Shown here: piece by piece, positions 1 through 64,000 of the stretch
Layout: the number at the start of each line of letters is the position of its first letter
Position numbering within the stretch: position 1 is the first letter of the stretch
From: Clostridia bacterium
GTDB taxonomy: Bacteria > Bacillota > Clostridia > JAAYHZ01
Assembly (NCBI GenBank): GCA_050950825.1
Contig: JBMNIH010000006.1
Coordinates: 1 to 64,000 of the forward strand
DNA length: 64,000 bases
Direction of reading: 5' to 3'
The notes under the pieces: generated by a model
Seen by the model: only the letters and a program-made list of their open reading frames with translations
What the model was told of the DNA's origin: nothing
Database searches by the model: none
Position numbers and translations under genes: made by a program

Positions 1-466
1 TTTGTTCGTCGAGCGAGGTTCCCGTCAGTTTCGCAAAATTCCTCAGTAACTCTATGAATTGACCGAATAAGAGGTTTTCGTCCTCGGGATGCTCCGTCAA
101 ATATTCATATACTCTTTCCCGAAAGTAATACAGCGTTCTTTCCGATATGTAAATCTCGCCAAGCGTTTTCCCTCCGACGGCATAAGTCGTTTGATAATCA
201 AGATATAGGGAATCCAAAAGATCTTGATCATTCAGATCTTTCATATACTTGATATATTCCAAAGACAGCAATATATTCACAGGTGTATTCGGTCTGCCTG
301 TCTTGCTGTACAATTTCGTAAAAGGTTCTTCGTTGATATGGCAAAATACATGTTCATAGAATACAGGTGCCCAAGATTTTTTAAATCTTTCGCGTGCTTT
401 TTCATGCATCCAATCGAGACTTGAGAAAATCGGTTGTTGTTTATGTGAATCGTTTGCTCTGAACAT
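1..466 (-). CDS. IS1182-like transposase, 5' part only (truncated by window edge)
   Basis: Matches the N-terminus MFRANDSHKQQPIF of the 37571-39157 transposase. Confidence 0.88.
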   Translation of the reverse strand, partial: MFRANDSHKQQPIFSSLDWMHEKARERFKKSWAPVFYEHVFCHINEEPFTKLYSKTGRPNTPVNILLSLEYIKYMKDLNDQDLLDSLYLDYQTTYAVGGKTLGEIYISERTLYYFRERVYEYLTEHPEDENLLFGQFIELLRNFAKLTGTSLDEQ

Positions 467-611
467 AAAATATATCTCCGGAAAATTCAAAATATGGATT
501 AATGAAACATATCTATTTTACCATAAAACCTGTCTCAAGTCTAGTGTTTTCAAGTGTTTCGAGGCTTTTTAAGAGCCTTTTATGAAATTTTCTAGGTACA
601 TATATAATGTA

Positions 612-755
612 CCCTATAGCTTGGACACTTTGGGTTTTCAAAACCCTTACCATCGGACATTAGGTTTTTGAAAAAACCCTACATTTCGGACAATAGATTT
701 TATATAATCCCTGTTGTTCGGACACATGCATTTTCAAAACCCTATATTCCGGACA
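612..755 (+). repeat. Five tandem CCCT-N7-GGACA motifs (copies of the IR core) at 31-33 bp spacing
   Basis: CCCT at 612, 644, 677, 709 and 740, each followed by exactly 7 nt and then GGACA. Confidence 0.85.
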
Positions 756-819
756 AGAACAGTTTTTGACTTCAATTCAGATGCATATTACAATAAATGT
801 AGTTGGATTGGAGGCATAT

Positions 820-1224
820 ATGGCAAATAAGAAATTTACCCCAGAAGAAATGTCCGAGTTAAGAAAAAGCAAGTATGTTCTGGATGTATCACCAAGCACT
901 GTACACTTCTCTGCGGAATTCAAAAAAGAATTCTGGAATGCACTAATGCAAGGGAAATTACCAAAAGATATAGTTAAATCTCTTGGCATTAATCCCGAGA
1001 TACTAGGCGAAATAAGGATTGGCGGATTAAAAACAATGATCCGTAATGAAGTAAAAAAAGGCAATGGATTCCGTGACTTGAATACTTATATGCAAGCTGG
1101 AAACGGCTATATGTCAGCAGAAAACAGGATTAAATACCTAGAGATGCAACTGGCATATAAGGAGCAAGAGATAGAGTTTCTAAAAAAAATTGTATCTTTA
1201 GATCCGGAGGCACGGGAATTATGA
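820..1224 (+). CDS. IS3-family transposase OrfA
   Basis: GGAGG RBS before ATG 820; C-terminal coiled coil ending QEIEFLKK; A8 slippery run at 1182-1189. Confidence 0.85.
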   Translation: MANKKFTPEEMSELRKSKYVLDVSPSTVHFSAEFKKEFWNALMQGKLPKDIVKSLGINPEILGEIRIGGLKTMIRNEVKKGNGFRDLNTYMQAGNGYMSAENRIKYLEMQLAYKEQEIEFLKKIVSLDPEAREL

Positions 1225-2180
1225 TCATTCCTGCAAATGCCAAGTATAAAATCATACAAGAAACAGTAGCACTGCATGGGAATCTTTTAAATGTTTCTGT
1301 CCTGTGCGAAATCGCTGGTGTTTCTAGATCCGGCTATTATCACTATCTCACTACAGAAGAAGTTAGAAAACAGAAAGAAGAACAGGATCAACAGGATTTT
1401 CTTCTCATCATAGAAGCATATAAACACAGAGGATATGATAAGGGTGCACGTGGGATTTATATGAGATTACTGCATCAGACTCCACCGGTTGTCATGAACA
1501 TAAAAAAGATTCGGCGTCTTATGAAGAAGTATGGATTAAAATGCCCAATTCGCAAAGCAAATCCATACAGACGTATAGCAAAAGCGATAGGTACTTCCTA
1601 TGTCGCTCCAAATCTCCTGAATCGCGAGTTTGAGGAACATGGACCACGGAAAGTTCTGCTTACAGATATCACATATATTATTAACGGTAGAGCACCTAGA
1701 TGCTATATGTCTACTATTATAGATGCCTGTACAAAAGAACTCCTAGCATGGGTAGTGAGTCCATCTTTGGAAGTTGATTTTGTACTTGAGACAGTGAATC
1801 AGCTCATTGAAAAACATGGGATTTCCTTAACGGCAGAAACCCTAATCCACAGTGATCAAGGGTCACATTACACTAGTCTTAGTTTTATACAGCTGATTAA
1901 AAACAGCGAATTAAGGCAGTCAATGTCCAGAAGGGCAAACTGCTGGGATAACGCTCCGCAAGAGTCCTTCTTCGGACATATGAAGGATGAAATTCATATC
2001 GAAGAGTGTAACACTTATGAAGAAATCCTATCAGCAATAACTGACTGGACAGAGTATTATAACTACGAAAGATATCAATGGGATTTAGCAAAGCTATCTC
2101 CTGCAGAGTATTACAAATATTTAACAACTGGCGAGTATCCACTAAATATACCCAAGCCAAATGGATTCAAGGAGAGCTGA
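1221..2180 (+). CDS. IS3-family transposase OrfB (rve DDE core), in the -1 frame to OrfA
   Basis: Motifs LTDITY, IHSDQGSHY, SMSRRANCWDNAPQESFFG. The -1 frame is open from the A8 run to ATG 1221. Confidence 0.93.
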   Translation: MIIPANAKYKIIQETVALHGNLLNVSVLCEIAGVSRSGYYHYLTTEEVRKQKEEQDQQDFLLIIEAYKHRGYDKGARGIYMRLLHQTPPVVMNIKKIRRLMKKYGLKCPIRKANPYRRIAKAIGTSYVAPNLLNREFEEHGPRKVLLTDITYIINGRAPRCYMSTIIDACTKELLAWVVSPSLEVDFVLETVNQLIEKHGISLTAETLIHSDQGSHYTSLSFIQLIKNSELRQSMSRRANCWDNAPQESFFGHMKDEIHIEECNTYEEILSAITDWTEYYNYERYQWDLAKLSPAEYYKYLTTGEYPLNIPKPNGFKES

Positions 2181-2190
2181 TGGGAAGGCA

Positions 2191-2361
2191 GCGTTTATGC
2201 CGCGAAAGCCTCTTGACAATGAGAGCCCGGCATGTTAGGCTATCTGACCGGGCATCAACCACCTCCAGAGCCCTTCTGCCTTGTTCAGCATGGGGGATGC
2301 CTCTGATGCCAGCAAACATGCCGGCAGAGGCTCGTTGTCAAGAGGATCGTGGAATAAATGC
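2191..2361 (+). ncRNA. Candidate structured ncRNA or hairpin module, copy A, 3' of the IS3 transposase
   Basis: Long imperfect inverted repeat, homologous to 16386-16553(-) with compensatory substitutions. Confidence 0.6.
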
Positions 2362-2579
2362 GGAAACCTGACTCCGAAACACCGGTATGGTAGTACTCAA
2401 AGTCCGGGACAGGTGAATCAACAGCCACTGAATACTCATTTATGAATTGAAATCAAAAACTCATTTTGTCCTTGACAAAGGGTACACTTTAAATTGTATA
2501 GATTTACTTGAGTTTTTGCAGTAGAATCATATGATATATTAAAAATCATAATACAGAATACCGGAAAGGTGAGATTACA

Positions 2580-3404
2580 ATGGCAACAGTAAGAGATAAG
2601 CTTTGGATGTTTGGAAGTCGCGCTCATGATGACGATATTTGGCTTGGCAAAAGCAGTGAACATCGTTTCACACGATGGTCAAGAATAACTCCTGCCGAAG
2701 GCGCTTTCATGCTGGATATACCCAACATGATACTCGTGAATTCGGACGGTATACCGGTTCCGTTTTCCGCCGATGCTTACGGCTATGCCGAAAGCTTTTG
2801 TCGTATGAAAAAAGTGTTGTGGAGTATTACGGGCTCCGGCGGCTTTCGGATCGGTAACGAAGAAGAATTCATATGCGATCTTGCCGAAAAATATCCGAAT
2901 ATTACGGGAGCTTTTCTAGACGATTATTTCAACATATTTTTAACAAACGACTCCGATGCGAATGAAAGAATATATAACGACTTGAAAAGCATAAGAGAAA
3001 AATTAAGCAAAGCGAATCGTCCTATGGAATTGTATGTGGTTTGGTATACCCATCATTTTCAAGCCATAGATCCGAAAGTGATGCAATTTATCGACGGTTT
3101 GACCTTATGGACATGGGAGTATCGGAACCTGAAGCGGATATCGGATAACTTCGAATTTACGGAAAAATTATTCCCCGATAAGAAAAAGCTGTTGGGAATA
3201 TATCTGCTCGATTATCCGTCAGGCATGCCTGTACCGAATGAGTATATGGAGCTTCAATGCGAATACGGCCTGAAGCTATTGAAAGAAGGTCGAGCGGACG
3301 GCCTTATCATATGCACCAATTGCGTTATGGGCGTAGGGCTTCCCTCGGAAAAATGGCTTCGCGGTTGGATTGAACGTGTTAAAGATATAGAAATTCCGGA
3401 TTAG
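2580..3404 (+). CDS. Hypothetical protein (possible TIM-barrel glycoside-hydrolase-like fold)
   Basis: 274-aa ORF with AAAGGTGAG RBS; GAFLDDY motif is only suggestive. Confidence 0.7.
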   Translation: MATVRDKLWMFGSRAHDDDIWLGKSSEHRFTRWSRITPAEGAFMLDIPNMILVNSDGIPVPFSADAYGYAESFCRMKKVLWSITGSGGFRIGNEEEFICDLAEKYPNITGAFLDDYFNIFLTNDSDANERIYNDLKSIREKLSKANRPMELYVVWYTHHFQAIDPKVMQFIDGLTLWTWEYRNLKRISDNFEFTEKLFPDKKKLLGIYLLDYPSGMPVPNEYMELQCEYGLKLLKEGRADGLIICTNCVMGVGLPSEKWLRGWIERVKDIEIPD

Positions 3405-3708
3405 ACAATTTACTTTTCTTTTTTAAGCTTTCAAAATGGTGACGGAAAATTAAATTAGAAGATGAAAACTGCGAATTGACATGAAGTTAAAGAGGCGATT
3501 CGTATGTCTTATCTGTAACATGCCGGGGGGAGACAAACGGGGTCTATTATCATGTGGAATACGAGATTATCTCCCCGGCTATATATAGCTTCGGCGGCTA
3601 TCCCGTTTTTATTAATATGAATTGTATGATATAATGGTATTAAAGAGATATAACACTTTTTGGCAATCTGCGTCTTTTCTTTTAGATGTTTTGTCAGGGG
3701 GATATAGA

Positions 3709-4644
3709 ATGAATGGAAATAAGGGTAGGAAAAAGGTACCTGAAGATGACGGCGTATCGTTAGCTTATGAAAACGATCTGATTGTGAAACTAAGGTTCGG
3801 CACACTTGTATTCCGCATAATATTGGATAATAATTTTTTTAGCCCCTACGAGGTGGAATACATCGAAAGACATAATCATGCAATCTATGAAATCCATTAT
3901 GTTCTTTCCGGAACCAGCAACATTGTTGTGGATAATAAAGAGCTTCAAATTCATCCCGATACGTACTACATCATTGCTCCTAATGTCTATCACGAGCAAA
4001 GGATCAATACAAAGGATCATGTGCATAAATATATGTTTTTCATCGACTACCAAATATTTAAAACGGAAAATAGTATATATCCCGAAGAAGAAGAGGAGAG
4101 AAATATATTGGATGCCTTTAAAAGCATTCGTTTTTTTAGTCAAAAAGGTATAAAAGATCATCTTTTTCTGTTAAATGAAATTCGCAAAGAGCTTCAAAAT
4201 CTTCAAGTGGGGTACTATTCGAGGGTACAGTCCATTTTCAAATTGCTGTTGATTCAAATCGTTCGAGATATCCTCTCCGGTAAAAAGGCAGATTACAGGG
4301 TTCCTTTCGGGTCGGTAGACGAGAAAAAAACCCTTATCATAGAAAAATTCTTTGATACCGGCTACCACCGGGATATAACGGCGGAGCAGCTGGCAAATCA
4401 GCTTCATGTCAGTATCCGTCAGCTGAATCGTATTATGAGAGACAAATACAACATGACCTTCATGCAAAAATTAATCGAAATACGCATGGAAGCGGCAAAA
4501 AAATATTTGGAAAGTACGGATCTATCCGTGAATGAAATATCGAAAAAAGTCGGCTATGATTCAGAAAGTAATTTTTATCATACCTTTAAAAAAATGAACA
4601 ACTGTACGCCCGGAGAATACCGTCAAAGGCTTTGCAAAAAGTAA
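3709..4644 (+). CDS. AraC-family transcriptional regulator with cupin sensor domain
   Basis: HNHAIYEIHY cupin motif; C-terminal EISKKVGYDSESNFYHTFKKMNNCTPGEYR signature. Confidence 0.92.
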   Translation: MNGNKGRKKVPEDDGVSLAYENDLIVKLRFGTLVFRIILDNNFFSPYEVEYIERHNHAIYEIHYVLSGTSNIVVDNKELQIHPDTYYIIAPNVYHEQRINTKDHVHKYMFFIDYQIFKTENSIYPEEEEERNILDAFKSIRFFSQKGIKDHLFLLNEIRKELQNLQVGYYSRVQSIFKLLLIQIVRDILSGKKADYRVPFGSVDEKKTLIIEKFFDTGYHRDITAEQLANQLHVSIRQLNRIMRDKYNMTFMQKLIEIRMEAAKKYLESTDLSVNEISKKVGYDSESNFYHTFKKMNNCTPGEYRQRLCKK

Positions 4645-4674
4645 GAGTATCATTTGTTTTTTCAATAGTATTAA

Positions 4675-6634
4675 TGATTCTACTGCAAAAACTCAAGTAA
4701 ATCTATACAATTAATGTACCTAGAAAATTTCATAAAGGGCTCTTAAAAAGCCTCGAAACACTTGAAAACACTAGACTTGAGACAGGTTTTATGGTAAAAT
4801 AGATATGTTTCATTAATCCATATTTTGAATTTTCCGGAGATATATTTTATGTTCAGAGCAAACGATTCACATAAACAACAACCGATTTTCTCAAGTCTCG
4901 ATTGGATGCATGAAAAAGCACGCGAAAGATTTAAAAAATCTTGGGCACCTGTATTCTATGAACATGTATTTTGCCATATCAACGAAGAACCTTTTGCGAA
5001 ATTGTACAGCAAGACAGGCAGACCGAATACACCTGTGAATATATTGCTGTCTTTGGAATATATCAAGTATATGAAAGATCTGAATGATCAAGATCTTTTG
5101 GATTCCCTATATCTTGATTATCAAACGACTTATGCCGTCGGAGGGAAAACGCTTGGCGAGATTTACATATCGGAAAGAACGCTGTATTACTTTCGGGAAA
5201 GAGTATATGAATATTTGACGGAGCATCCCGAGGACGAAAACCTCTTATTCGGTCAATTCATAGAGTTACTGAGGAATTTTGCGAAACTGACGGGAACCTC
5301 GCTAGACGAACAAAGAACCGATACGACCATGTTCGTAAGCAACATCAAGAAAGCGGGTCGATTGGCATTGGCTTACGACGTATTGGAGAAAGGGGTAAAA
5401 GCCATTCCGAAAGAACAAAGACCCGAATCAATGGGGAAGGTTCTTGAAAAGGATTTCAAAACCGAAATGCTGCATAAGGTAAGAACCGTCGATACGGAAA
5501 GCAGGCTTACGACGCTTTTGTCTATGAGCGCGGAAGCTCTCAAGATATTGAAGGAACTGCCCGACAAGAAAGAATCGGACGAAGTTCGCATACTTGAACG
5601 GTTCATCAAAGAACAGTCGGAGACCGATGAAAACGGTAACCTTGTACCGAAGAAGAGCAAAGAAATCTCGTCCGATTCGCTTCAATCCGCCTATGACGAG
5701 GACGCCACCTATCGAAAGAAAGGCAATAAAGGGCAAAGCGGCTATGTACTTGAGGTATCGGAAACCTGCTCGAAAGACAACAAAGTTCAATTGATTACCG
5801 ATTACGCCGTTAAGCCCAACGTTGTAAGCGACAAAGAAATATTAAGCGGGCGAATCCGAAAGGTCAAAGAAAACACCGGATGTACCGACATGTACATAGA
5901 CGGAGGTTTTCACTCGGAAGATGTTTACAAAGCCGCGGAAGCCAATGATGTCCCAAATTCATTTGACGGACATGTGCGGACGGAAGCCGTCGGACAAGAT
6001 CTCGGTGAGTGAGTTTGAAATAAAAGAAGAAACGGGACTGATTGAAAAATGCCCTGCGGGTCATATGCCTTTCCGATCGGTTAGAGCGAAAGGACAATTG
6101 GTGGCATACTTCGAAACAGATGTTTGTCTGCAATGCGAGCATTTTAACAGATGCTACAGCAAGCAACAGAACAAAAACTGTGTGGTGAGAATCAGTGAAA
6201 AAGCAATGGAAACCGCAAGGAAACGAGAAGAAATAGCCACTTGCAGGAAGGAAAACGTTAGTAAGAGAGCGGGAATCGAAGGAACCGTTTCGGCGTTGAA
6301 ACGCACAGGACTGAATAATATGAAGGTACGCGGTTTGATTAAATCAACCGTTGTATGCGGATTCTTATCAATGGCGCAGAACATAAAACGAGTTATCAAA
6401 TTTTTGCAAGGCGGATATGCAAAAGTAACAACTTGACAAACAAAAGGGATTATTGTGCCTTTTATTAGGCAAAAGGTAAAAAACACATGAAAACTACCTC
6501 GATTTGATATCGAATCGAGGTAGCTGATACCCAAATTCGGGACGTTTATCGCAATTGAATACCATAAATTGGATTTTATTATGTCATTAGTGTAATTTTA
6601 CGAGTGTAAGAATGAGCTTTTTGCAGTAGAATCA
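4675..6634 (+). mobile_element. IS1182-like element, copy 2 (1960 bp), TSD TTAA
   Basis: Terminal IRs TGATTCTACTGCAAAAA / TTTTTGCAGTAGAATCA; TTAA at 4671-4674 and 6635-6638. Confidence 0.92.
4849..6436 (+). pseudogene. IS1182-like transposase, frameshifted
   Basis: One extra C at 5952-5954 (GATGTCCCAAAT versus GATGTCCAAAT in copy 3) splits the ORF into 4825-6012 and 5921-6436. Confidence 0.85.
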
Positions 6635-6725
6635 TTAATATTTTCTTTCTATTCCTCCCTCGGTCTGCTATACTGAAACCGTTCATTTTCTTTGTGTTTT
6701 CAAAGGAGATAAGGAGGGAAGAGTC

Positions 6726-8480
6726 ATGGTTCATATGATAGGAACGCCTGTCAGAGAAGGCGGGATTATGGGTCATTGCGTAGGAAAGGACAAAAACGGG
6801 AAGCTCAACACCTTGTACATGAGTTTTACCCAAGCGGGAAAACCGTTGGCTTTCGTGGCGCTAAACTTGGATACAAGGGAAGCTATAACCTATCGAGCTC
6901 CGAGAGATGACGGCGCTTGGGGAACCTATGCCGCATCGGACGGCTGCGTCTATATCGGCACCTACGGAACCGGTTCTTTGTATAAGTTCGACCCGAAAAA
7001 AGAAAAAATCGAGGATTTGGGTACCGGTATACAAAGCGAATCCTATATCTGGGACTTTGCGGAGGACGATTACGGAAACCTTTACGGCTGCACCTACGGA
7101 AACGGAAAGCTTTTAAAGTACAATTTAAAAACCGGAGAAAAAACGGACTTAGGAAGATTTCATGAAAAACTGGCGTACAGCAGGCACGTATTCAAGCATA
7201 AATCCGGTAAAATTATATGCTCCATGGGAACAAGTCCTTTGGGGATCGGGATTTACGATCCCGTTACCGACGAAAAGAAGTTCGTACCGTATCCGGATAC
7301 CGAAGCTACCGGTTTTTTAAGAATCTTCTATGACGAAGAAGGAAACCTTTACTCGGAGTACGCCGATAAGCTATATCGGATTGACAACGATTCCTTCATC
7401 CCCTTTGAAGGGAAGGTTACCGAGAAGCCTCGATTGGTTTTGGAGGACGGCTCGAAAATAACAAAAGTAGCCTCCGGTTCGATTACGCTGGAAAAGCCGG
7501 ACGGGACGACGGAGAATATCGAATACACATACGATTCCGCCGGTGCGGAAATCTTTATGCTCCATAAAGGCCCGGACGGAAAGATATACGGAAGCACGGC
7601 ACTGCCCTTAAAGATGTTTTCTTACGATCCGAAAACCGGAAAAATGGAGAACTTAGGCGTACCTTGTAGCGCCGGAGGGGAAATCTACTCCATGGTGAAT
7701 GTAGGTGAGCGGCTGTTTACCGCGGCTTACGGCCATGCCATCGTATCCGCCTACGATCCGAGCAAGCCTTGGAATTTCGGTTTCGAGGAAGGGAACAATC
7801 CCCGTCAGATTCATGCATTCGTCAGCCACGGACAAAACCGTCCTAAGCAAATGTGTGTCGCCTCCGACGGGAACATCTACATCGCCACCACCCCGTGCTA
7901 TGGCCAGGTAAGCGGTGCTTTATGCCGATTGAATCCCGTAACATACGAATACAAGGTATGGCGCGGTATTGTGGAAGACGATGCGTTAGAGTCGGTAGCC
8001 GCCATCCCCGGCACCCCCTATATCTGCGCCGGAAGCACATACGAAACCGGCTTGGGCATTTATGACGGGAACTACCGTGACGCTTATTTGTTGCTTTTCG
8101 ACGTTGAAAAAGAAGAGGTTGTACACCGTTCACAGCCGGTCAAGGGAGGTAAACTCATCGTTGACTTGCATTACTACAACGGTCTTATGTACGGTCTTGT
8201 GTCCGGAGGCCGGCTCTTTGCTTACGATTATGTAAAAAGAGAAACCGTAACGGTTAAAAAGCTTCCGGTGAATAACGTTCTCTGGCCGGGACTTCATATT
8301 ACGGAAAAAGGCGTTTTGTATTTCGCGGGAGATCAAACTCTGTACCGAATGAATTTGCCGGAGGGAGACATTCAAACGGTGGAAAAAGTCCCCGATTGGA
8401 TATTGGGATTCGTCGTTGACGAAGAAGATAACAAATTGTACGGAAGTGTAAAATCCACATTGTTTTGTATCGATCTATGA
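6726..8480 (+). CDS. Beta-propeller repeat protein (PQQ/WD40-like), function unknown
   Basis: Repeated DG.IY.GT...L..YDP blade motifs; AGGAGG RBS. Confidence 0.8.
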   Translation: MVHMIGTPVREGGIMGHCVGKDKNGKLNTLYMSFTQAGKPLAFVALNLDTREAITYRAPRDDGAWGTYAASDGCVYIGTYGTGSLYKFDPKKEKIEDLGTGIQSESYIWDFAEDDYGNLYGCTYGNGKLLKYNLKTGEKTDLGRFHEKLAYSRHVFKHKSGKIICSMGTSPLGIGIYDPVTDEKKFVPYPDTEATGFLRIFYDEEGNLYSEYADKLYRIDNDSFIPFEGKVTEKPRLVLEDGSKITKVASGSITLEKPDGTTENIEYTYDSAGAEIFMLHKGPDGKIYGSTALPLKMFSYDPKTGKMENLGVPCSAGGEIYSMVNVGERLFTAAYGHAIVSAYDPSKPWNFGFEEGNNPRQIHAFVSHGQNRPKQMCVASDGNIYIATTPCYGQVSGALCRLNPVTYEYKVWRGIVEDDALESVAAIPGTPYICAGSTYETGLGIYDGNYRDAYLLLFDVEKEEVVHRSQPVKGGKLIVDLHYYNGLMYGLVSGGRLFAYDYVKRETVTVKKLPVNNVLWPGLHITEKGVLYFAGDQTLYRMNLPEGDIQTVEKVPDWILGFVVDEEDNKLYGSVKSTLFCIDL

Positions 8481-8541
8481 TATAGAATGAAAAAGTGCGG
8501 GTTGCATGTAACGATAATTCGAGTTTAAATAAGATTCACTT

Positions 8542-8571
8542 TCCGCCCACCTGATGCATCAGGTGGGCGGA
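8542..8571. repeat. Perfect 30-bp palindrome upstream of the ABC exporter operon
   Basis: TCCGCCCACCTGATG/CATCAGGTGGGCGGA. Confidence 0.85.
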
Positions 8572-8607
8572 TTCGCCAAAAAAGAAATCGACGGTTGGAA
8601 CGGTGTC

Positions 8608-9582
8608 ATGATAGAGCTTACTAATATTTGCAAGACCTTTAAAATCGCCAAAAGAAACGCAGGCTTCAAGGAGGCCGTAAAAGCCCTGTTCGACAGAGAA
8701 TATTCGTATATAAAAGCGTTGGATCATGTGTCTTTTCAAGTGAACGACGGGGAGATGATCGGCTACATCGGACCGAACGGAGCCGGTAAAAGCAGCACCA
8801 TCAAGATCATGAGCGGTATATTGGTACCGGACGAGGGAGAGTGCATTATCAACGGAAGGGTCCCTTGGAAGGACCGTATTCGCCATGTAAGGGAAATCGG
8901 CGTCGTTTTCGGACAGCGATCCCAGCTGTGGTGGGACGTGCCTGTAATCGATTCTTTTGAGCTTTTAAAGGATATTTATAAAATAAATCCCAAGGTTTTT
9001 CGAAAAAACTTGGAAGATCTGACGGAACGATTGGACATCGGGGAGATTCTGCGAACGCCCGTTAGGCTTTTAAGCTTAGGCCAGCGCATGCGCTGCGAAA
9101 TCGCCGCCTCGTTTCTTCATAATCCGAAAATCTTGTTTTTAGACGAGCCTACCATCGGGTTGGATGCCGTATCGAAAATCGCCATTCGGGAATTTATAAA
9201 ATCCATGAACAAAGAGCAAGGAACCACCGTGATTTTAACCACCCATGACATGCAGGATATCGAAGCCCTCACGGAAAGAATTCTTTTGATCGGCAAAGGC
9301 AGAATCCTATTGGACGGAGCTTTGTCGGAATTAAAAAAGAGAAACGATACCTTCAAAAAGCTGACGGTAGACTATGTGGGAAAAGAGATTTTGCCTATAC
9401 CCGGTATGACCGTGGTCGAATCGGTGGCCGGCCATGCGAAATTGACCGTGGATACGAGAATTTGCTCCGTATCGGCGGCTATTTCTCGTCTGTCGGAGCA
9501 GGTGGAGATCAAGGACTTGTCGGTTTCGGGAGCCACGGCGGAAGAAATGGTGGTAGCGCTTTACAAGGAGTTTTCCATATGA
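8608..9582 (+). CDS. ABC transporter ATP-binding protein (ABC-2 drug-exporter type)
   Basis: Walker A GPNGAGKS, signature LSLGQ, Walker B LFLDEPT. Confidence 0.93.
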   Translation: MIELTNICKTFKIAKRNAGFKEAVKALFDREYSYIKALDHVSFQVNDGEMIGYIGPNGAGKSSTIKIMSGILVPDEGECIINGRVPWKDRIRHVREIGVVFGQRSQLWWDVPVIDSFELLKDIYKINPKVFRKNLEDLTERLDIGEILRTPVRLLSLGQRMRCEIAASFLHNPKILFLDEPTIGLDAVSKIAIREFIKSMNKEQGTTVILTTHDMQDIEALTERILLIGKGRILLDGALSELKKRNDTFKKLTVDYVGKEILPIPGMTVVESVAGHAKLTVDTRICSVSAAISRLSEQVEIKDLSVSGATAEEMVVALYKEFSI

Positions 9583-10382
9583 AAAAGTATTTTAGCTTCT
9601 TTAAGATACGTTTCATACACGGACTTCAATACCGGGCCGCCGCTTACGCGGGGATTGCTACCCAGTTCGCTTGGGGAGGGTTGACCCTTTTGATGTTTGC
9701 CGCTTTTTACAAAACCGGCGCTTCCTCCTTTCCCATGACTTTCCCGGAATTAAGCAGCTATATATGGCTTCAGCAGGCCTTTTTGGCGTTGTTTATGACT
9801 TGGTATTTTGACAACGATATTATGAACAGCATCGTAACCGGAAATATTGCTTACGAATTATGCCGCCCCATCGATTTGTACGTGATGTGGTTTTTAAAAA
9901 ACATGGCGGTAAGATCCTCTCGGGCGGTTTTGCGCTGTTTTCCGGTATTGATCATAGCCTTTTGCTTACCGGAGCCCTTCAATATGTCTTTGCCGAAGAC
10001 ATTTTCGTCCGGTTTTTTGTTCCTGTTATCCGTTATCATGGGGTTCATGGTTTTAACGGCCTTTAACATGCTAGTGTACATCACCATGTTCTATACCGTA
10101 TCGCCGATGGGGATTCGCATTTTGGCGGTTTCCTTGCTGGAGTTTTTAACCGGAGCCATCATCCCCATTCCCTTTTTCCCGGAAGGACTTAAAAAAGTGC
10201 TTTTGCTTTTGCCCTTCGGCTCCATGCAAAATACTCCTTTTTTAATCTATAACGGGTACCTTTCGGGACCGGAAATAGGGCAAGGACTTTTACTCCAAAC
10301 GGGATGGCTTTTAGGATTGACGGTTTTAGGGTATCTGTACATGAAAAAAGCTTTGTTGAGAACAACGGTTCAGGGAGGTTAA
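9579..10382 (+). CDS. ABC-2 family permease
   Basis: Hydrophobic; G.IAYELCRP motif; ends VQGG; ATGA overlap with the ATPase gene. Confidence 0.88.
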   Translation: MKKYFSFFKIRFIHGLQYRAAAYAGIATQFAWGGLTLLMFAAFYKTGASSFPMTFPELSSYIWLQQAFLALFMTWYFDNDIMNSIVTGNIAYELCRPIDLYVMWFLKNMAVRSSRAVLRCFPVLIIAFCLPEPFNMSLPKTFSSGFLFLLSVIMGFMVLTAFNMLVYITMFYTVSPMGIRILAVSLLEFLTGAIIPIPFFPEGLKKVLLLLPFGSMQNTPFLIYNGYLSGPEIGQGLLLQTGWLLGLTVLGYLYMKKALLRTTVQGG

Positions 10383-10387
10383 CGGTT

Positions 10388-11164
10388 ATGAAGCTCTATT
10401 TCAAATACGCGGCGATTTTATTAAAATCCCAAATGCAGTACAAAGCCTCCTTTTTCATGACCATGATCGGACAATTTTTGGTCTCCTTTTCCATTTTCTT
10501 GGGATTGTACTTTATGTTTCAACGCTTCCCGTCTGTTGAAGGGTTTACCTACAGCGAAGTGCTTTTGTGCTTTGCCGTTATGCTTACCGCTTTTTCTTTG
10601 GCGGAATGCTTCGTAAGAGGCTTTGATATGTTTTCCGTCATTATATCCAACGGCGAATTCGACCGTATGATGGTAAGACCTCAAAATGCGGTTCTGCAAG
10701 TGCTGGCATCCCGTATCGAATTTACAAGAGTGGGACGACTGCTGCAAGCGATCGTTGTGTTTGTCTATGCCGTACCGAAAAGCGGCGTCCTTTGGACATG
10801 GGATAAGATATTAACGGTGTTGTTTATGATTACCGGAGGGTTTTTCGTATTCTCCGGCTTGTTCGTCATCTACGCATCGTTTTGCTTTTTCACCACGGAA
10901 GGGCTGGAGTTTATGAATATTCTCACGGACGGCGGAAGAGAATTCGGAAAATTTCCTTTTTCCATTTACGGGGAGAAGGTTCTCAAGTTTTTTACGTATA
11001 TCGTCCCTTTGGCTCTTTTTCAGTACTATCCTTTCCTGTACTTGATCGGAAGATCCGATTCCCTATTCCATATGCTCCTTCCGCTTCTAAGCATCCTTTT
11101 CCTTGTGCCGGCAAACCTTTTCTGGAAATTCGGGCTTCGGCACTACAAGTCTACCGGCTCGTAA
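10388..11164 (+). CDS. ABC-2 family permease
   Basis: GEFDRMMVRP motif; ends YKSTGS, typical of the family. Confidence 0.88.
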   Translation: MKLYFKYAAILLKSQMQYKASFFMTMIGQFLVSFSIFLGLYFMFQRFPSVEGFTYSEVLLCFAVMLTAFSLAECFVRGFDMFSVIISNGEFDRMMVRPQNAVLQVLASRIEFTRVGRLLQAIVVFVYAVPKSGVLWTWDKILTVLFMITGGFFVFSGLFVIYASFCFFTTEGLEFMNILTDGGREFGKFPFSIYGEKVLKFFTYIVPLALFQYYPFLYLIGRSDSLFHMLLPLLSILFLVPANLFWKFGLRHYKSTGS

Positions 11165-11226
11165 ATGGATGTGTTATGATAGAAATACAAGGCAAATCAT
11201 TTTTATGTGAAAGGAAGTGGATCATC

Positions 11227-12195
11227 TTGAGAGCTGTGGTGATCGGAGCATCCGGACATGTGGGGTCCTACATGGTTCCCGAACTGGTAAAGAAAGGCTA
11301 TGAAGTCGTTGCCATCTCCCGAGGGACGAGGCTGCCCTATACGGGACATCAACCGGAATGGAAAAAGGTAAAGACGGTATCTGCGGACCGAAAAGCCCTT
11401 GAGAAGGGAAAGACCTTCGGCTCCTTTGTCATGTCCTTTGAACCGGATGTGGTATTGGATTTAATTTGCTACACCAAAGCGCAAGCCGTTGAGTTGGCCG
11501 AAGCGGCTATGGAATACGGCAAGCTTTTGCATCTGATACAAATCGGATCCATTTGGGCATACGGAAAGTCCGTATATCGCCCCTATAGAGAAGAATATCC
11601 TCGCCGCCCTTTGGGTTCTTACGGAAAAGGAAAGGCGGAAATCGAAGAATATTTATTGGGATTAACCAAGTTGCATAAATTGACATGTACCGTCATCCAC
11701 CCCGGGCATATATGCGGGGAGGGCTGGTGGCCCATCAATCCCCAAGGGAATCCGGACACTAAGGTATTCGAGGATATTGCCAACGGAAGGGAAATCATAA
11801 TACCGAACGACGGGTTGGCCACCTTAAATCACGTCCATTCCTATGACATTGCGGCATTGGCCATAAGATGCTTGGACCGTCCTAGCGCTTCCGCCGGAGA
11901 AGCCTTTACGTCGGTTTGCCCCGAAGGGATGACCTTGGAGGGCTATGCCGAGGAAATGTTTATAAAGTTCGGAAAAGAACCGAAAATCCGAAAGGTACCC
12001 TTTGAGCAATTCAAAAATTTCGTAGGCGACGAAAATGCGGCCATAACATACGACCACATCAGCAAAAGCTTGGTTTGCTCCATGGACAAAGCGTACCGTC
12101 ATTTGGGGTTTGTGCCTAAATACGATGCCCTGGCCACCGTAGGAGAAGCCGTAGACTGGCAGGTGCGGAACGGATTTTTAAAGATTGAAAAGTAA
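11227..12195 (+). CDS. NAD-dependent epimerase/dehydratase family protein
   Basis: GASGHVG Rossmann motif and YxxxK (YGKGK); TTG start inferred from AAGGAAG RBS. Confidence 0.85.
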   Translation: MRAVVIGASGHVGSYMVPELVKKGYEVVAISRGTRLPYTGHQPEWKKVKTVSADRKALEKGKTFGSFVMSFEPDVVLDLICYTKAQAVELAEAAMEYGKLLHLIQIGSIWAYGKSVYRPYREEYPRRPLGSYGKGKAEIEEYLLGLTKLHKLTCTVIHPGHICGEGWWPINPQGNPDTKVFEDIANGREIIIPNDGLATLNHVHSYDIAALAIRCLDRPSASAGEAFTSVCPEGMTLEGYAEEMFIKFGKEPKIRKVPFEQFKNFVGDENAAITYDHISKSLVCSMDKAYRHLGFVPKYDALATVGEAVDWQVRNGFLKIEK

Positions 12196-12208
12196 ACACG
12201 GACACGTT

Positions 12209-12245
12209 AAAAAAGGATCGGATTTTTAGGACCGATCCTTTTTTG
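12209..12245. terminator. Bidirectional rho-independent terminator
   Basis: AAAAAAGGATCGG...CCGATCCTTTTTT between convergent genes. Confidence 0.8.
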
Positions 12246-12257
12246 ATTAAGAGGTGT

Positions 12258-13367
12258 TTAATAGTGTACGCGTATCAAGCGAAAGGTAATTCCTTTATCG
12301 CTCCAGCCTAAATCCCAAGGGACCTTGAACCGGTCCGCGTTGTGGCAATTCACCAGTGCGTATCCCTTCGAGTCCGCACCGGTGACAACGGCAATATGGA
12401 CCGCCTTTCCTTTCTTGCAGTAGGCGATAATGTCTCCCGGCTGAAGAAGATAGGAGGCCTTCAGCACCTGCGGATAGGTTCCGTAGGCGAGGGTGGAGGC
12501 TCTTCCGCTGTACAGAAGGTAGCTTTTAAATGCATCGGCGTTGACCCAAGCGCCGGTTCCTTCTTTAAAATATCCCCAAGCACCGTTCATTCGGAACTTT
12601 CCTCCTTCGTAGAGGACTTGGGAGGCAAAATTGGTACAGTCTCCTCCGGAGTAATTGTAATTCTTATACTTCTTGTTATACAAAAAACCTTCCGAAGGGT
12701 CCAAGGATCCGCCGCAGTATTTGTCGGCGTAAGCCACGGCGTCCTTTCTCCTTTGACTCAGGCCGCTAAAATCCCGCGGTTTTCCTTCCGTTATGATTTT
12801 TCTTAAATCCTCGTTATTCAAAAGAGCATCGTTCATGGAATCGGCAAAAGGATCCGTGTACCATTCCCGACGGATGATACGATTTTCACCGGTTTCAATA
12901 ATATCCATGGAATGATACGTTCCCATTTTAAAGCGGTTGATAACCCGGGGGTTGTCGTTGTAAGAGTAGGAATAGACGGTAAATACCGAAAAGTTGACCC
13001 CGTATCCTCCGCTTTTTTTCGCAACTCGCCTTAAGGTTACGCGAAAATCAATGCCGGTAAAGGTCACTCCTTGTTTTGCCGTCCATTCCTGCAGGTATTT
13101 GATCTTTTTCTTTTGATGCTCGTAAGCGTAAAGGCCGTTTACGCTATTTAAATCGTAAAGGGACTTCAATGACTCCGGGTCGTTTTCAAGGACGGCTTTA
13201 TACCTTTTAGCCAAAACCTCTTCGATGAACACCGCAAGCTCGGCATCGGCAAGCTCTGTCGCCTTGACAACGGTTCCGCTTTTCGTCCCGAAGAGGGAAA
13301 CCAAAAAGAGGGACAGTGATAAAAAAGCCATGAAAGGTTTTTTTGGAATCCTTCGAATAAAACCCAT
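12258..13367 (-). CDS. Secreted putative amidase-domain protein (Amidase_6-like)
   Basis: Signal peptide; AVAYADKY, GGDCTNFASQ and HIAVV motifs. Confidence 0.82.
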   Translation of the reverse strand: MGFIRRIPKKPFMAFLSLSLFLVSLFGTKSGTVVKATELADAELAVFIEEVLAKRYKAVLENDPESLKSLYDLNSVNGLYAYEHQKKKIKYLQEWTAKQGVTFTGIDFRVTLRRVAKKSGGYGVNFSVFTVYSYSYNDNPRVINRFKMGTYHSMDIIETGENRIIRREWYTDPFADSMNDALLNNEDLRKIITEGKPRDFSGLSQRRKDAVAYADKYCGGSLDPSEGFLYNKKYKNYNYSGGDCTNFASQVLYEGGKFRMNGAWGYFKEGTGAWVNADAFKSYLLYSGRASTLAYGTYPQVLKASYLLQPGDIIAYCKKGKAVHIAVVTGADSKGYALVNCHNADRFKVPWDLGWSDKGITFRLIRVHY

Positions 13368-13476
13368 AAACTCTCTCTCGTCGATCCTATGTTTTTAAAT
13401 CAAGCTTTTCTTAACTTGTGTTAAATCGCCGGTTTTTATGTAAGCCCTAGGCTGTGAAATATTGGCGAGCAAAAAG

Positions 13477-13498
13477 AAAAAGACCCGAAGGTCTTTTT
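13477..13498 (-). terminator. Rho-independent terminator after the oligoendopeptidase gene
   Basis: AAAAAGACCCGAAGGTCTTTTT. Confidence 0.7.
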
Positions 13499-13519
13499 CA
13501 AAATTTTCGATTCCGATTT

Positions 13520-15217
13520 TTAAAGCTTCGTATCGTCTATGGATTCCAACCATTTGTCGATATCCCCGATGATGTTTTTCAAGCAGCCTTCTTCAAAGGG
13601 GGACACCAGACCTGCGGTTTTTACGATATCAAGGAAGCTTTGGGTTCCTCCGACCTTGCAGATGGCCAAATAGTCATCCCATGCTTTCGGATCCTTGTCC
13701 ACATGAACGCGCTTCCAGAACTGAAATGCGCATGCTTGGGCCAAGGTGTAGTCGATATAGTAGAAGGGAGATTGGAATATATGGCCTTGGCGGTACCACC
13801 AAACGCCTTTTTCCATAAAGTCGTTTCCGTCAAAATCCAAGTGCGGACGATACATCTTGTCCAATTTTCTCCATACCGCTTTTCTTTCTTCCGGAGTCAT
13901 ATCCGGGTTTTCGTACACTTCGTGCTGGTAGTGGTCCACCAAAGCGCCGTAAGGCAAGAATTCCAGAGCGTCGCTTAAGTGAGTGAAGCGGTATTTATCG
14001 GCTTTTTCACCGAAGAATTTTTCCATATACGGCCAGGTGATAAATTCCATGCTCATGGAATGGATTTCGCAGCTTTCATGGGTGGGCATCATAACCTCGG
14101 GTATTTGTATATGGCGTGAAAGATAGCCTTGGAACGCATGCCCCGCTTCATGAGTCAAAACGTCCACGTCTCCGGAGGTTCCGTTGAAGTTGGCAAAGAT
14201 GAAGGGCGATTGAAAATCCGCGATATACGTCATGTAGCCGCCGCTTTCCTTACCGGGCTTTGCGATTAAATCCATAAGGCCCTTTTCAAACATAAAGTCA
14301 ATAAACTCTTTGGTTTCTTCGGACAATTCATGGTACATTTCGCAGCCTGCGGCGATGGTTTCGTCAAAGGTCCCTTGGGGCTTGGCATTGCCGTCGAGGA
14401 ACTGCAAGTTTACGTCGTAATACTTCAAGGCGTCTACGCCGATGCGTTTCGCTTGTCGTTTATACAGCTTGAAGGCAATGGGGACCACTTCGTCCAGGAT
14501 TTGCTTTCGATAGGATGCTACCATATCTTGGTCGTAATCCAAACGATTCATTCGGCGATAGCCCATTTCCACGAAGTTACGAAAGCCTAATTTTTGCGCC
14601 ATTTTGTGGCGAAGCTTCACCATTTTATCGTAGATTTCATCCAGCTTTTCTTCGTGTTCCTTGAAAAAGTTCCAGTGAGCTTCCGTGGCATCTTTTCGAA
14701 CCTTTCTGTCCGGAGACTCCATGTAAGGCCTCAACTGGGACAGATTCAGCTTTTTGCCGTCAAAATCGATTTGAGCCGAAGCGATCAAGCGGTTGTAGGA
14801 AGTAATCAGCTTGTTTTCTTCCTGCAGATCTTCGATGATTTTCGGGTCAAATACCTTAAGACTGTCTTCGATAATTTGAAAATAGGGCTTCGGATACTTG
14901 TCCTTTATGGACTCCAAATGCGGAGATTTCAAGAGTACGTTGTAGTACTTAAAGTTTAATTCGTCAAAGTAAGGACCGTTTTCGTCCCACCAATCGTTCT
15001 CGGCTTTATAAAACTCGTCGTTCGTATCAATGGAATGACGGATTTGAACCAAGGTTCCCATGCTGGAAATGTGTTTGACCGTTTCGATATATTCGTCTAC
15101 GGCCTTTTCAAATTCGGCGGCATTTTCCGTGTTTTCCATCTTGTCCAAAAGAACCGCCACATCGCTTTTGATTTTTTCCAAATTCGGACGCTTGTAAGGA
15201 TATTCTGAAAACTTCAT
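13520..15217 (-). CDS. M3-family oligoendopeptidase
   Basis: HEAGH zinc motif, ESCEIHSMSME and PFYYIDY. Confidence 0.93.
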   Translation of the reverse strand: MKFSEYPYKRPNLEKIKSDVAVLLDKMENTENAAEFEKAVDEYIETVKHISSMGTLVQIRHSIDTNDEFYKAENDWWDENGPYFDELNFKYYNVLLKSPHLESIKDKYPKPYFQIIEDSLKVFDPKIIEDLQEENKLITSYNRLIASAQIDFDGKKLNLSQLRPYMESPDRKVRKDATEAHWNFFKEHEEKLDEIYDKMVKLRHKMAQKLGFRNFVEMGYRRMNRLDYDQDMVASYRKQILDEVVPIAFKLYKRQAKRIGVDALKYYDVNLQFLDGNAKPQGTFDETIAAGCEMYHELSEETKEFIDFMFEKGLMDLIAKPGKESGGYMTYIADFQSPFIFANFNGTSGDVDVLTHEAGHAFQGYLSRHIQIPEVMMPTHESCEIHSMSMEFITWPYMEKFFGEKADKYRFTHLSDALEFLPYGALVDHYQHEVYENPDMTPEERKAVWRKLDKMYRPHLDFDGNDFMEKGVWWYRQGHIFQSPFYYIDYTLAQACAFQFWKRVHVDKDPKAWDDYLAICKVGGTQSFLDIVKTAGLVSPFEEGCLKNIIGDIDKWLESIDDTKL

Positions 15218-15395
15218 TTGTTACACCTCTCATCATTGTTACGTATTTTTCAATACTCTGCTATTCTACAAGTATTCCCTTTTGATTATACATTACCGAT
15301 ACAAAAAATGACATGATAAATTTATGTGCCATCTCTCCTTCCGGTCGCATATCCTTATACAAACGAATATAAATCCCGGTCAGGAAGGTGATAAC

Positions 15396-16010
15396 ATGTA
15401 TTACTACGATTTGCCGGTAAACATCCGCTCCATGCGCTACCGTTTTCCTCCGTATATCGACTTCTATTTTCCCGAAATCACGGGCATGAGCGACGCAAGA
15501 ATTCAGCAGAGTATGAATAACCAAATCATTCAAATGATGAATCGATTGATTGCGCAGTTTGACCGGCCGGATTTAACGACGTACATAACAGGGTCGTTTT
15601 TAATAAAAGCGAACGAAGAGAATGTTTTAAGTATGGTTCTTCATGCATTGGGAGACTTCGGCGGAGCTCATCCGATGACCTACATCGGAGCCTTGAACTT
15701 CGATGTGTTGACGGGCGAAAGCAAATCCTTGTCTTCCCAGTTTAAGCCCGGCAGCGACTATGTAAAACGACTGTCGGATATGGTGGCGGAGCAGATCAAA
15801 GAACGGGAGATACCCGTACTGGATGAATTCAAGGAGATCAATCCGGAGCAAAACTTTTATGTTGCCGATAACGTATTGATCCTTTACTACGACCTTTATG
15901 ATCTTTCGCCTTATGCCGCAGGCTTTCCGTACTTTCCCATACCCTTGTATAAAATCCAAGACATCATTGCCGAAGACAGCCTTTTGGATCGGCTCACGTA
16001 TGTCATATAA
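15396..16010 (+). CDS. DUF3298/DUF4163-domain protein
   Basis: GGAHPMT and Y.L.PYAAGFP motifs; GGAAGGTG RBS. Confidence 0.8.
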   Translation: MYYYDLPVNIRSMRYRFPPYIDFYFPEITGMSDARIQQSMNNQIIQMMNRLIAQFDRPDLTTYITGSFLIKANEENVLSMVLHALGDFGGAHPMTYIGALNFDVLTGESKSLSSQFKPGSDYVKRLSDMVAEQIKEREIPVLDEFKEINPEQNFYVADNVLILYYDLYDLSPYAAGFPYFPIPLYKIQDIIAEDSLLDRLTYVI

Positions 16011-16385
16011 CGGACACGTTGATAAAGGGAGCTTTTCTTCGAATACCGATACGGTGATAACAAAATGCAGTTCGACAGGCAACGCGACTGCATTTTGTTC
16101 GTTTAAATGAATTTTTATCGAAACTTTTCGGCATGCGATTGGATTAATTTTCACAGATAAAATATAGAATATATATTTAAGATATGATATAATGGGGTTC
16201 GCATGATAGCGTCAATATACATTCGGAAATAAAAAGAGAGAGTTCACCCTTATGATAAGATTAAATCTTGTCTGTATCATATATCATTTCCATCAATTTT
16301 TCCACATTTGTTTTTTTAATTGATTATTACACATCACCTATTTAAGAATTCATGAAGACAATAGCAAATGCACAAGTAAAGTACT

Positions 16386-16553
16386 CATTTATTCCACGGT
16401 TCGCTTTACGACGAGCCTCTGCCGGCATGTTTAGTGGCCTCTGCGGCATCTTCCTACAGGGTGAAGCCGGATACGGCTTTGTGTGTTTGATGCCAGGCAG
16501 ACAAGCCTAACATGCCGTCTACTCATCGTAAAGCGACTTTCGCGGCATAAAGC
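16386..16553 (-). ncRNA. Candidate structured ncRNA or hairpin module, copy B, 3' of the ISLre2 transposase
   Basis: Homologous to 2191-2361 with covarying stems. Confidence 0.6.
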
Positions 16554-16594
16554 CTACCGTCACACGGTTACAAAGTCATAGCGGTTCAAGCTGC

Positions 16595-18079
16595 TTATGC
16601 GTCCCAAGCCAGTGTGGTCATATTCTTTAGCCACTTCATACTGCTCCTTTCCAAACCATGTATGTGACGTCTGGTATCTTCCGCATACGTCCATTTTGAA
16701 TGTCTTCTTCTCAGATCTCTTATCAATTCTTCTTGTGCTTCACGCCTTTCCTTTTGCTTTTTTCGTTGTTTTTGATATTTTAGCAAGTCAAGAATCTTAC
16801 CGCCGTTTCTTTTGTACGCTCTGAGCCTTGCCATGCGGTCGCAACCCAATTCGCTCCATCCCATTGGTCTGCTGCTCATTCTTGCCGACAATACATGGCT
16901 TATTTGCCCTTCTATGCAATATGTCCAGCCGCTTGTTTCTTCCACTCGGGTTTTTATCCCTTGCCAATGATTTAGAAAATATCTTAACGCATCTTCCACT
17001 TCTTGCTTCTTGTTTTCACTTTCCGTAACCTTCAGGATCTGCTCATAGATATTCTTCAATTCCTTTTTGTCCAAACGATTCAAGGCTCCCCAAATCCAGT
17101 CTTTCACCTCGTCCGCGCTATCGTAAAGATGCGCCACTGACCTGTTTATATATTTCATCATATGGTATTTATCAAGGACATATTTGCTGTTCTCCAAATA
17201 TTCGCATCCTTTTTTTATCCACGAAGCTCCGTCTCCGACTACGTATATTCTCTCAAGATAGTCCGTATCGTATGTTTTTTCTATGTATTCGGCAACCTCC
17301 ATCCAAAGCTTTTCGTTGCCTTTGCCACCCTCGTAAATACCGCAAAAGTATTTTTTTCCGATCAGCTTATATCTGGGATTCTTGGATGCTTCCCCCGATT
17401 CATTGATAATATCCTCGAATACACAAACAAGCTTAGGCATCAGGGTATTAATCTTATGGCCCCTCGCATCTCGCTTCAAATCGCCCTTTTCATTCCAAAA
17501 CTGTGCCGCCACATGATCTTCATCGGCCATGACATGAAGCCTTTTTATCTTCTTCTTTCCTTCCGGTTCCGGCATCGGCATGTCCGCCTCAATCTCATGT
17601 ACCAGATCCATTACGGCTTGTTTGCTAATGCCTTCTTCCGCTTTTATGCTCGCATTCTCTCCGCCTTTGCGGTAACTGCTGTCTATACTTTCTTCCAAGG
17701 CTCTCGCAGCTGCGCCTAGCGTTACCTTCTGGTGCGGTTCAAATCCGAGCACCTGATCCAAAAGATATACATACTCACCCGTTCCTTTCGCACAATATCC
17801 GGTTCGGCAGAATTCAACCTTACCCATGACATCTACGATGGTTTTCTTTTTGTTCCTGTGCTCGACATTCCAATACTTTTTTCTCACGCTGCTTTCTCGT
17901 ATATCGTTATCAGCTTTCTCGTACAAATCCGCTATAAGGCTGACCGCTAACGTTGACGTAACTTTATTAACGAGTGCAGTCAAATCATCGGCATCTTTTT
18001 TACCTGCCAGAATATCACCCATCATTTTTTCAATTTCGACTAACCCATTTTCAATAAAATGTAGTATACTTTTATACAT
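16595..18079 (-). CDS. ISLre2-family transposase (UPF0236)
   Basis: ADEDHV, GDGASWI, LDKYH and EGQISHVLSARMSSRPMGWS motifs. Confidence 0.92.
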   Translation of the reverse strand: MYKSILHFIENGLVEIEKMMGDILAGKKDADDLTALVNKVTSTLAVSLIADLYEKADNDIRESSVRKKYWNVEHRNKKKTIVDVMGKVEFCRTGYCAKGTGEYVYLLDQVLGFEPHQKVTLGAAARALEESIDSSYRKGGENASIKAEEGISKQAVMDLVHEIEADMPMPEPEGKKKIKRLHVMADEDHVAAQFWNEKGDLKRDARGHKINTLMPKLVCVFEDIINESGEASKNPRYKLIGKKYFCGIYEGGKGNEKLWMEVAEYIEKTYDTDYLERIYVVGDGASWIKKGCEYLENSKYVLDKYHMMKYINRSVAHLYDSADEVKDWIWGALNRLDKKELKNIYEQILKVTESENKKQEVEDALRYFLNHWQGIKTRVEETSGWTYCIEGQISHVLSARMSSRPMGWSELGCDRMARLRAYKRNGGKILDLLKYQKQRKKQKERREAQEELIRDLRRRHSKWTYAEDTRRHIHGLERSSMKWLKNMTTLAWDA

Positions 18080-18233
18080 AGAGGACACCTTCCTTTGTGA
18101 TTTTTTGTTTTGGAAATTTAATCATATCACAATCGGGGTCCTCTTTCTATTTGTTATATTCCTCCATTGATTATTATCCGAAACTTACTTTACGCTAATG
18201 GTTCGCATCTTTGTTTTAAAGGAGGTTTTCTAC

Positions 18234-20039
18234 TTGAAGAAAGCATTATGCTTACTTGTGGTCTTCGTGATGATTATCTCCATGGCTGCTTGTGCGAAAA
18301 GCGAAAAAGAACCGAAGGATACCGGTTCTGCAACCACGACGGCGGCTACGGAAGTGAATCCCTTAGAAGAATTTATGGAAATTACGTGGTTATGCATGGA
18401 AAATGCGAACTACGAAGAAGGCGGATGGGCCGAGCTTGAAATTGAAGAAAAGTTCAATGTGGACATCAAAATTTGGCCTATGGATTCGAACAATACGGAA
18501 CAGATGGCAGCTTTGGTTGCCGCCGGAGACATTGCCGATTACAACGAAATGCGCGGCGGTCCCAGAAGCCCGGTCGATATGTACTTGGAAGGCTTGACTC
18601 GATCCATTCCTCTCCAAGCGATAAAAGATCACCTTCCCGGAATGTATCGCCTGCTGGAAATGATGCCTATCGGATTTAAGTACAATTTGGTTCCCGGAAC
18701 TACGGATGAATATTTGGGATTGACCCATGTCGGCTTCGGTTCCGCTCAATATTTCTATGAAACCGTGTGCATTAATTTGGACTGGCTGGAAGCCATCGGC
18801 TACACCGTGGACAATTTAAAACCGGTAAAAATCGCTACCGAAGGATATGAGCATTTAAGTGAAAACATTTTCGTGGGGGAAGGAAATTTCACCTTCGAAG
18901 AATACAATGACATTTTAAGGAAATTTACGGAAGACGACCCCGACGGAAACGGAGAAGACGATACATACGGAATGATGTATTTCGGCGAAAATGCATGGAC
19001 CAATCAAACACAAGAAGGTTTGTTCGGATTTGTGCATGAAGCGAATTATTTATACAAGGATCCGGTAACCGGTAACATCGTTCCGAAATATGCCTATACG
19101 CCCTACCGCGATTATTTGGCATGGTTGTCGGAAATGTTAGGAAAAGGATACATTCGCCGTACTCCGGGTCAGGAATCCTGGGTTAACGAATATTCGGCTA
19201 TAAGCGCTACCAACAAGGTAGGTGTTATGCAAGCACACCGTGACGGATATCTGCAGCTTACCAGCGATCTTTATCGCAATTATCCGCCTCAAAACATTCT
19301 CCTTGGCGTGGACCCCGATGCCCGTTTCGTTCTCGGACCCATGTTTAAAGGTCCCGAAGGAATCATGGTGGACTGCACATACAGCATCGACACCTTCGGA
19401 ACGGGACTCTCTCGTGTGGATATGATCGGAAACCAAGTTTCGGATGAAAAATTGGCTCGTATTCTTGCCATCTTCCAATACACCATTTATACGAGCGAAG
19501 AGCTTTTCAACCGTTACCACATCGGTATCGAAGGAATCCACTGGAAGTGGGCCGGAGAACCTTATAAGAGTGCAAAAATCACGACGCCTCAAGCCAACCT
19601 GGATCCCGAATACAGAGGACACTTAAGAACCTTTACCGGATGGTTGATGCAATGGCCGACCGCCCAAATGGAAATTGACAACGCGCTGAATGACGGATAC
19701 TGGTCCGTACCGGCCTATATGTATGCTTACGATCTGCATGAAAAATACGCATGCGTACCGGAAAAATACATATCCGAAATCTATATGGGCACGGATCTTT
19801 ACAAAAAATACGTAGAGTTGAATGCGGAAATCAATCCCCAAATCACACCTATTGTTAACGATTTCAAATCGAGAGCGTTAAAGGGTGAAATTGCAAACTT
19901 CAACACGGAATGGTCCCAATACATCGATCAATTGTATTCGGCCGGATTGCAAAAATTAATCGACGAAATTTTCAACAATCCGGAATACGAAAAATTCAAT
20001 CCGGGTGACAAGTTCAAGATCAAGGGCCCCCTATACTAA
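18234..20039 (+). CDS. Extracellular solute-binding lipoprotein (carbohydrate ABC type), orphan
   Basis: AAGGAGG RBS, TTG start, lipobox MAAC, DPDGNGEDDTYG motif; no permease genes adjacent. Confidence 0.85.
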   Translation: MKKALCLLVVFVMIISMAACAKSEKEPKDTGSATTTAATEVNPLEEFMEITWLCMENANYEEGGWAELEIEEKFNVDIKIWPMDSNNTEQMAALVAAGDIADYNEMRGGPRSPVDMYLEGLTRSIPLQAIKDHLPGMYRLLEMMPIGFKYNLVPGTTDEYLGLTHVGFGSAQYFYETVCINLDWLEAIGYTVDNLKPVKIATEGYEHLSENIFVGEGNFTFEEYNDILRKFTEDDPDGNGEDDTYGMMYFGENAWTNQTQEGLFGFVHEANYLYKDPVTGNIVPKYAYTPYRDYLAWLSEMLGKGYIRRTPGQESWVNEYSAISATNKVGVMQAHRDGYLQLTSDLYRNYPPQNILLGVDPDARFVLGPMFKGPEGIMVDCTYSIDTFGTGLSRVDMIGNQVSDEKLARILAIFQYTIYTSEELFNRYHIGIEGIHWKWAGEPYKSAKITTPQANLDPEYRGHLRTFTGWLMQWPTAQMEIDNALNDGYWSVPAYMYAYDLHEKYACVPEKYISEIYMGTDLYKKYVELNAEINPQITPIVNDFKSRALKGEIANFNTEWSQYIDQLYSAGLQKLIDEIFNNPEYEKFNPGDKFKIKGPLY

Positions 20040-20050
20040 GGGTAACCTTA

Positions 20051-20089
20051 AAAGCCTTTTCGGAAAATTTTTCCGATTAGGCTTTTTTT
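20051..20089 (+). terminator. Rho-independent terminator
   Basis: AAAGCCT..CGGAAAA/TTTTCCG..AGGCTTTTTTT. Confidence 0.7.
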
Positions 20090-20161
20090 AATGCCGAAAT
20101 CCTCTCGATCGTGCTATAATAAAGCCGATATTGTAACAGCTCGAAAATCAGGGGGGACTTC

Positions 20162-20731
20162 ATGAAGATCGTAAAGCAAATACTCGAGTGGGTGATTCAC
20201 ATTGCCATTTGCGTTGCCGTCGCTTTGTCCGTGGTTTTGTTTGTGGCTCAATTTACTTACGTGGAGGGCCATTCCATGGAGCCTACATTAAGGGACAAGG
20301 ACCGCATTTTAATCAGCAAAGTACAAACCACCTTGGGCATACAACCGAAAAGGGGTGACATTGTAGTCATCGACAGCCGTATATACAAAACTCGAAACTT
20401 TATCGATCTTTTCAAGGACTATTTTCGATACAACATTATTGCCTACAAGATAACCGGCAACAAGCCGGATCCTGTCTTTCTGGTGAAAAGGGTCATCGGA
20501 CAGCCGGGAGACGTTTTGGAGTTTAAAGACGGCCAATTGTATATCAACAACGAACCCGTATCGGAACCCTACATCAGAGAAAAAATGGTCTGGTTTCCTA
20601 ACAAAGTGATTACCGTTCCCGAAGGCCATGTGTTCGTAATGGGAGACAACCGCAACGAAAGTGCCGACAGCCGGCAAATGGGCTGCATTCCCATTAGCCA
20701 TATCGTGGGTTTTTATCTTTTGACCTTTTGA
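20162..20731 (+). CDS. lepB: Signal peptidase I
   Basis: GHSMEPTL, LVKRVIG and GDNRNESADSR motifs. Confidence 0.93.
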   Translation: MKIVKQILEWVIHIAICVAVALSVVLFVAQFTYVEGHSMEPTLRDKDRILISKVQTTLGIQPKRGDIVVIDSRIYKTRNFIDLFKDYFRYNIIAYKITGNKPDPVFLVKRVIGQPGDVLEFKDGQLYINNEPVSEPYIREKMVWFPNKVITVPEGHVFVMGDNRNESADSRQMGCIPISHIVGFYLLTF

Positions 20732-20739
20732 ACCGGGCT

Positions 20740-21696
20740 TTAAAATAGGGTTTGTGCAAGATATATGATAAAAGGCAAAGTAGCCGTGCACAAAACGGTA
20801 GAGTACAATACGGCGCGGGATGCAAAATCCGGGTAGTTTTTGTACTCTACGGCTATTAAGGCGGTGTTTACCGCCGTAGGAACGGAAGAAGAAATCAAGG
20901 TGACTTGGGCCGGAATCCCTTCCAGCTTCAAAAGAAAGATCACTCCTAGCGCCAATAACGGTCCGCCCAAAAGCCGAAGGACGGAAGACAGAAGAATGTT
21001 TTGGTCCGGTTTATGAAGCTTTGTCCTTGCCAATTGAATGCCCAATATGATAAGGGCCGTGGCTACAAGGGCGTTTCGCAAATATTCCAATGCCGGCCAA
21101 AAAGGCATTTTGGTCAAATCCAAGGGCAGCGCCTTCAACAAAAAAGCCGAAGGAATCATATAGACCGCAGGCATTTTAAAGATTTTTTTCAAGGAATCCT
21201 TCCACTTCATTTTTGCTTTCCCTGCATTGAAAAAACCCAAGGTGTTGGTGGTGATATTTTGAACCGTCAAAACCATGATTTGGGCGGTTAATGCCGCATT
21301 TAGAAACGGAGTTTGGCCGTCTATGATAAAAGGCGGACGGCTGAAAATCAAGGTGATCAAGGGAATGCCGATGTTTCCGCTGTTGTAAAAAATGACGGAA
21401 TTGATAAAGGCGTACTTCATCCCGGAATCGAATTTACGAAATTTTGACAATAAGCTTGCGGCGCCGGTATTTACGATCATGATGATAACGGCGGCCGCCA
21501 ATACCTTTAACATTTCCAAAGGAATGGGAGTGGAATACAAATACACAAAGGTAAAAGAAGGCACCAGCAAATAGAAATTGATTTTCGTCAACGTGCCGAT
21601 GTCCATTGAAAATTTTTTGGCCGACATATACCCCAGCCCCACAAGAAGAAAAATAGGGAAGATGTTGTTGGCCAGTATGTTCAGCATAATACGCAT
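20740..21696 (-). CDS. AEC-family (auxin efflux carrier/malate permease) transporter
   Basis: NSGNIGIPL and PTAVNTALIA motifs; about 10 TM segments; start uncertain. Confidence 0.85.
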   Translation of the reverse strand: MRIMLNILANNIFPIFLLVGLGYMSAKKFSMDIGTLTKINFYLLVPSFTFVYLYSTPIPLEMLKVLAAAVIIMIVNTGAASLLSKFRKFDSGMKYAFINSVIFYNSGNIGIPLITLIFSRPPFIIDGQTPFLNAALTAQIMVLTVQNITTNTLGFFNAGKAKMKWKDSLKKIFKMPAVYMIPSAFLLKALPLDLTKMPFWPALEYLRNALVATALIILGIQLARTKLHKPDQNILLSSVLRLLGGPLLALGVIFLLKLEGIPAQVTLISSSVPTAVNTALIAVEYKNYPDFASRAVLYSTVLCTATLPFIIYLAQTLF

Positions 21697-21809
21697 AAGG
21701 TTGATCTCTTTTGCAAAAAAAATATTTTCTGATATGATAATCGAGAAATTCGAAAGTTGCAAGAAAAGATACGTTTAATACAAAAGGAGCATAAAAGTTT
21801 TTTATAGCC

Positions 21810-22562
21810 ATGAAGAATTATAAATTGATTATCCAATACGACGGTACCCGATACAAAGGGTGGCAACGGTTAGGAAATACGGAAAACACAATACAAGAAA
21901 AAATCGAAAAGGTGCTGACGGAATTCGAGGGCGCACCCGTCGAAATCATCGGGAGCAGCCGAACCGATGCGGGAGTCCATGCTTTACATCAAGTAGCCAA
22001 TGTCAAATTAAAAAACGACCCTTCTCCCTCGGAGGTCAAAGAATATTTGAATCGGTATTTGCCGGAGGATATCGGCGTCATCGAAGTCGAGGAAGTACAA
22101 GAGCGATTCCATGCTCGATTCAACGCAAGGTACAAGACCTATTTGTATAAAATATGGAACCGGAAGCACCCGAATCCCTTTATGCGAAAGTACAGCATGC
22201 ATATACCGGAGGATTTAAACGTGGAGGCCATGAAAAAAGCTTCCCGTCATTTTATAGGAACCCATGACTTTACCGCTTTTTCCAACGTAAGGTCCAAAAC
22301 CAAGTCCTTTGTCCGTACCGTTGAGGCCGTAACCGTTGAAGAAAAAGACGGGTTTATTGATATTCGTATTACCGGAGACGGTTTTTTGCACAACATGGTA
22401 CGAAAAATTGTCGGTTGTTTGGTCCAAACGGGAAAAGGACTTCTGCCGGAGGAAGAGATCCCGAGCATTATCGAGTCCAAGGACAGAAGCCGGGTTCTTT
22501 TTATGGCGGAAGCAAAGGGCTTATTTTTGGAATCCGTTGTTTTTGATTCGCCGAAAGATTGA
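21810..22562 (+). CDS. truA: tRNA pseudouridine(38-40) synthase
   Basis: YDGTRYKGWQ, SRTDAGVHA and GFLHNMVR motifs. Confidence 0.95.
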   Translation: MKNYKLIIQYDGTRYKGWQRLGNTENTIQEKIEKVLTEFEGAPVEIIGSSRTDAGVHALHQVANVKLKNDPSPSEVKEYLNRYLPEDIGVIEVEEVQERFHARFNARYKTYLYKIWNRKHPNPFMRKYSMHIPEDLNVEAMKKASRHFIGTHDFTAFSNVRSKTKSFVRTVEAVTVEEKDGFIDIRITGDGFLHNMVRKIVGCLVQTGKGLLPEEEIPSIIESKDRSRVLFMAEAKGLFLESVVFDSPKD

Positions 22563-22624
22563 TATTTGCTTTCGAATTCAGTATGATGGTTGTAATGAAT
22601 TTTTGATCGTGAGGTGTTCACGCT

Positions 22625-23971
22625 ATGTCTGAAAATTTTCGGTTCGGAGCTTCGAAGGATATTATAACGCCCTGCATGGAAACCACCATGATGGGCTTTG
22701 GCAGTGTATACGGAAAGCCTTTTGAAGGAATACACGACGATTTATACGTCCGAGTGCTTCAATTGCAAGACGAAAATAACACGATTTTTCTCATCGCCTT
22801 GGATCTTTTGTTCCATGACGATTCTTTGCCCGATCGCTTGAGAGCCTATGTAAAGGACAAGTACGGCGTTCCCTATGACAATCTTCTTGTCATCTATACC
22901 CACACCCACTACGGTCCCGTGGTAAAAGGGTATGATTTTGTTTTCTACAACGAAGCATACGAGGAATTTTTATTCCAAAGAATTAGCCAATGCATCGACC
23001 GTACCTATTTGAACCTTTGCGAAGGAACCATGGAATATTCGGCCGTTGACGGGGAATGGAATATTAGCCGCCGACGCATTGAGAACGGCGTGGCCAACCC
23101 CTCCATCCTGCCCAGCCCGGACGGAGATGCGGATAAAAAGATGTATCTTTTAAAGCTCAGCGATACCCAAGGTCGCATACGGGCTATGGCCGTGAATTTC
23201 GCTTGCCATCCGTCCAATTTGAACACGTATACCGTATTATCCGGGGAATACCCGGCAAGGCTTTGCCATATGATCGAAGCGTACAACTACGGCTGCACCG
23301 CTTTGTTTTTCCAAGGAGCGGGCGGAGACTCGAAGCTGAAAATCGGAGCGAAAAGCTCCAAATTCCATCCCATTACTTATGATGAATGCAACGAGGTAGC
23401 CTCCTCCATGGCTCTTCGTGTGCAGAACGCTCTTTTGAACGGTAAATGGAAAAGGATCGACGTGAATTTGGCAAGCAAGATGTTCAAAATTCAAATGCCG
23501 TTGGATGTATACCCGAAGTCCGTTTTCGAAGAAGAGCTTAGAAGCTATACCAAAAACCAAGACGTACGGTTCGATAAATCCATGATAAACGACCGCACCT
23601 ATACGTCCAATCATCTTTTCTGGGCATGCTCGCAATATATTGTGGACCATTACGACGAAATGCCGGATTACATCATGCTAAACTGCGGCGTAATCCGTTT
23701 GGCCGATGACTTTTATATATTCACCGTAGGCGGAGAACCTTCGGTAGACGTAAAAAGAGTTTTGGAAAGGATAATGACCGACAAAACCATGCTGTTTTTC
23801 GGATACAACGATGCCATCGCTTACGTTCCCAGCGACAAGATGCTAAAAGAAGGGGGATACGAAGCGGGAGACCGATCCGTTGTAGAATATCGAATGAAAG
23901 GGTCATTCCGGTTCGGTATGGACGAACGCTTTATAAAAGGCTTTAAAGAAGCCATGGAAAGCTTAGGATAA
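22625..23971 (+). CDS. Neutral/alkaline ceramidase-like hydrolase
   Basis: HDDLYVR, THTHYGP, NFACHP, FFQGAGGD and EGGYE motifs. Confidence 0.75.
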   Translation: MSENFRFGASKDIITPCMETTMMGFGSVYGKPFEGIHDDLYVRVLQLQDENNTIFLIALDLLFHDDSLPDRLRAYVKDKYGVPYDNLLVIYTHTHYGPVVKGYDFVFYNEAYEEFLFQRISQCIDRTYLNLCEGTMEYSAVDGEWNISRRRIENGVANPSILPSPDGDADKKMYLLKLSDTQGRIRAMAVNFACHPSNLNTYTVLSGEYPARLCHMIEAYNYGCTALFFQGAGGDSKLKIGAKSSKFHPITYDECNEVASSMALRVQNALLNGKWKRIDVNLASKMFKIQMPLDVYPKSVFEEELRSYTKNQDVRFDKSMINDRTYTSNHLFWACSQYIVDHYDEMPDYIMLNCGVIRLADDFYIFTVGGEPSVDVKRVLERIMTDKTMLFFGYNDAIAYVPSDKMLKEGGYEAGDRSVVEYRMKGSFRFGMDERFIKGFKEAMESLG

Positions 23972-23976
23972 ATCCT

Positions 23977-24609
23977 ATGGATCGTATACGGAAAGAAAAC
24001 TTAATCAGACGTTTCGCGGTCATGGTCTTCGGCATCCTGTTCATGGGATTCGGTATCGCTTTGGCCCGTGTTGCAAAAATGGGGACCGACCCCTATACTT
24101 GCTTGAATTTAGGCATAAGCGGCGTGTTAAACATCAGCTTCGGAACATGGCAATTGATTTTGAATTTGGTTTTGATTGCGGCGGTGTTTTTCTATGACAA
24201 ATCCTTTATCGGCATCGCGACGGTGGTGAACATGGTGGGCGTTGGCTACGTATCGGACTTTTTCGCAGGCCTTTACGTAAAGCTGTTCGAGGACCCCTCC
24301 GCCATACCCTTACGATTATTGCTGATGGCCTTTGCCGTGGTCATTTCCGGGCTGTCCTGCGCCATGTATTTGGCGGCAAAATTGGGAACCTCTCCTTACG
24401 ACTGCGTGGCTTTTATCATCAAGGGGTTGTCCAAGGACAAGCTGTCTTTTCGTGTGGCGCGGATTATCGGCGACGTCACCTGCGTGGCCGTGGGCTTTGC
24501 CTTAGGCAGTATCGTCGGTATCGGTACCGTGGCCATGGCGCTGTTGACCGGACCGTTGGTACAGTATTTTACAAAGGTTTTCAAAAGGATATGGACATTT
24601 TTACCGTAA
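23977..24609 (+). CDS. YczE/YitT-like membrane protein
   Basis: Duplicated G.DP / G.SPYD and GI.TV motifs; hydrophobic. Confidence 0.8.
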   Translation: MDRIRKENLIRRFAVMVFGILFMGFGIALARVAKMGTDPYTCLNLGISGVLNISFGTWQLILNLVLIAAVFFYDKSFIGIATVVNMVGVGYVSDFFAGLYVKLFEDPSAIPLRLLLMAFAVVISGLSCAMYLAAKLGTSPYDCVAFIIKGLSKDKLSFRVARIIGDVTCVAVGFALGSIVGIGTVAMALLTGPLVQYFTKVFKRIWTFLP

Positions 24610-24628
24610 GAGAAGGGAGATAAGGTTT

Positions 24629-25360
24629 ATGTTAATGGACAGGTATTGGGAACATATCAACGATTTGTACGATAAAATTAAAAGTACCCAAAGAGAAAAC
24701 ATCATAAAAGCGGGAAAATTGATTGCGGATGCGGTGGACCAAGGCGCTTGCGTGCATATCTGCGATTCCGGACACATCATCGATTCCGAATTGATTTACA
24801 GAGGCGGCGGATTGATTCTTTACAAGAAATTTAAGTACAATCTGTCGGTGGAAAACCCGGTTCGAAAAAGGGACCGCTCCGACCTCGACACCTCCATGGA
24901 GGGATTGGCGGCTTATGCTCTTAAAGCCTCCGGTGCACGTCCCGGAGACGTGATGATTTTAGGTTCCGTATCCGGCCGTACCCTATCGGTAGTGGATTTG
25001 GCCTACGAAGCGAAAAAGTGGGGGTTAAAGACCATTGTCATTACATCCATGTCCTATGCTACGTCGGTGGACAGTCCCCATTCTTCGGGCTTAAAGCTGT
25101 ACGAGCTAGGGGACGTGGTATTGGATAATTGCGCTCCGGCAGCGGAAGCCCTTATGGAAGTGGAAGGATTGGAACCGAGGATCTGTGCGGCATCCGGTTT
25201 GTCGGCGGCCTTCATTATGTGGAGCGTTACCACGGTGGTTGTAGAAGAATTGATGAAAAAAGGCAAGGTTCCGGGCGTTTTGAAAAGCGCAAACTACCCG
25301 GGCGGCAACGACTACAACAAAACCTACGTAGAACCTCGATACGAAAAAGAAGGATTGTAA
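24629..25360 (+). CDS. SIS-domain sugar isomerase-like protein
   Basis: SGH, SVSGR, D.VLDNC and SANYPGG motifs. Confidence 0.82.
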   Translation: MLMDRYWEHINDLYDKIKSTQRENIIKAGKLIADAVDQGACVHICDSGHIIDSELIYRGGGLILYKKFKYNLSVENPVRKRDRSDLDTSMEGLAAYALKASGARPGDVMILGSVSGRTLSVVDLAYEAKKWGLKTIVITSMSYATSVDSPHSSGLKLYELGDVVLDNCAPAAEALMEVEGLEPRICAASGLSAAFIMWSVTTVVVEELMKKGKVPGVLKSANYPGGNDYNKTYVEPRYEKEGL

Positions 25361-25370
25361 CGAAGAAAAT

Positions 25371-25403
25371 AAAAAAGGGGATGCTCGTAACATCCCCCTT
25401 TTT
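25371..25403. terminator. Bidirectional terminator
   Basis: AAAAAAGGGGATG..CATCCCCCTTTTT between convergent genes. Confidence 0.8.
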
Positions 25404-25415
25404 GTTGCCGTAAAA

Positions 25416-26252
25416 TCATACGAACAATTTAACCAAGGTAAAAGATCCTAAAGCAAGGGTTGCAAAACCGATGATGATTCGAAAATGCCCGGTATTGATT
25501 TTTTTTACCGACAAGGCGGAAAAAGGAATCGAAATAAGACCGCCTACAAGGAGCAGGGGCACCAATTTCCAATCGATGAATGCGCCGGAAATAAAATAGG
25601 CGGAAGCACCGACCAAACAGGTCAATGCTTCCGATACGGACGTAATGGCAACCGCGTTTTTACCGTCCACCCCGGATAGAATTTGACCTCCTGTGACAAC
25701 CGGACCGTATCCGCCGCCGCTGATACCCTTGTTAAAGGAGGCGATGATCGATAGGACGGTCAATTTCGACCATGTGAAGGTAAATTGCTTGTTGTAAGTA
25801 ACCAATATGTAAATGCCAATGGTAACAACCAATACGCCAATATATAGTTTTAAGTAAAATGAGGGAAGGTTGATGGCGACCGCAGATCCGGTTACAGCGC
25901 CTAAAGCGCTGAAAAGACCGATTAACAAAGCAATTTTCAAATGTTGAGACATACCCTTTTGAATCGTGGCAAAAAAGCCGTTTTCCTTAATGCTGTTTAC
26001 TATTTTTTTGGGGTTGAGGGTTTTTACACGGAAATCCACGTTTCCCACTTTGGCATGCATGATACCGGCTGCAAACCCCGTAAACAGCTCCGCTAACAAC
26101 ACGGCAGGAACCACCTGCATCGGTTCAAAACCCATCATAAGCAATATGGGCGTCAATGCCGTACCGTACCCCATCCCTAAGGTGGAATCGATATATTCCG
26201 TAAGGCATCCGATGATGATAATGACGAATCCTATGGCAAACGTTATTTCCAT
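25416..26252 (-). CDS. Sulfite exporter TauE/SafE family protein
   Basis: LGMGYG and GISGGGYGPV motifs. Confidence 0.88.
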   Translation of the reverse strand: MEITFAIGFVIIIIGCLTEYIDSTLGMGYGTALTPILLMMGFEPMQVVPAVLLAELFTGFAAGIMHAKVGNVDFRVKTLNPKKIVNSIKENGFFATIQKGMSQHLKIALLIGLFSALGAVTGSAVAINLPSFYLKLYIGVLVVTIGIYILVTYNKQFTFTWSKLTVLSIIASFNKGISGGGYGPVVTGGQILSGVDGKNAVAITSVSEALTCLVGASAYFISGAFIDWKLVPLLLVGGLISIPFSALSVKKINTGHFRIIIGFATLALGSFTLVKLFV

Positions 26253-26280
26253 AATTCCCTCCGAAAAATGCGCTTTAATT

Positions 26281-26314
26281 AAAGTATATTAACTCTACCG
26301 AGTTAGTATACTTT
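26281..26314. promoter_or_regulatory. 34-bp near-perfect palindrome upstream of tauE; candidate Rrf2/CymR operator
   Basis: AAAGTATATTAACTC-TACC-GAGTTAGTATACTTT. Confidence 0.55.
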
Positions 26315-26481
26315 AGCAAAGGAAAATATGCAACGGTTTTGGAAAAGAAATAAAGATTTATTTTCGACGATTTGCTATTTTCAAATTTCATTAGCAAGTA
26401 CAAATTTCTTCAAGATAATTCAATATAAACTAAATGATTTTGATTATAATTCAAGAAACACGAAGAAAGGTGGAATCTTGA

Positions 26482-27873
26482 ATGGTAACCCGGTTTAAGC
26501 AATTATCCTATGAAAATTTAAACGACTTTATTTTCGGTTCGGCTCGAACACCCGTAACCTTTAAAAATGGAATGGTAATTGGCGGAGGATTCGTATATCC
26601 TGAGCTTAATTTTACACTGCCAACCATGTTGATTACGAAAGATTCCATGCCTGAAGTAATCAAAGAATACAAGAGTATCGTTGACGATGCATGCAAAAGA
26701 GCGAAAGAGCTCTATTCTTCCGGTATCGTTGTCGAGGTCGAACTGATGCCTCCCACTACCTACAATCCCCTGTGGGGAATAGAAATTACAAAAGTCGTAA
26801 GGGATATCATGTACGAGTACGAAGCCAAGCACGGCTTAAAAAGCGTCCTTCGGATCACTCCCGTGGATATTAGGGAAGATAAGCATTCGCCGCACATGTG
26901 GCACGGAAGCCACTGGGATGCCATTATGGAAACATTCCAAGGATGCGCAAAGGCGGGAGCGGAATTATTGTCCATCGAATCCATTGGGGGCAAAAACCTC
27001 CACGATGAGGCGATCATGTACTGTGAAATTGACAAGTCGTTATTCTCTTTAGGGATTCTCGGTGCCAAGGACATGGCAAGGCTTTGGAAAGAAATCAAGG
27101 GAATTGCCGATGATACCGGAACGATTCCCGCCGGCGATACCGCTTGCGGCTTTGCCAATACCGCCATGGTGCTTGCCAACAAAGGATACATACCGAAGGT
27201 GTTTGCCGCCGTGGTTCGCGTAATTTCGTCGGTACGAAGCATGATTGCCATTGAGGAGGGCGCAAAAGGTCCCCATAAGGATTGCGGCTACGAAGGTGTA
27301 TATGTAAAAGCCATTACCGGCATCCCCATTTCGGCGGAAGGAAAGTCCAGTGCATGCGCCCACCTAAGCCCGGTAGGGAATATTGCGGCTTGCGTGGCGG
27401 ACCTTTGGAGCAACGAATCCGTCCAAAACGTTAAGCTTCTAGGTGGACCGGCTCCCACCGTTTCCATGGAACAGCTGATTTACGATTGCAGGCTGATGAA
27501 CAAGGCTACGGAAACCGGAAAGCAAAACGCTCTTTTATTAAGAGATCTGTTCTGCGAATCCGACAGCAAATACGATCCCCAAGCATACGTATTAAGACCG
27601 GATGTGGTCATTGACATTTCAAAAGAAATCATTAAAGAAGACACGCCTTTTATGCGTTCCAAGGTTGCCGGATTGGCGGCGGTCAAAGCCTTACGAAAAG
27701 CCATCTATGAGAACAAGCTCATTGTGGACAGTAAAGAAATCGCTTGGCTGGATACGATGGAAAGCCGGCTGGAGGAAGTTCCGGACGACGAAGAAGCCTT
27801 CGTATACGAAATGATGGAAAAAGATTTTTCCGGCAAAATGAATCCTGAAAAATACGATCTTAAAACACGCTAG
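26482..27873 (+). CDS. mtaB: Methanol:corrinoid methyltransferase MtaB
   Basis: GGGFVYPELNF, SIESIGGK, GDTACGFANTAM, KDCGYEG, EGKSSACAH and DLWSNESVQN motifs. Confidence 0.9.
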   Translation: MVTRFKQLSYENLNDFIFGSARTPVTFKNGMVIGGGFVYPELNFTLPTMLITKDSMPEVIKEYKSIVDDACKRAKELYSSGIVVEVELMPPTTYNPLWGIEITKVVRDIMYEYEAKHGLKSVLRITPVDIREDKHSPHMWHGSHWDAIMETFQGCAKAGAELLSIESIGGKNLHDEAIMYCEIDKSLFSLGILGAKDMARLWKEIKGIADDTGTIPAGDTACGFANTAMVLANKGYIPKVFAAVVRVISSVRSMIAIEEGAKGPHKDCGYEGVYVKAITGIPISAEGKSSACAHLSPVGNIAACVADLWSNESVQNVKLLGGPAPTVSMEQLIYDCRLMNKATETGKQNALLLRDLFCESDSKYDPQAYVLRPDVVIDISKEIIKEDTPFMRSKVAGLAAVKALRKAIYENKLIVDSKEIAWLDTMESRLEEVPDDEEAFVYEMMEKDFSGKMNPEKYDLKTR

Positions 27874-27931
27874 TACGGTTTACATGGAAACGGCCCTTTA
27901 CGCTTTTTACGGAAGCTTGGGGCCGTTTCAT

Positions 27932-28333
27932 TTATACAAGATCTTTTAATGTAGTGTTCTCCAATCGGCGGGCGGCGTAGCTTCGAATATCCTTCATAAT
28001 CTCCAATAGCTTTTCGTTTTGCTCGATGGGGGTTTTTTCATAGAAATAGATGCTTGCCGAACCGACCGGAGCCAAAGGACCGTCGATAAGACGAATAATT
28101 TCGGCTACCGTGATATCTTCCGGATTTTTCGCCAAGCGGTATCCCCCTTGGGAGCCTCGTACGCTTTTTACGTAACCGGTTCCCTTCAGTTGGAGAAGGA
28201 TTTGCTCCAAGTATTTTTTGGGAATGCTGCATCTTTCGCAAATGTCCACGATCCGAATGGTATCCTGTTCATCCAGCTTCGCCATTTCCACCAAGGCCAA
28301 CAGAGCGTATTCGCTTTTTCTTGAAAGCCTCAT
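27932..28333 (-). CDS. Rrf2-family transcriptional regulator (CymR-like; lacks the IscR three-Cys motif)
   Basis: YLEQIL..LK..G.V.S.RG..GGY.LA motif. Confidence 0.9.
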   Translation of the reverse strand: MRLSRKSEYALLALVEMAKLDEQDTIRIVDICERCSIPKKYLEQILLQLKGTGYVKSVRGSQGGYRLAKNPEDITVAEIIRLIDGPLAPVGSASIYFYEKTPIEQNEKLLEIMKDIRSYAARRLENTTLKDLV

Positions 28334-28519
28334 AACCGTCCCCTTCTTTGTTTTTCACCGAAAACGGTGATTATAAAAAGATTATATCATGATGAAAAAT
28401 AAATAAAAACGGGACCTTTCGCAAGAATGATGAATAAATTTCACGTAGATTCACATAATTTTTTTAAGAAAACGATTGACTTTTCATTTTGATGTGATAA
28501 AGTTGTATCAATAAAATTT

Positions 28520-28642
28520 AATGTCTTTAAATGCGGTACGGAGATGCCGACAAGGTATTAATACATAACATGCGAGCCATGTGCTATGTAAAAGGTATTC
28601 GACATGCACCCTTTATCTGCGTTTAAAGATAGGGGTTTTTTT
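28520..28642 (+). promoter_or_regulatory. PyrR-type attenuator (binding loop plus terminator)
   Basis: CTTTAA..GCGGTACGGAGATGCCG..AAGG resembles the PyrR loop; terminator ACCCTTTATCT/AGATAGGGGT-T7; lies upstream of a uracil permease. Confidence 0.7.
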
Positions 28643-28672
28643 ATGCCCTAGATGTAGAGGAGGAGCTATTTT

Positions 28673-30052
28673 ATGAAAAACAATCATCAAGTACTCGGGT
28701 ATTTACCTGATGAACGGCCGCCGATTTGGAAACTGCTGTTGTATGCTATACAGCAGGTAATCGTTATGTTCCCTGCAACGGTGGCAGTTGCCCTCATAAC
28801 GGGCTTCCACATTTCCACCACTATCTTTGCCAGCGGTCTTGCTACCATCTGCTTCTTACTGGTAACCGGAAGAAAAATTCCGCTGTATTACGGTTCCAGC
28901 TTTTCTTATGTCGCTGCAATCGGAAGTCTTATGGCTTCCAAGGAGTTGGCGAACTTAGGTTTAAACGATAAAATCGCCATTGCACAATTCGGTATCGTGA
29001 TGTCCGGTTTGGTTTCCATAGCTGCCGGTTTGATCGTAAAACGGTTCGGACAAGAATCCATTGAAAAGGTTCTTCCGGCAAGCGTGACGGGTCCTATTGC
29101 CATCGTTATCGCTTTGACCCTCGCGGGAGTTGCCATGAATGATGCGGCTACCTTTGCTACCGGAAGAATGATAGAAGCTTCCGACCAATTCGCTTCGAGC
29201 ATGGCATGGATCGTTGCTTTGGTAACGCTAATCGCTACCATCTTGTTCTCCGTTTATCTGAAAGGCTTCTGGGGACAGCTTCCTTTGCTGTTAGGTCCCA
29301 TTTGCGGATGTATCGTTGCGTATATAATCAAAGTGGCTACCGGAGTGGACTTGTTCAAGGTCCTTCCTGAAACCGCCGGAAGCGGAATCTTCGGTCTTCC
29401 CGTATTCACATTACCGAAACCCTCATGGCTTGCAGTAGCATCCATTATGCCCATTGCCATTGCAACCATTCCGGAATCTACGGCTCACGTATTCCAATTG
29501 GATATCTACGTAAACGACTTGGCCAAGAAGAAGGGTTCTTCTAAGAAGTACGACATTGCGGAAAGATTGGGCCACAACCTGATCGGGGACGGTATCGGCG
29601 ACATGGTTGCCGGATTTATCGGCGGTCCTGCAGGTACCAACTACGGTGAAAACATCAGCGCGATGGCGATCACCCGCGTATTCTCCGTTCACGTTCTCTT
29701 TGCAGCGTCCGTCATCGCCATGGTCATTGCTTGCTTCACGCCCTTGATCAACGCCATTTACGCGATTCCTACGGCGGTTATCGGCGGACTCGAAATCTAT
29801 CTTTTCGGTGCCATTGCCGTTCAAGGTATTGCCATCATGATTGAGAAACAGACGGATATGTTCAGCTCTCGAAACATTGCCGTTATTGCAACCATTTTGA
29901 TCATCGGCGTCGGCGGAAGATTCGGCTTCGACGGAACCGGTAACATCCCGTTCTTCGGCGCGGAAATTCCTTGTGTAGCCGGCGCAGCCGTTTTCGGTAT
30001 TTTGCTGAACCTGCTGTTAAGTATCCGTTTTAAGAAAAAGAATGCGGCATAG
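28673..30052 (+). CDS. Uracil/xanthine permease (NCS2 family, PyrP/UraA-like)
   Basis: YYGSSFSY and TNYGENI motifs; PyrR-like leader. Confidence 0.9.
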   Translation: MKNNHQVLGYLPDERPPIWKLLLYAIQQVIVMFPATVAVALITGFHISTTIFASGLATICFLLVTGRKIPLYYGSSFSYVAAIGSLMASKELANLGLNDKIAIAQFGIVMSGLVSIAAGLIVKRFGQESIEKVLPASVTGPIAIVIALTLAGVAMNDAATFATGRMIEASDQFASSMAWIVALVTLIATILFSVYLKGFWGQLPLLLGPICGCIVAYIIKVATGVDLFKVLPETAGSGIFGLPVFTLPKPSWLAVASIMPIAIATIPESTAHVFQLDIYVNDLAKKKGSSKKYDIAERLGHNLIGDGIGDMVAGFIGGPAGTNYGENISAMAITRVFSVHVLFAASVIAMVIACFTPLINAIYAIPTAVIGGLEIYLFGAIAVQGIAIMIEKQTDMFSSRNIAVIATILIIGVGGRFGFDGTGNIPFFGAEIPCVAGAAVFGILLNLLLSIRFKKKNAA

Positions 30053-30068
30053 AACGACATTTTATGAT

Positions 30069-30103
30069 AAGATCACAGAGAGATTTTCTCTGTGGTCTTT
30101 TTT
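30069..30103 (+). terminator. Rho-independent terminator
   Basis: AAGATCACAGAGA..TCTCTGTGGTCTTTTT. Confidence 0.75.
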
Positions 30104-30125
30104 ACTTGCTTTTTTGTGAGGTTTT

Positions 30126-31001
30126 ATGGATAAGAAAAAATTAGGCACCCTTTACATATTCATAACGGCGCTTCTTTTTAGCACCGGCGGACTTTTTATC
30201 AAGCTGTTAACCTGGTCTCCCTTGGCCATTAACGCGGCACGAAGCGCCGTATCCGTGCTGGTCATCGGAACCTATTTGAAGCTGGAGAAGGTCCCTTTGA
30301 AAGTGAACAAGTACGTGCTGCTAGGAGCCGTGTGCATGAGTGCCACCAACAACTTGTACGTTGTGGCGAATAAACTGACTACGGCGGCAAACACGATCCT
30401 GCTGCAATTTACCGCCCCGGTTTTCATTCTTCTTTTTATGTGGCTGTTTTACAAAGAAAAACCGAAAAAAGCCGATGTCATCACAAGCATTGCCGTATTT
30501 ACGGGAATCCTTTTCTTTTTCATGGATTCTCTGCAGACCGGCAACATGCTAGGAAACGTACTTGCGTTAGCCTCCGGCGCCACCTACGCCGTTGTTTTCA
30601 TGTTGAATACCTTCCCCGACGCCCATCCGGTTTCGTCGATCATATTAGGACATATGACAAGCGTCATTATCGGGGCGCCTGCCGTCTTTCGGCAGACGGA
30701 TTTTTCCTCGAAGAACATCATCCTTCTTTTGGCATTGGGGGTCTTTCAGCTGGGTGTGGCCTACATTTTATTCTCCAAGGGATTGGAGCATACCCCTCCG
30801 GTTACGGCAGCCCTCATTACCGGTATAGAGCCTATCTTAAATCCGACCTTGGTGGCCATATTCTATAAAGAAACCATGACATGGCCGGCTCTGGTAGGCG
30901 GAATTATCGTATTTTTAAGCATTATCGTTTACAACGTCTATAAATCTTCGCGTCCCGAGAAAAAAGAGTTGGTATCCGATGCCGGTCATGATAGAATATA
31001 G
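30126..31001 (+). CDS. EamA/DMT-family transporter
   Basis: Two EamA repeats; LQFTAP and IEPILNP motifs. Confidence 0.88.
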   Translation: MDKKKLGTLYIFITALLFSTGGLFIKLLTWSPLAINAARSAVSVLVIGTYLKLEKVPLKVNKYVLLGAVCMSATNNLYVVANKLTTAANTILLQFTAPVFILLFMWLFYKEKPKKADVITSIAVFTGILFFFMDSLQTGNMLGNVLALASGATYAVVFMLNTFPDAHPVSSIILGHMTSVIIGAPAVFRQTDFSSKNIILLLALGVFQLGVAYILFSKGLEHTPPVTAALITGIEPILNPTLVAIFYKETMTWPALVGGIIVFLSIIVYNVYKSSRPEKKELVSDAGHDRI

Positions 31002-31033
31002 ATTGAATATTTTTTATTTCGAAGGGAAATTTT

Positions 31034-31942
31034 ATGAAACGCAGCTTTGCCAGCATTTTTTCGGAGAAGGTTTTAAAACTAACGGGGAGTAAGCGACATT
31101 TCACGCAAAAAAAAGATTTTGTAAAGTACATGGAAAGAATGAAAAGGAAGCATGTCAAACCGTATGTGTTGCCTTCGTTTTTCAGTAAAAGGGACGATTT
31201 CGAAAAATGCGAAGTCAAGGGTATGGACGTATATCGGGTAAAAGGAGACGGTACCAACGATAAAACGAAGATTTTGTACCTACACGGAGGCGGATATACC
31301 TCCGACCCGCTGCCGTTTCACTGGTTCTATATCTTGCAATTGAAGGCCTGTACCCAGACGGACTTTTACGTCCCCGTCTATCCCAAGCTTCCCCTTTATA
31401 CCTACAAGGACGCTTTTGACAAGGTTATGGAGGTTTATGAAAACCTCTTGGAATCCAATAATGCGGAAGATATCGTATTTATGGGGGATTCTGCAGGGGG
31501 AGGGTTTGTGCTGGCTTTGGCCCAGCTGATTCAAAACAAGGGGATGCCCGGCCCACGAGACATCATTATGCTGTCGCCTTGGCTGGATATCACCATGAGC
31601 AATCCCGAGCTTCCGGAATTTGAAAAAACGGATCCCGTCTTGGGAATCAAAGGATTGATTGCAACCGGCAAATACTGGGCGGGGGATACGGACACTAATT
31701 ACTACTTGCTCAGCCCCATAAACGGTCCTTTGGAGGGCTTAGGAAGGATGACCCTTTTTGTGGGAACACGCGAGCTTCTTTGCCCGGACGCCCGGAGGTT
31801 TAAAGCCATCGCAGAGGAAAAAGGCGTTCCCTTACGATATTTCGAATATCCGGAGATGGTTCATTGTTTCCCCATTCATCCCATCCCCGAAGCCAAAGAA
31901 GCCAACGAGATTATCGTGAAAACCATATTAAACGAAGAATAG
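31034..31942 (+). CDS. Alpha/beta hydrolase (HSL-type esterase)
   Basis: HGGG, GDSAGG, LSPWLD and catalytic His in MVHCF. Confidence 0.9.
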   Translation: MKRSFASIFSEKVLKLTGSKRHFTQKKDFVKYMERMKRKHVKPYVLPSFFSKRDDFEKCEVKGMDVYRVKGDGTNDKTKILYLHGGGYTSDPLPFHWFYILQLKACTQTDFYVPVYPKLPLYTYKDAFDKVMEVYENLLESNNAEDIVFMGDSAGGGFVLALAQLIQNKGMPGPRDIIMLSPWLDITMSNPELPEFEKTDPVLGIKGLIATGKYWAGDTDTNYYLLSPINGPLEGLGRMTLFVGTRELLCPDARRFKAIAEEKGVPLRYFEYPEMVHCFPIHPIPEAKEANEIIVKTILNEE

Positions 31943-31963
31943 ACAAAATATTGAATCCGATAT

Positions 31964-31993
31964 CAAAAAAACCCGGTTTTAACCGGGTTTTTT
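31964..31993. terminator. Bidirectional terminator
   Basis: AAAAAAACCCGGTT-TT-AACCGGGTTTTTT. Confidence 0.8.
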
Positions 31994-32019
31994 GAATCCA
32001 AGGAATAAATTCTATTCCA

Positions 32020-33816
32020 TTATGCGTTCTTTAAACGTTGTTCCAAAGCTTCCAATTGATCGCGGAGTTCCTTCGGCATCTTGTCACCGAATTGGGCGTA
32101 ATATTGCTTAATGGATTCCACTTCTTGGAGCCATTCTTCTTTGTTAACGGCTAAAAGTTTGTCCATGGTTTCTTTGCTTACGTTCAAGCCTTCGGTGTCA
32201 ATGGCATCTTCGGTAGGCATTCTTCCGATGGGTGTGTCTACATGTTTGCCCGTTCCGGTCACTTCTTCGAAGATCCATTTCAATACACGGCTGTTTTCAC
32301 CGAATCCCGGCCACATAAAGTTGCCTTGTTCGTCTCTGCGGAACCAGTTCACATAGAAGAGCTTCGGCAGCTTGTCGCTCTTTTTGCCCATGTCAATCCA
32401 GTGTTGCAGATAATCGCACATATGATATCCTGCGAAGGGCAGCATAGCGAAAGGATCGCGGCGAACTTGGCCGATTTTATCGGAAATCGCGGCGGCGGTG
32501 ATTTCGGAACCCATGATGGAGCCCATAAATACACCGTGGTTCCAGTCAAAGCTTTCATGTACCAAAGGAATGGTGGTCTTGCGGCGGCCGCCTACTAAGA
32601 AAGCGGAAATGGGCACGCCCTTCGGATCTTCCCATTCGGGAGCGATGGAAGGACATTGTCTTGCGGGAGCGGTGAAGCGGGCATTGGGATGAGCCGCTTT
32701 TTCTTTGGAATCCGGTGTCCAGTCGTTTCCTTTCCAGTCGATCAAATGATCCGGAGCTTCCGTTCCGATTCCTTCCCACCATACGTCTCCGTCATCCGTT
32801 AAAGCCACGTTGGTGAATATGGTGTTCTTTTCAACGGATCTCATGGCGTTGGGGTTCGAGTCATAGGATGTACCGGGTGCAACTCCGAAGAACCCTGCTT
32901 CCGGATTGATGGCATAAAGACGTCCGTCTTCGCCTAACTTCATCCATGCAATGTCGTCGCCTACGGTTTCAACTTTCCAACCGGGAATGGTGGGAACCAA
33001 CATGGCCAGGTTCGTCTTTCCGCATGCGCTGGGGAATGCACCTGCCACGTAAATTTTCTTTCCTTCGGGATTGGTGATTCCTAAGATTAACATGTGTTCA
33101 GCCAACCAGCCTTCGTCGCGAGCTTGAACCGATGCGATACGAAGAGCGAAGCACTTTTTGCCTAACAAAGCGTTTCCGCCGTAACCGGAACCGTAGGACC
33201 AAATGGTTCTTTCTTCGGGGAAATGGCTGATGTATTTTCTGTCGATGCTGTTTTCGCAAGGCCATGCAACGTCCTTTTGTCCCTTTTCCAAAGGAGCGCC
33301 TACGGAGTGGAGGCATTTTACGAATTCGCCGTCATCGCCTAATGCTTTCAATACGTCATCGCCTATACGGGTCATGATTCTCATGTTGACTACAACATAA
33401 GGGCTGTCGGTGATTTCAATCCCTATTTTGGAGATAGGGGAACCGATGGGACCCATGGAGAAAGGAATAACGTACATGGTACGACCCCTCATGCAGCCTG
33501 TATATAACTCGGTCATTTCTTTCTTCAGTATGACGGGATCGATCCAGTTGTTGGTGGGACCTGCATCTTCTTTACGTTTCGACGCGATGAAGGTTCTTTC
33601 TTCAACACGGGCTACGTCGGAAGGATGGCTGCGGAACAAATAGCATCCGGGACGTTTTTCAGGGTTTAACTTGACACATGCGCCCGCCGCTTCCATTTCG
33701 TCTAAAAGGCGTTGGTTCTCTTCGTCGGAACCGTCGCACCAGTAAACGCGATCAGGCTTACACATTTCTTCAATTTCTTTTACCCATGCTAATAGTTCTT
33801 TGTGTTTTGTTTTCAT
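32020..33816 (-). CDS. pckG: Phosphoenolpyruvate carboxykinase (GTP)
   Basis: [19 protein letters not shown] and [18 protein letters not shown] motifs. Confidence 0.96.
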
Positions 33817-34391
33817 AATTTATCTCCCTTCAAAAATATCTGTTATGAACCCTCTAATCAGTGACCCTGTCGCATTAAAGGGTGATATTTAGCTGCTAAT
33901 AATTAGAAACCCGATTGTTTATAATAATTTGTCCTGAAAAATCTATATCTATGCTAGATTAACACAAGTATACCGGAAAATCAACATCGAATCCGGAGAA
34001 CGTGAAATTTTTAACCGACATTTTACAATATTTTTATTTAAAAATTTCGTCTTATCTTTGATTTTGCATAAAAAAAGGACCCCTGAGGGGGTCGTCTTTC
34101 TTTTTTTGCATACTTTCATGTTTCATTTTTCAAAATGTTTTTGATTTATTGAAAATAGATTCCGTAGCTTGCCAAGGTGATATCGGTTCCGATTACAACC
34201 TTCATTCCGATGAAAACCTTTTCGAAGAGCTCTTCCGAGTCGCTGTTGTGCATACGGATACATCCTAAGGATACGTATTTGCCGATGCTGTTTTCATCGT
34301 TGTTTCCGTGAATCCCGTAGGTATAGCCTCCTCCGATGTCCAAACCCATCCAGCGTTTCCCTAAAGGATTATCCGGGGAGCCGCCTGCAAC

Positions 34392-35173
34392 GTAAAATAA
34401 TGCAATTACCGGATAAGTATGAGGGGCTGCGTTGCCGGATCATAGAGCTTTTTGAAGAAAACAACAAGCGGTATGGATATCGTCGGATCCATGCCCTACT
34501 AGCACGTGAAGGCATCAGTGTTTCTGAAAAAGTTGTACGACGCATAATGATGGAATGTAGTCTGACCGTAGTCTTCAGGAAGAAACGCAAATACAATGCA
34601 TACCGGGGAGAAAAAGCACCTGCTGCCGAGAACCTGATCAAGCGCGATTTTCACGCAGACGCTCCAAACACCAAGTGGCTCACCGATATAACAGAGTTTT
34701 CGATCCCAGCCGGGAAAGTTTACCTTTCTCCGATATTGGACTGTTTTGATGGTCTAGTAGTCAGTTGGTCGATAGGGACAAGCCCTGATGCCAACCTTGT
34801 TAACAGCATGCTGGACCGTGCATTGGAAACACTTGATGACGGCTCGTGGCCGTTGATCCATTCGGACCGTGGCGGTCATTATCGCTGGCCGGGATGGCTG
34901 TCAAGAATAGAGAAATATGGTCTTAAACAATCAATGTCCAGAAAGGCCTGCCCCCAGGACAACGCAGCCTGTGAAGGATTCTTTGGCCACGTAAAAAGCG
35001 AGATGTTCTATAACAGGTCATGGAACGGAGTAAGTATAAGCGAATTCATTGATGTTTTGGATAAATATCTTGTTTGGTATAATGAGAAAAGAATCAAGTT
35101 ATCGTTGGGTGCCATGAGTCCAGTTGAGTATCGAAAAAACCTTGGATTAGCAGTATAATTAGTCCAAGATTTT
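34392..35173 (+). mobile_element. Truncated IS3-family fragment (OrfB only, 782 bp)
   Basis: ORF 34400-35158 has WLTDITEF, HSDRGGHY and DNAACEGFFG; no orfA, no left IR, no TSD. Confidence 0.88.
34400..35158 (+). CDS. IS3-family transposase OrfB, 5'-truncated
   Basis: HTH_21 plus rve integrase core motifs. Confidence 0.8.
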   Translation: MQLPDKYEGLRCRIIELFEENNKRYGYRRIHALLAREGISVSEKVVRRIMMECSLTVVFRKKRKYNAYRGEKAPAAENLIKRDFHADAPNTKWLTDITEFSIPAGKVYLSPILDCFDGLVVSWSIGTSPDANLVNSMLDRALETLDDGSWPLIHSDRGGHYRWPGWLSRIEKYGLKQSMSRKACPQDNAACEGFFGHVKSEMFYNRSWNGVSISEFIDVLDKYLVWYNEKRIKLSLGAMSPVEYRKNLGLAV

Positions 35174-36290
35174 GGGAGGCATCCTTCCGGCTCCGCCCCA
35201 TGCGGGATTGACCAGCTTGTTAACTACCCTAAAGCTTCCTTCGGGGGTGTAGCCTGCCAATTTCCCGGTAGCGACGGGATATGCTTTCAGAATGTTTTTT
35301 CCGTCCATATGGTACAGCATATTGCCGCTTAAATTGATAATAATCCATTCCGTTTCTTCCGGATTTTTTGTGAAAGCCACCGATACCTCCGGAATTTCCA
35401 AACGATTTTCTTTCATATCCCGGTTCATGGCACCGTATGTATTTCTACCGACAATACCGTCCGAAACCAGGTTGTTTTTCCTTTGGTAATCTCGAACCGC
35501 TTCCACGGTGGCCCAATCGTATGTAAAGTTCAAGGGTATGTTCTCGTATCCCATTGCCTTTAAGAACCTTTTGATTCTCAAAACCTCTTGGTTCGCCATC
35601 CCGTACATCAGAACCGGGCCGTTAGGGTCAAACTCCGTTACGGTTATGTCCTCCGCATTTCGGTCCTCTTCGCCTTCTTCAGGGTATGTAGCTTCTTCCT
35701 CCGTTTCTTCCTCCTCCGTCTCCTCCTCGGGTTCTTCTTCCGGTACCGTTGTATTCGGTTCCTCTATGTCAGGTTCTTTTTCCGTTTCCTTTTCTTCTAC
35801 TTCATCTACAGGCTTATCATCTATATCTTGAGAACCGCTTTCTTGCCGGTCCTCGTTGACATTTTCCGGGCTTTCCTGTTCTTCAGCGGAAGAGTCGGTA
35901 TTCGATGAAGATCCGGTTTCGTTTTCCGTGATCGCCGGATTTTGATCGTATGTACTGTCGGCAGGGTCCATGGCTTGCGTGAACAAAAGGTTCGACAAAA
36001 GCAGTACGGTTAATATAACCGTTAAAAAGCGTTTTACATATCTCATCGATCTCTCCTCCTTCTTTAAATGTTATATAATGTAAAATTAGTTGATAATTCA
36101 TTGTATTCCGCATTAACGGAAAATGATATAAAAACTATCTACACTTATTAGACGTATCCTATCGAGAAAATGTTTCGTATGTACAAGGCTAAAATTAAAA
36201 ACCTTTCTTCCCGAAGATATGGTAAGATACAGGTAGGAAAGATCTTCCTTGTTATATCCGCAATCCTCCGGGGCAGAAAGGAGATGACCT

Positions 36291-37160
36291 ATGTCTCGAT
36301 ATTTGATTATCAACGCGGACGACTACGGCGTTTGTCCGGAAACAAACGAAGCCGTAGAAGAGGCTTTCAATAACGGCTGCTTGACTTCTTGTACGGTGAT
36401 GCCGCCGGCTTTCGCCTCCATAGACGCCATTGAACGGGCCAAAAGAAATCAAAAAATCAAAATGGGCCTTCACATCACGTTAAATAGCGAATACAAAGAC
36501 GACCCGTGGAGGAGTATCGCTCCGCCTTCCTTTGTATCTTCTTTATTGGAATCCGGCTTGTACATCCGAAGGAACACGGAGGATTTATACCGCCATGCCG
36601 TATCCGAGGAAGTGGAAACGGAAATTTTCGCCCAATATCGGTACATAGCGGATCGAGGATACAAACCGACCCATGCGGACAACCACTGCGGTACCGTTTA
36701 CGGATTTACGGGGAGGCCGTTTTACGATCCGGTGTTTTCCTTATGCAGCCGTTACAAGCTTCCTTTTCGTTTGCCGAAAAGAAAAACGTATTTGGAAACG
36801 GCTTACGGCGGAAGAATTCCGGAGCATACGGACCGACTCCACTCGGAAGCGGTGGAAAAGGCCGCCCGATTGGGAATTCCTTTGCCGGACGATTTGGTTA
36901 CCAATCACGAAGGATTAAGAGACATTCCTTCCTATGAATATTTAAAATTTTTCTATATCCGTACCGTCGTGAATTTGAAGGAAGGCATCACGGAGCTGTA
37001 TATGCACCCCTCCAAAGAAAGCAAAACCGTAAAGCTTCCCGGAGGCATAAAAAGAGTGTGGGAATACCGGGTGCTGTTAGACGACGACTTTAAAAAGACC
37101 ATTGAAAGGGAAGGAATTAATCTCGTTTCATACGATACGGCACCCTTCCGTTGCGGATGA
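36291..37160 (+). CDS. ChbG/YdjC-family carbohydrate deacetylase
   Basis: IINADDYG, GLHITL, THADNH and ELYMHP motifs. Confidence 0.9.
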   Translation: MSRYLIINADDYGVCPETNEAVEEAFNNGCLTSCTVMPPAFASIDAIERAKRNQKIKMGLHITLNSEYKDDPWRSIAPPSFVSSLLESGLYIRRNTEDLYRHAVSEEVETEIFAQYRYIADRGYKPTHADNHCGTVYGFTGRPFYDPVFSLCSRYKLPFRLPKRKTYLETAYGGRIPEHTDRLHSEAVEKAARLGIPLPDDLVTNHEGLRDIPSYEYLKFFYIRTVVNLKEGITELYMHPSKESKTVKLPGGIKRVWEYRVLLDDDFKKTIEREGINLVSYDTAPFRCG

Positions 37161-37182
37161 AACGAAATATCTATGGAATATA

Positions 37183-37211
37183 TTGACTTGTATTCTCAAG
37201 AATGTTATTAT
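37183..37211 (+). promoter_or_regulatory. Putative sigma-A promoter
   Basis: TTGACT-17-TATTAT with an extended TG. Confidence 0.55.
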
Positions 37212-37372
37212 GATACATGCCATATATAGGTATTTTGTATACAGAGAAAGGTAACGTAAAAGCAATATTTCCTTATACAGGAAAGGTGATTTTAGTTGTT
37301 CTTGCCTTCGGAAAGCACGCTTTATATATCCGAAGGCGACTTGGGCAACGGGTTGTGTGATATATATATATA

Positions 37373-39331
37373 TGATTCTACTGCAAAAAGATCATTCTTA
37401 CGCTCGTAAAATTACACTAATGACATAATAAAATCCAATTTATGGTATTCAATTGCGATAAACGTCCCGAATTTGGGTATCAGCTACCTCGATTCGATAT
37501 CAAATCGAGGTAGTTTTCATATGTTTTTTACCTTTTGCCTAATAAAAGGCACAATAATCCCTTTTGTTTGTCAAGTTGTTACTTTTGCATATCCGCCTTG
37601 CAAAAATTTGATAACTCGTTTTATGTTCTGCGCCATTGATAAGAATCCGCATACAACGGTTGATTTAATCAAACCGCGTACCTTCATATTATTCAGTCCT
37701 GTGCGTTTCAACGCCGAAACGGTTCCTTCGATTCCCGCTCTCTTACTAACGTTTTCCTTCCTGCAAGTGGCTATTTCTTCTCGTTTCCTTGCGGTTTCCA
37801 TTGCTTTTTCACTGATTCTCACCACACAGTTTTTGTTCTGTTGCTTGCTGTAGCATCTGTTAAAATGCTCGCATTGCAGACAAACATCTTTTTCGAAGTA
37901 TGCCACCAATTGTCCTTTCGCTCTAACCGATCGGAAAGGCATATGACCCGCAGGGCATTTTTCAATCAATCCCGTTTCTTCTTTTATTTCAAACTCACTC
38001 ACCGAGATCTTGTCCGACGGCTTCCGTCCGCACATGTCCGTCAAATGGATTTGGACATCATTGGCTTCCGCGGCTTTGTATACATCTTCCGAGTGAAAAC
38101 CTCCGTCTATGTACATGTCGGTACATCCGGTGTTTTCTTTGACCTTTCGGATTCGCCCGCTTAATATTTCTTTGTCGCTTACAATGTTGGGCTTAACGGC
38201 GTAATCGGTAATCAATTGAACTTTGTTGTCTTTCGAGCAGGTTTCCGATACCTCAAGTACATAGCCGCTTTGCCCTTTATTGCCTTTCTTTCGATAGGTG
38301 GCGTCCTCGTCATAGGCGGATTGAAGCGAATCGGACGAGATTTCTTTGCTCTTCTTCGGTACAAGGTTACCGTTTTTATCGGTCTCCGACTGTTCTTTGA
38401 TGAACCGTTCCGGTATGCGAACTTCGTCCGATTCTTTCTTGTCGGGCAGTTCCTTCAATATCTTGAGAGCTTCCGCGCTCATAGACAAAAGCGTCGTAAG
38501 CCTGCTTTCCGTATCGACGGTTCTTACCTTATGCAGCATTTCGGTTTTGAAATCCTTTTCAAGAACCTTCCCCATTGATTCGGGTCTTTGTTCTTTCGGA
38601 ATGGCTTTTACCCCTTTCTCCAATACGTCGTAAGCCAATGCCAATCGACCCGCTTTCTTGATATTGCTTACGAACATGGTCGTATCGGTTCTTTGTTCGT
38701 CGAGCGAGGTTCCCGTCAGTTTCGCAAAATTCCTCAGTAACTCTATGAATTGACCGAATAAGAGGTTTTCGTCCTCGGGATGCTCCGTCAAATATTCATA
38801 TACTCTTTCCCGAAAGTAATACAGCGTTCTTTCCGATATGTAAATCTCGCCAAGCGTTTTCCCTCCGACGGCATAAGTCGTTTGATAATCAAGATATAGG
38901 GAATCCAAAAGATCTTGATCATTCAGATCTTTCATATACTTGATATATTCCAAAGACAGCAATATATTCACAGGTGTATTCGGTCTGCCTGTCTTGCTGT
39001 ACAATTTCGCAAAAGGTTCTTCGTTGATATGGCAAAATACATGTTCATAGAATACAGGTGCCCAAGATTTTTTAAATCTTTCGCGTGCTTTTTCATGCAT
39101 CCAATCGAGACTTGAGAAAATCGGTTGTTGTTTATGTGAATCGTTTGCTCTGAACATAAAATATATCTCCGGAAAATTCAAAATATGGATTAATGAAACA
39201 TATCTATTTTACCATAAAACCTGCCTCAAGTCTAGTATTTTCAAGTGTTTCGAGGCTTTTTAATAGCCTTTTATGAAATTTTCTAGGTACATAAAATGTA
39301 TAGATTTACTTGAGTTTTTGCAGTAGAATCA
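37373..39331 (-). mobile_element. IS1182-like element, copy 3 (1959 bp, intact), TSD TATA
   Basis: Same terminal IRs as copy 2; TATA at 37369-37372 and 39332-39335. Confidence 0.93.
37571..39157 (-). CDS. IS1182-like DDE transposase, intact
   Basis: GRP motif in a DUF772-like N-terminus; D residues in RTDTT and YIDGG; CPAGH..CxxC..C and RAGIEGT..LKR C-terminus. Confidence 0.9.
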   Translation of the reverse strand: MFRANDSHKQQPIFSSLDWMHEKARERFKKSWAPVFYEHVFCHINEEPFAKLYSKTGRPNTPVNILLSLEYIKYMKDLNDQDLLDSLYLDYQTTYAVGGKTLGEIYISERTLYYFRERVYEYLTEHPEDENLLFGQFIELLRNFAKLTGTSLDEQRTDTTMFVSNIKKAGRLALAYDVLEKGVKAIPKEQRPESMGKVLEKDFKTEMLHKVRTVDTESRLTTLLSMSAEALKILKELPDKKESDEVRIPERFIKEQSETDKNGNLVPKKSKEISSDSLQSAYDEDATYRKKGNKGQSGYVLEVSETCSKDNKVQLITDYAVKPNIVSDKEILSGRIRKVKENTGCTDMYIDGGFHSEDVYKAAEANDVQIHLTDMCGRKPSDKISVSEFEIKEETGLIEKCPAGHMPFRSVRAKGQLVAYFEKDVCLQCEHFNRCYSKQQNKNCVVRISEKAMETARKREEIATCRKENVSKRAGIEGTVSALKRTGLNNMKVRGLIKSTVVCGFLSMAQNIKRVIKFLQGGYAKVTT

Positions 39332-39371
39332 TATATAATTACTATATATATAAAAATAAGGAGGTAGAGAA

Positions 39372-41990
39372 ATGTATAAGCGAAATTTTCGTCTTGTTTG
39401 CATGCTTTTGGTTATTATCGGTCTCATGTTTTCCATGATTGCATGCTCGGGCTCCGAAGGTGAGCAGGAAGAAACGACGACAACGGGAGCCGTTACCACA
39501 ACGAAAGCGGAAACCACGACAAAGGCCGAAACAACGACGAAAGCGGAAACAACAAAAGCGGAAACAACCACGGCACCTGCTAAAAGCGATGCGAAGGAGT
39601 TGTTTGTCAAAGCGAACCACACCGGAGCCGACGGTGCCGACAATACGTATAAAACGATCGGTGCCGCAATCAAGGCGGCCGGCGAAGGCGTTACCATAAC
39701 GGTATCGGCCGGTACATACGAAGAAAAGCTTACGATTTCCACTAAGGGTCTTATCCTAAAAGCGGAAAAAGGTGCCGAGCAAACCGTTATAAAAGGCGAT
39801 ATTGAAATTACGGCCAATAACGTAACGGTAGAAGGCTTCACGATTGACGGTCTTGGCGGCGGACGCTGCTTGAAGGTAACAAACGGAAACAACGCCGTTA
39901 TTAAAAACAACATCTTCAAGAACAGCTTAAGAGGAGTCCAAGGAGCCGACGGATCCAGCGCCAATGTAAAAATTACGGACAACATCTTTGAAACCCAATA
40001 CGGTCTTGCAGGTTCTCAGCCCTTCTCCAAAGCTACCGTTACAGGCAACACCTTTAACTGCTCCGACGAAGCGGTGGGTATCGGCGAAGGCTTCTCTGCG
40101 GTTGACGGTTCCGATATTATCGATTACTTGAAGAAGAACAATACCGTTGTTGCGGGCAGTGCTCCCATGAAAGATTACAGAGTAAGTCCTCCCGCCATCG
40201 TAGAGCAGGATATGATGGCTACCAATGAAACCCAAAACAAAGGGTACGCCACCTTGGCCGATGCGTTGAAGGAAGCCAAGGAAAACGACGTCATTGCGGT
40301 GGCTGCCGGAACCTTTGAAATCGGGTCGGTTAAGATTGCGGCAAAAGGCGTAACCTTAAAAGGCGCGGAAGGAGCGGAAAAGACCGTCGTAAAAGGAAGT
40401 ATTGAAATCGCCGCTAACAACGTAACCGTTGAAGGCTTGACCATTGACGGCCTCGGCGGAGAACGCTGCATTAAGGTATCGAGCGCAAGCGATGCGGTCA
40501 TTCAAAAGAATATTTTGAAAAACTGCTTGAGAGGTATACACGGTCTTGACGGGTCCAGCCCCAACATCAAGATTTTGGACAACGTTATCGAAGTTCAATA
40601 CGGTATTGCAGGCTCGGAACCCTTCTCCAAAGCCACCATTAAAGGCAACACCTTTAACTGCTCCGACGAAGCCATCGGTATCGGCAGCACCCTCTCGGCG
40701 GTGGACGATTCCGATATCATCGAGTACTTAAAGAATAACAATACCTTCACAAGAGGCAGCGCGCCTATTCGCGATTACCGCGTAAGCCCGGCCGTTGACG
40801 TGAAGGTTGTAGATGCGGCCGTCACCAACGAAACCCAAAAGAAGGAATACGATACCTTGGCCGATGCGTTGAAGGAAGCCAAGGAAAACGACGTCATTGC
40901 GGTGGCTGCCGGAACCTTTGAAATCGGGTCGGTTAAGATTGCGGCGAAAGGCGTAACCTTAAAAGGCGCGGAAGGAGCGGAAAAGACCGTCGTAAAAGGA
41001 AGTATTGAAATCGCCGCTAACAACGTAACCGTTGAAGGCTTGACCATTGACGGCCTCGGCGGAGAACGCTGCATTAAGGTATCGAGCGCAAGCGATGCGG
41101 TCATTCAAAAGAATATTTTGAAAAACTGCTTAAGAGGTATACACGGCCTTGACGGGTCCAGCCCCAACATCAAGATTTTGGACAACGTTATCGAAGTTCA
41201 ATACGGTATTGCAGGCTCGGAACCCTTCTCCAAAGCCACCATTAAAGGCAACACCTTTAACTGCTCCGACGAAGCCATCGGTATCGGCAGCACCCTCTCG
41301 GCGGTAGACGATTCCGATATCATCGAATACTTGAAAAACAACAATACCTTCGCAAAAGGCAGCGCGCCTATTCGCGATTACCGTGTAAGCCCGGCCGTCG
41401 ACGTGAAGGTGAATGATGCGGCCGTCACCAACGAAACCCAAAAGAAGGATTATGATACCTTGGCCGATGCCTTGAAGGAAGCCAAAGAAAACGACGTCAT
41501 TTCCATCGCCGCCGGAACGTATGAAATCGGTGCGGTGAAGGTTTCGGTTAAAGGAGTGACCGTAAAAGGTGCGCAAGGTGCGGAAAATACCGTCCTGAAA
41601 GGGGATATCGAAATCACCGTAGATAACGTAACCGTTGAGGGCTTGACCATTGACGGCTTAAACGGCGGACGCTGCTTGAAGGTGACCAACGGAAACAACG
41701 CCGTTATCAAAAACAACATCTTCAAAAACAGCTTAAGAGGAGTCCAAGGTGCCGACGGGGCCAGTGCCAACGTACAAATTGTGGACAACCTTTTCGAAAC
41801 CCAATACGGGATCGCAGGCACCGAGCCCTTCTCCAAAGCTACGATCAAAGGCAATACCTTTAACTGCTCCGACGAAGCCGTAGGCGTAGGCACGGGATTC
41901 AGCATCGACGGCGCTGATGATATTGTAAAATACTTAAACGACAACAACACCATCCAAGGTGCAGGAAAAGTCGTGGATTACAGGAAATAA
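39372..41990 (+). CDS. Lipoprotein with a Thr-rich linker and four tandem beta-helix (pectin-lyase-like) domains
   Basis: Lipobox MIAC; TT(T)KAE repeats; four ~200-aa repeats with V..GTYE and NVTVEG.TIDG. Confidence 0.85.
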   Translation: MYKRNFRLVCMLLVIIGLMFSMIACSGSEGEQEETTTTGAVTTTKAETTTKAETTTKAETTKAETTTAPAKSDAKELFVKANHTGADGADNTYKTIGAAIKAAGEGVTITVSAGTYEEKLTISTKGLILKAEKGAEQTVIKGDIEITANNVTVEGFTIDGLGGGRCLKVTNGNNAVIKNNIFKNSLRGVQGADGSSANVKITDNIFETQYGLAGSQPFSKATVTGNTFNCSDEAVGIGEGFSAVDGSDIIDYLKKNNTVVAGSAPMKDYRVSPPAIVEQDMMATNETQNKGYATLADALKEAKENDVIAVAAGTFEIGSVKIAAKGVTLKGAEGAEKTVVKGSIEIAANNVTVEGLTIDGLGGERCIKVSSASDAVIQKNILKNCLRGIHGLDGSSPNIKILDNVIEVQYGIAGSEPFSKATIKGNTFNCSDEAIGIGSTLSAVDDSDIIEYLKNNNTFTRGSAPIRDYRVSPAVDVKVVDAAVTNETQKKEYDTLADALKEAKENDVIAVAAGTFEIGSVKIAAKGVTLKGAEGAEKTVVKGSIEIAANNVTVEGLTIDGLGGERCIKVSSASDAVIQKNILKNCLRGIHGLDGSSPNIKILDNVIEVQYGIAGSEPFSKATIKGNTFNCSDEAIGIGSTLSAVDDSDIIEYLKNNNTFAKGSAPIRDYRVSPAVDVKVNDAAVTNETQKKDYDTLADALKEAKENDVISIAAGTYEIGAVKVSVKGVTVKGAQGAENTVLKGDIEITVDNVTVEGLTIDGLNGGRCLKVTNGNNAVIKNNIFKNSLRGVQGADGASANVQIVDNLFETQYGIAGTEPFSKATIKGNTFNCSDEAVGVGTGFSIDGADDIVKYLNDNNTIQGAGKVVDYRK
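40251..41470 (+). repeat. Near-identical 603-bp tandem duplication (domains 2 and 3)
   Basis: ACCTTGGCCGATGC at 40251, 40854 and 41457. Confidence 0.9.
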
Positions 41991-42004
41991 CGGATAAGAA
42001 CGAT

Positions 42005-42034
42005 AAGCTCGGAAGGAACCTTCCGGGCTTTCTT
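42005..42034 (+). terminator. Rho-independent terminator
   Basis: AAGCTCGGAAGG-AA-CCTTCCGGGCTTTCTT. Confidence 0.7.
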
Positions 42035-42119
42035 CATTTTATCGGGCTTTCGATTAGACTTTCGAGTATAGACGGGTATATAATAAAAGAAAAGAGAAGC
42101 GAAGCCGGAGGAGGAGCGT

Positions 42120-42854
42120 ATGCTGCTGTATTTTATTATCGGGATTCTTTTAATTTTTATGGGTTTGTCCGTTCACGTATTCAAATGGTATTTTCTTATT
42201 TCCGGTTACAACACCATGCCGAAAGAAAAACAAGAGAAGGTGGATACAAAAGGATTAGGCCTTGCAATGGGCATCTACTTTTATGCCAACGGCGCCGTTT
42301 GGATCATTTTCGGCATCCTTCATGCATTCGGAAGCAAACCGAATATTTTAATACCTATTGTGTTTTTCGGAATTTCCACCGCATACTTTCTGATCAAAGC
42401 CCAAAAGTTTGACGGAAACATTTACGATAAAAAAGGAAGCCTTCGAATAGGCAAATGGAAGCAATTGTTGGGACCTTACGGAACCTCGATTTTAGCTTTC
42501 ATTCTTGTAGCCGTAATGTTTATTGTATTTTCCCAACCGACGAAGGTTACCGTTTTAGACACCGGGTTTCAAATCCACGGCATGTACGGCGGCACTTATT
42601 CGTGGGAATCGATAAAAGAAATCAATTTGACGGATAATCTGCCGGTCATCCAAAGAAGGACCAGCGGTGCGGCTATCGGTCCGAATTTAAGAGGGCATTT
42701 TACAACGGATATCGGGCCTGTAAAGCTTTTTGTCAATCAACAGCTCCCGCCCTTTATATTCCTTCGCATCGACGATAAGATCATCATTTTGAACTTGAAA
42801 ACCCCCGAGGATACAAATAATTTGTACCGGAGTATACTGGAGCGAATAAAATAG
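42120..42854 (+). CDS. DUF3784-like membrane protein with a C-terminal PH-like domain
   Basis: LISGYNTM.KE motif; RRTSG..RGHF. Confidence 0.75.
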   Translation: MLLYFIIGILLIFMGLSVHVFKWYFLISGYNTMPKEKQEKVDTKGLGLAMGIYFYANGAVWIIFGILHAFGSKPNILIPIVFFGISTAYFLIKAQKFDGNIYDKKGSLRIGKWKQLLGPYGTSILAFILVAVMFIVFSQPTKVTVLDTGFQIHGMYGGTYSWESIKEINLTDNLPVIQRRTSGAAIGPNLRGHFTTDIGPVKLFVNQQLPPFIFLRIDDKIIILNLKTPEDTNNLYRSILERIK

Positions 42855-42881
42855 GGTTTTGCGGCACGTATTTTTAAAAAG

Positions 42882-42936
42882 TTATTGACATATGTCAATA
42901 ATGTTGTATAATGAAAATATAAATGACATATGTCAT
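42882..42936. promoter_or_regulatory. Promoter with two TGACATATGTCA palindromic operators
   Basis: TTATTGACATATGTCAATAA (42882-42901) overlaps TTGACA; TATAAT at 42907; second copy at 42923-42936. Confidence 0.75.
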
Positions 42937-42958
42937 AAACCATAAGGAGGTGTGCCGT

Positions 42959-43192
42959 ATGCCCGGAAGAGACGGAACGGGTCCTACAGGAGCGGGACCG
43001 ATGACGGGAAGATGCAAGGGATTTTGCTCGGGTTCCATGTATCGAAGATCCGGATTTGGACACGGATTCGGCAGAGGCTATTTCTATGGTATGACTTCCG
43101 ATACAAGCTGCAAAGAAATGCTTCGGGTTCAAAAAGAGCGGCTGCAAAACCGCTTAAACCGTGTAAACGAGCAATTGGAGAACTTAAAATAA
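42959..43192 (+). CDS. DUF5320-family small protein
   Basis: MPGRDGTGP.G.GPMTGR motif; AGGAGG RBS. Confidence 0.85.
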   Translation: MPGRDGTGPTGAGPMTGRCKGFCSGSMYRRSGFGHGFGRGYFYGMTSDTSCKEMLRVQKERLQNRLNRVNEQLENLK

Positions 43193-43253
43193 CCCAAACA
43201 TCAAAATGACCGGAGGACGCTCCGGTTATTTCTTATCAATACGAGGTGATTTT

Positions 43254-43613
43254 ATGCCGAGACCAACCAAACGACGAAGAGTTTGCCGTATGCCTGAAAA
43301 CAGCCGTTTCGGTCCCTTGAATGACGGTTTAGGATCGAAAGCAACGGTGGTAATGACCGTTGACGAATATGAAACCATCCGGCTCATCGATTTCGAAGCC
43401 CTTACCCAAGAAGAGTGTGCAGCCTTAATGGACGTAGCACGTACAACGGTTCAGGGGATCTATGCCCAAGCGAGAAAAAAGCTGGCGGAAGCCTTGGTTA
43501 CGGGTAAAATGCTTATAATCCAAGGCGGAGAGTACCGACTTTGCGAGGGTTTCGAGGGGAAAAGCTGTAAAAGAAAAGGATGTCACGGAAGAGGACATGG
43601 AAGAGAGGGATAA
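43254..43613 (+). CDS. DUF134-family DNA-binding protein
   Basis: MPRP.KRR and DEYETIRLID...TQEECA..M.VARTTVQ motifs. Confidence 0.9.
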   Translation: MPRPTKRRRVCRMPENSRFGPLNDGLGSKATVVMTVDEYETIRLIDFEALTQEECAALMDVARTTVQGIYAQARKKLAEALVTGKMLIIQGGEYRLCEGFEGKSCKRKGCHGRGHGREG

Positions 43614-43698
43614 TTTGAACCGATATTTTCTAGTCTTAAAATATATTCCATGAAATGTATATGATATAATAAATAAAAAACGAGGAGGAGGTAAAAGA

Positions 43699-44376
43699 AT
43701 GGCCAAGTATATTTGCTCCGTATGCGGATACGTCTATGACGAAGCAAAGGGCATACCGGAGGACGGAATTGCGCCGGGTACATCATGGGAAGACATACCG
43801 GAGGATTGGGTGTGCCCTATTTGCGGTGCAAGCAAAGAAGAATTCCGTAAAGAAGAGGGCGCTCCGTCTGTGGAAGCAAAACCAAAGCCGGTTATGGCGG
43901 AGCCGATGGAAGACGAGGAGCTGACACCGTTGGAGATGAGCATTCTTTGTACCAATTTGGCACGGGGATTGGAGAAACAGTATAAACCGGAAGAAGCCGC
44001 GCTCTTTTTTGAGCTGGGTAAATATTTCGAATCGGCGGCTCCACCGGCGGAAAATCCGAGCTTTGACCGGTTGGAAGAGCTTTTGGACAAGGATATGGAG
44101 GAAGGAATCCCCGCTGCGAATGCGGCAGCCGCCGATGCAGGAGACCGCGGAGCCAAGCGGGCTTTGGTTTGGAGTGAGAAGGTCACCCGCATTCTTAAGT
44201 CTTTATTGGCAAGATACCAAAAAGAAGGCGAGGCTTTCTTTGAAAACACGAATGTGTATGTTTGCACGATCTGCGGCTTTGTATACATAGGTGATACTCT
44301 TCCCGACGTTTGTCCGGTATGTAAGGTACCGAATTGGAAGTTTGAAAAAATGGAAGGGGGTCGTGTTCATGTCTAA
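43699..44376 (+). CDS. Rubredoxin-domain protein with two rubredoxin-like ends
   Basis: CSVCGY..WVCPICG at the N-terminus; CTICG..CPVC at the C-terminus. Confidence 0.88.
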
Positions 44377-45391
44377 GAAATATGCCGTTCGAAATATTCG
44401 GTTGTGTTCTAAAGACTGCTTATGCCTTTATGTTTGTCCTACCGGCGCTACGGATACGGAAAACAGCATCATTGATGTTACAAAATGCATCGGATGCGGT
44501 GACTGCGCAGACGCATGCCCCTCCGGAGCCATATCCATGGTGCCTATCGAATACCCCCCGCAGCAACCGAAAACCGACGAAGTTGTTTATGCAATGAAGC
44601 GGCTGCTTAGAAGCAAAGCCGATCAAGAGAGCATTGCATCGGCACTTCCGGGTAAGCTTGCCGCTGCTTTCAAGCAAGCGAACAGGCGAATGGCGGAGGA
44701 CCTCATACGCGAAGCGGGATATATGCTGCCCCAAAGCTTAAATACAAAGAGGTTTTTGGAATCCCTTTTGGAAAAACCCATGCCGGAAGACTTTCCAAAA
44801 GAAATCGTGGAAAAGCTGCTTCATTCTTTGGATTTCGAGAAAGAAGCGAAATCGGATAACCGTTATGCGGCAACCGAGACGAGCAAGAATCTTACGGATG
44901 CATTCTCCGGAGAAAGCCAAGCGAGAAACAAGTACACCTATTTTGCGGAAGTGGCAAGCAGGGAAGGGTATGAGCAAATTGCGGAGCTCTTTTTGAAAAC
45001 CGCTCGAAACGAACAGGAGCATGCTCGTCTATGGTTTGAGGCTTCCGGAGGTTTGGAGGATACGGCAAAGAACCTTTTGCATGCCGCCGAGGGTGAGCAC
45101 TATGAATGGACGGACATGTACGCGCGTTTTGCAAAAGAGGCGGAGGAAGAGGGCTTTCACGATCTGGCCCAAAAATTCCGCAAGGTTGCGGATATAGAAA
45201 AGGCTCACGAAGAACGTTATCGGAAACTGTTAAGGAACGTAGAATCCAAGGAAGTTTTCAAAAAAGAAGTAGAAACCGTATGGGAATGCCGCATATGCGG
45301 ATATACGGTAGCGGGTAAAGAAGCCCCGGGGGTATGTCCGGTATGTAAAAACTCCAAGTCCTTCTTCGAAGTGCGAAAGGAAAACTATTAA
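44369..45391 (+). CDS. 4Fe-4S ferredoxin-rubrerythrin fusion protein
   Basis: [12 protein letters not shown] and [12 protein letters not shown], then [31 protein letters not shown]. Confidence 0.88.
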
Positions 45392-45412
45392 TGCCTCTAA
45401 GAGGTTAAGAAT

Positions 45413-45447
45413 AAAAAGTACTTGCTAAATTGGGCAAGTACTTTTTT
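45413..45447 (+). terminator. Rho-independent terminator
   Basis: AAAAAGTACTTGC..GCAAGTACTTTTTT. Confidence 0.75.
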
Positions 45448-45498
45448 CGTTGTACAGGAATCAAGGAGCGGGTATAATAGCGATAAACATATATTTTC

Positions 45499-45720
45499 CG
45501 AAAGGTATATTTGCCTCAAGATCTATGGAACAAGCTCATGTCTACCTTCGCCTTGGAGACTTACGAAAGAGCATGGCATTCTTTGTTTACATGTCAAGAA
45601 CTGTTCCGGGAGGTATCGGCGGAGGTTGCGAAAAAATTGGGGTATTCCTATCCCGAGTACGATAAAAGCATGACGGAATATACGGAAAGCTTGTTTTTGC
45701 GATACGGCTTTAGCGAGTAA
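45499..45720 (+). pseudogene. C-terminal remnant of an aminoglycoside 6-adenylyltransferase (AadE/AadK-like)
   Basis: LPQDLWNKLMSTF...AWHSLFTCQELFREVSAEVAKKLGYSYPEYDK resembles the ANT(6) C-terminus (recalled similarity). Confidence 0.65.
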
Positions 45721-46480
45721 AGCGCTTTTCCGTTGACAGGATATAGTCCAAGCTTTCTTTTGCACATAGGAAAGGATCCTTCAAATGGCTTTCTTGCTCG
45801 GAAAGCCCGTACATTACCCCCGTTTCGATGCAAGCATTGAAAACGATAGGCCAATCGATCTTTCCTTGCCCTACGGGGACTAAGTGCTCGCTGCCGTCAG
45901 GAAAAACGGTGTAATCTTTAAAGTGGCAGATGTGAATTCTTCCCATGTATCGTTCAAGGACGGATACGGGGTCCGCTCCGGCCTTTACGGCATGGTAAAT
46001 ACATAAGGTAAGGCCGATCTCATCGGGAAGGTCTTCCATTATCTTATCAATGGCCCGTATGCCGTTGACAAGATCGAAATTGTACCATAAAGGATGAAAC
46101 GTCAAACCGATGCCCTTCTCCTTTAGGAGCATTGCGATTCTTTTCATTTCCGTACAAAAAAATTCAATCCCGTCTTCCGTCATCATATCCTTCGGAACGG
46201 TGCTGATACATAAGGTAGAGCTGTTCCATATACGGTTCATGGCGATAAAACGATCCAAATCCTTTCGGACTTCTTGAAAGCCGTCTTGAGTGGCGATGCA
46301 TACAAGGCCGGTCTCGTCCAGAGCCTCTTTAACGGACTCCATAGGGACGTCCGGATGAATCCATTGAAGCTGTACGTATCGGTAACCGATTTCTTTTAAC
46401 CTGCGGAAGGTGCAAAAAACGCTTTCGGGAGTCGTAAGGTAATCCTTCAAGCTTGATACTTGGTAGCCTATTGCCGTCAT
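45710..46480 (-). CDS. Sugar phosphate isomerase/epimerase (xylose-isomerase-like TIM barrel)
   Basis: HFKD, PVGQGKIDW and EQE motifs. Confidence 0.85.
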   Translation of the reverse strand: MTAIGYQVSSLKDYLTTPESVFCTFRRLKEIGYRYVQLQWIHPDVPMESVKEALDETGLVCIATQDGFQEVRKDLDRFIAMNRIWNSSTLCISTVPKDMMTEDGIEFFCTEMKRIAMLLKEKGIGLTFHPLWYNFDLVNGIRAIDKIMEDLPDEIGLTLCIYHAVKAGADPVSVLERYMGRIHICHFKDYTVFPDGSEHLVPVGQGKIDWPIVFNACIETGVMYGLSEQESHLKDPFLCAKESLDYILSTEKRFTR

Positions 46481-46699
46481 GGGGGTCTCCTTAGAAAATT
46501 TAATGGATTAAAACCATTGTACCGGATTTTCCATCGGCGATAAAAGATTCTTTAAAATAAAAACCGTTCCCTATAAAATATGTGTATAATAAAGGCAGGT
46601 AGCAAGCGCTAAAAAGGAAAGCGAGAATGTTATGAATAACCGAATACTTGTTGTAAGCGAAGGAAGGTCTAACGACCTTTTGGATGTACTTACCGTAAA

Positions 46700-47180
46700 C
46701 GATGTTCATTTTGGATAACCCGGTTATCGCAAACGGACGGCTCCGCCCCTTTCGGGCACTACAACGGGTGGTATTTGGACTCGTTGTTTTTGGCATACAA
46801 GGTATTGGGAGATGAAAAATACTTGGAAACGGCCAAAAAAGGTATGGGTCATATCAAAGCCGTTTATCCCTTCACCTCTTGAGAGCATTCTGAAACCCAA
46901 GAGCGGTGCCGGTTGGTGCTTCCTTGTGCCATGCAGTATTTTGCCACCGGAAAAGAAGAAGACAAAGCCTTTTTGTATCGGGTTGTCGAGGATTTACAAA
47001 GTTTAGGCACAAAAACGGAGCATACTTTGAAGCTATTTCGTAACCCGGAACCCGTACTTTTTAATGCTTTGGGAGGATATCTTAAGATACTTTTTAAAAG
47101 CGCAGCTTCATAGCGAGGACAAGGTGATCGACGGCGTTTGGGCAAGAGCCTTTGACGTAAATCTGAAAGAAGTCTACCGG
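46700..47180 (+). pseudogene. Degraded fragment of an (alpha/alpha)6-barrel-like protein gene
   Basis: Frame HYNGWYLDSLFLAYKVLGDEKYLETAKKG... has an in-frame TGA at 46880; later fragment DGVWARAFD is in another frame. Confidence 0.6.
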
Positions 47181-47256
47181 CACATAGGTTATTGGAAAAA
47201 TATTATTAATCTCTTATCCTTTGGAAAATATAAAAATCGAAAGGAAGGATTTCGCG

Positions 47257-48129
47257 ATGAAAACCCTAAGAAAGGTAAAAAAGGTCACGAAAGGTGTATC
47301 GACAACGGACGGAGCGGGAGTAAAGCTTGTCCGCGTGATCGGATACAACGATACGAAGGATTACGATCCTTTCCTGATGCTGGACGCTTTCGATTCCGTA
47401 AACCCGGATGACTATACCAAAGGATTTCCTTGGCATCCCCACCGGGGCATCGAAACCGTAACCTACTTGATCAACGGTAACATCGAGCACGGTGACAGCT
47501 TAGGAAACAAAGGCGTCATTCGGGACGGAGACTGCCAATGGATGACGGCAGGCTCCGGCATTATTCATCAAGAAATGCCCAAAGCTTCCCCCCGTATGTT
47601 AGGCGCGCAATTGTGGCTAAACCTGCCGGCAAAGGACAAAATGACTTTGCCTGCGTACGGAGATATTCGCTCCGAGGACATTCCCAAAGTGGAGAAGGAC
47701 GGCGTAACGATCCGTATCTTGTCGGGAGAATACGAAGGACAGAAAGGGGCTTTTGAGGGAAGGTATATCAAAGCCGTGTATTTGGACGTGGAGCTTTCCG
47801 CCTGTCGCGAGTGGAGCTTTGAAACCGACCCGGATTCTACCTTGTTCATCTACATGTTTTACGGAAAAGGCATCTTTGACCCCGAAAAAAGCATCGAGAA
47901 TCCGAAGGATGTTTTTGACGAAAGACAAGCGATCTTGTTCGGAGAAGGTTCCGTCTTTTGGATTAAAGGCGCAGCGGATACCCGCTTTATACTCCTTTCG
48001 GCAAAGCCCATTAAAGAGCCGATTGCATGGGGCGGGCCTATTGTCGTGAACACTAGGGAAGAACTGAAATTGGCTTTCGAAGAGCTACGTAACAATACAT
48101 TTATAAAATCCCATGATATACGTTTGTAA
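47257..48129 (+). CDS. Pirin family protein
   Basis: DPFLMLD, HPHRGIETVTY and WMTAGSGIIHQE motifs. Confidence 0.93.
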   Translation: MKTLRKVKKVTKGVSTTDGAGVKLVRVIGYNDTKDYDPFLMLDAFDSVNPDDYTKGFPWHPHRGIETVTYLINGNIEHGDSLGNKGVIRDGDCQWMTAGSGIIHQEMPKASPRMLGAQLWLNLPAKDKMTLPAYGDIRSEDIPKVEKDGVTIRILSGEYEGQKGAFEGRYIKAVYLDVELSACREWSFETDPDSTLFIYMFYGKGIFDPEKSIENPKDVFDERQAILFGEGSVFWIKGAADTRFILLSAKPIKEPIAWGGPIVVNTREELKLAFEELRNNTFIKSHDIRL

Positions 48130-48141
48130 GGAGGGGACACC

Positions 48142-48717
48142 ATGGCAGACAAAGAAAAAATCGTGAAAATCGCAGGCCTTACGGGAAGCTTAAGGAAAAA
48201 CTCGTATAACAAAGCGGCCTTGATGGCGGCAATGAAGCTGCTTCCCGAAAATACGGAGCTGGAAATTTTGGACTTATCCGATATTCCTTTTTTCAATGAA
48301 GACGTAGAGGAAGAAGGGATCCCCGATTCGGTCCTTCGACTCAAGGAAAAGCTTTCGGAAGCGGATGCCCTCTTAATTTCCACCCCGGAATACAATTATT
48401 CCATACCTCCGGTTTTAAAAAATGCAATCGACTGGGTGTCCCGAGGCGACGATACCCCCATATATGGAAAGTATTTGGGTCTATTAAGCGCGTCACCGAG
48501 CCCTCTCGGAGGAGCAAGGGCGCAGTACCATTTGCGGCAGGTTTGCGTTTGCGTCAATCTGATCCCCTTAAACGAACCGGAGATTTTTATCGCATCCGCT
48601 CATACTAAGTTTGACGAAAAAGGGGAGCTTAAGGACGAGACGGCAAAAGAATTGATAAAAGAACTCCTTGCGGAGTTGGTGAAGAAGGTAAGATGCCAAA
48701 GAGAGGAAAACGGATAA
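48142..48717 (+). CDS. NADPH-dependent FMN reductase
   Basis: GSLRKNSYN and TPEYNYSIPPVLKNAIDW motifs. Confidence 0.92.
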   Translation: MADKEKIVKIAGLTGSLRKNSYNKAALMAAMKLLPENTELEILDLSDIPFFNEDVEEEGIPDSVLRLKEKLSEADALLISTPEYNYSIPPVLKNAIDWVSRGDDTPIYGKYLGLLSASPSPLGGARAQYHLRQVCVCVNLIPLNEPEIFIASAHTKFDEKGELKDETAKELIKELLAELVKKVRCQREENG

Positions 48718-48760
48718 TCGGTTCCGTTTTTCTTTTCATAACAAAGGGAGGTAGAAAGAA

Positions 48761-51700
48761 ATGGCAGGCGGTCAATATTTTAACCCCGAAAAGGTAGAAT
48801 GCATTCGTAAAAACATTGCTTCCTATGATTGGGCGAAAGCCCTTTCCAAGGAAGCCGTAGACAAGGCCGATACGTTGATCGGCTACGGTAAACACTATTG
48901 GTGGACGCTTCCTACCCCTAACGAGCTGCCTCGATGTTTAACCCCGGGACACATTAACAGCGGGTGTCCTTTTTGCGGCGACGAGAACTTTTTGAAGTTC
49001 GGAAGCAGAGGCTGGATTCCTCATATCGTAGGGAACAAGTGGAAGATGGAATGTAAAAATTGCGGCGGAATATTCCCTTCCAACGACTTTAAAAGCTATT
49101 ACGAATCCGGGTTGGACGAATTGGGAATTTTCCGCAGCAGCAAGGCCGACCCGTCCTACTTGGTCAACACCCTGTACCCGGAAAAAGGTCCGGACTATAT
49201 GGTGGATGACGGAAGAGGCTATGTGGATGAAACGAACAACCGTTGGTCCTTTGTCGCCTTTTATAACCACTACGGTTTATGGGCAAACTGGGACGACGAC
49301 GGAATCGACGGCGGAATCATCCTAAGCGGGGCCAAGAAGATGTCCGAGGCTTACGTATATACCGGCAAAACGATTTATGCATTGTACTGCTTGCTTCTGC
49401 TATATAAGGTGGCACTTCTTTATCCGGATTTGGACTTGAACGTTTGGATGAGGCTACCCGGAAGACCCTACCGCAATACCGACGGTTTTTCCTTGCAGGG
49501 GAAGGCTACGGGAAGAATATGCGAGGCCATTCTTGCGAGAAATCTTTGCATGGCGGCGGATGCGGTAATGCCGGTGCTGCGTACCCATAAAGAAGAAGCG
49601 GAAAGCTTCTTTTCGGAGTTTGCTTCGGTTGATGCGGAGCAAATTGAAGAAACCATTGTTGACGGCTTGCTAAGGCAGGTTTTCATCGGCGTTCAAAACG
49701 GCAGCATCGGCGGAAACGAGGGTATGTACCAAAGCGCGCTGGCCATAGCCGCCGTTTGCATGGGCGAATGCGAGGAATCGAAAAAATGGATCGAGTGGCT
49801 TTTTCAAGACGGTGAAGTCATTGCAAAAAACGACCCTATAAGAGTTCGAACGGAGCGGAAAACCGGCGGCAATTTGCTCGGAATTTTGTACGATAAAGTC
49901 AACGGAGACGGCTTCGGTAACGAAATCTCTCCTACCTATAATCGGATCTGGCTGGTGGAGTTTTCAAGGATAGCGGATATTCTTTCCAAGTATCCGGGTA
50001 TCAAGGGAACGAAATACGATTTGAATACTTTACCGAAAATGAAGAAAATGTATAAAAGCTACCCGAATATCGTAATCGACAGAGACTATGTTCCCAAAAA
50101 CGGAGATACCGGAAGAACCGGAGATCCTTTATATGTTTTTGAAGACGGTTTGCACCAAAAAATATTATTAACGGGATACGAAGCCACCGGAGATATGGAC
50201 ATTCTAAAGTATTACAATATTTGCTTCCCGGAATCGAAGAACGGCGTTTTCGGATTTTTAGATATCGAGGATCCGAAAAAAACGATGAGCCTTTTGCAAA
50301 AGGCGGCGGAAGAAGAGTTTGTCCATAAAGAATCCGTCAACTTGGCAGACTACGGGAATGCACTCCTTCGGTCCGATCTTCTCGGAGGATTAAATCTTCA
50401 CATGTATTACGGAAGGACCAAAGGCCACGGGCATATGGACAAAATGAATTTTGAAATCATCGCCAACCGTATCAACTATACCCCGGATTTAGGTTATCCG
50501 GAATACGCGGAGCAATTCCCCAAACGATACGAATGGACCTCTCATACCATAAGTCACAATACCGTCATGGTCGACCTGTCGGCCCAAAACGGAACGGACT
50601 ATGCAGGGTATCCTATCGGATACGAAGACGGTCCCGTTGTAAAATATATCGAAGCGGATGACCCGAGTGTTTACGACCAAACGAATATGTACCGAAGAGC
50701 AATGTGCACCGTGGAAACTTCCCCCGGGAAAGGCTATGTGGCGGATTTTTTCCGTGTTCAAGGGGGATCCGCTCACGAGCTTTCTTTCCACGGAGGGGAG
50801 GGTAACGTTACGGTCGAAGGCATTGAATTAATCCCTCAGAAGAAAGGAACCCTTCAAGGAGAGGACACGGAATTCGGCCGGCGAAAAGATAGAAAAACGG
50901 TGATGTTCGACTTTTCCTTAGGCCGCGGAAACGGGTACCATTACCTTTACGACGTGGCAAAGGCCGAAAAGCCTTGCGGATATGTAAAGCTTACGTATTG
51001 TATTAAAGATACATGGGCTCAAAGAACCGGGTTGGAAGGCAAGCCCTATCTTGATGCCTATTTTCTCACGGAAACGGACCGAACCGTTATCGCCAAAGGG
51101 CAGCCTCCCGTAAACAAAATCGGCAATCCTCCTTACCTTTACTATTACTTAGGAAGAAGGCAAGGGGAGGATTTAAAAAGCAACTTCGTTTCCGTATACG
51201 AGCCGTATATCGACAATTCCGAGATTCGATCGGTGGAAAAGGCGCCTTTCAAAGACGCCGTGGACGAGTTTGAAGCGGTTTGCGTAAAGGTGACATTAAC
51301 CGACGGACGTGTCGATTATCTTTTCCACTCCCTTAACGAAGAAACGTCGTTTACCGTCCGGGACGGGCTTGAATTCAAAGGACGCTTAGGGTTTGTGCGA
51401 TTCAAGGACGGACGCATCCTTCATGCCTTTTTATCCTGCGGGGAATATATCAAAGCGGAGGGGAAAACGATATTGGAAGCTTCCGTTCCCGCCGTTACAG
51501 GATATACGGTAGATTTTCAGAAGAATCCGGACTCTATAAACTACATTGACGTAGCGATACGGGAAAACACCCTGCCGAAGTCCTTGCCCGATTTATTGGG
51601 AAGATACATTTATATCGAAACGAAGAGGCCCGGAAACGCCGTTTATCAAATCCAAGACATACAATCCGGTAAAAACGGAAAATTCCGAATCATTATCGAC

Positions 51701-51808
51701 GAAACTCCTATTCGAGGATACAAAAACGGCGTCAACGGAAAAGACGGATTCTCCTATCGTTTTGAGGAAGGTGCGGCATTTACGATACCCTTAAGCTTTT
51801 CCTTGTAA
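48761..51808 (+). CDS. Heparinase II/III-like polysaccharide lyase, no signal peptide
   Basis: GHGHMD..DLGYP..SHNTVMVD motif; GNEGMYQ. Confidence 0.78.
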   Translation: MAGGQYFNPEKVECIRKNIASYDWAKALSKEAVDKADTLIGYGKHYWWTLPTPNELPRCLTPGHINSGCPFCGDENFLKFGSRGWIPHIVGNKWKMECKNCGGIFPSNDFKSYYESGLDELGIFRSSKADPSYLVNTLYPEKGPDYMVDDGRGYVDETNNRWSFVAFYNHYGLWANWDDDGIDGGIILSGAKKMSEAYVYTGKTIYALYCLLLLYKVALLYPDLDLNVWMRLPGRPYRNTDGFSLQGKATGRICEAILARNLCMAADAVMPVLRTHKEEAESFFSEFASVDAEQIEETIVDGLLRQVFIGVQNGSIGGNEGMYQSALAIAAVCMGECEESKKWIEWLFQDGEVIAKNDPIRVRTERKTGGNLLGILYDKVNGDGFGNEISPTYNRIWLVEFSRIADILSKYPGIKGTKYDLNTLPKMKKMYKSYPNIVIDRDYVPKNGDTGRTGDPLYVFEDGLHQKILLTGYEATGDMDILKYYNICFPESKNGVFGFLDIEDPKKTMSLLQKAAEEEFVHKESVNLADYGNALLRSDLLGGLNLHMYYGRTKGHGHMDKMNFEIIANRINYTPDLGYPEYAEQFPKRYEWTSHTISHNTVMVDLSAQNGTDYAGYPIGYEDGPVVKYIEADDPSVYDQTNMYRRAMCTVETSPGKGYVADFFRVQGGSAHELSFHGGEGNVTVEGIELIPQKKGTLQGEDTEFGRRKDRKTVMFDFSLGRGNGYHYLYDVAKAEKPCGYVKLTYCIKDTWAQRTGLEGKPYLDAYFLTETDRTVIAKGQPPVNKIGNPPYLYYYLGRRQGEDLKSNFVSVYEPYIDNSEIRSVEKAPFKDAVDEFEAVCVKVTLTDGRVDYLFHSLNEETSFTVRDGLEFKGRLGFVRFKDGRILHAFLSCGEYIKAEGKTILEASVPAVTGYTVDFQKNPDSINYIDVAIRENTLPKSLPDLLGRYIYIETKRPGNAVYQIQDIQSGKNGKFRIIIDETPIRGYKNGVNGKDGFSYRFEEGAAFTIPLSFSL

Positions 51809-51843
51809 ACCAAAGATTTGCTATTCCTTCCTGTTTACGTACA

Positions 51844-51883
51844 AGCGGTCTTAAGCAATTTTGCAGCAAGACCGCTTTTTTTT
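51844..51883 (+). terminator. Rho-independent terminator
   Basis: AAGCGGTCTT..AAGACCGCTTTTTTT. Confidence 0.75.
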
Positions 51884-52122
51884 CACGCTTTTTTCATAAA
51901 AATGAATGTAAAAAAACATGAAAAATATTAAATTTTAGAATCTTTTTCTATTGACGAATCGTCAATTTTAATGATACTATGAACGTATCGTAGATAATTG
52001 GAGAAATATAACTTTATCAGAAAATACAGGGGGTGGTTCTCTTTCTTTAAATGTAATCGTTTGTGATCATTTCTTCGATTCTTTTTCACTTCATCAAAAA
52101 TTTCAACAAGGAGGAATAGGGC

Positions 52123-55100
52123 ATGAATGTTTTCTCGAAAAGCAGAAGATTTATGAAAATAGGATCCTTCCTGTTTGCAACGGTGTTCCTTATCAACGTT
52201 TTTACTACCGTCGCAATGGCCGATGAACAAAACGTTCCGGAAATACTCGAAGACCTTTCCGCCGAAACGGGTATGACATTGCTTTCGGCAGGGGAGCCGA
52301 ATGCCATACAATGCGGTACCATGACATCCACCAAAGGGTTTGCAAGAAAACCCGTACAGCCGCCCGACTCGGATGAGTATTTCATCAACTTCCACTATAT
52401 GTACCCGACGGGCGCAGGTATGGACGGGTTTGCTCTTTGGGGCTCTTATGATGGAGCGGAATACGATGACCTTCTGCTGTACCAGACCGGCGATCGTATC
52501 GATGCACGCGTAGCCAATAACAGACAGGAATTTGTGGACATTACCCTCGAGCCGGACGTATGGCACAACATATTGATCCACGTGAAGGCGGACGGAACCG
52601 TTTCCTTGTATATAAATGGCGTTCAGGCGAAAATCGGAAATGCATACAGCCAGCCTCAGCTAGGAAACGGCAAGATACAAGCTTTAGGCTATTTCGGAGA
52701 CCTGAGCACCGCCGCTCATAACGGTATGGCCTATTACGACAATATTCGTCTGTTCACAAAAGACGAAATCTTGGTATCCGAAGACTTTAACGGTCCCATC
52801 TCCGACTGGACCTTTTACACAACGGCCTTTTTAGCGAGCCCTTCCGTAAATATCGATATGCCGGTATTTGAATCGCTGGAGATTGTCCCCGAAAAAGGAG
52901 GTTTGATGACGGGAACCGGAACGAAGCTTCACATCAACGGGTATTGGAGCGACGGAACCAAGATTGTTACGGATACGGCCAAATCCGTCATCGTCGAAAG
53001 CGACAATCCGGAGGTTTTGAAGGTACAAGAAGAAAACGGAGAATATTTTGTTCATGCCGTCGGTGTCGGTTCCGCCGTTATCACCGCCAAGGTTCAAATT
53101 CATGATACGGAGCAAACGGCATCCGTGGAAATCGCCGCATCGGACGAGCCTTTCCTTTACGATATCGCCCTTCAAGCGGATAGAACCGTCCTTCTTCCTC
53201 AAGACACGGAAAGAATTTTCGTGTCGGGTCTTTTAACGGACGATACGACGACGGATATCGTTCCGGAAAGCATCACATACATAAGCACCGATCCTTCCGT
53301 CGTATCCGTATATACGGACGAATACGGAATCGTTTACGCAAAGGCGGAAGGAATCGGACAAGCCCGTATTATCGCTCATGCCGTCATCGACGGAAAAGCA
53401 ATGGAAAGCTCGATCCGGTTTTCCGTCGTGGATTTCGCCGGAATTACGCTTTCCGCACCGAAGAACAATCTGTTTATCGGTGATATACAAAAAATTAACG
53501 TTACCGGATATCTTACCGACGGAAGCGAGATCTCCCTTATCAATGCGGATTCGATGGGAGCATACAGTAACAATGAAAATGTCGCCGTCGTTTCCGTTAT
53601 AGACGGCATTCCTACGGTAACCGTAACCGGAGTCGGTACGGCGACCGTTACCGTAGAGGTTACCTTGCGCGGTACCGTCAAAAGCGGACAAATATCCTTT
53701 ACGGGGAATGAAATAACGAATTCCAAAACCCGTAGGACCTACTATAGAGACGACAAGGTGGAAGCGGCAAGAAGAAACGTGGAAATCTACGATTGGGCGC
53801 AATCCGTAAAAGATGCCGCCGTAGCCAAGGCCGATGTTTACGTTAATTTAGGATACGACTTTTTATGGAATTTGGTTACGCCCCAAAGCATACCTCGAAG
53901 CTACGGCGTGAACCAGACCTACGGCTGCCTTAACTGCGGGAACGCCATCGACGCCTTCGGAAACTATCCGTATTTGGCGGATCCCATAAACGACCCGTGG
54001 AAGCTGGAATGCCCAAGCTGCCATATGAAGTTCCCCACCAACGATTTTGCCGCTTACTATGAAAGCGGAAAAGACGAGCACGGCATCTTCCGACCGGAGC
54101 TTGCGGACAGAAGCCTTCTTGTCAATACCTTGTATCCGGAAAAAGGAGAAACCTGGGGAGTGGACGACGGCTTCGGATACGTCCATACCAACGGAAGAAA
54201 GTACACCTTTATCGCCTACTACAACCATTGGCACGTATGGTACGGCGGTATCGTCTCCACGGCGCTGAATAATTTGAGAGATGCCTACATATATACCGGG
54301 GACATGAAATACGCCCGCGCGGGGATTATCCTTTTGGACCGTGTGGCGGACGTCTATCCGGATATGGATATATGGCCTTACAAGATCGCCGACGGCTTTT
54401 TGAACAGCAACGGAAACTCCAACCGAGGAAAAGTGGTGGGAAGCATCTGGGAAACCGGATTGGCCCGTGACTTTTTGAAAGATTACGATGCCTTCTTCCC
54501 TGCCATGGACGACCCCGAGACGATTTCCTTCCTGTCGCAAAAAGCGGATGAATACGGTTTAAGCGTATTGAAGAAAAGCGGAACCGGTATCCGCAGAAAT
54601 ATCGAAGACGGTATCGTAAGGCAAATTTTCCCTGCCGTCAAGGATGCGAAGATACGAGGCAACAACGGAATGCACCAAAGCACCCTTGCCATGGCGGCTG
54701 TTGTTTTGGATACCATGCCGGAGACCAAGGAATGGCTGGATTTTAACTTCCAATCCGGAACGGCGAGCGCAAACGCGGTAACGGGAGGCAACATTCTTGC
54801 TTCCTTTGTCAATGACGTGGACCGCGACGGACACGGAAACGAAGCGGCTCCCGGATATAACCGGTTGTGGTTAGGACAATACATTGAAGTCGCCAACATC
54901 TTGGACGGATACGATTTGTATCCTGCAGCGGACCTTTACGAAAATCCCAAGTTTAAAAAGATGTTCTATTCCATGATATCGGTACTGCTTACCGACAAGT
55001 ACAGCGCCTTGATCGGTGATACCGGATCCACGGGAAATCCCGGTGTTTTCGTTGACATCAACCAGACGATTTTGGCGTTCGAGCGCTACAAAGACCCTCT

Positions 55101-57681
55101 CCTTGCCCAAATCATATACTTTTTAAACGGCAACCGTACGGAAGGCATTCACGGCAACATCTTCTCAAGCAATCCGGACAGCGTGGCAAATGAAATTCAA
55201 GCCGTGATCGATACCTACGGAACATTCAAGCCGGAAAGCGACAATGCAACCGGATACGGTCTGGCGGTTTTAAGAGACGGCGACAACATTACCGTTGATT
55301 TCGGCATCAATTACGAGTTCATTTTGCTTCCCGTTTCGGATTCCTCCAAGGAAGTGAAAAACTTCATGAACAACCGCACGGCGCAGTTGGAAGCCTCCGA
55401 AGTCGGGGATTACGCTTCGTTCTTATTCGAAGTTTTGGAAACGGACCTTTACGAGATGGATCTGAAGCACTTGAAGGCCGGTTCCTACGGCATCTATGAC
55501 GTATACCTTGACGGGGAATACCTATGCCGGATCGACTTTTGCGGAAGCGGTATGACCGTGGAAAAATTGGCCGACAGGATCCTTGAGGCCGGTGTTCATG
55601 AAATCCGCTTCGAATGCGTCGGAAAACTCGACATATCCACCAACTACAAAATGGGCGTTACGAAGCTCTTGCTGTTGGATGAACAAGCACGGTACTTAAA
55701 AGATACGACGGAGGTCGGAGATACCCAAAGAGCCGTGTGGATGTATTACGGCGTCACAAGCGGCCACGGACATGCGGACACATTGAACTTAGGAATCCAC
55801 GGCTTCGGGTTAGACCTGACCCCCGAGTTAGGGTATCCGGAATATGCGGACTCTACGCCCCACCGACTGGAATGGGTCAGCAATACCGTTAGCCATAATA
55901 CGGTGGTTGTTAACAAGTCCAAGCAAGATACGGCAAACAAAGTGGAAGACCCGCTTCATTTCGATGCCGGCGACATGGTGCAGCTGACGGACGTCAATGC
56001 TCCGAAGGCGTATCGGTCGAAAAACGCGGAATACAGGCGTACCTCCGCCATGATCAAGGTGGACTCCAAGAACTTCTACGTGGTGGATTTCTTTAGAGTC
56101 AAAGGCGGAAACGATCATCATTTCAGCTTCCACGGTGCCGAAGGAACCGTAACCGTAGAAGGGCTGAATCTTGTTCCCCAAGCGGATGCCTTCGGCAACT
56201 ACATCGGCACTTACGCAGGACCGGATACGGAATTCGGTATCAGGCCTTCGGATGATACCGGAAACAGCGGGTTCCATTGGCTTATCAATGTTCGAAAGGA
56301 CGATTCTCCGGGAGACGTTTTCAGCGTGGACTGGAACGTAAAAGATACGTGGAACGCTTTGGGGAAAGGATACAATGCACAGACGGACATTCACTTAAGG
56401 CTGACGATGTTAGAGCAAACCGACAGCGTGGCCATCGCCACCGGAATTCCTCCGAGAAACAAGCCCGGAAATCCCTCCGAGTTAGAGTACTTGATCGCTC
56501 ACCGAAGCGGAAGCAACCTAGACAGCCTTTTCACATCGGTCATCGAGCCTTACGAAGGAGAACGATTCATCTCTCATATCGAAAAGGTCTCATTAACCGT
56601 GGACGGTCAACCCTTCGAGGGTAACGACGCAAGAGCCGTGAAGGTGGTATTTACGGACGGAAGAGTCGACTACATCGTGTACTCCTTAAATAACCAAAGA
56701 ATTTATACGGTGGACGGCAAATTCTCGTTCCAAGGCTTCTTCGGCGTATACTCGGAAAGAGACGGAATACCTTACTACAGCTACATCAACGACGGGTATT
56801 TCATCGGCGAATTGACGGAAGCCTCCGTGCCCTCCTATACGGGGACGGTTCTTGACTTTACGAAGTCGTTAAGCCTTGAAAACGATATTACCGTTGCCAT
56901 CGACGGCGAATTCGATCCCGTGCAGCTTATCGGAAGATACATCTACGTGGAAAATGACGGCGTGAGAAACGCCGTGTATCGGATCAAGGGAATCAAAGAA
57001 ATCGTAGGAAACACCGTCGTATTGGATATCGGGGACGTTACTACCGTCCGAAGATGGGTGGACACCAACGACTTTTCCAAAGGCTTCGTCTACGACTTGG
57101 CGGAAGGCCGTCGTTTCACCATACCGTTGTCCAACGAATACCTGTCACCCTTTACGGATGCGTCTTTATCCGTAGACAAGACCGAGTTAATTCGCGGACA
57201 GACGGCGAACGTTTCGGTGGATGCAAGATTCCAATCCGGAGCACCGATTCCCATGGATAAGGCTACGGTGGAAATCATCAGCTCCGACCCGGATGTCATT
57301 CGCGTAAGAAACGGTGTTTTGGAAGGGTTGAACCCCGGAACGGCCAAGATTTATGCGAAAGTAAAATACTTAGGCATCACGGCGGTAACGGAACAAATCG
57401 ATATGACCGTTACCGTAACGGCCGGTACGCTGAACGAAACCGTCGAAGCATTCGTTCAAAGCAACGAGCTTACCATGCCCTTGTCGGTGCAGGTGAGAAA
57501 CAGCCTAAAGCAAGCGGAGCATTTCATTGAAAAAGGAAAGCTTGACAGCGCCATTCATCACTTGGAAAATCTTTTGAAGCACTTGAACAACGAGGCACTG
57601 CAAGAGCATGTCTCGGAAAATGCCAAAAAGACCTTGAATGCGGATGTCAACGGCCTTATTAATCTTTTGAAAGCCCAATAG
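52123..57681 (+). CDS. Secreted multimodular heparinase II/III-like lyase (LamG-like, Ig-like repeats, CBM-like insert, FIMAH-like C-terminus)
   Basis: Signal peptide ending AMA-D; GHGHAD..ELGYP..SHNTVVVN; S.NP.V..V Ig repeats; start could be 52123 or 52153. Confidence 0.8.
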   Translation: MNVFSKSRRFMKIGSFLFATVFLINVFTTVAMADEQNVPEILEDLSAETGMTLLSAGEPNAIQCGTMTSTKGFARKPVQPPDSDEYFINFHYMYPTGAGMDGFALWGSYDGAEYDDLLLYQTGDRIDARVANNRQEFVDITLEPDVWHNILIHVKADGTVSLYINGVQAKIGNAYSQPQLGNGKIQALGYFGDLSTAAHNGMAYYDNIRLFTKDEILVSEDFNGPISDWTFYTTAFLASPSVNIDMPVFESLEIVPEKGGLMTGTGTKLHINGYWSDGTKIVTDTAKSVIVESDNPEVLKVQEENGEYFVHAVGVGSAVITAKVQIHDTEQTASVEIAASDEPFLYDIALQADRTVLLPQDTERIFVSGLLTDDTTTDIVPESITYISTDPSVVSVYTDEYGIVYAKAEGIGQARIIAHAVIDGKAMESSIRFSVVDFAGITLSAPKNNLFIGDIQKINVTGYLTDGSEISLINADSMGAYSNNENVAVVSVIDGIPTVTVTGVGTATVTVEVTLRGTVKSGQISFTGNEITNSKTRRTYYRDDKVEAARRNVEIYDWAQSVKDAAVAKADVYVNLGYDFLWNLVTPQSIPRSYGVNQTYGCLNCGNAIDAFGNYPYLADPINDPWKLECPSCHMKFPTNDFAAYYESGKDEHGIFRPELADRSLLVNTLYPEKGETWGVDDGFGYVHTNGRKYTFIAYYNHWHVWYGGIVSTALNNLRDAYIYTGDMKYARAGIILLDRVADVYPDMDIWPYKIADGFLNSNGNSNRGKVVGSIWETGLARDFLKDYDAFFPAMDDPETISFLSQKADEYGLSVLKKSGTGIRRNIEDGIVRQIFPAVKDAKIRGNNGMHQSTLAMAAVVLDTMPETKEWLDFNFQSGTASANAVTGGNILASFVNDVDRDGHGNEAAPGYNRLWLGQYIEVANILDGYDLYPAADLYENPKFKKMFYSMISVLLTDKYSALIGDTGSTGNPGVFVDINQTILAFERYKDPLLAQIIYFLNGNRTEGIHGNIFSSNPDSVANEIQAVIDTYGTFKPESDNATGYGLAVLRDGDNITVDFGINYEFILLPVSDSSKEVKNFMNNRTAQLEASEVGDYASFLFEVLETDLYEMDLKHLKAGSYGIYDVYLDGEYLCRIDFCGSGMTVEKLADRILEAGVHEIRFECVGKLDISTNYKMGVTKLLLLDEQARYLKDTTEVGDTQRAVWMYYGVTSGHGHADTLNLGIHGFGLDLTPELGYPEYADSTPHRLEWVSNTVSHNTVVVNKSKQDTANKVEDPLHFDAGDMVQLTDVNAPKAYRSKNAEYRRTSAMIKVDSKNFYVVDFFRVKGGNDHHFSFHGAEGTVTVEGLNLVPQADAFGNYIGTYAGPDTEFGIRPSDDTGNSGFHWLINVRKDDSPGDVFSVDWNVKDTWNALGKGYNAQTDIHLRLTMLEQTDSVAIATGIPPRNKPGNPSELEYLIAHRSGSNLDSLFTSVIEPYEGERFISHIEKVSLTVDGQPFEGNDARAVKVVFTDGRVDYIVYSLNNQRIYTVDGKFSFQGFFGVYSERDGIPYYSYINDGYFIGELTEASVPSYTGTVLDFTKSLSLENDITVAIDGEFDPVQLIGRYIYVENDGVRNAVYRIKGIKEIVGNTVVLDIGDVTTVRRWVDTNDFSKGFVYDLAEGRRFTIPLSNEYLSPFTDASLSVDKTELIRGQTANVSVDARFQSGAPIPMDKATVEIISSDPDVIRVRNGVLEGLNPGTAKIYAKVKYLGITAVTEQIDMTVTVTAGTLNETVEAFVQSNELTMPLSVQVRNSLKQAEHFIEKGKLDSAIHHLENLLKHLNNEALQEHVSENAKKTLNADVNGLINLLKAQ

Positions 57682-57889
57682 TAATCCATACTTCCCTATT
57701 TACTCGCAGGCTCTGCAGTTTTCGATTGCAGAGCTTGCCTCTTTATTGCCATTAAATTCTAATGCTAACGGATTTCCGCTTTTAAAAATGAAAACCTTAC
57801 GTTACAATTATATTGAAAAGGATGATAAGACCGGTATTGTCATCCGTAACATGCAGCAAGGAGTACTCAATGTAAGCTTGGAGGAGTCA

Positions 57890-59581
57890 ATGAAAAAACG
57901 TATTTACAACAGCATGCTGCTTTTGGCGCTTATAACCCTCTTCATATCCGCCCTTTTGTTTACCGGTGTCGTCTACGGAGATTTTCACCGGCAAATGAAG
58001 AATAAGGTACAAAACGATGCCTACCTTCTTTCCATAGGCTACGACACCGGCGGAAAAGAGTATTTTTTAAAGGCCGCAAGCCAAAAGGATACGGGAAGAA
58101 TCACTTGGGTTGCCGCCGACGGAGCCATCCTGTATGACAGCGTATCGGATCCTGCGAAAATGGACAATCACAAAAACCGTACGGAAGTCATAAAGGCTCT
58201 GCAAAACGGTTCCGGGGAAGCTTTACGCCGTTCCCACACCTTAGGCGTTAAAAATTATTACTACGCTCTTCTGTTGAATGACGGCACGGTCCTTCGGATT
58301 TCCGTCAATGCCGATTCGGCTATGAAGACTCTTTCCAAATTTTCGCTTCACGGTCTCCTTGTATTGCTTCCGACCATTCTCTTAACGCTTTTTTTGGCCG
58401 GCAAATTGTCCGAAAAAATTATCACCCCCATCAACAATCTTAATTTGGACAATCCCATGACTAATGAGGTGTACGACGAATTGTCGCCTTTGCTGACCCG
58501 AATCGACAAGCAAAACGAGCAAATACGGCTCCAAATGGAGACCATAAAAGAAACGCAGGCGGAGTTTTATGCCATTATCGATAACATCGGAGAAGGAATC
58601 ATCATTCTTAATCACACGGGTCATGTTTTGACGATCAATAAGAGGGCGGCTTCCATACTCAACGTGAGCCCCTCCGACAGTATTAACAAACACATTTTAT
58701 CGCTGAGCCGGGATTCGACTTTCCAACGCGTTGTGGAAAGGGCGACGGAAGGACAAAACAGCGACGATGAATTTATAAAAGGAGATTCTACGTACCGACT
58801 TTTAGCCAGCCCGGTACAATCCGAAAATCCCGTGAAAGGCGTCCTTCTTTTTCTGATGGATGTAACGGAGAAACGGAATGCGGAAAAGCTTAGAAGAGAA
58901 TTTTCGGCCAACGTGTCTCACGAATTGAAAACACCGTTAACCGCCATATTAGGCTATGCGGAGCTTTTAAAAAACGGCTTGGTGCAGGAAAAAGACATAC
59001 GGGATTTTTCAGGCCGTATTTACGATGAAGCAAAGCATATGACAAGCCTCATCGACGATATCATCCGCATATCCCGCTTGGACGAAAAGAACGTGAAGAT
59101 ACCTTATGAAAAAGTCGATTTGTTCAAAATTGCAAAAGACGTTACGGGAAGGTTGACTCCTGCGGCGGTAAAGAAAAACGTTCAAATGACGGTTCAGGGG
59201 GACAGGGGAACCGTTTACGGCGTAAAACGGATTTTGGATGAAGTGATCTACAATTTATGCGACAATGCGGTGAAATACAACAAGGAAAACGGTAAAGTGG
59301 ACATTATCATAAAAGAGTCGGAGGATTATGTAACCCTAACCGTACAGGATACCGGGATCGGAATTCCCGAAGAACACCAAAATCGCGTATTTGAGCGTTT
59401 TTACAGAGTGGACAAGTCTCGGTCCCGGGATGCCGGCGGAACGGGTTTGGGATTGGCCATCGTAAAGCACGGTGTGGAATTTCATAACGGGACGATAAAG
59501 CTAAAGAGCGTACCGGGAGAAGGTACGACCATAACAATCCAATTAAAAAGAAACGACCGGGAAGAAAAAAAGAATGAATAA
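57890..59581 (+). CDS. Sensor histidine kinase (PhoR-like, PAS domain), with no adjacent response regulator
   Basis: ANVSHELKTPL, NLCDNAVKY, DTGIGIP and GGTGLGLAIVKH motifs. Confidence 0.92.
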   Translation: MKKRIYNSMLLLALITLFISALLFTGVVYGDFHRQMKNKVQNDAYLLSIGYDTGGKEYFLKAASQKDTGRITWVAADGAILYDSVSDPAKMDNHKNRTEVIKALQNGSGEALRRSHTLGVKNYYYALLLNDGTVLRISVNADSAMKTLSKFSLHGLLVLLPTILLTLFLAGKLSEKIITPINNLNLDNPMTNEVYDELSPLLTRIDKQNEQIRLQMETIKETQAEFYAIIDNIGEGIIILNHTGHVLTINKRAASILNVSPSDSINKHILSLSRDSTFQRVVERATEGQNSDDEFIKGDSTYRLLASPVQSENPVKGVLLFLMDVTEKRNAEKLRREFSANVSHELKTPLTAILGYAELLKNGLVQEKDIRDFSGRIYDEAKHMTSLIDDIIRISRLDEKNVKIPYEKVDLFKIAKDVTGRLTPAAVKKNVQMTVQGDRGTVYGVKRILDEVIYNLCDNAVKYNKENGKVDIIIKESEDYVTLTVQDTGIGIPEEHQNRVFERFYRVDKSRSRDAGGTGLGLAIVKHGVEFHNGTIKLKSVPGEGTTITIQLKRNDREEKKNE

Positions 59582-59600
59582 ATTCAAGGGAGGTTGCTTT

Positions 59601-60263
59601 TTGAATACCATCAATACGATTTTATTTGATTTGGACGGAACGCTTTTGGACACCTTGGAGGATTTGGCGGACAGTATGAATTACGCGCTGAAATTTTTAC
59701 GCTATCCCGAATTGTCCATTGACCAAGTGCGAAGGTTCGTAGGAAACGGGGTGGGTCGATTGGTAGAGCTTTCTTTGCCGGACGGGAAGAGCAATCCCGA
59801 TTACGAGACATGCTTAAACCTTTTCCGGGACCATTACAACAAGAACATGAAGAACAAAACGAAGCCCTACGAAGGGATCACGGAATTGCTGGAAAAGCTG
59901 TACGGCAAATACCGGATGGCGATCGTATCCAATAAATTCGATAAAGCGGTAAAAGACCTTGCGAAAACCTATTTTCATCCCTTTATCACCGTCGCCATCG
60001 GGGAGTCGGAAGCCATAAAGAAAAAGCCGGCTCCGGATATGGTTCAAAAAGCCTTGGAGGAATTGGGTGCAAAAAAAGAGGAGGCCGTTTATGTAGGGGA
60101 CTCGGAGGTGGACGTGAAAACTTCGTCCAATGCCGGACTGAGGTTTATCGGAGTTTCTTGGGGATTTCGTGAGCCTAAAATTCTTCGCGATCTGGGTGCC
60201 GTAACGGTCATAGACAAGCCCGAGGAGCTTTTGCGTTTAATAGAAAAATTTGAAAATATCTAA
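59601..60263 (+). CDS. HAD-family phosphatase (phosphoglycolate phosphatase-like)
   Basis: FDLDGTL, SNK, KKPAP and VGDSEVD motifs; TTG start after GGGAGG. Confidence 0.9.
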   Translation: MNTINTILFDLDGTLLDTLEDLADSMNYALKFLRYPELSIDQVRRFVGNGVGRLVELSLPDGKSNPDYETCLNLFRDHYNKNMKNKTKPYEGITELLEKLYGKYRMAIVSNKFDKAVKDLAKTYFHPFITVAIGESEAIKKKPAPDMVQKALEELGAKKEEAVYVGDSEVDVKTSSNAGLRFIGVSWGFREPKILRDLGAVTVIDKPEELLRLIEKFENI

Positions 60264-60271
60264 TTTATGTG

Positions 60272-60314
60272 TTGACAAGAGAATAGAGAAATTATAAAAT
60301 TAGAATTAATCTAA
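60272..60314 (+). promoter_or_regulatory. Sigma-A promoter with an adjacent PerR/Fur-box-like operator
   Basis: TTGACA-17-TAAAAT followed by TTAGAATTAATCTAA (7-1-7). Confidence 0.65.
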
Positions 60315-60349
60315 ATTGAAATTTTTGATAGGCGGGTTTCGAAAAGAAA

Positions 60350-60763
60350 ATGAATGAAATTATAATAGAATTGACAAAAAACAATATAAAGCCGTCTATT
60401 CATCGGATAAAAATACTGGAGTATCTTCGGGACAATCGAACTCACCCGACAGTAGACGAGATCTATTTGAATTTGAAAGAAGGATGTCCTACGCTGTCGA
60501 GAGCGACGGTGTATAACACGCTGAGTCTTTTTGTGCAATCGGGAATCGTAAGACCCTTGACCATCGAAGACAGGGAGATTCGATACGATTACAATACGGA
60601 AGATCACGGCCATTTCAAGTGTGAGCAATGCGGTTTTTTAAGCGATTTTGAAGTCAACGTGGCTCAATTGAAGTATGAGGGCTTGGAACACCACGAGATC
60701 ACGAACAAGGATGTGTATTTTAGAGGCGTTTGTAACAAATGCCTTGGGAATAAAAAATCATAA
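60350..60763 (+). CDS. perR: Fur-family repressor, PerR-like
   Basis: HPTVDEIY, ATVYNTL, HGHFKCEQC and CNKC motifs; heads an oxidative-stress operon. Confidence 0.85.
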   Translation: MNEIIIELTKNNIKPSIHRIKILEYLRDNRTHPTVDEIYLNLKEGCPTLSRATVYNTLSLFVQSGIVRPLTIEDREIRYDYNTEDHGHFKCEQCGFLSDFEVNVAQLKYEGLEHHEITNKDVYFRGVCNKCLGNKKS

Positions 60764-60784
60764 GTCATGAAGGAGGATTTGAAA

Positions 60785-61174
60785 ATGGCAAAGGCACAAC
60801 AAAGGTTTTTCATTTGTGAAACCTGTGGAAACATGGTAGGTTTAATTAAAGATTCCGGATCACCTCTTGTTTGCTGCGGCAAAGAAATGAAAGAGATGGT
60901 ACCCAATACCGTAGACGCTTCGAAGGAAAAACATGTTCCCGTAATTTCGGTAGACGGCAATGTCGTAACGGTAACCATCGGCTCGGCTCCCCATCCCATG
61001 ATTGACGCTCACTACATCGAGTGGGTGTATATTCAAACGGAAAAAGGCGGTCAGCGTAAAAACTTATATCCCAATGACAAACCGGAGGCAACCTTTATCC
61101 TCACGGATGACGACAAACTGATTGCGGCGTTTGAATACTGCAATCTGCATGGACTGTGGAAAGCATCGGTTTAA
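60785..61174 (+). CDS. dfx: Desulfoferrodoxin (superoxide reductase)
   Basis: CETCGN..CCG, EKHVP, HPM, HYIEW and CNLHGLW motifs. Confidence 0.93.
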   Translation: MAKAQQRFFICETCGNMVGLIKDSGSPLVCCGKEMKEMVPNTVDASKEKHVPVISVDGNVVTVTIGSAPHPMIDAHYIEWVYIQTEKGGQRKNLYPNDKPEATFILTDDDKLIAAFEYCNLHGLWKASV

Positions 61175-61210
61175 ACCGATCATATATTCAAAGAAAAGGA
61201 GAGTAATTGA

Positions 61211-61870
61211 ATGAAGTATCGTTGTACCATATGCGGATATATTCACACCGGAGATTTGCCGGAAGGCTTTGTATGTCCTAAATGCAAAGCACCGGCTTCC
61301 AAGTTTGCTCCGATTGTTGAAAACGAAAAGAAGGCCAATCGCTATGCCGGCACAAAAACCGAACAAAACTTAAGAGATGCTTTTGCAGGGGAAAGCCAAG
61401 CCCGCAATAAATATACCTACTTTGCGGAAATTGCACAAAGAGAAGGCTATGAGCAATTGGCGGAAATCTTTTTAAAGACGGCAAGAAACGAGCAGGAGCA
61501 TGCCCGTCTCTGGTTTGATGAGTTAGGCGGAATCGGTGATACCGCACAAAATCTTAAGGAAGCCGCAGCCGGCGAACACTATGAATGGACCGAAATGTAT
61601 GCCGACTTCGCAAAAATAGCGGAAGAAGAAGGTTTTCCCGATTTGGCGGCAAAATTCCGTAAGGTTGCGGATATTGAAAAATCCCACGAAGAACGTTATC
61701 TCAAGCTTTTAAACAACGTGGAAACAAAACGAGTTTTCAATAAAGACGAAGAATCCGTGTGGGAATGCCGTATATGCGGAAACCTGGTCGTTGGCAAGCA
61801 TGCTCCGAATGTTTGCCCGGTATGCAAATACGCCCAAAGCTTCTTTGAATTGCGGAAAGAAAACTATTAA
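61211..61870 (+). CDS. rbr: Rubrerythrin with an extra N-terminal rubredoxin-like domain
   Basis: CTICG..CPKC, then [31 protein letters not shown]. Confidence 0.9.
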
Positions 61871-61917
61871 TAAGAATTCACTCTATCAATAAAGTTTAGT
61901 TCCCAAAACCCTGATCT

Positions 61918-61950
61918 TAGGCAGACGAGAAAATGTCTGCCTATTATTTT
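61918..61950 (+). terminator. Rho-independent terminator
   Basis: TAGGCAGAC..GTCTGCCTA followed by a T-rich tract. Confidence 0.7.
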
Positions 61951-62048
61951 TATTTCTTCATAATGTCCCGATCCTTTTGTTGTCTTTATATCCCTGCCGT
62001 GATAAAATTCGGATAAAATATAATACCGTTTTTCCGGAGGTTACCAAG

Positions 62049-62438
62049 ATGACGAAAAGAACATTTATGACGGAAAAAGGCCCTCGATCGGTAGGACCCT
62101 ATTCCACGGCCACGATATACAACGGTTTTGTGTTTGTTTCCGGTATGGGACCCATTGATCCGAACACAAACAAGGTGATCGCTTCTTCCGTAGAAGAACA
62201 AGCAAGGACCATGTTTACCAACGTAAAAACCGTTTTGGAAGAGTTAGGCTCCTCCATGAACGACGTGCTAAAGGTTACCTTGTATTTAAAAGACATCCAA
62301 GATTTTGCCTTGGTCAACCAAATATACAAAGAATTTTTCGATAAGGATTACCCGGCTCGAACCACCCTGCAAGCCGGCAAGCTTCCTTTGGATTTTTCCA
62401 TGGAAGTAGACGTTATTGCGGCATATAAAGAAAAGTAA
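62049..62438 (+). CDS. RidA/YjgF/UK114 family deaminase
   Basis: GPYS, VSG, N..Y..FF...PART and EVD motifs. Confidence 0.9.
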   Translation: MTKRTFMTEKGPRSVGPYSTATIYNGFVFVSGMGPIDPNTNKVIASSVEEQARTMFTNVKTVLEELGSSMNDVLKVTLYLKDIQDFALVNQIYKEFFDKDYPARTTLQAGKLPLDFSMEVDVIAAYKEK

Positions 62439-62526
62439 AGACGATTTTTACTCATGTCGAAGGTTTATATGAAAGGCGGTGAAACGCCCGGTTTTTATAC
62501 CTTAAGCGTGAGAAGCCGGGTAAACG

Positions 62527-64000
62527 GTGAAGGCAACAACACGAGTTATATTCCTTTCGGTTTTCTTGATCTTGTTATTCGCCCCCGGGCTCGTGAATGC
62601 GGACCGAGGGCTGACGGTAACGATTCTTCCCGGAGATGCTTACTCCTTGGATGTGAAATTGACGTCTATCGGAAAATCCTATGTCTTAAAAGGAGAATGC
62701 GAAAATCCGGAAGCTTTGCAATGCTTTGTACAATGGATGAAAGACGAATCTTTAATTCGTAAGGACGTCTATGTTCCTGATAACGGATCCTTGTATTGGG
62801 CGGTTTACGCACCGGCAAATGCGAACATTGGCGTTGTGGAAATCCGAAACACGGCAAAGGAAAAGCTCGTCATTAAGGACTTTTCCTTTTCACAAGAAGT
62901 AGTCAGCGCATCCGGAGAAATAAAAGAGGTATCGGAAATCGAAGATATTTGCGAACCCTTAGACCCAAAAGAATATTGGAGCTTGTTTCCTCCTTTGCCT
63001 TTACCGCATCAGGGTCGAATCATACAAATGCATCCGATTTTCAACCGATTTTTCGAATTCGGGTTCATCAATACGGCGGAATTCGGAATGGACATCGCAC
63101 GGAAAACCGATGAAATGATGAACGTGCCCGTAAAAAACGATATGTTAGGAATGCCGGTAGAAAAAGACCTTCCCGATATCATTGCGGGGGACATTCGATA
63201 CAACCCCTATATGAAAGGGCATTCCACCTACAGCACGAAATACTACCCTCGCAGAATGCAAGACTATATCGAATCTTACTTTCTCCCCGCGTATATCCTG
63301 TCCGAGGATCCGAAATATTTGGCGCGGATGGAAGAACTGCTGGCATTTCTTCAATACTCCCAATGGAAAGAAGACGGAAGCAACGATTTTGTGAAAGAAG
63401 TTTTTCCGGAATATAACGCGCTTCACCCGGAATGGTACGGCGGATTTGACTATTTGTTCGATTGGGAATGGTTGGACGCCTATCGATATTTGTGGAGGCT
63501 TCACGAATCGGACCACCATGTCAGCTCCATCATTGCCGGCACGTTCATTACAGGCTATGAGCTTACCGGAAAGGAATCGTATTTTCAAACCGCTTTTGAT
63601 TTTGTATACAATCAGTTTCCGCGATACGGTTTTCATAAGGGAAAATACAAAGACCATGTCTACTATTGGACGGAATACAATCCTACCGGTTTGTCCATAG
63701 GCAATCCCGTAAACGATGCGACGGACAACATCAACGCGTTGACGGCATATGCCGCCGCCAAAATCGGCTATCATATCAAGGACCCGGATTTGAAGGCTCG
63801 TTTTTTGGAGCTGGCTCGGGGGCTTTTATGGTATTTGGTAAGAGAATACGATTACGACGGCTGGTTTTACTACGACGGTGCGGAAAATCCTCTGAACCCG
63901 AGAAAAGCCGTATCCCACGACACGGTATGCATACGGTACGCTTTTTCCGCCATGGCCTATTTGTACAAAGCCGGAGCGGATATTGACGAGTTGTTGGAAA
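62527..64000 (+). CDS. Secreted hypothetical protein, possibly (alpha/alpha)6 glycosidase-like; partial, runs off the window and is absent from the ORF track
   Basis: By manual translation the frame is open from GTG 62527 (MKATTRVIFLSVFLILLFAPGLVNA, signal-peptide-like) to the window end; contains GYELTGKESYFQTA. Confidence 0.8.
   Translation, partial: MKATTRVIFLSVFLILLFAPGLVNADRGLTVTILPGDAYSLDVKLTSIGKSYVLKGECENPEALQCFVQWMKDESLIRKDVYVPDNGSLYWAVYAPANANIGVVEIRNTAKEKLVIKDFSFSQEVVSASGEIKEVSEIEDICEPLDPKEYWSLFPPLPLPHQGRIIQMHPIFNRFFEFGFINTAEFGMDIARKTDEMMNVPVKNDMLGMPVEKDLPDIIAGDIRYNPYMKGHSTYSTKYYPRRMQDYIESYFLPAYILSEDPKYLARMEELLAFLQYSQWKEDGSNDFVKEVFPEYNALHPEWYGGFDYLFDWEWLDAYRYLWRLHESDHHVSSIIAGTFITGYELTGKESYFQTAFDFVYNQFPRYGFHKGKYKDHVYYWTEYNPTGLSIGNPVNDATDNINALTAYAAAKIGYHIKDPDLKARFLELARGLLWYLVREYDYDGWFYYDGAENPLNPRKAVSHDTVCIRYAFSAMAYLYKAGADIDELLE

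Follow-up and report, generated by a model that had tools for sequence, protein, structure and literature searches.

The single-strand origins (sso) of the ssoA class are about 160 nt long, fold only in single-stranded DNA, are primed by RNA polymerase and are orientation-specific; the loop-distal base of the hairpin, known as RSB, is needed for polymerase binding, and the CS-6 motif terminates the primer (PMC5703833; PMC8860593). In the staphylococcal rolling-circle plasmid pSELNU1, the published RSB is TTATGCCGAGAAAATTT, and CS-6, TAGCGT, is located in the loop (PMC4598088). A plasmid-type sso is also found on a chromosomal mobile element with a single-stranded phase, namely, sso1 of ICEBs1, which acts in an orientation-specific manner, resembles the pTA1060 type and, along with the sso-like regions of other integrative conjugative elements (ICEs), aids stability and acquisition (Wright, Johnson and Grossman 2015, PMC4595007). 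The ICEs use a relaxase-driven rolling circle for both replication and transfer, so that the need for an sso is expected (PMC4595007), unlike the case of insertion sequences (IS), which have no relaxase and are not known to need an sso. Non-coding cargo 3' of a transposase gene is represented by the Ssr9 sRNA gene of ISPpu9, a member of the IS110 family, which is an RNA gene present in one IS of one species (PMC12288879), in contrast to the module analysed here, a putative DNA replication signal common to many IS families. The IS5-family inverted repeats next to a plasmid sso (PMC12016507) are a different matter from an sso inside an IS. A search of the open literature (with subscription journals, ISfinder and supplements outside its scope) identifies no report of an sso inside a DDE/DEDD insertion sequence; the kind of element described below is known from plasmids and ICEs, and its location inside insertion sequences seems to be new.

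The window, that is, the whole 64,000-nt stretch analysed (C6:1-64000), belongs to a 3.55-Mb Clostridia assembly in 11 contigs and contains two long hairpins. Hairpin copy A (2191-2361, plus strand) resides in an IS3-family element on the plus strand, which extends from about 603 to about 2492 judging by the shared extent among its copies, the junctions and the target duplications, and encodes orfA (766-1224, plus strand, from the ORF list) and orfB, a DDE transposase (1221-2180, plus strand; Pfam rve, rve_2, rve_3 and HTH_21; stop codon at 2178-2180). The hairpin has the same orientation as orfB, and about 130 nt separate it from the right end of the element. Its stems include P1 (GCGTTTAT/ATAAATGC), P2 (CCGCG/CGTGG, with one G.T pair) and an 11-bp stem (2209-2219/2335-2345), and the loop-distal 5' base contains the RSB-like box TTTATGCCGCGAAAG (2194-2208, plus strand). 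The 5' arm also holds a promoter-like array (2213-2241, plus strand) that consists of TTGACA (2213-2218), a 17-nt spacer ending in TGT, and TAGGCT (2236-2241). The -35-like hexamer is within a fully paired stem and the -10-like hexamer falls at an interruption of the stem, in a region that is partly unpaired, an arrangement that calls for comparison with single-stranded DNA promoters and single-strand origins. The Frpo and ssi elements in the leading regions of conjugative plasmids are single-stranded DNA hairpins that mimic a -35/-10 promoter for the host RNA polymerase and serve early gene expression and priming after conjugative entry. Two other readings of the hairpin were rejected, namely, a small peptide starting from the ATG inside the RSB box, given that the frame length and register differ between hairpin types, and, considered from the sequence only, an attC-like site or intrinsic terminator, there being no T-run after either strand.

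The terminal repeats of this IS3 element, which is denoted type T1 and is present in five copies in the genome, are imperfect (TATAATGTACCCT.../...AGGGTACACTTTA); one copy diverges 235 nt upstream of the hairpin, and target duplications of 3-4 bp (ATC/TATC) flank the copies on contigs C8 and C4. Contigs from RNA libraries begin at 603, the left edge of the element in the window. Upstream of orfA, inside the left end, about four imperfect direct repeats CGGACA...TTTTCAAAACCCT are present at 640-780, which may be binding sites of the transposase or of OrfA. The window copy has no matching target duplication, and the preceding segment (1-602, with an ORF at 2-490 on the minus strand, and including 540-600) is common to the left flank of the T1 copy on contig C3; together, these two features suggest insertion into another repeat or recombination between IS copies.

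Hairpin copy B (16386-16553, minus strand) is located in an ISLre2-family element (type T2; 16205-18199, minus strand) that is delimited by the 9-bp duplication ATGCGAACC at 16196-16204 and 18200-18208 and encodes a 497-aa transposase (16595-18088, minus strand; Pfam UPF0236, E 4.8e-65). The hairpin is co-directional with the transposase gene, about 180 nt inside the IS end. Copy A and the reverse complement of 16386-16553 align over the whole hairpin, with a BLAST identity of 76% and unrelated flanks, and in the 11-bp stem, all four differences (positions 1, 3, 7 and 10 of the 5' arm) are compensated in the 3' arm (positions 11, 9, 5 and 2). The first-pass annotation, which described these two copies as homologous rod-like hairpins with a fully compensated stem and placed copy A inside its IS, is borne out on all these points, and copy B is likewise internal to its element. 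In copy B, the -35-like hexamer has changed together with its pairing partner (TTTACG/CGTAAA).

The RSB-like box TTTATGCCGCGAAAG is identical to the published RSB TTATGCCGAGAAAATTT at 12 of 13 positions (TTATGCCG-GAAA). A search with R1, a covariance model that derives solely from 10 IS hairpins of this genome and yields rough E-values, gives 176.2 bits for copy A and 150.3 bits for copy B and detects full-length similarity in all three classical ssoA plasmids that were tried: pC194 (2041-2216, 41.5 bits, E 2e-10), where the matching region contains the RSB and TAGCGT (that is, CS-6), pT181 (3761-3933, 35.1 bits, E 7e-9), where the match is directly 3' of the relaxase gene, and pE194 (631-802, 29.3 bits, E 3e-7). 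In each of the three alignments, the 5' base contains TTTATGCC, the 3' base contains TGGAATAAA, and GAGGCTC-like bases are present on the 3' side. In pUB110 and pTA1060, which are reported to carry other sso classes (the latter being the type that sso1 of ICEBs1 resembles), R1 finds nothing better than E 0.02. Like the ssoA of pC194, pT181 and pE194, the IS hairpin is a one-strand hairpin of about 160-180 nt with the RSB at the loop-distal 5' base, TGGAATAAA opposite, a conserved GAGGCTC on the 3' side and a promoter-like 5' arm. Unlike the plasmid ssoA, it is located in DDE/DEDD insertion sequences of Clostridia chromosomes rather than on a Rep-encoding plasmid, possesses an additional conserved middle stem (GGCATGTT/AACATGCC), and has a mostly degenerate CS-6. 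The strict form of this motif, TAGCG[TA], is present in 2 of the 55 apical regions from the distinct family members among the matches listed, and the relaxed form, [TC]AGCG[TCA], in 19 of the 55 (among the matches listed), against a mean of 5.7 in 200 shuffles; both window copies lack the motif.

Hairpins of this kind are also detectable in other plasmids. A BLAST search of PLSDB with the hairpin retrieves 15 records, all of them Bacillus plasmids that match at the RSB end with 89-92% identity, and R1 finds full matches of 59-72 bits in unannotated DNA of all three records examined (pFL7, a B. sonorensis plasmid and pBGM). In pBGM, a larger (36.8-kb) plasmid of Bacillus cereus, the hairpin, at 1494-1579 between a MerR-type gene and a small ORF, is a minimal 86-nt version reduced to the RSB base, the AGAGGCTC bulge and the long stem. 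Altogether, the sequence evidence, in the form of an extended one-strand hairpin, the RSB box, the profile similarity and the strand asymmetry described below, shows that the hairpin can be assigned to the ssoA/palA single-strand origin class, as a member or a close relative, carried as cargo in many unrelated IS families. The proposal of the first-pass annotation that it represents an undescribed system does not hold, given the RSB box and the R1 matches in pC194, pT181 and pE194. That it recognised no named RNA family is supported by the Rfam search, which yields no matches at gathering scores in the whole window and, at E <= 10, only a chance lncRNA match in the 2100-2500 region (13.2 bits against a cut-off of 50).

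Genome-wide, BLAST identifies 29 hairpin copies and one 27-nt fragment, far more than the two, both real, that had been noted. The 29 copies correspond to 13 distinct sequences and form six types: T1, in the IS3 element (5 copies); T2, in the ISLre2 element (13 hairpin-bearing copies); T3, in a second ISLre2-like element (one copy); and T4, T5 and T6, in IS256 elements (6, 3 and 1 copies, respectively). They are spread over 9 of the 11 contigs, which range from 119 to 728 kb, and none of the 29 is carried by a rolling-circle replicon, which would have a Rep gene and a double-strand origin. All 29 are inside an IS3, ISLre2 or IS256 repeat unit, between the stop codon of the transposase gene and the terminal repeat. 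The elements have inverted repeats at their ends and generate target duplications of 9 bp (T2), 8 bp (T4) and 3-4 bp (T1); the repeat units also continue beyond either side of the hairpin, which is therefore internal cargo of elements that were active recently. The orientation is gene-wise in IS3 and ISLre2, whereas in all IS256 copies, the hairpin is on the opposite strand and ends 3-20 nt from the stop codon.

The same genome also encodes circle-forming IS that lack the hairpin, namely, seven IS110 copies, six IS21 copies, a second IS256-like type and a second ISLre2-like type, so that the module is an option rather than a requirement. None of the 15 DDE_Tnp_1 copies of this genome is within 1.5 kb of a hairpin, by comparison of coordinates by eye. 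A single hairpin-less T2 copy (C2:188092-189582), the gene of which is 99.4% identical to the others, was considered as a clean empty site and ruled out because its sequence is cut off within the last codons of the gene and the right end is missing. Nested elements are observed as well: at C6:115100-115330 and C2:38740-39260, T4 is inserted in the 3' non-coding part of T2, and a 5'-truncated T4 hairpin abuts another T2 end.

The hairpins fold strongly and covary. With RNA parameters, the predicted energies are -84.7 kcal/mol for copy A and -81.3 kcal/mol for copy B (z = -5.07 and -6.75, respectively), with none of 200 shuffles folding as well in either case; with DNA parameters, the values for the two window copies are -43.7 and -43.5 kcal/mol, compared with -35.9 for pC194. 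RNAalifold analysis of the 10 distinct genome copies yields 52 pairs, of which 10 show double compensatory changes and one G.U pair is retained in all 10; the RSB-like box TTTATGCCGCGAAAG is invariant in the same 10 sequences. This covariation, along with the 29 copies in IS3, ISLre2 and IS256, corroborates the initial suggestion of a structure-selected module common to unrelated IS families. In a related ISLre2 element from a same-genus genome, the base of the hairpin is conserved and the flanking non-coding DNA is not; compensatory change in diverging IS lineages, while the non-coding neighbours drift, points to selection on the IS itself.

The strand that is under selection can be assessed from the minor pairs. 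Among 45 distinct public sequences (among the matches listed), there are 92 minor G.T pairs versus 25 A.C pairs on the RSB strand, and 38 versus 10 in the IS256-linked subset (again among the matches listed), in an alignment that was fitted to the model and includes relatives that are not independent. These 45 sequences were found through a pattern that required the RSB box and ATGTTAGGCT, and hence their conservation is partly by construction. With DNA parameters, each of the 55 distinct sequences (among the matches listed) folds more stably as the RSB strand than as its complement, the mean difference being -6.9 kcal/mol; these include all 26 IS256-linked sequences (among the matches listed), in which the RSB strand is antisense to the gene. 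That the RSB strand is favoured in both relations to the transposase gene, sense and antisense, argues for a signal in single-stranded DNA and against an mRNA 3' UTR; more generally, this sequence pattern argues that the RSB strand is selected to fold irrespective of the sense of the transposase. Thus, from the list of options that had been offered for the hairpin, the single-stranded DNA hairpin is the one that stands, whereas an ncRNA, a 3'-UTR regulator or an RNase III substrate fit poorly, since the better-folding strand in IS256 elements is antisense to the transposase.

When 60 other genomes from the class are searched with R1, 9 of them contain matches, and a pattern scan with one genome per species, using the pattern described above, identifies at least 104 stretches, of which 80 were taken as loci. 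Almost all of these 80 loci (among the matches listed) come from Clostridia or Bacillota from digesters and similar habitats, and named isolates of Acetivibrio and Anaerobacterium are also represented. A full-length R1 match is present in 51 of the 80, and 28 of the 80 stop within the hairpin because the contig or locus ends there (model positions 58-77, with one at 145), all among the matches listed. Short-read assemblies thus appear to break inside the hairpin, which explains the breaks of many metagenome contigs at these IS.

The neighbours of the 51 full-length loci (among the matches listed throughout this paragraph) were assigned to families by a Pfam search with one representative per cluster. 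The most common neighbour is an IS256-type gene (23 of 51) on the opposite strand, which ends -2 to 18 nt from the hairpin, with two additional, broken genes at 156-213 nt. An IS6/IS240-like gene of 475-491 aa, the stop codon of which overlaps the start of the hairpin, is found in 5 loci, and one more locus has a chimeric ORF that shares its C-terminus. The rest are rve-type genes (IS3 or IS481-like; 3 loci), IS21 IstB (2 loci, and one more at 344 nt), ISLre2, a 461-aa HTH protein of unclear family, a DDE_Tnp_1 gene at 461 nt and an IS110 gene 301 nt downstream (1 locus each). In 10 of the 51, the nearest ORFs include no transposase. The 60-genome search adds, as neighbours of the relatives' hairpins, IS110, an IS30-like HTH_38 protein, a DDE_3 gene overlapping the match, ISLre2 and IS256, as well as solo hairpins beside ordinary genes. 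The earlier description of two unrelated transposases is therefore correct as to their unrelatedness and understated as to their number, there being at least eight transposase types. In the non-IS256 families, the hairpin is always co-directional with the gene, both in the genome copies and in the public loci. Two matches are at cut-and-paste types, one overlapping an IS630-type DDE_3 gene and the other being the one 461 nt from the DDE_Tnp_1 gene.

Several observations bear on the exchange of the module. In a maximum-likelihood tree of 59 distinct hairpins (among the matches listed; 183 columns), the resolution of which is weak, with 28 of the 56 inner forks unsupported, the plasmid origins stand apart (support 96/89), the IS256-linked hairpins form a grade, and the co-directional hairpins of IS3, ISLre2, IS6-like, IS21, IS110 and IS30-like elements are intermixed; for example, the IS3 copy from the window groups with an IS6-like copy of Acetivibrio mesophilus. 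The ISLre2 element of the same-genus genome has an apical region like those of T1 and T3, unlike its close relative T2. In the RNA-library contigs, near-identical hairpins are joined to other DNA at 2193 and 2367. The intermixed tree, the T1- and T3-like apical region of that ISLre2 element and these joins indicate that the module moves as a unit. Given that RSB is a known recombination site (PMC5703833), recombination at RSB may be the route of exchange between IS. The contigs come from four metatranscriptome runs, in which the IS regions are covered and transcript starts, ends and strand are not readable; they also break within the hairpin, at 2217, which is to be expected from sequence words common to several hairpin types. 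In contigs of two of the RNA libraries, 2223 is joined to 2327, with the apical 103 nt skipped, which may reflect a natural short variant (compare the 86-nt form of pBGM), another variant or an assembly artefact.

With respect to function, the proposed role rests on the circular intermediates that nearly all of the host families form. The families described as circle-forming and presumed to use copy-out-paste-in transposition are IS1, IS3, IS21, IS30, IS256, IS110/IS1111, ISLre2, ISL3 and IS1202 (bioRxiv 10.1101/2023.06.07.543989), and six of these nine, IS3, IS21, IS30, IS256, IS110 and ISLre2, are among the hosts of the hairpin. In the copy-out step, the 3' end generated by cleavage attacks its own strand at the opposite end of the IS, and the flanking 3'-OH primes IS copying (same preprint). 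One IS strand would thus form a circle, and re-synthesis of the donor from the flanking 3'-OH would then displace it; by analogy, the displaced circle would have to acquire a complement, the same problem that is faced by the plus strand of a rolling-circle plasmid and is solved there by an sso. In the proposed mechanism, one particular strand, when single-stranded, would fold into the long imperfect hairpin; the host RNA polymerase would bind the RSB base and the promoter-like stem elements and make a short primer RNA, from which synthesis of the complementary strand would start. An IS-borne sso would, in this manner, let RNA polymerase prime the complement on the displaced single-stranded circle and turn it into the double-stranded circle that integrates, and the orientation of the hairpin would mark the strand that is rescued. 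The position of such a signal in the circle would be irrelevant, which fits its residence in the only dispensable stretch of the IS. [quoted passage not shown] The ISCth4 transposase and that of the hairpin-bearing IS256 type are only distantly related (172 bits, residues 22-385), and the structural paper on ISCth4 makes no mention of a stem-loop or palindrome; therefore, ISCth4 cannot be assumed to carry the module. We assign a probability of roughly 0.6 to the reading that the hairpin is ssoA-class cargo of these IS and acts in priming the complementary strand on the displaced single-stranded IS circle. The broader scenario, in which copy-out-paste-in IS release a circular single strand and, at least in Clostridia, many of them have repeatedly captured a plasmid-type ssoA through which the host RNA polymerase primes the second strand, is more tentative and falls somewhat short of even odds. 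The accepted copy-out model, which invokes a replication fork that primes the lagging strand without a special signal, speaks against a role of an sso, as do the weak CS-6, the circle-forming IS of this genome that lack the hairpin, the two matches at cut-and-paste types and the 10 loci with no adjacent transposase.

An unlikely alternative is that the hairpin is a genuine sso that serves a replicon rather than the IS, or a neutral passenger, gained by recombination with rolling-circle plasmids at the RSB hot spot. On this reading, it would help an IS-carrying plasmid or conjugative element to finish the second strand after rolling-circle replication or conjugative entry, or else would have no role in transposition. 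Indeed, RSB is defined as a recombination site that makes plasmid cointegrates and is common to several sso classes (PMC5703833), integrative conjugative elements are known to contain sso that promote stability and acquisition (PMC4595007), solo copies exist, and the mixing of IS families in the hairpin tree implies that the module has been exchanged repeatedly. However, the contigs that hold the 29 copies (9 of 11) measure 119-728 kb and are not small plasmids, the hairpin shows compensatory change against drifting non-coding neighbours, and a useless passenger should be lost under the strong size economy of IS. The least probable of the alternatives is an autonomous MITE-like palindrome that lands in IS and survives only in the dispensable 3' spacer. 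No target-site duplication or terminal repeat of a known IS is detectable at the hairpin borders in the six types, the flanks of which share only A-G before the first stem, and the orientation is non-random, with all non-IS256 families co-directional; no clean empty site was found either, the sole hairpin-less T2 copy being truncated in the last codons. These features outweigh the near-palindromic unit of about 175 nt, its occurrence in both orientations relative to the gene, the solo copies and the near-identical hairpins in other contexts with breakpoints at 2193 and 2367 in the RNA-library contigs, all of which a MITE-like origin would accommodate.

The remaining explanations invoke transcription. 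It is improbable that the module is a double-stranded promoter, TTGACA-N17-TAGGCT with an upstream TG, in which the hairpin is incidental and which directs outward transcription across the IS end in IS3, ISLre2, IS21 and IS6-like elements and antisense RNA into the IS256 transposase gene. The array, with a spacing of 16-18 nt, is present in 54 of the 55 distinct family members (among the matches listed), for 45 of which its TAGGCT part was demanded by the search pattern, and the IS regions are present in RNA-library contigs, although such contigs cannot show transcript starts. A plain promoter, however, needs no 3' arm, yet this arm is conserved and covarying, with G.T in excess of A.C on one strand; moreover, the -35-like hexamer of copy B changes with its pairing partner, and the outcomes would be opposite among IS families without a common logic. 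A structured RNA, be it a cis-acting 3'-UTR element, an RNase III substrate or an independent ncRNA, could account for the strong folds, the tolerance of G.U pairs and the place just after the stop codon, which fits most families. This reading is more doubtful still, given that there is no Rfam match, that all IS256-linked copies (23 of the 51 public loci among the matches listed and 10 in this genome) have the favoured strand antisense to the transposase gene, that no conserved promoter precedes the module and the flanks differ between IS types, and that the profile-level homology is to DNA replication signals of plasmids.

Taken together with the plasmid and ICE origins, the distribution of the hairpin shows that plasmids, conjugative elements and insertion sequences exchange sso modules. 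[quoted passage not shown] A strand-specific priming signal of the RNA polymerase type in an IS would imply a free single-stranded circle, with the orientation of the signal telling which strand it is, and, if this signal is real, a simple cis mutation, deletion or inversion of the hairpin, could probe the conversion of the circle to double-stranded DNA.
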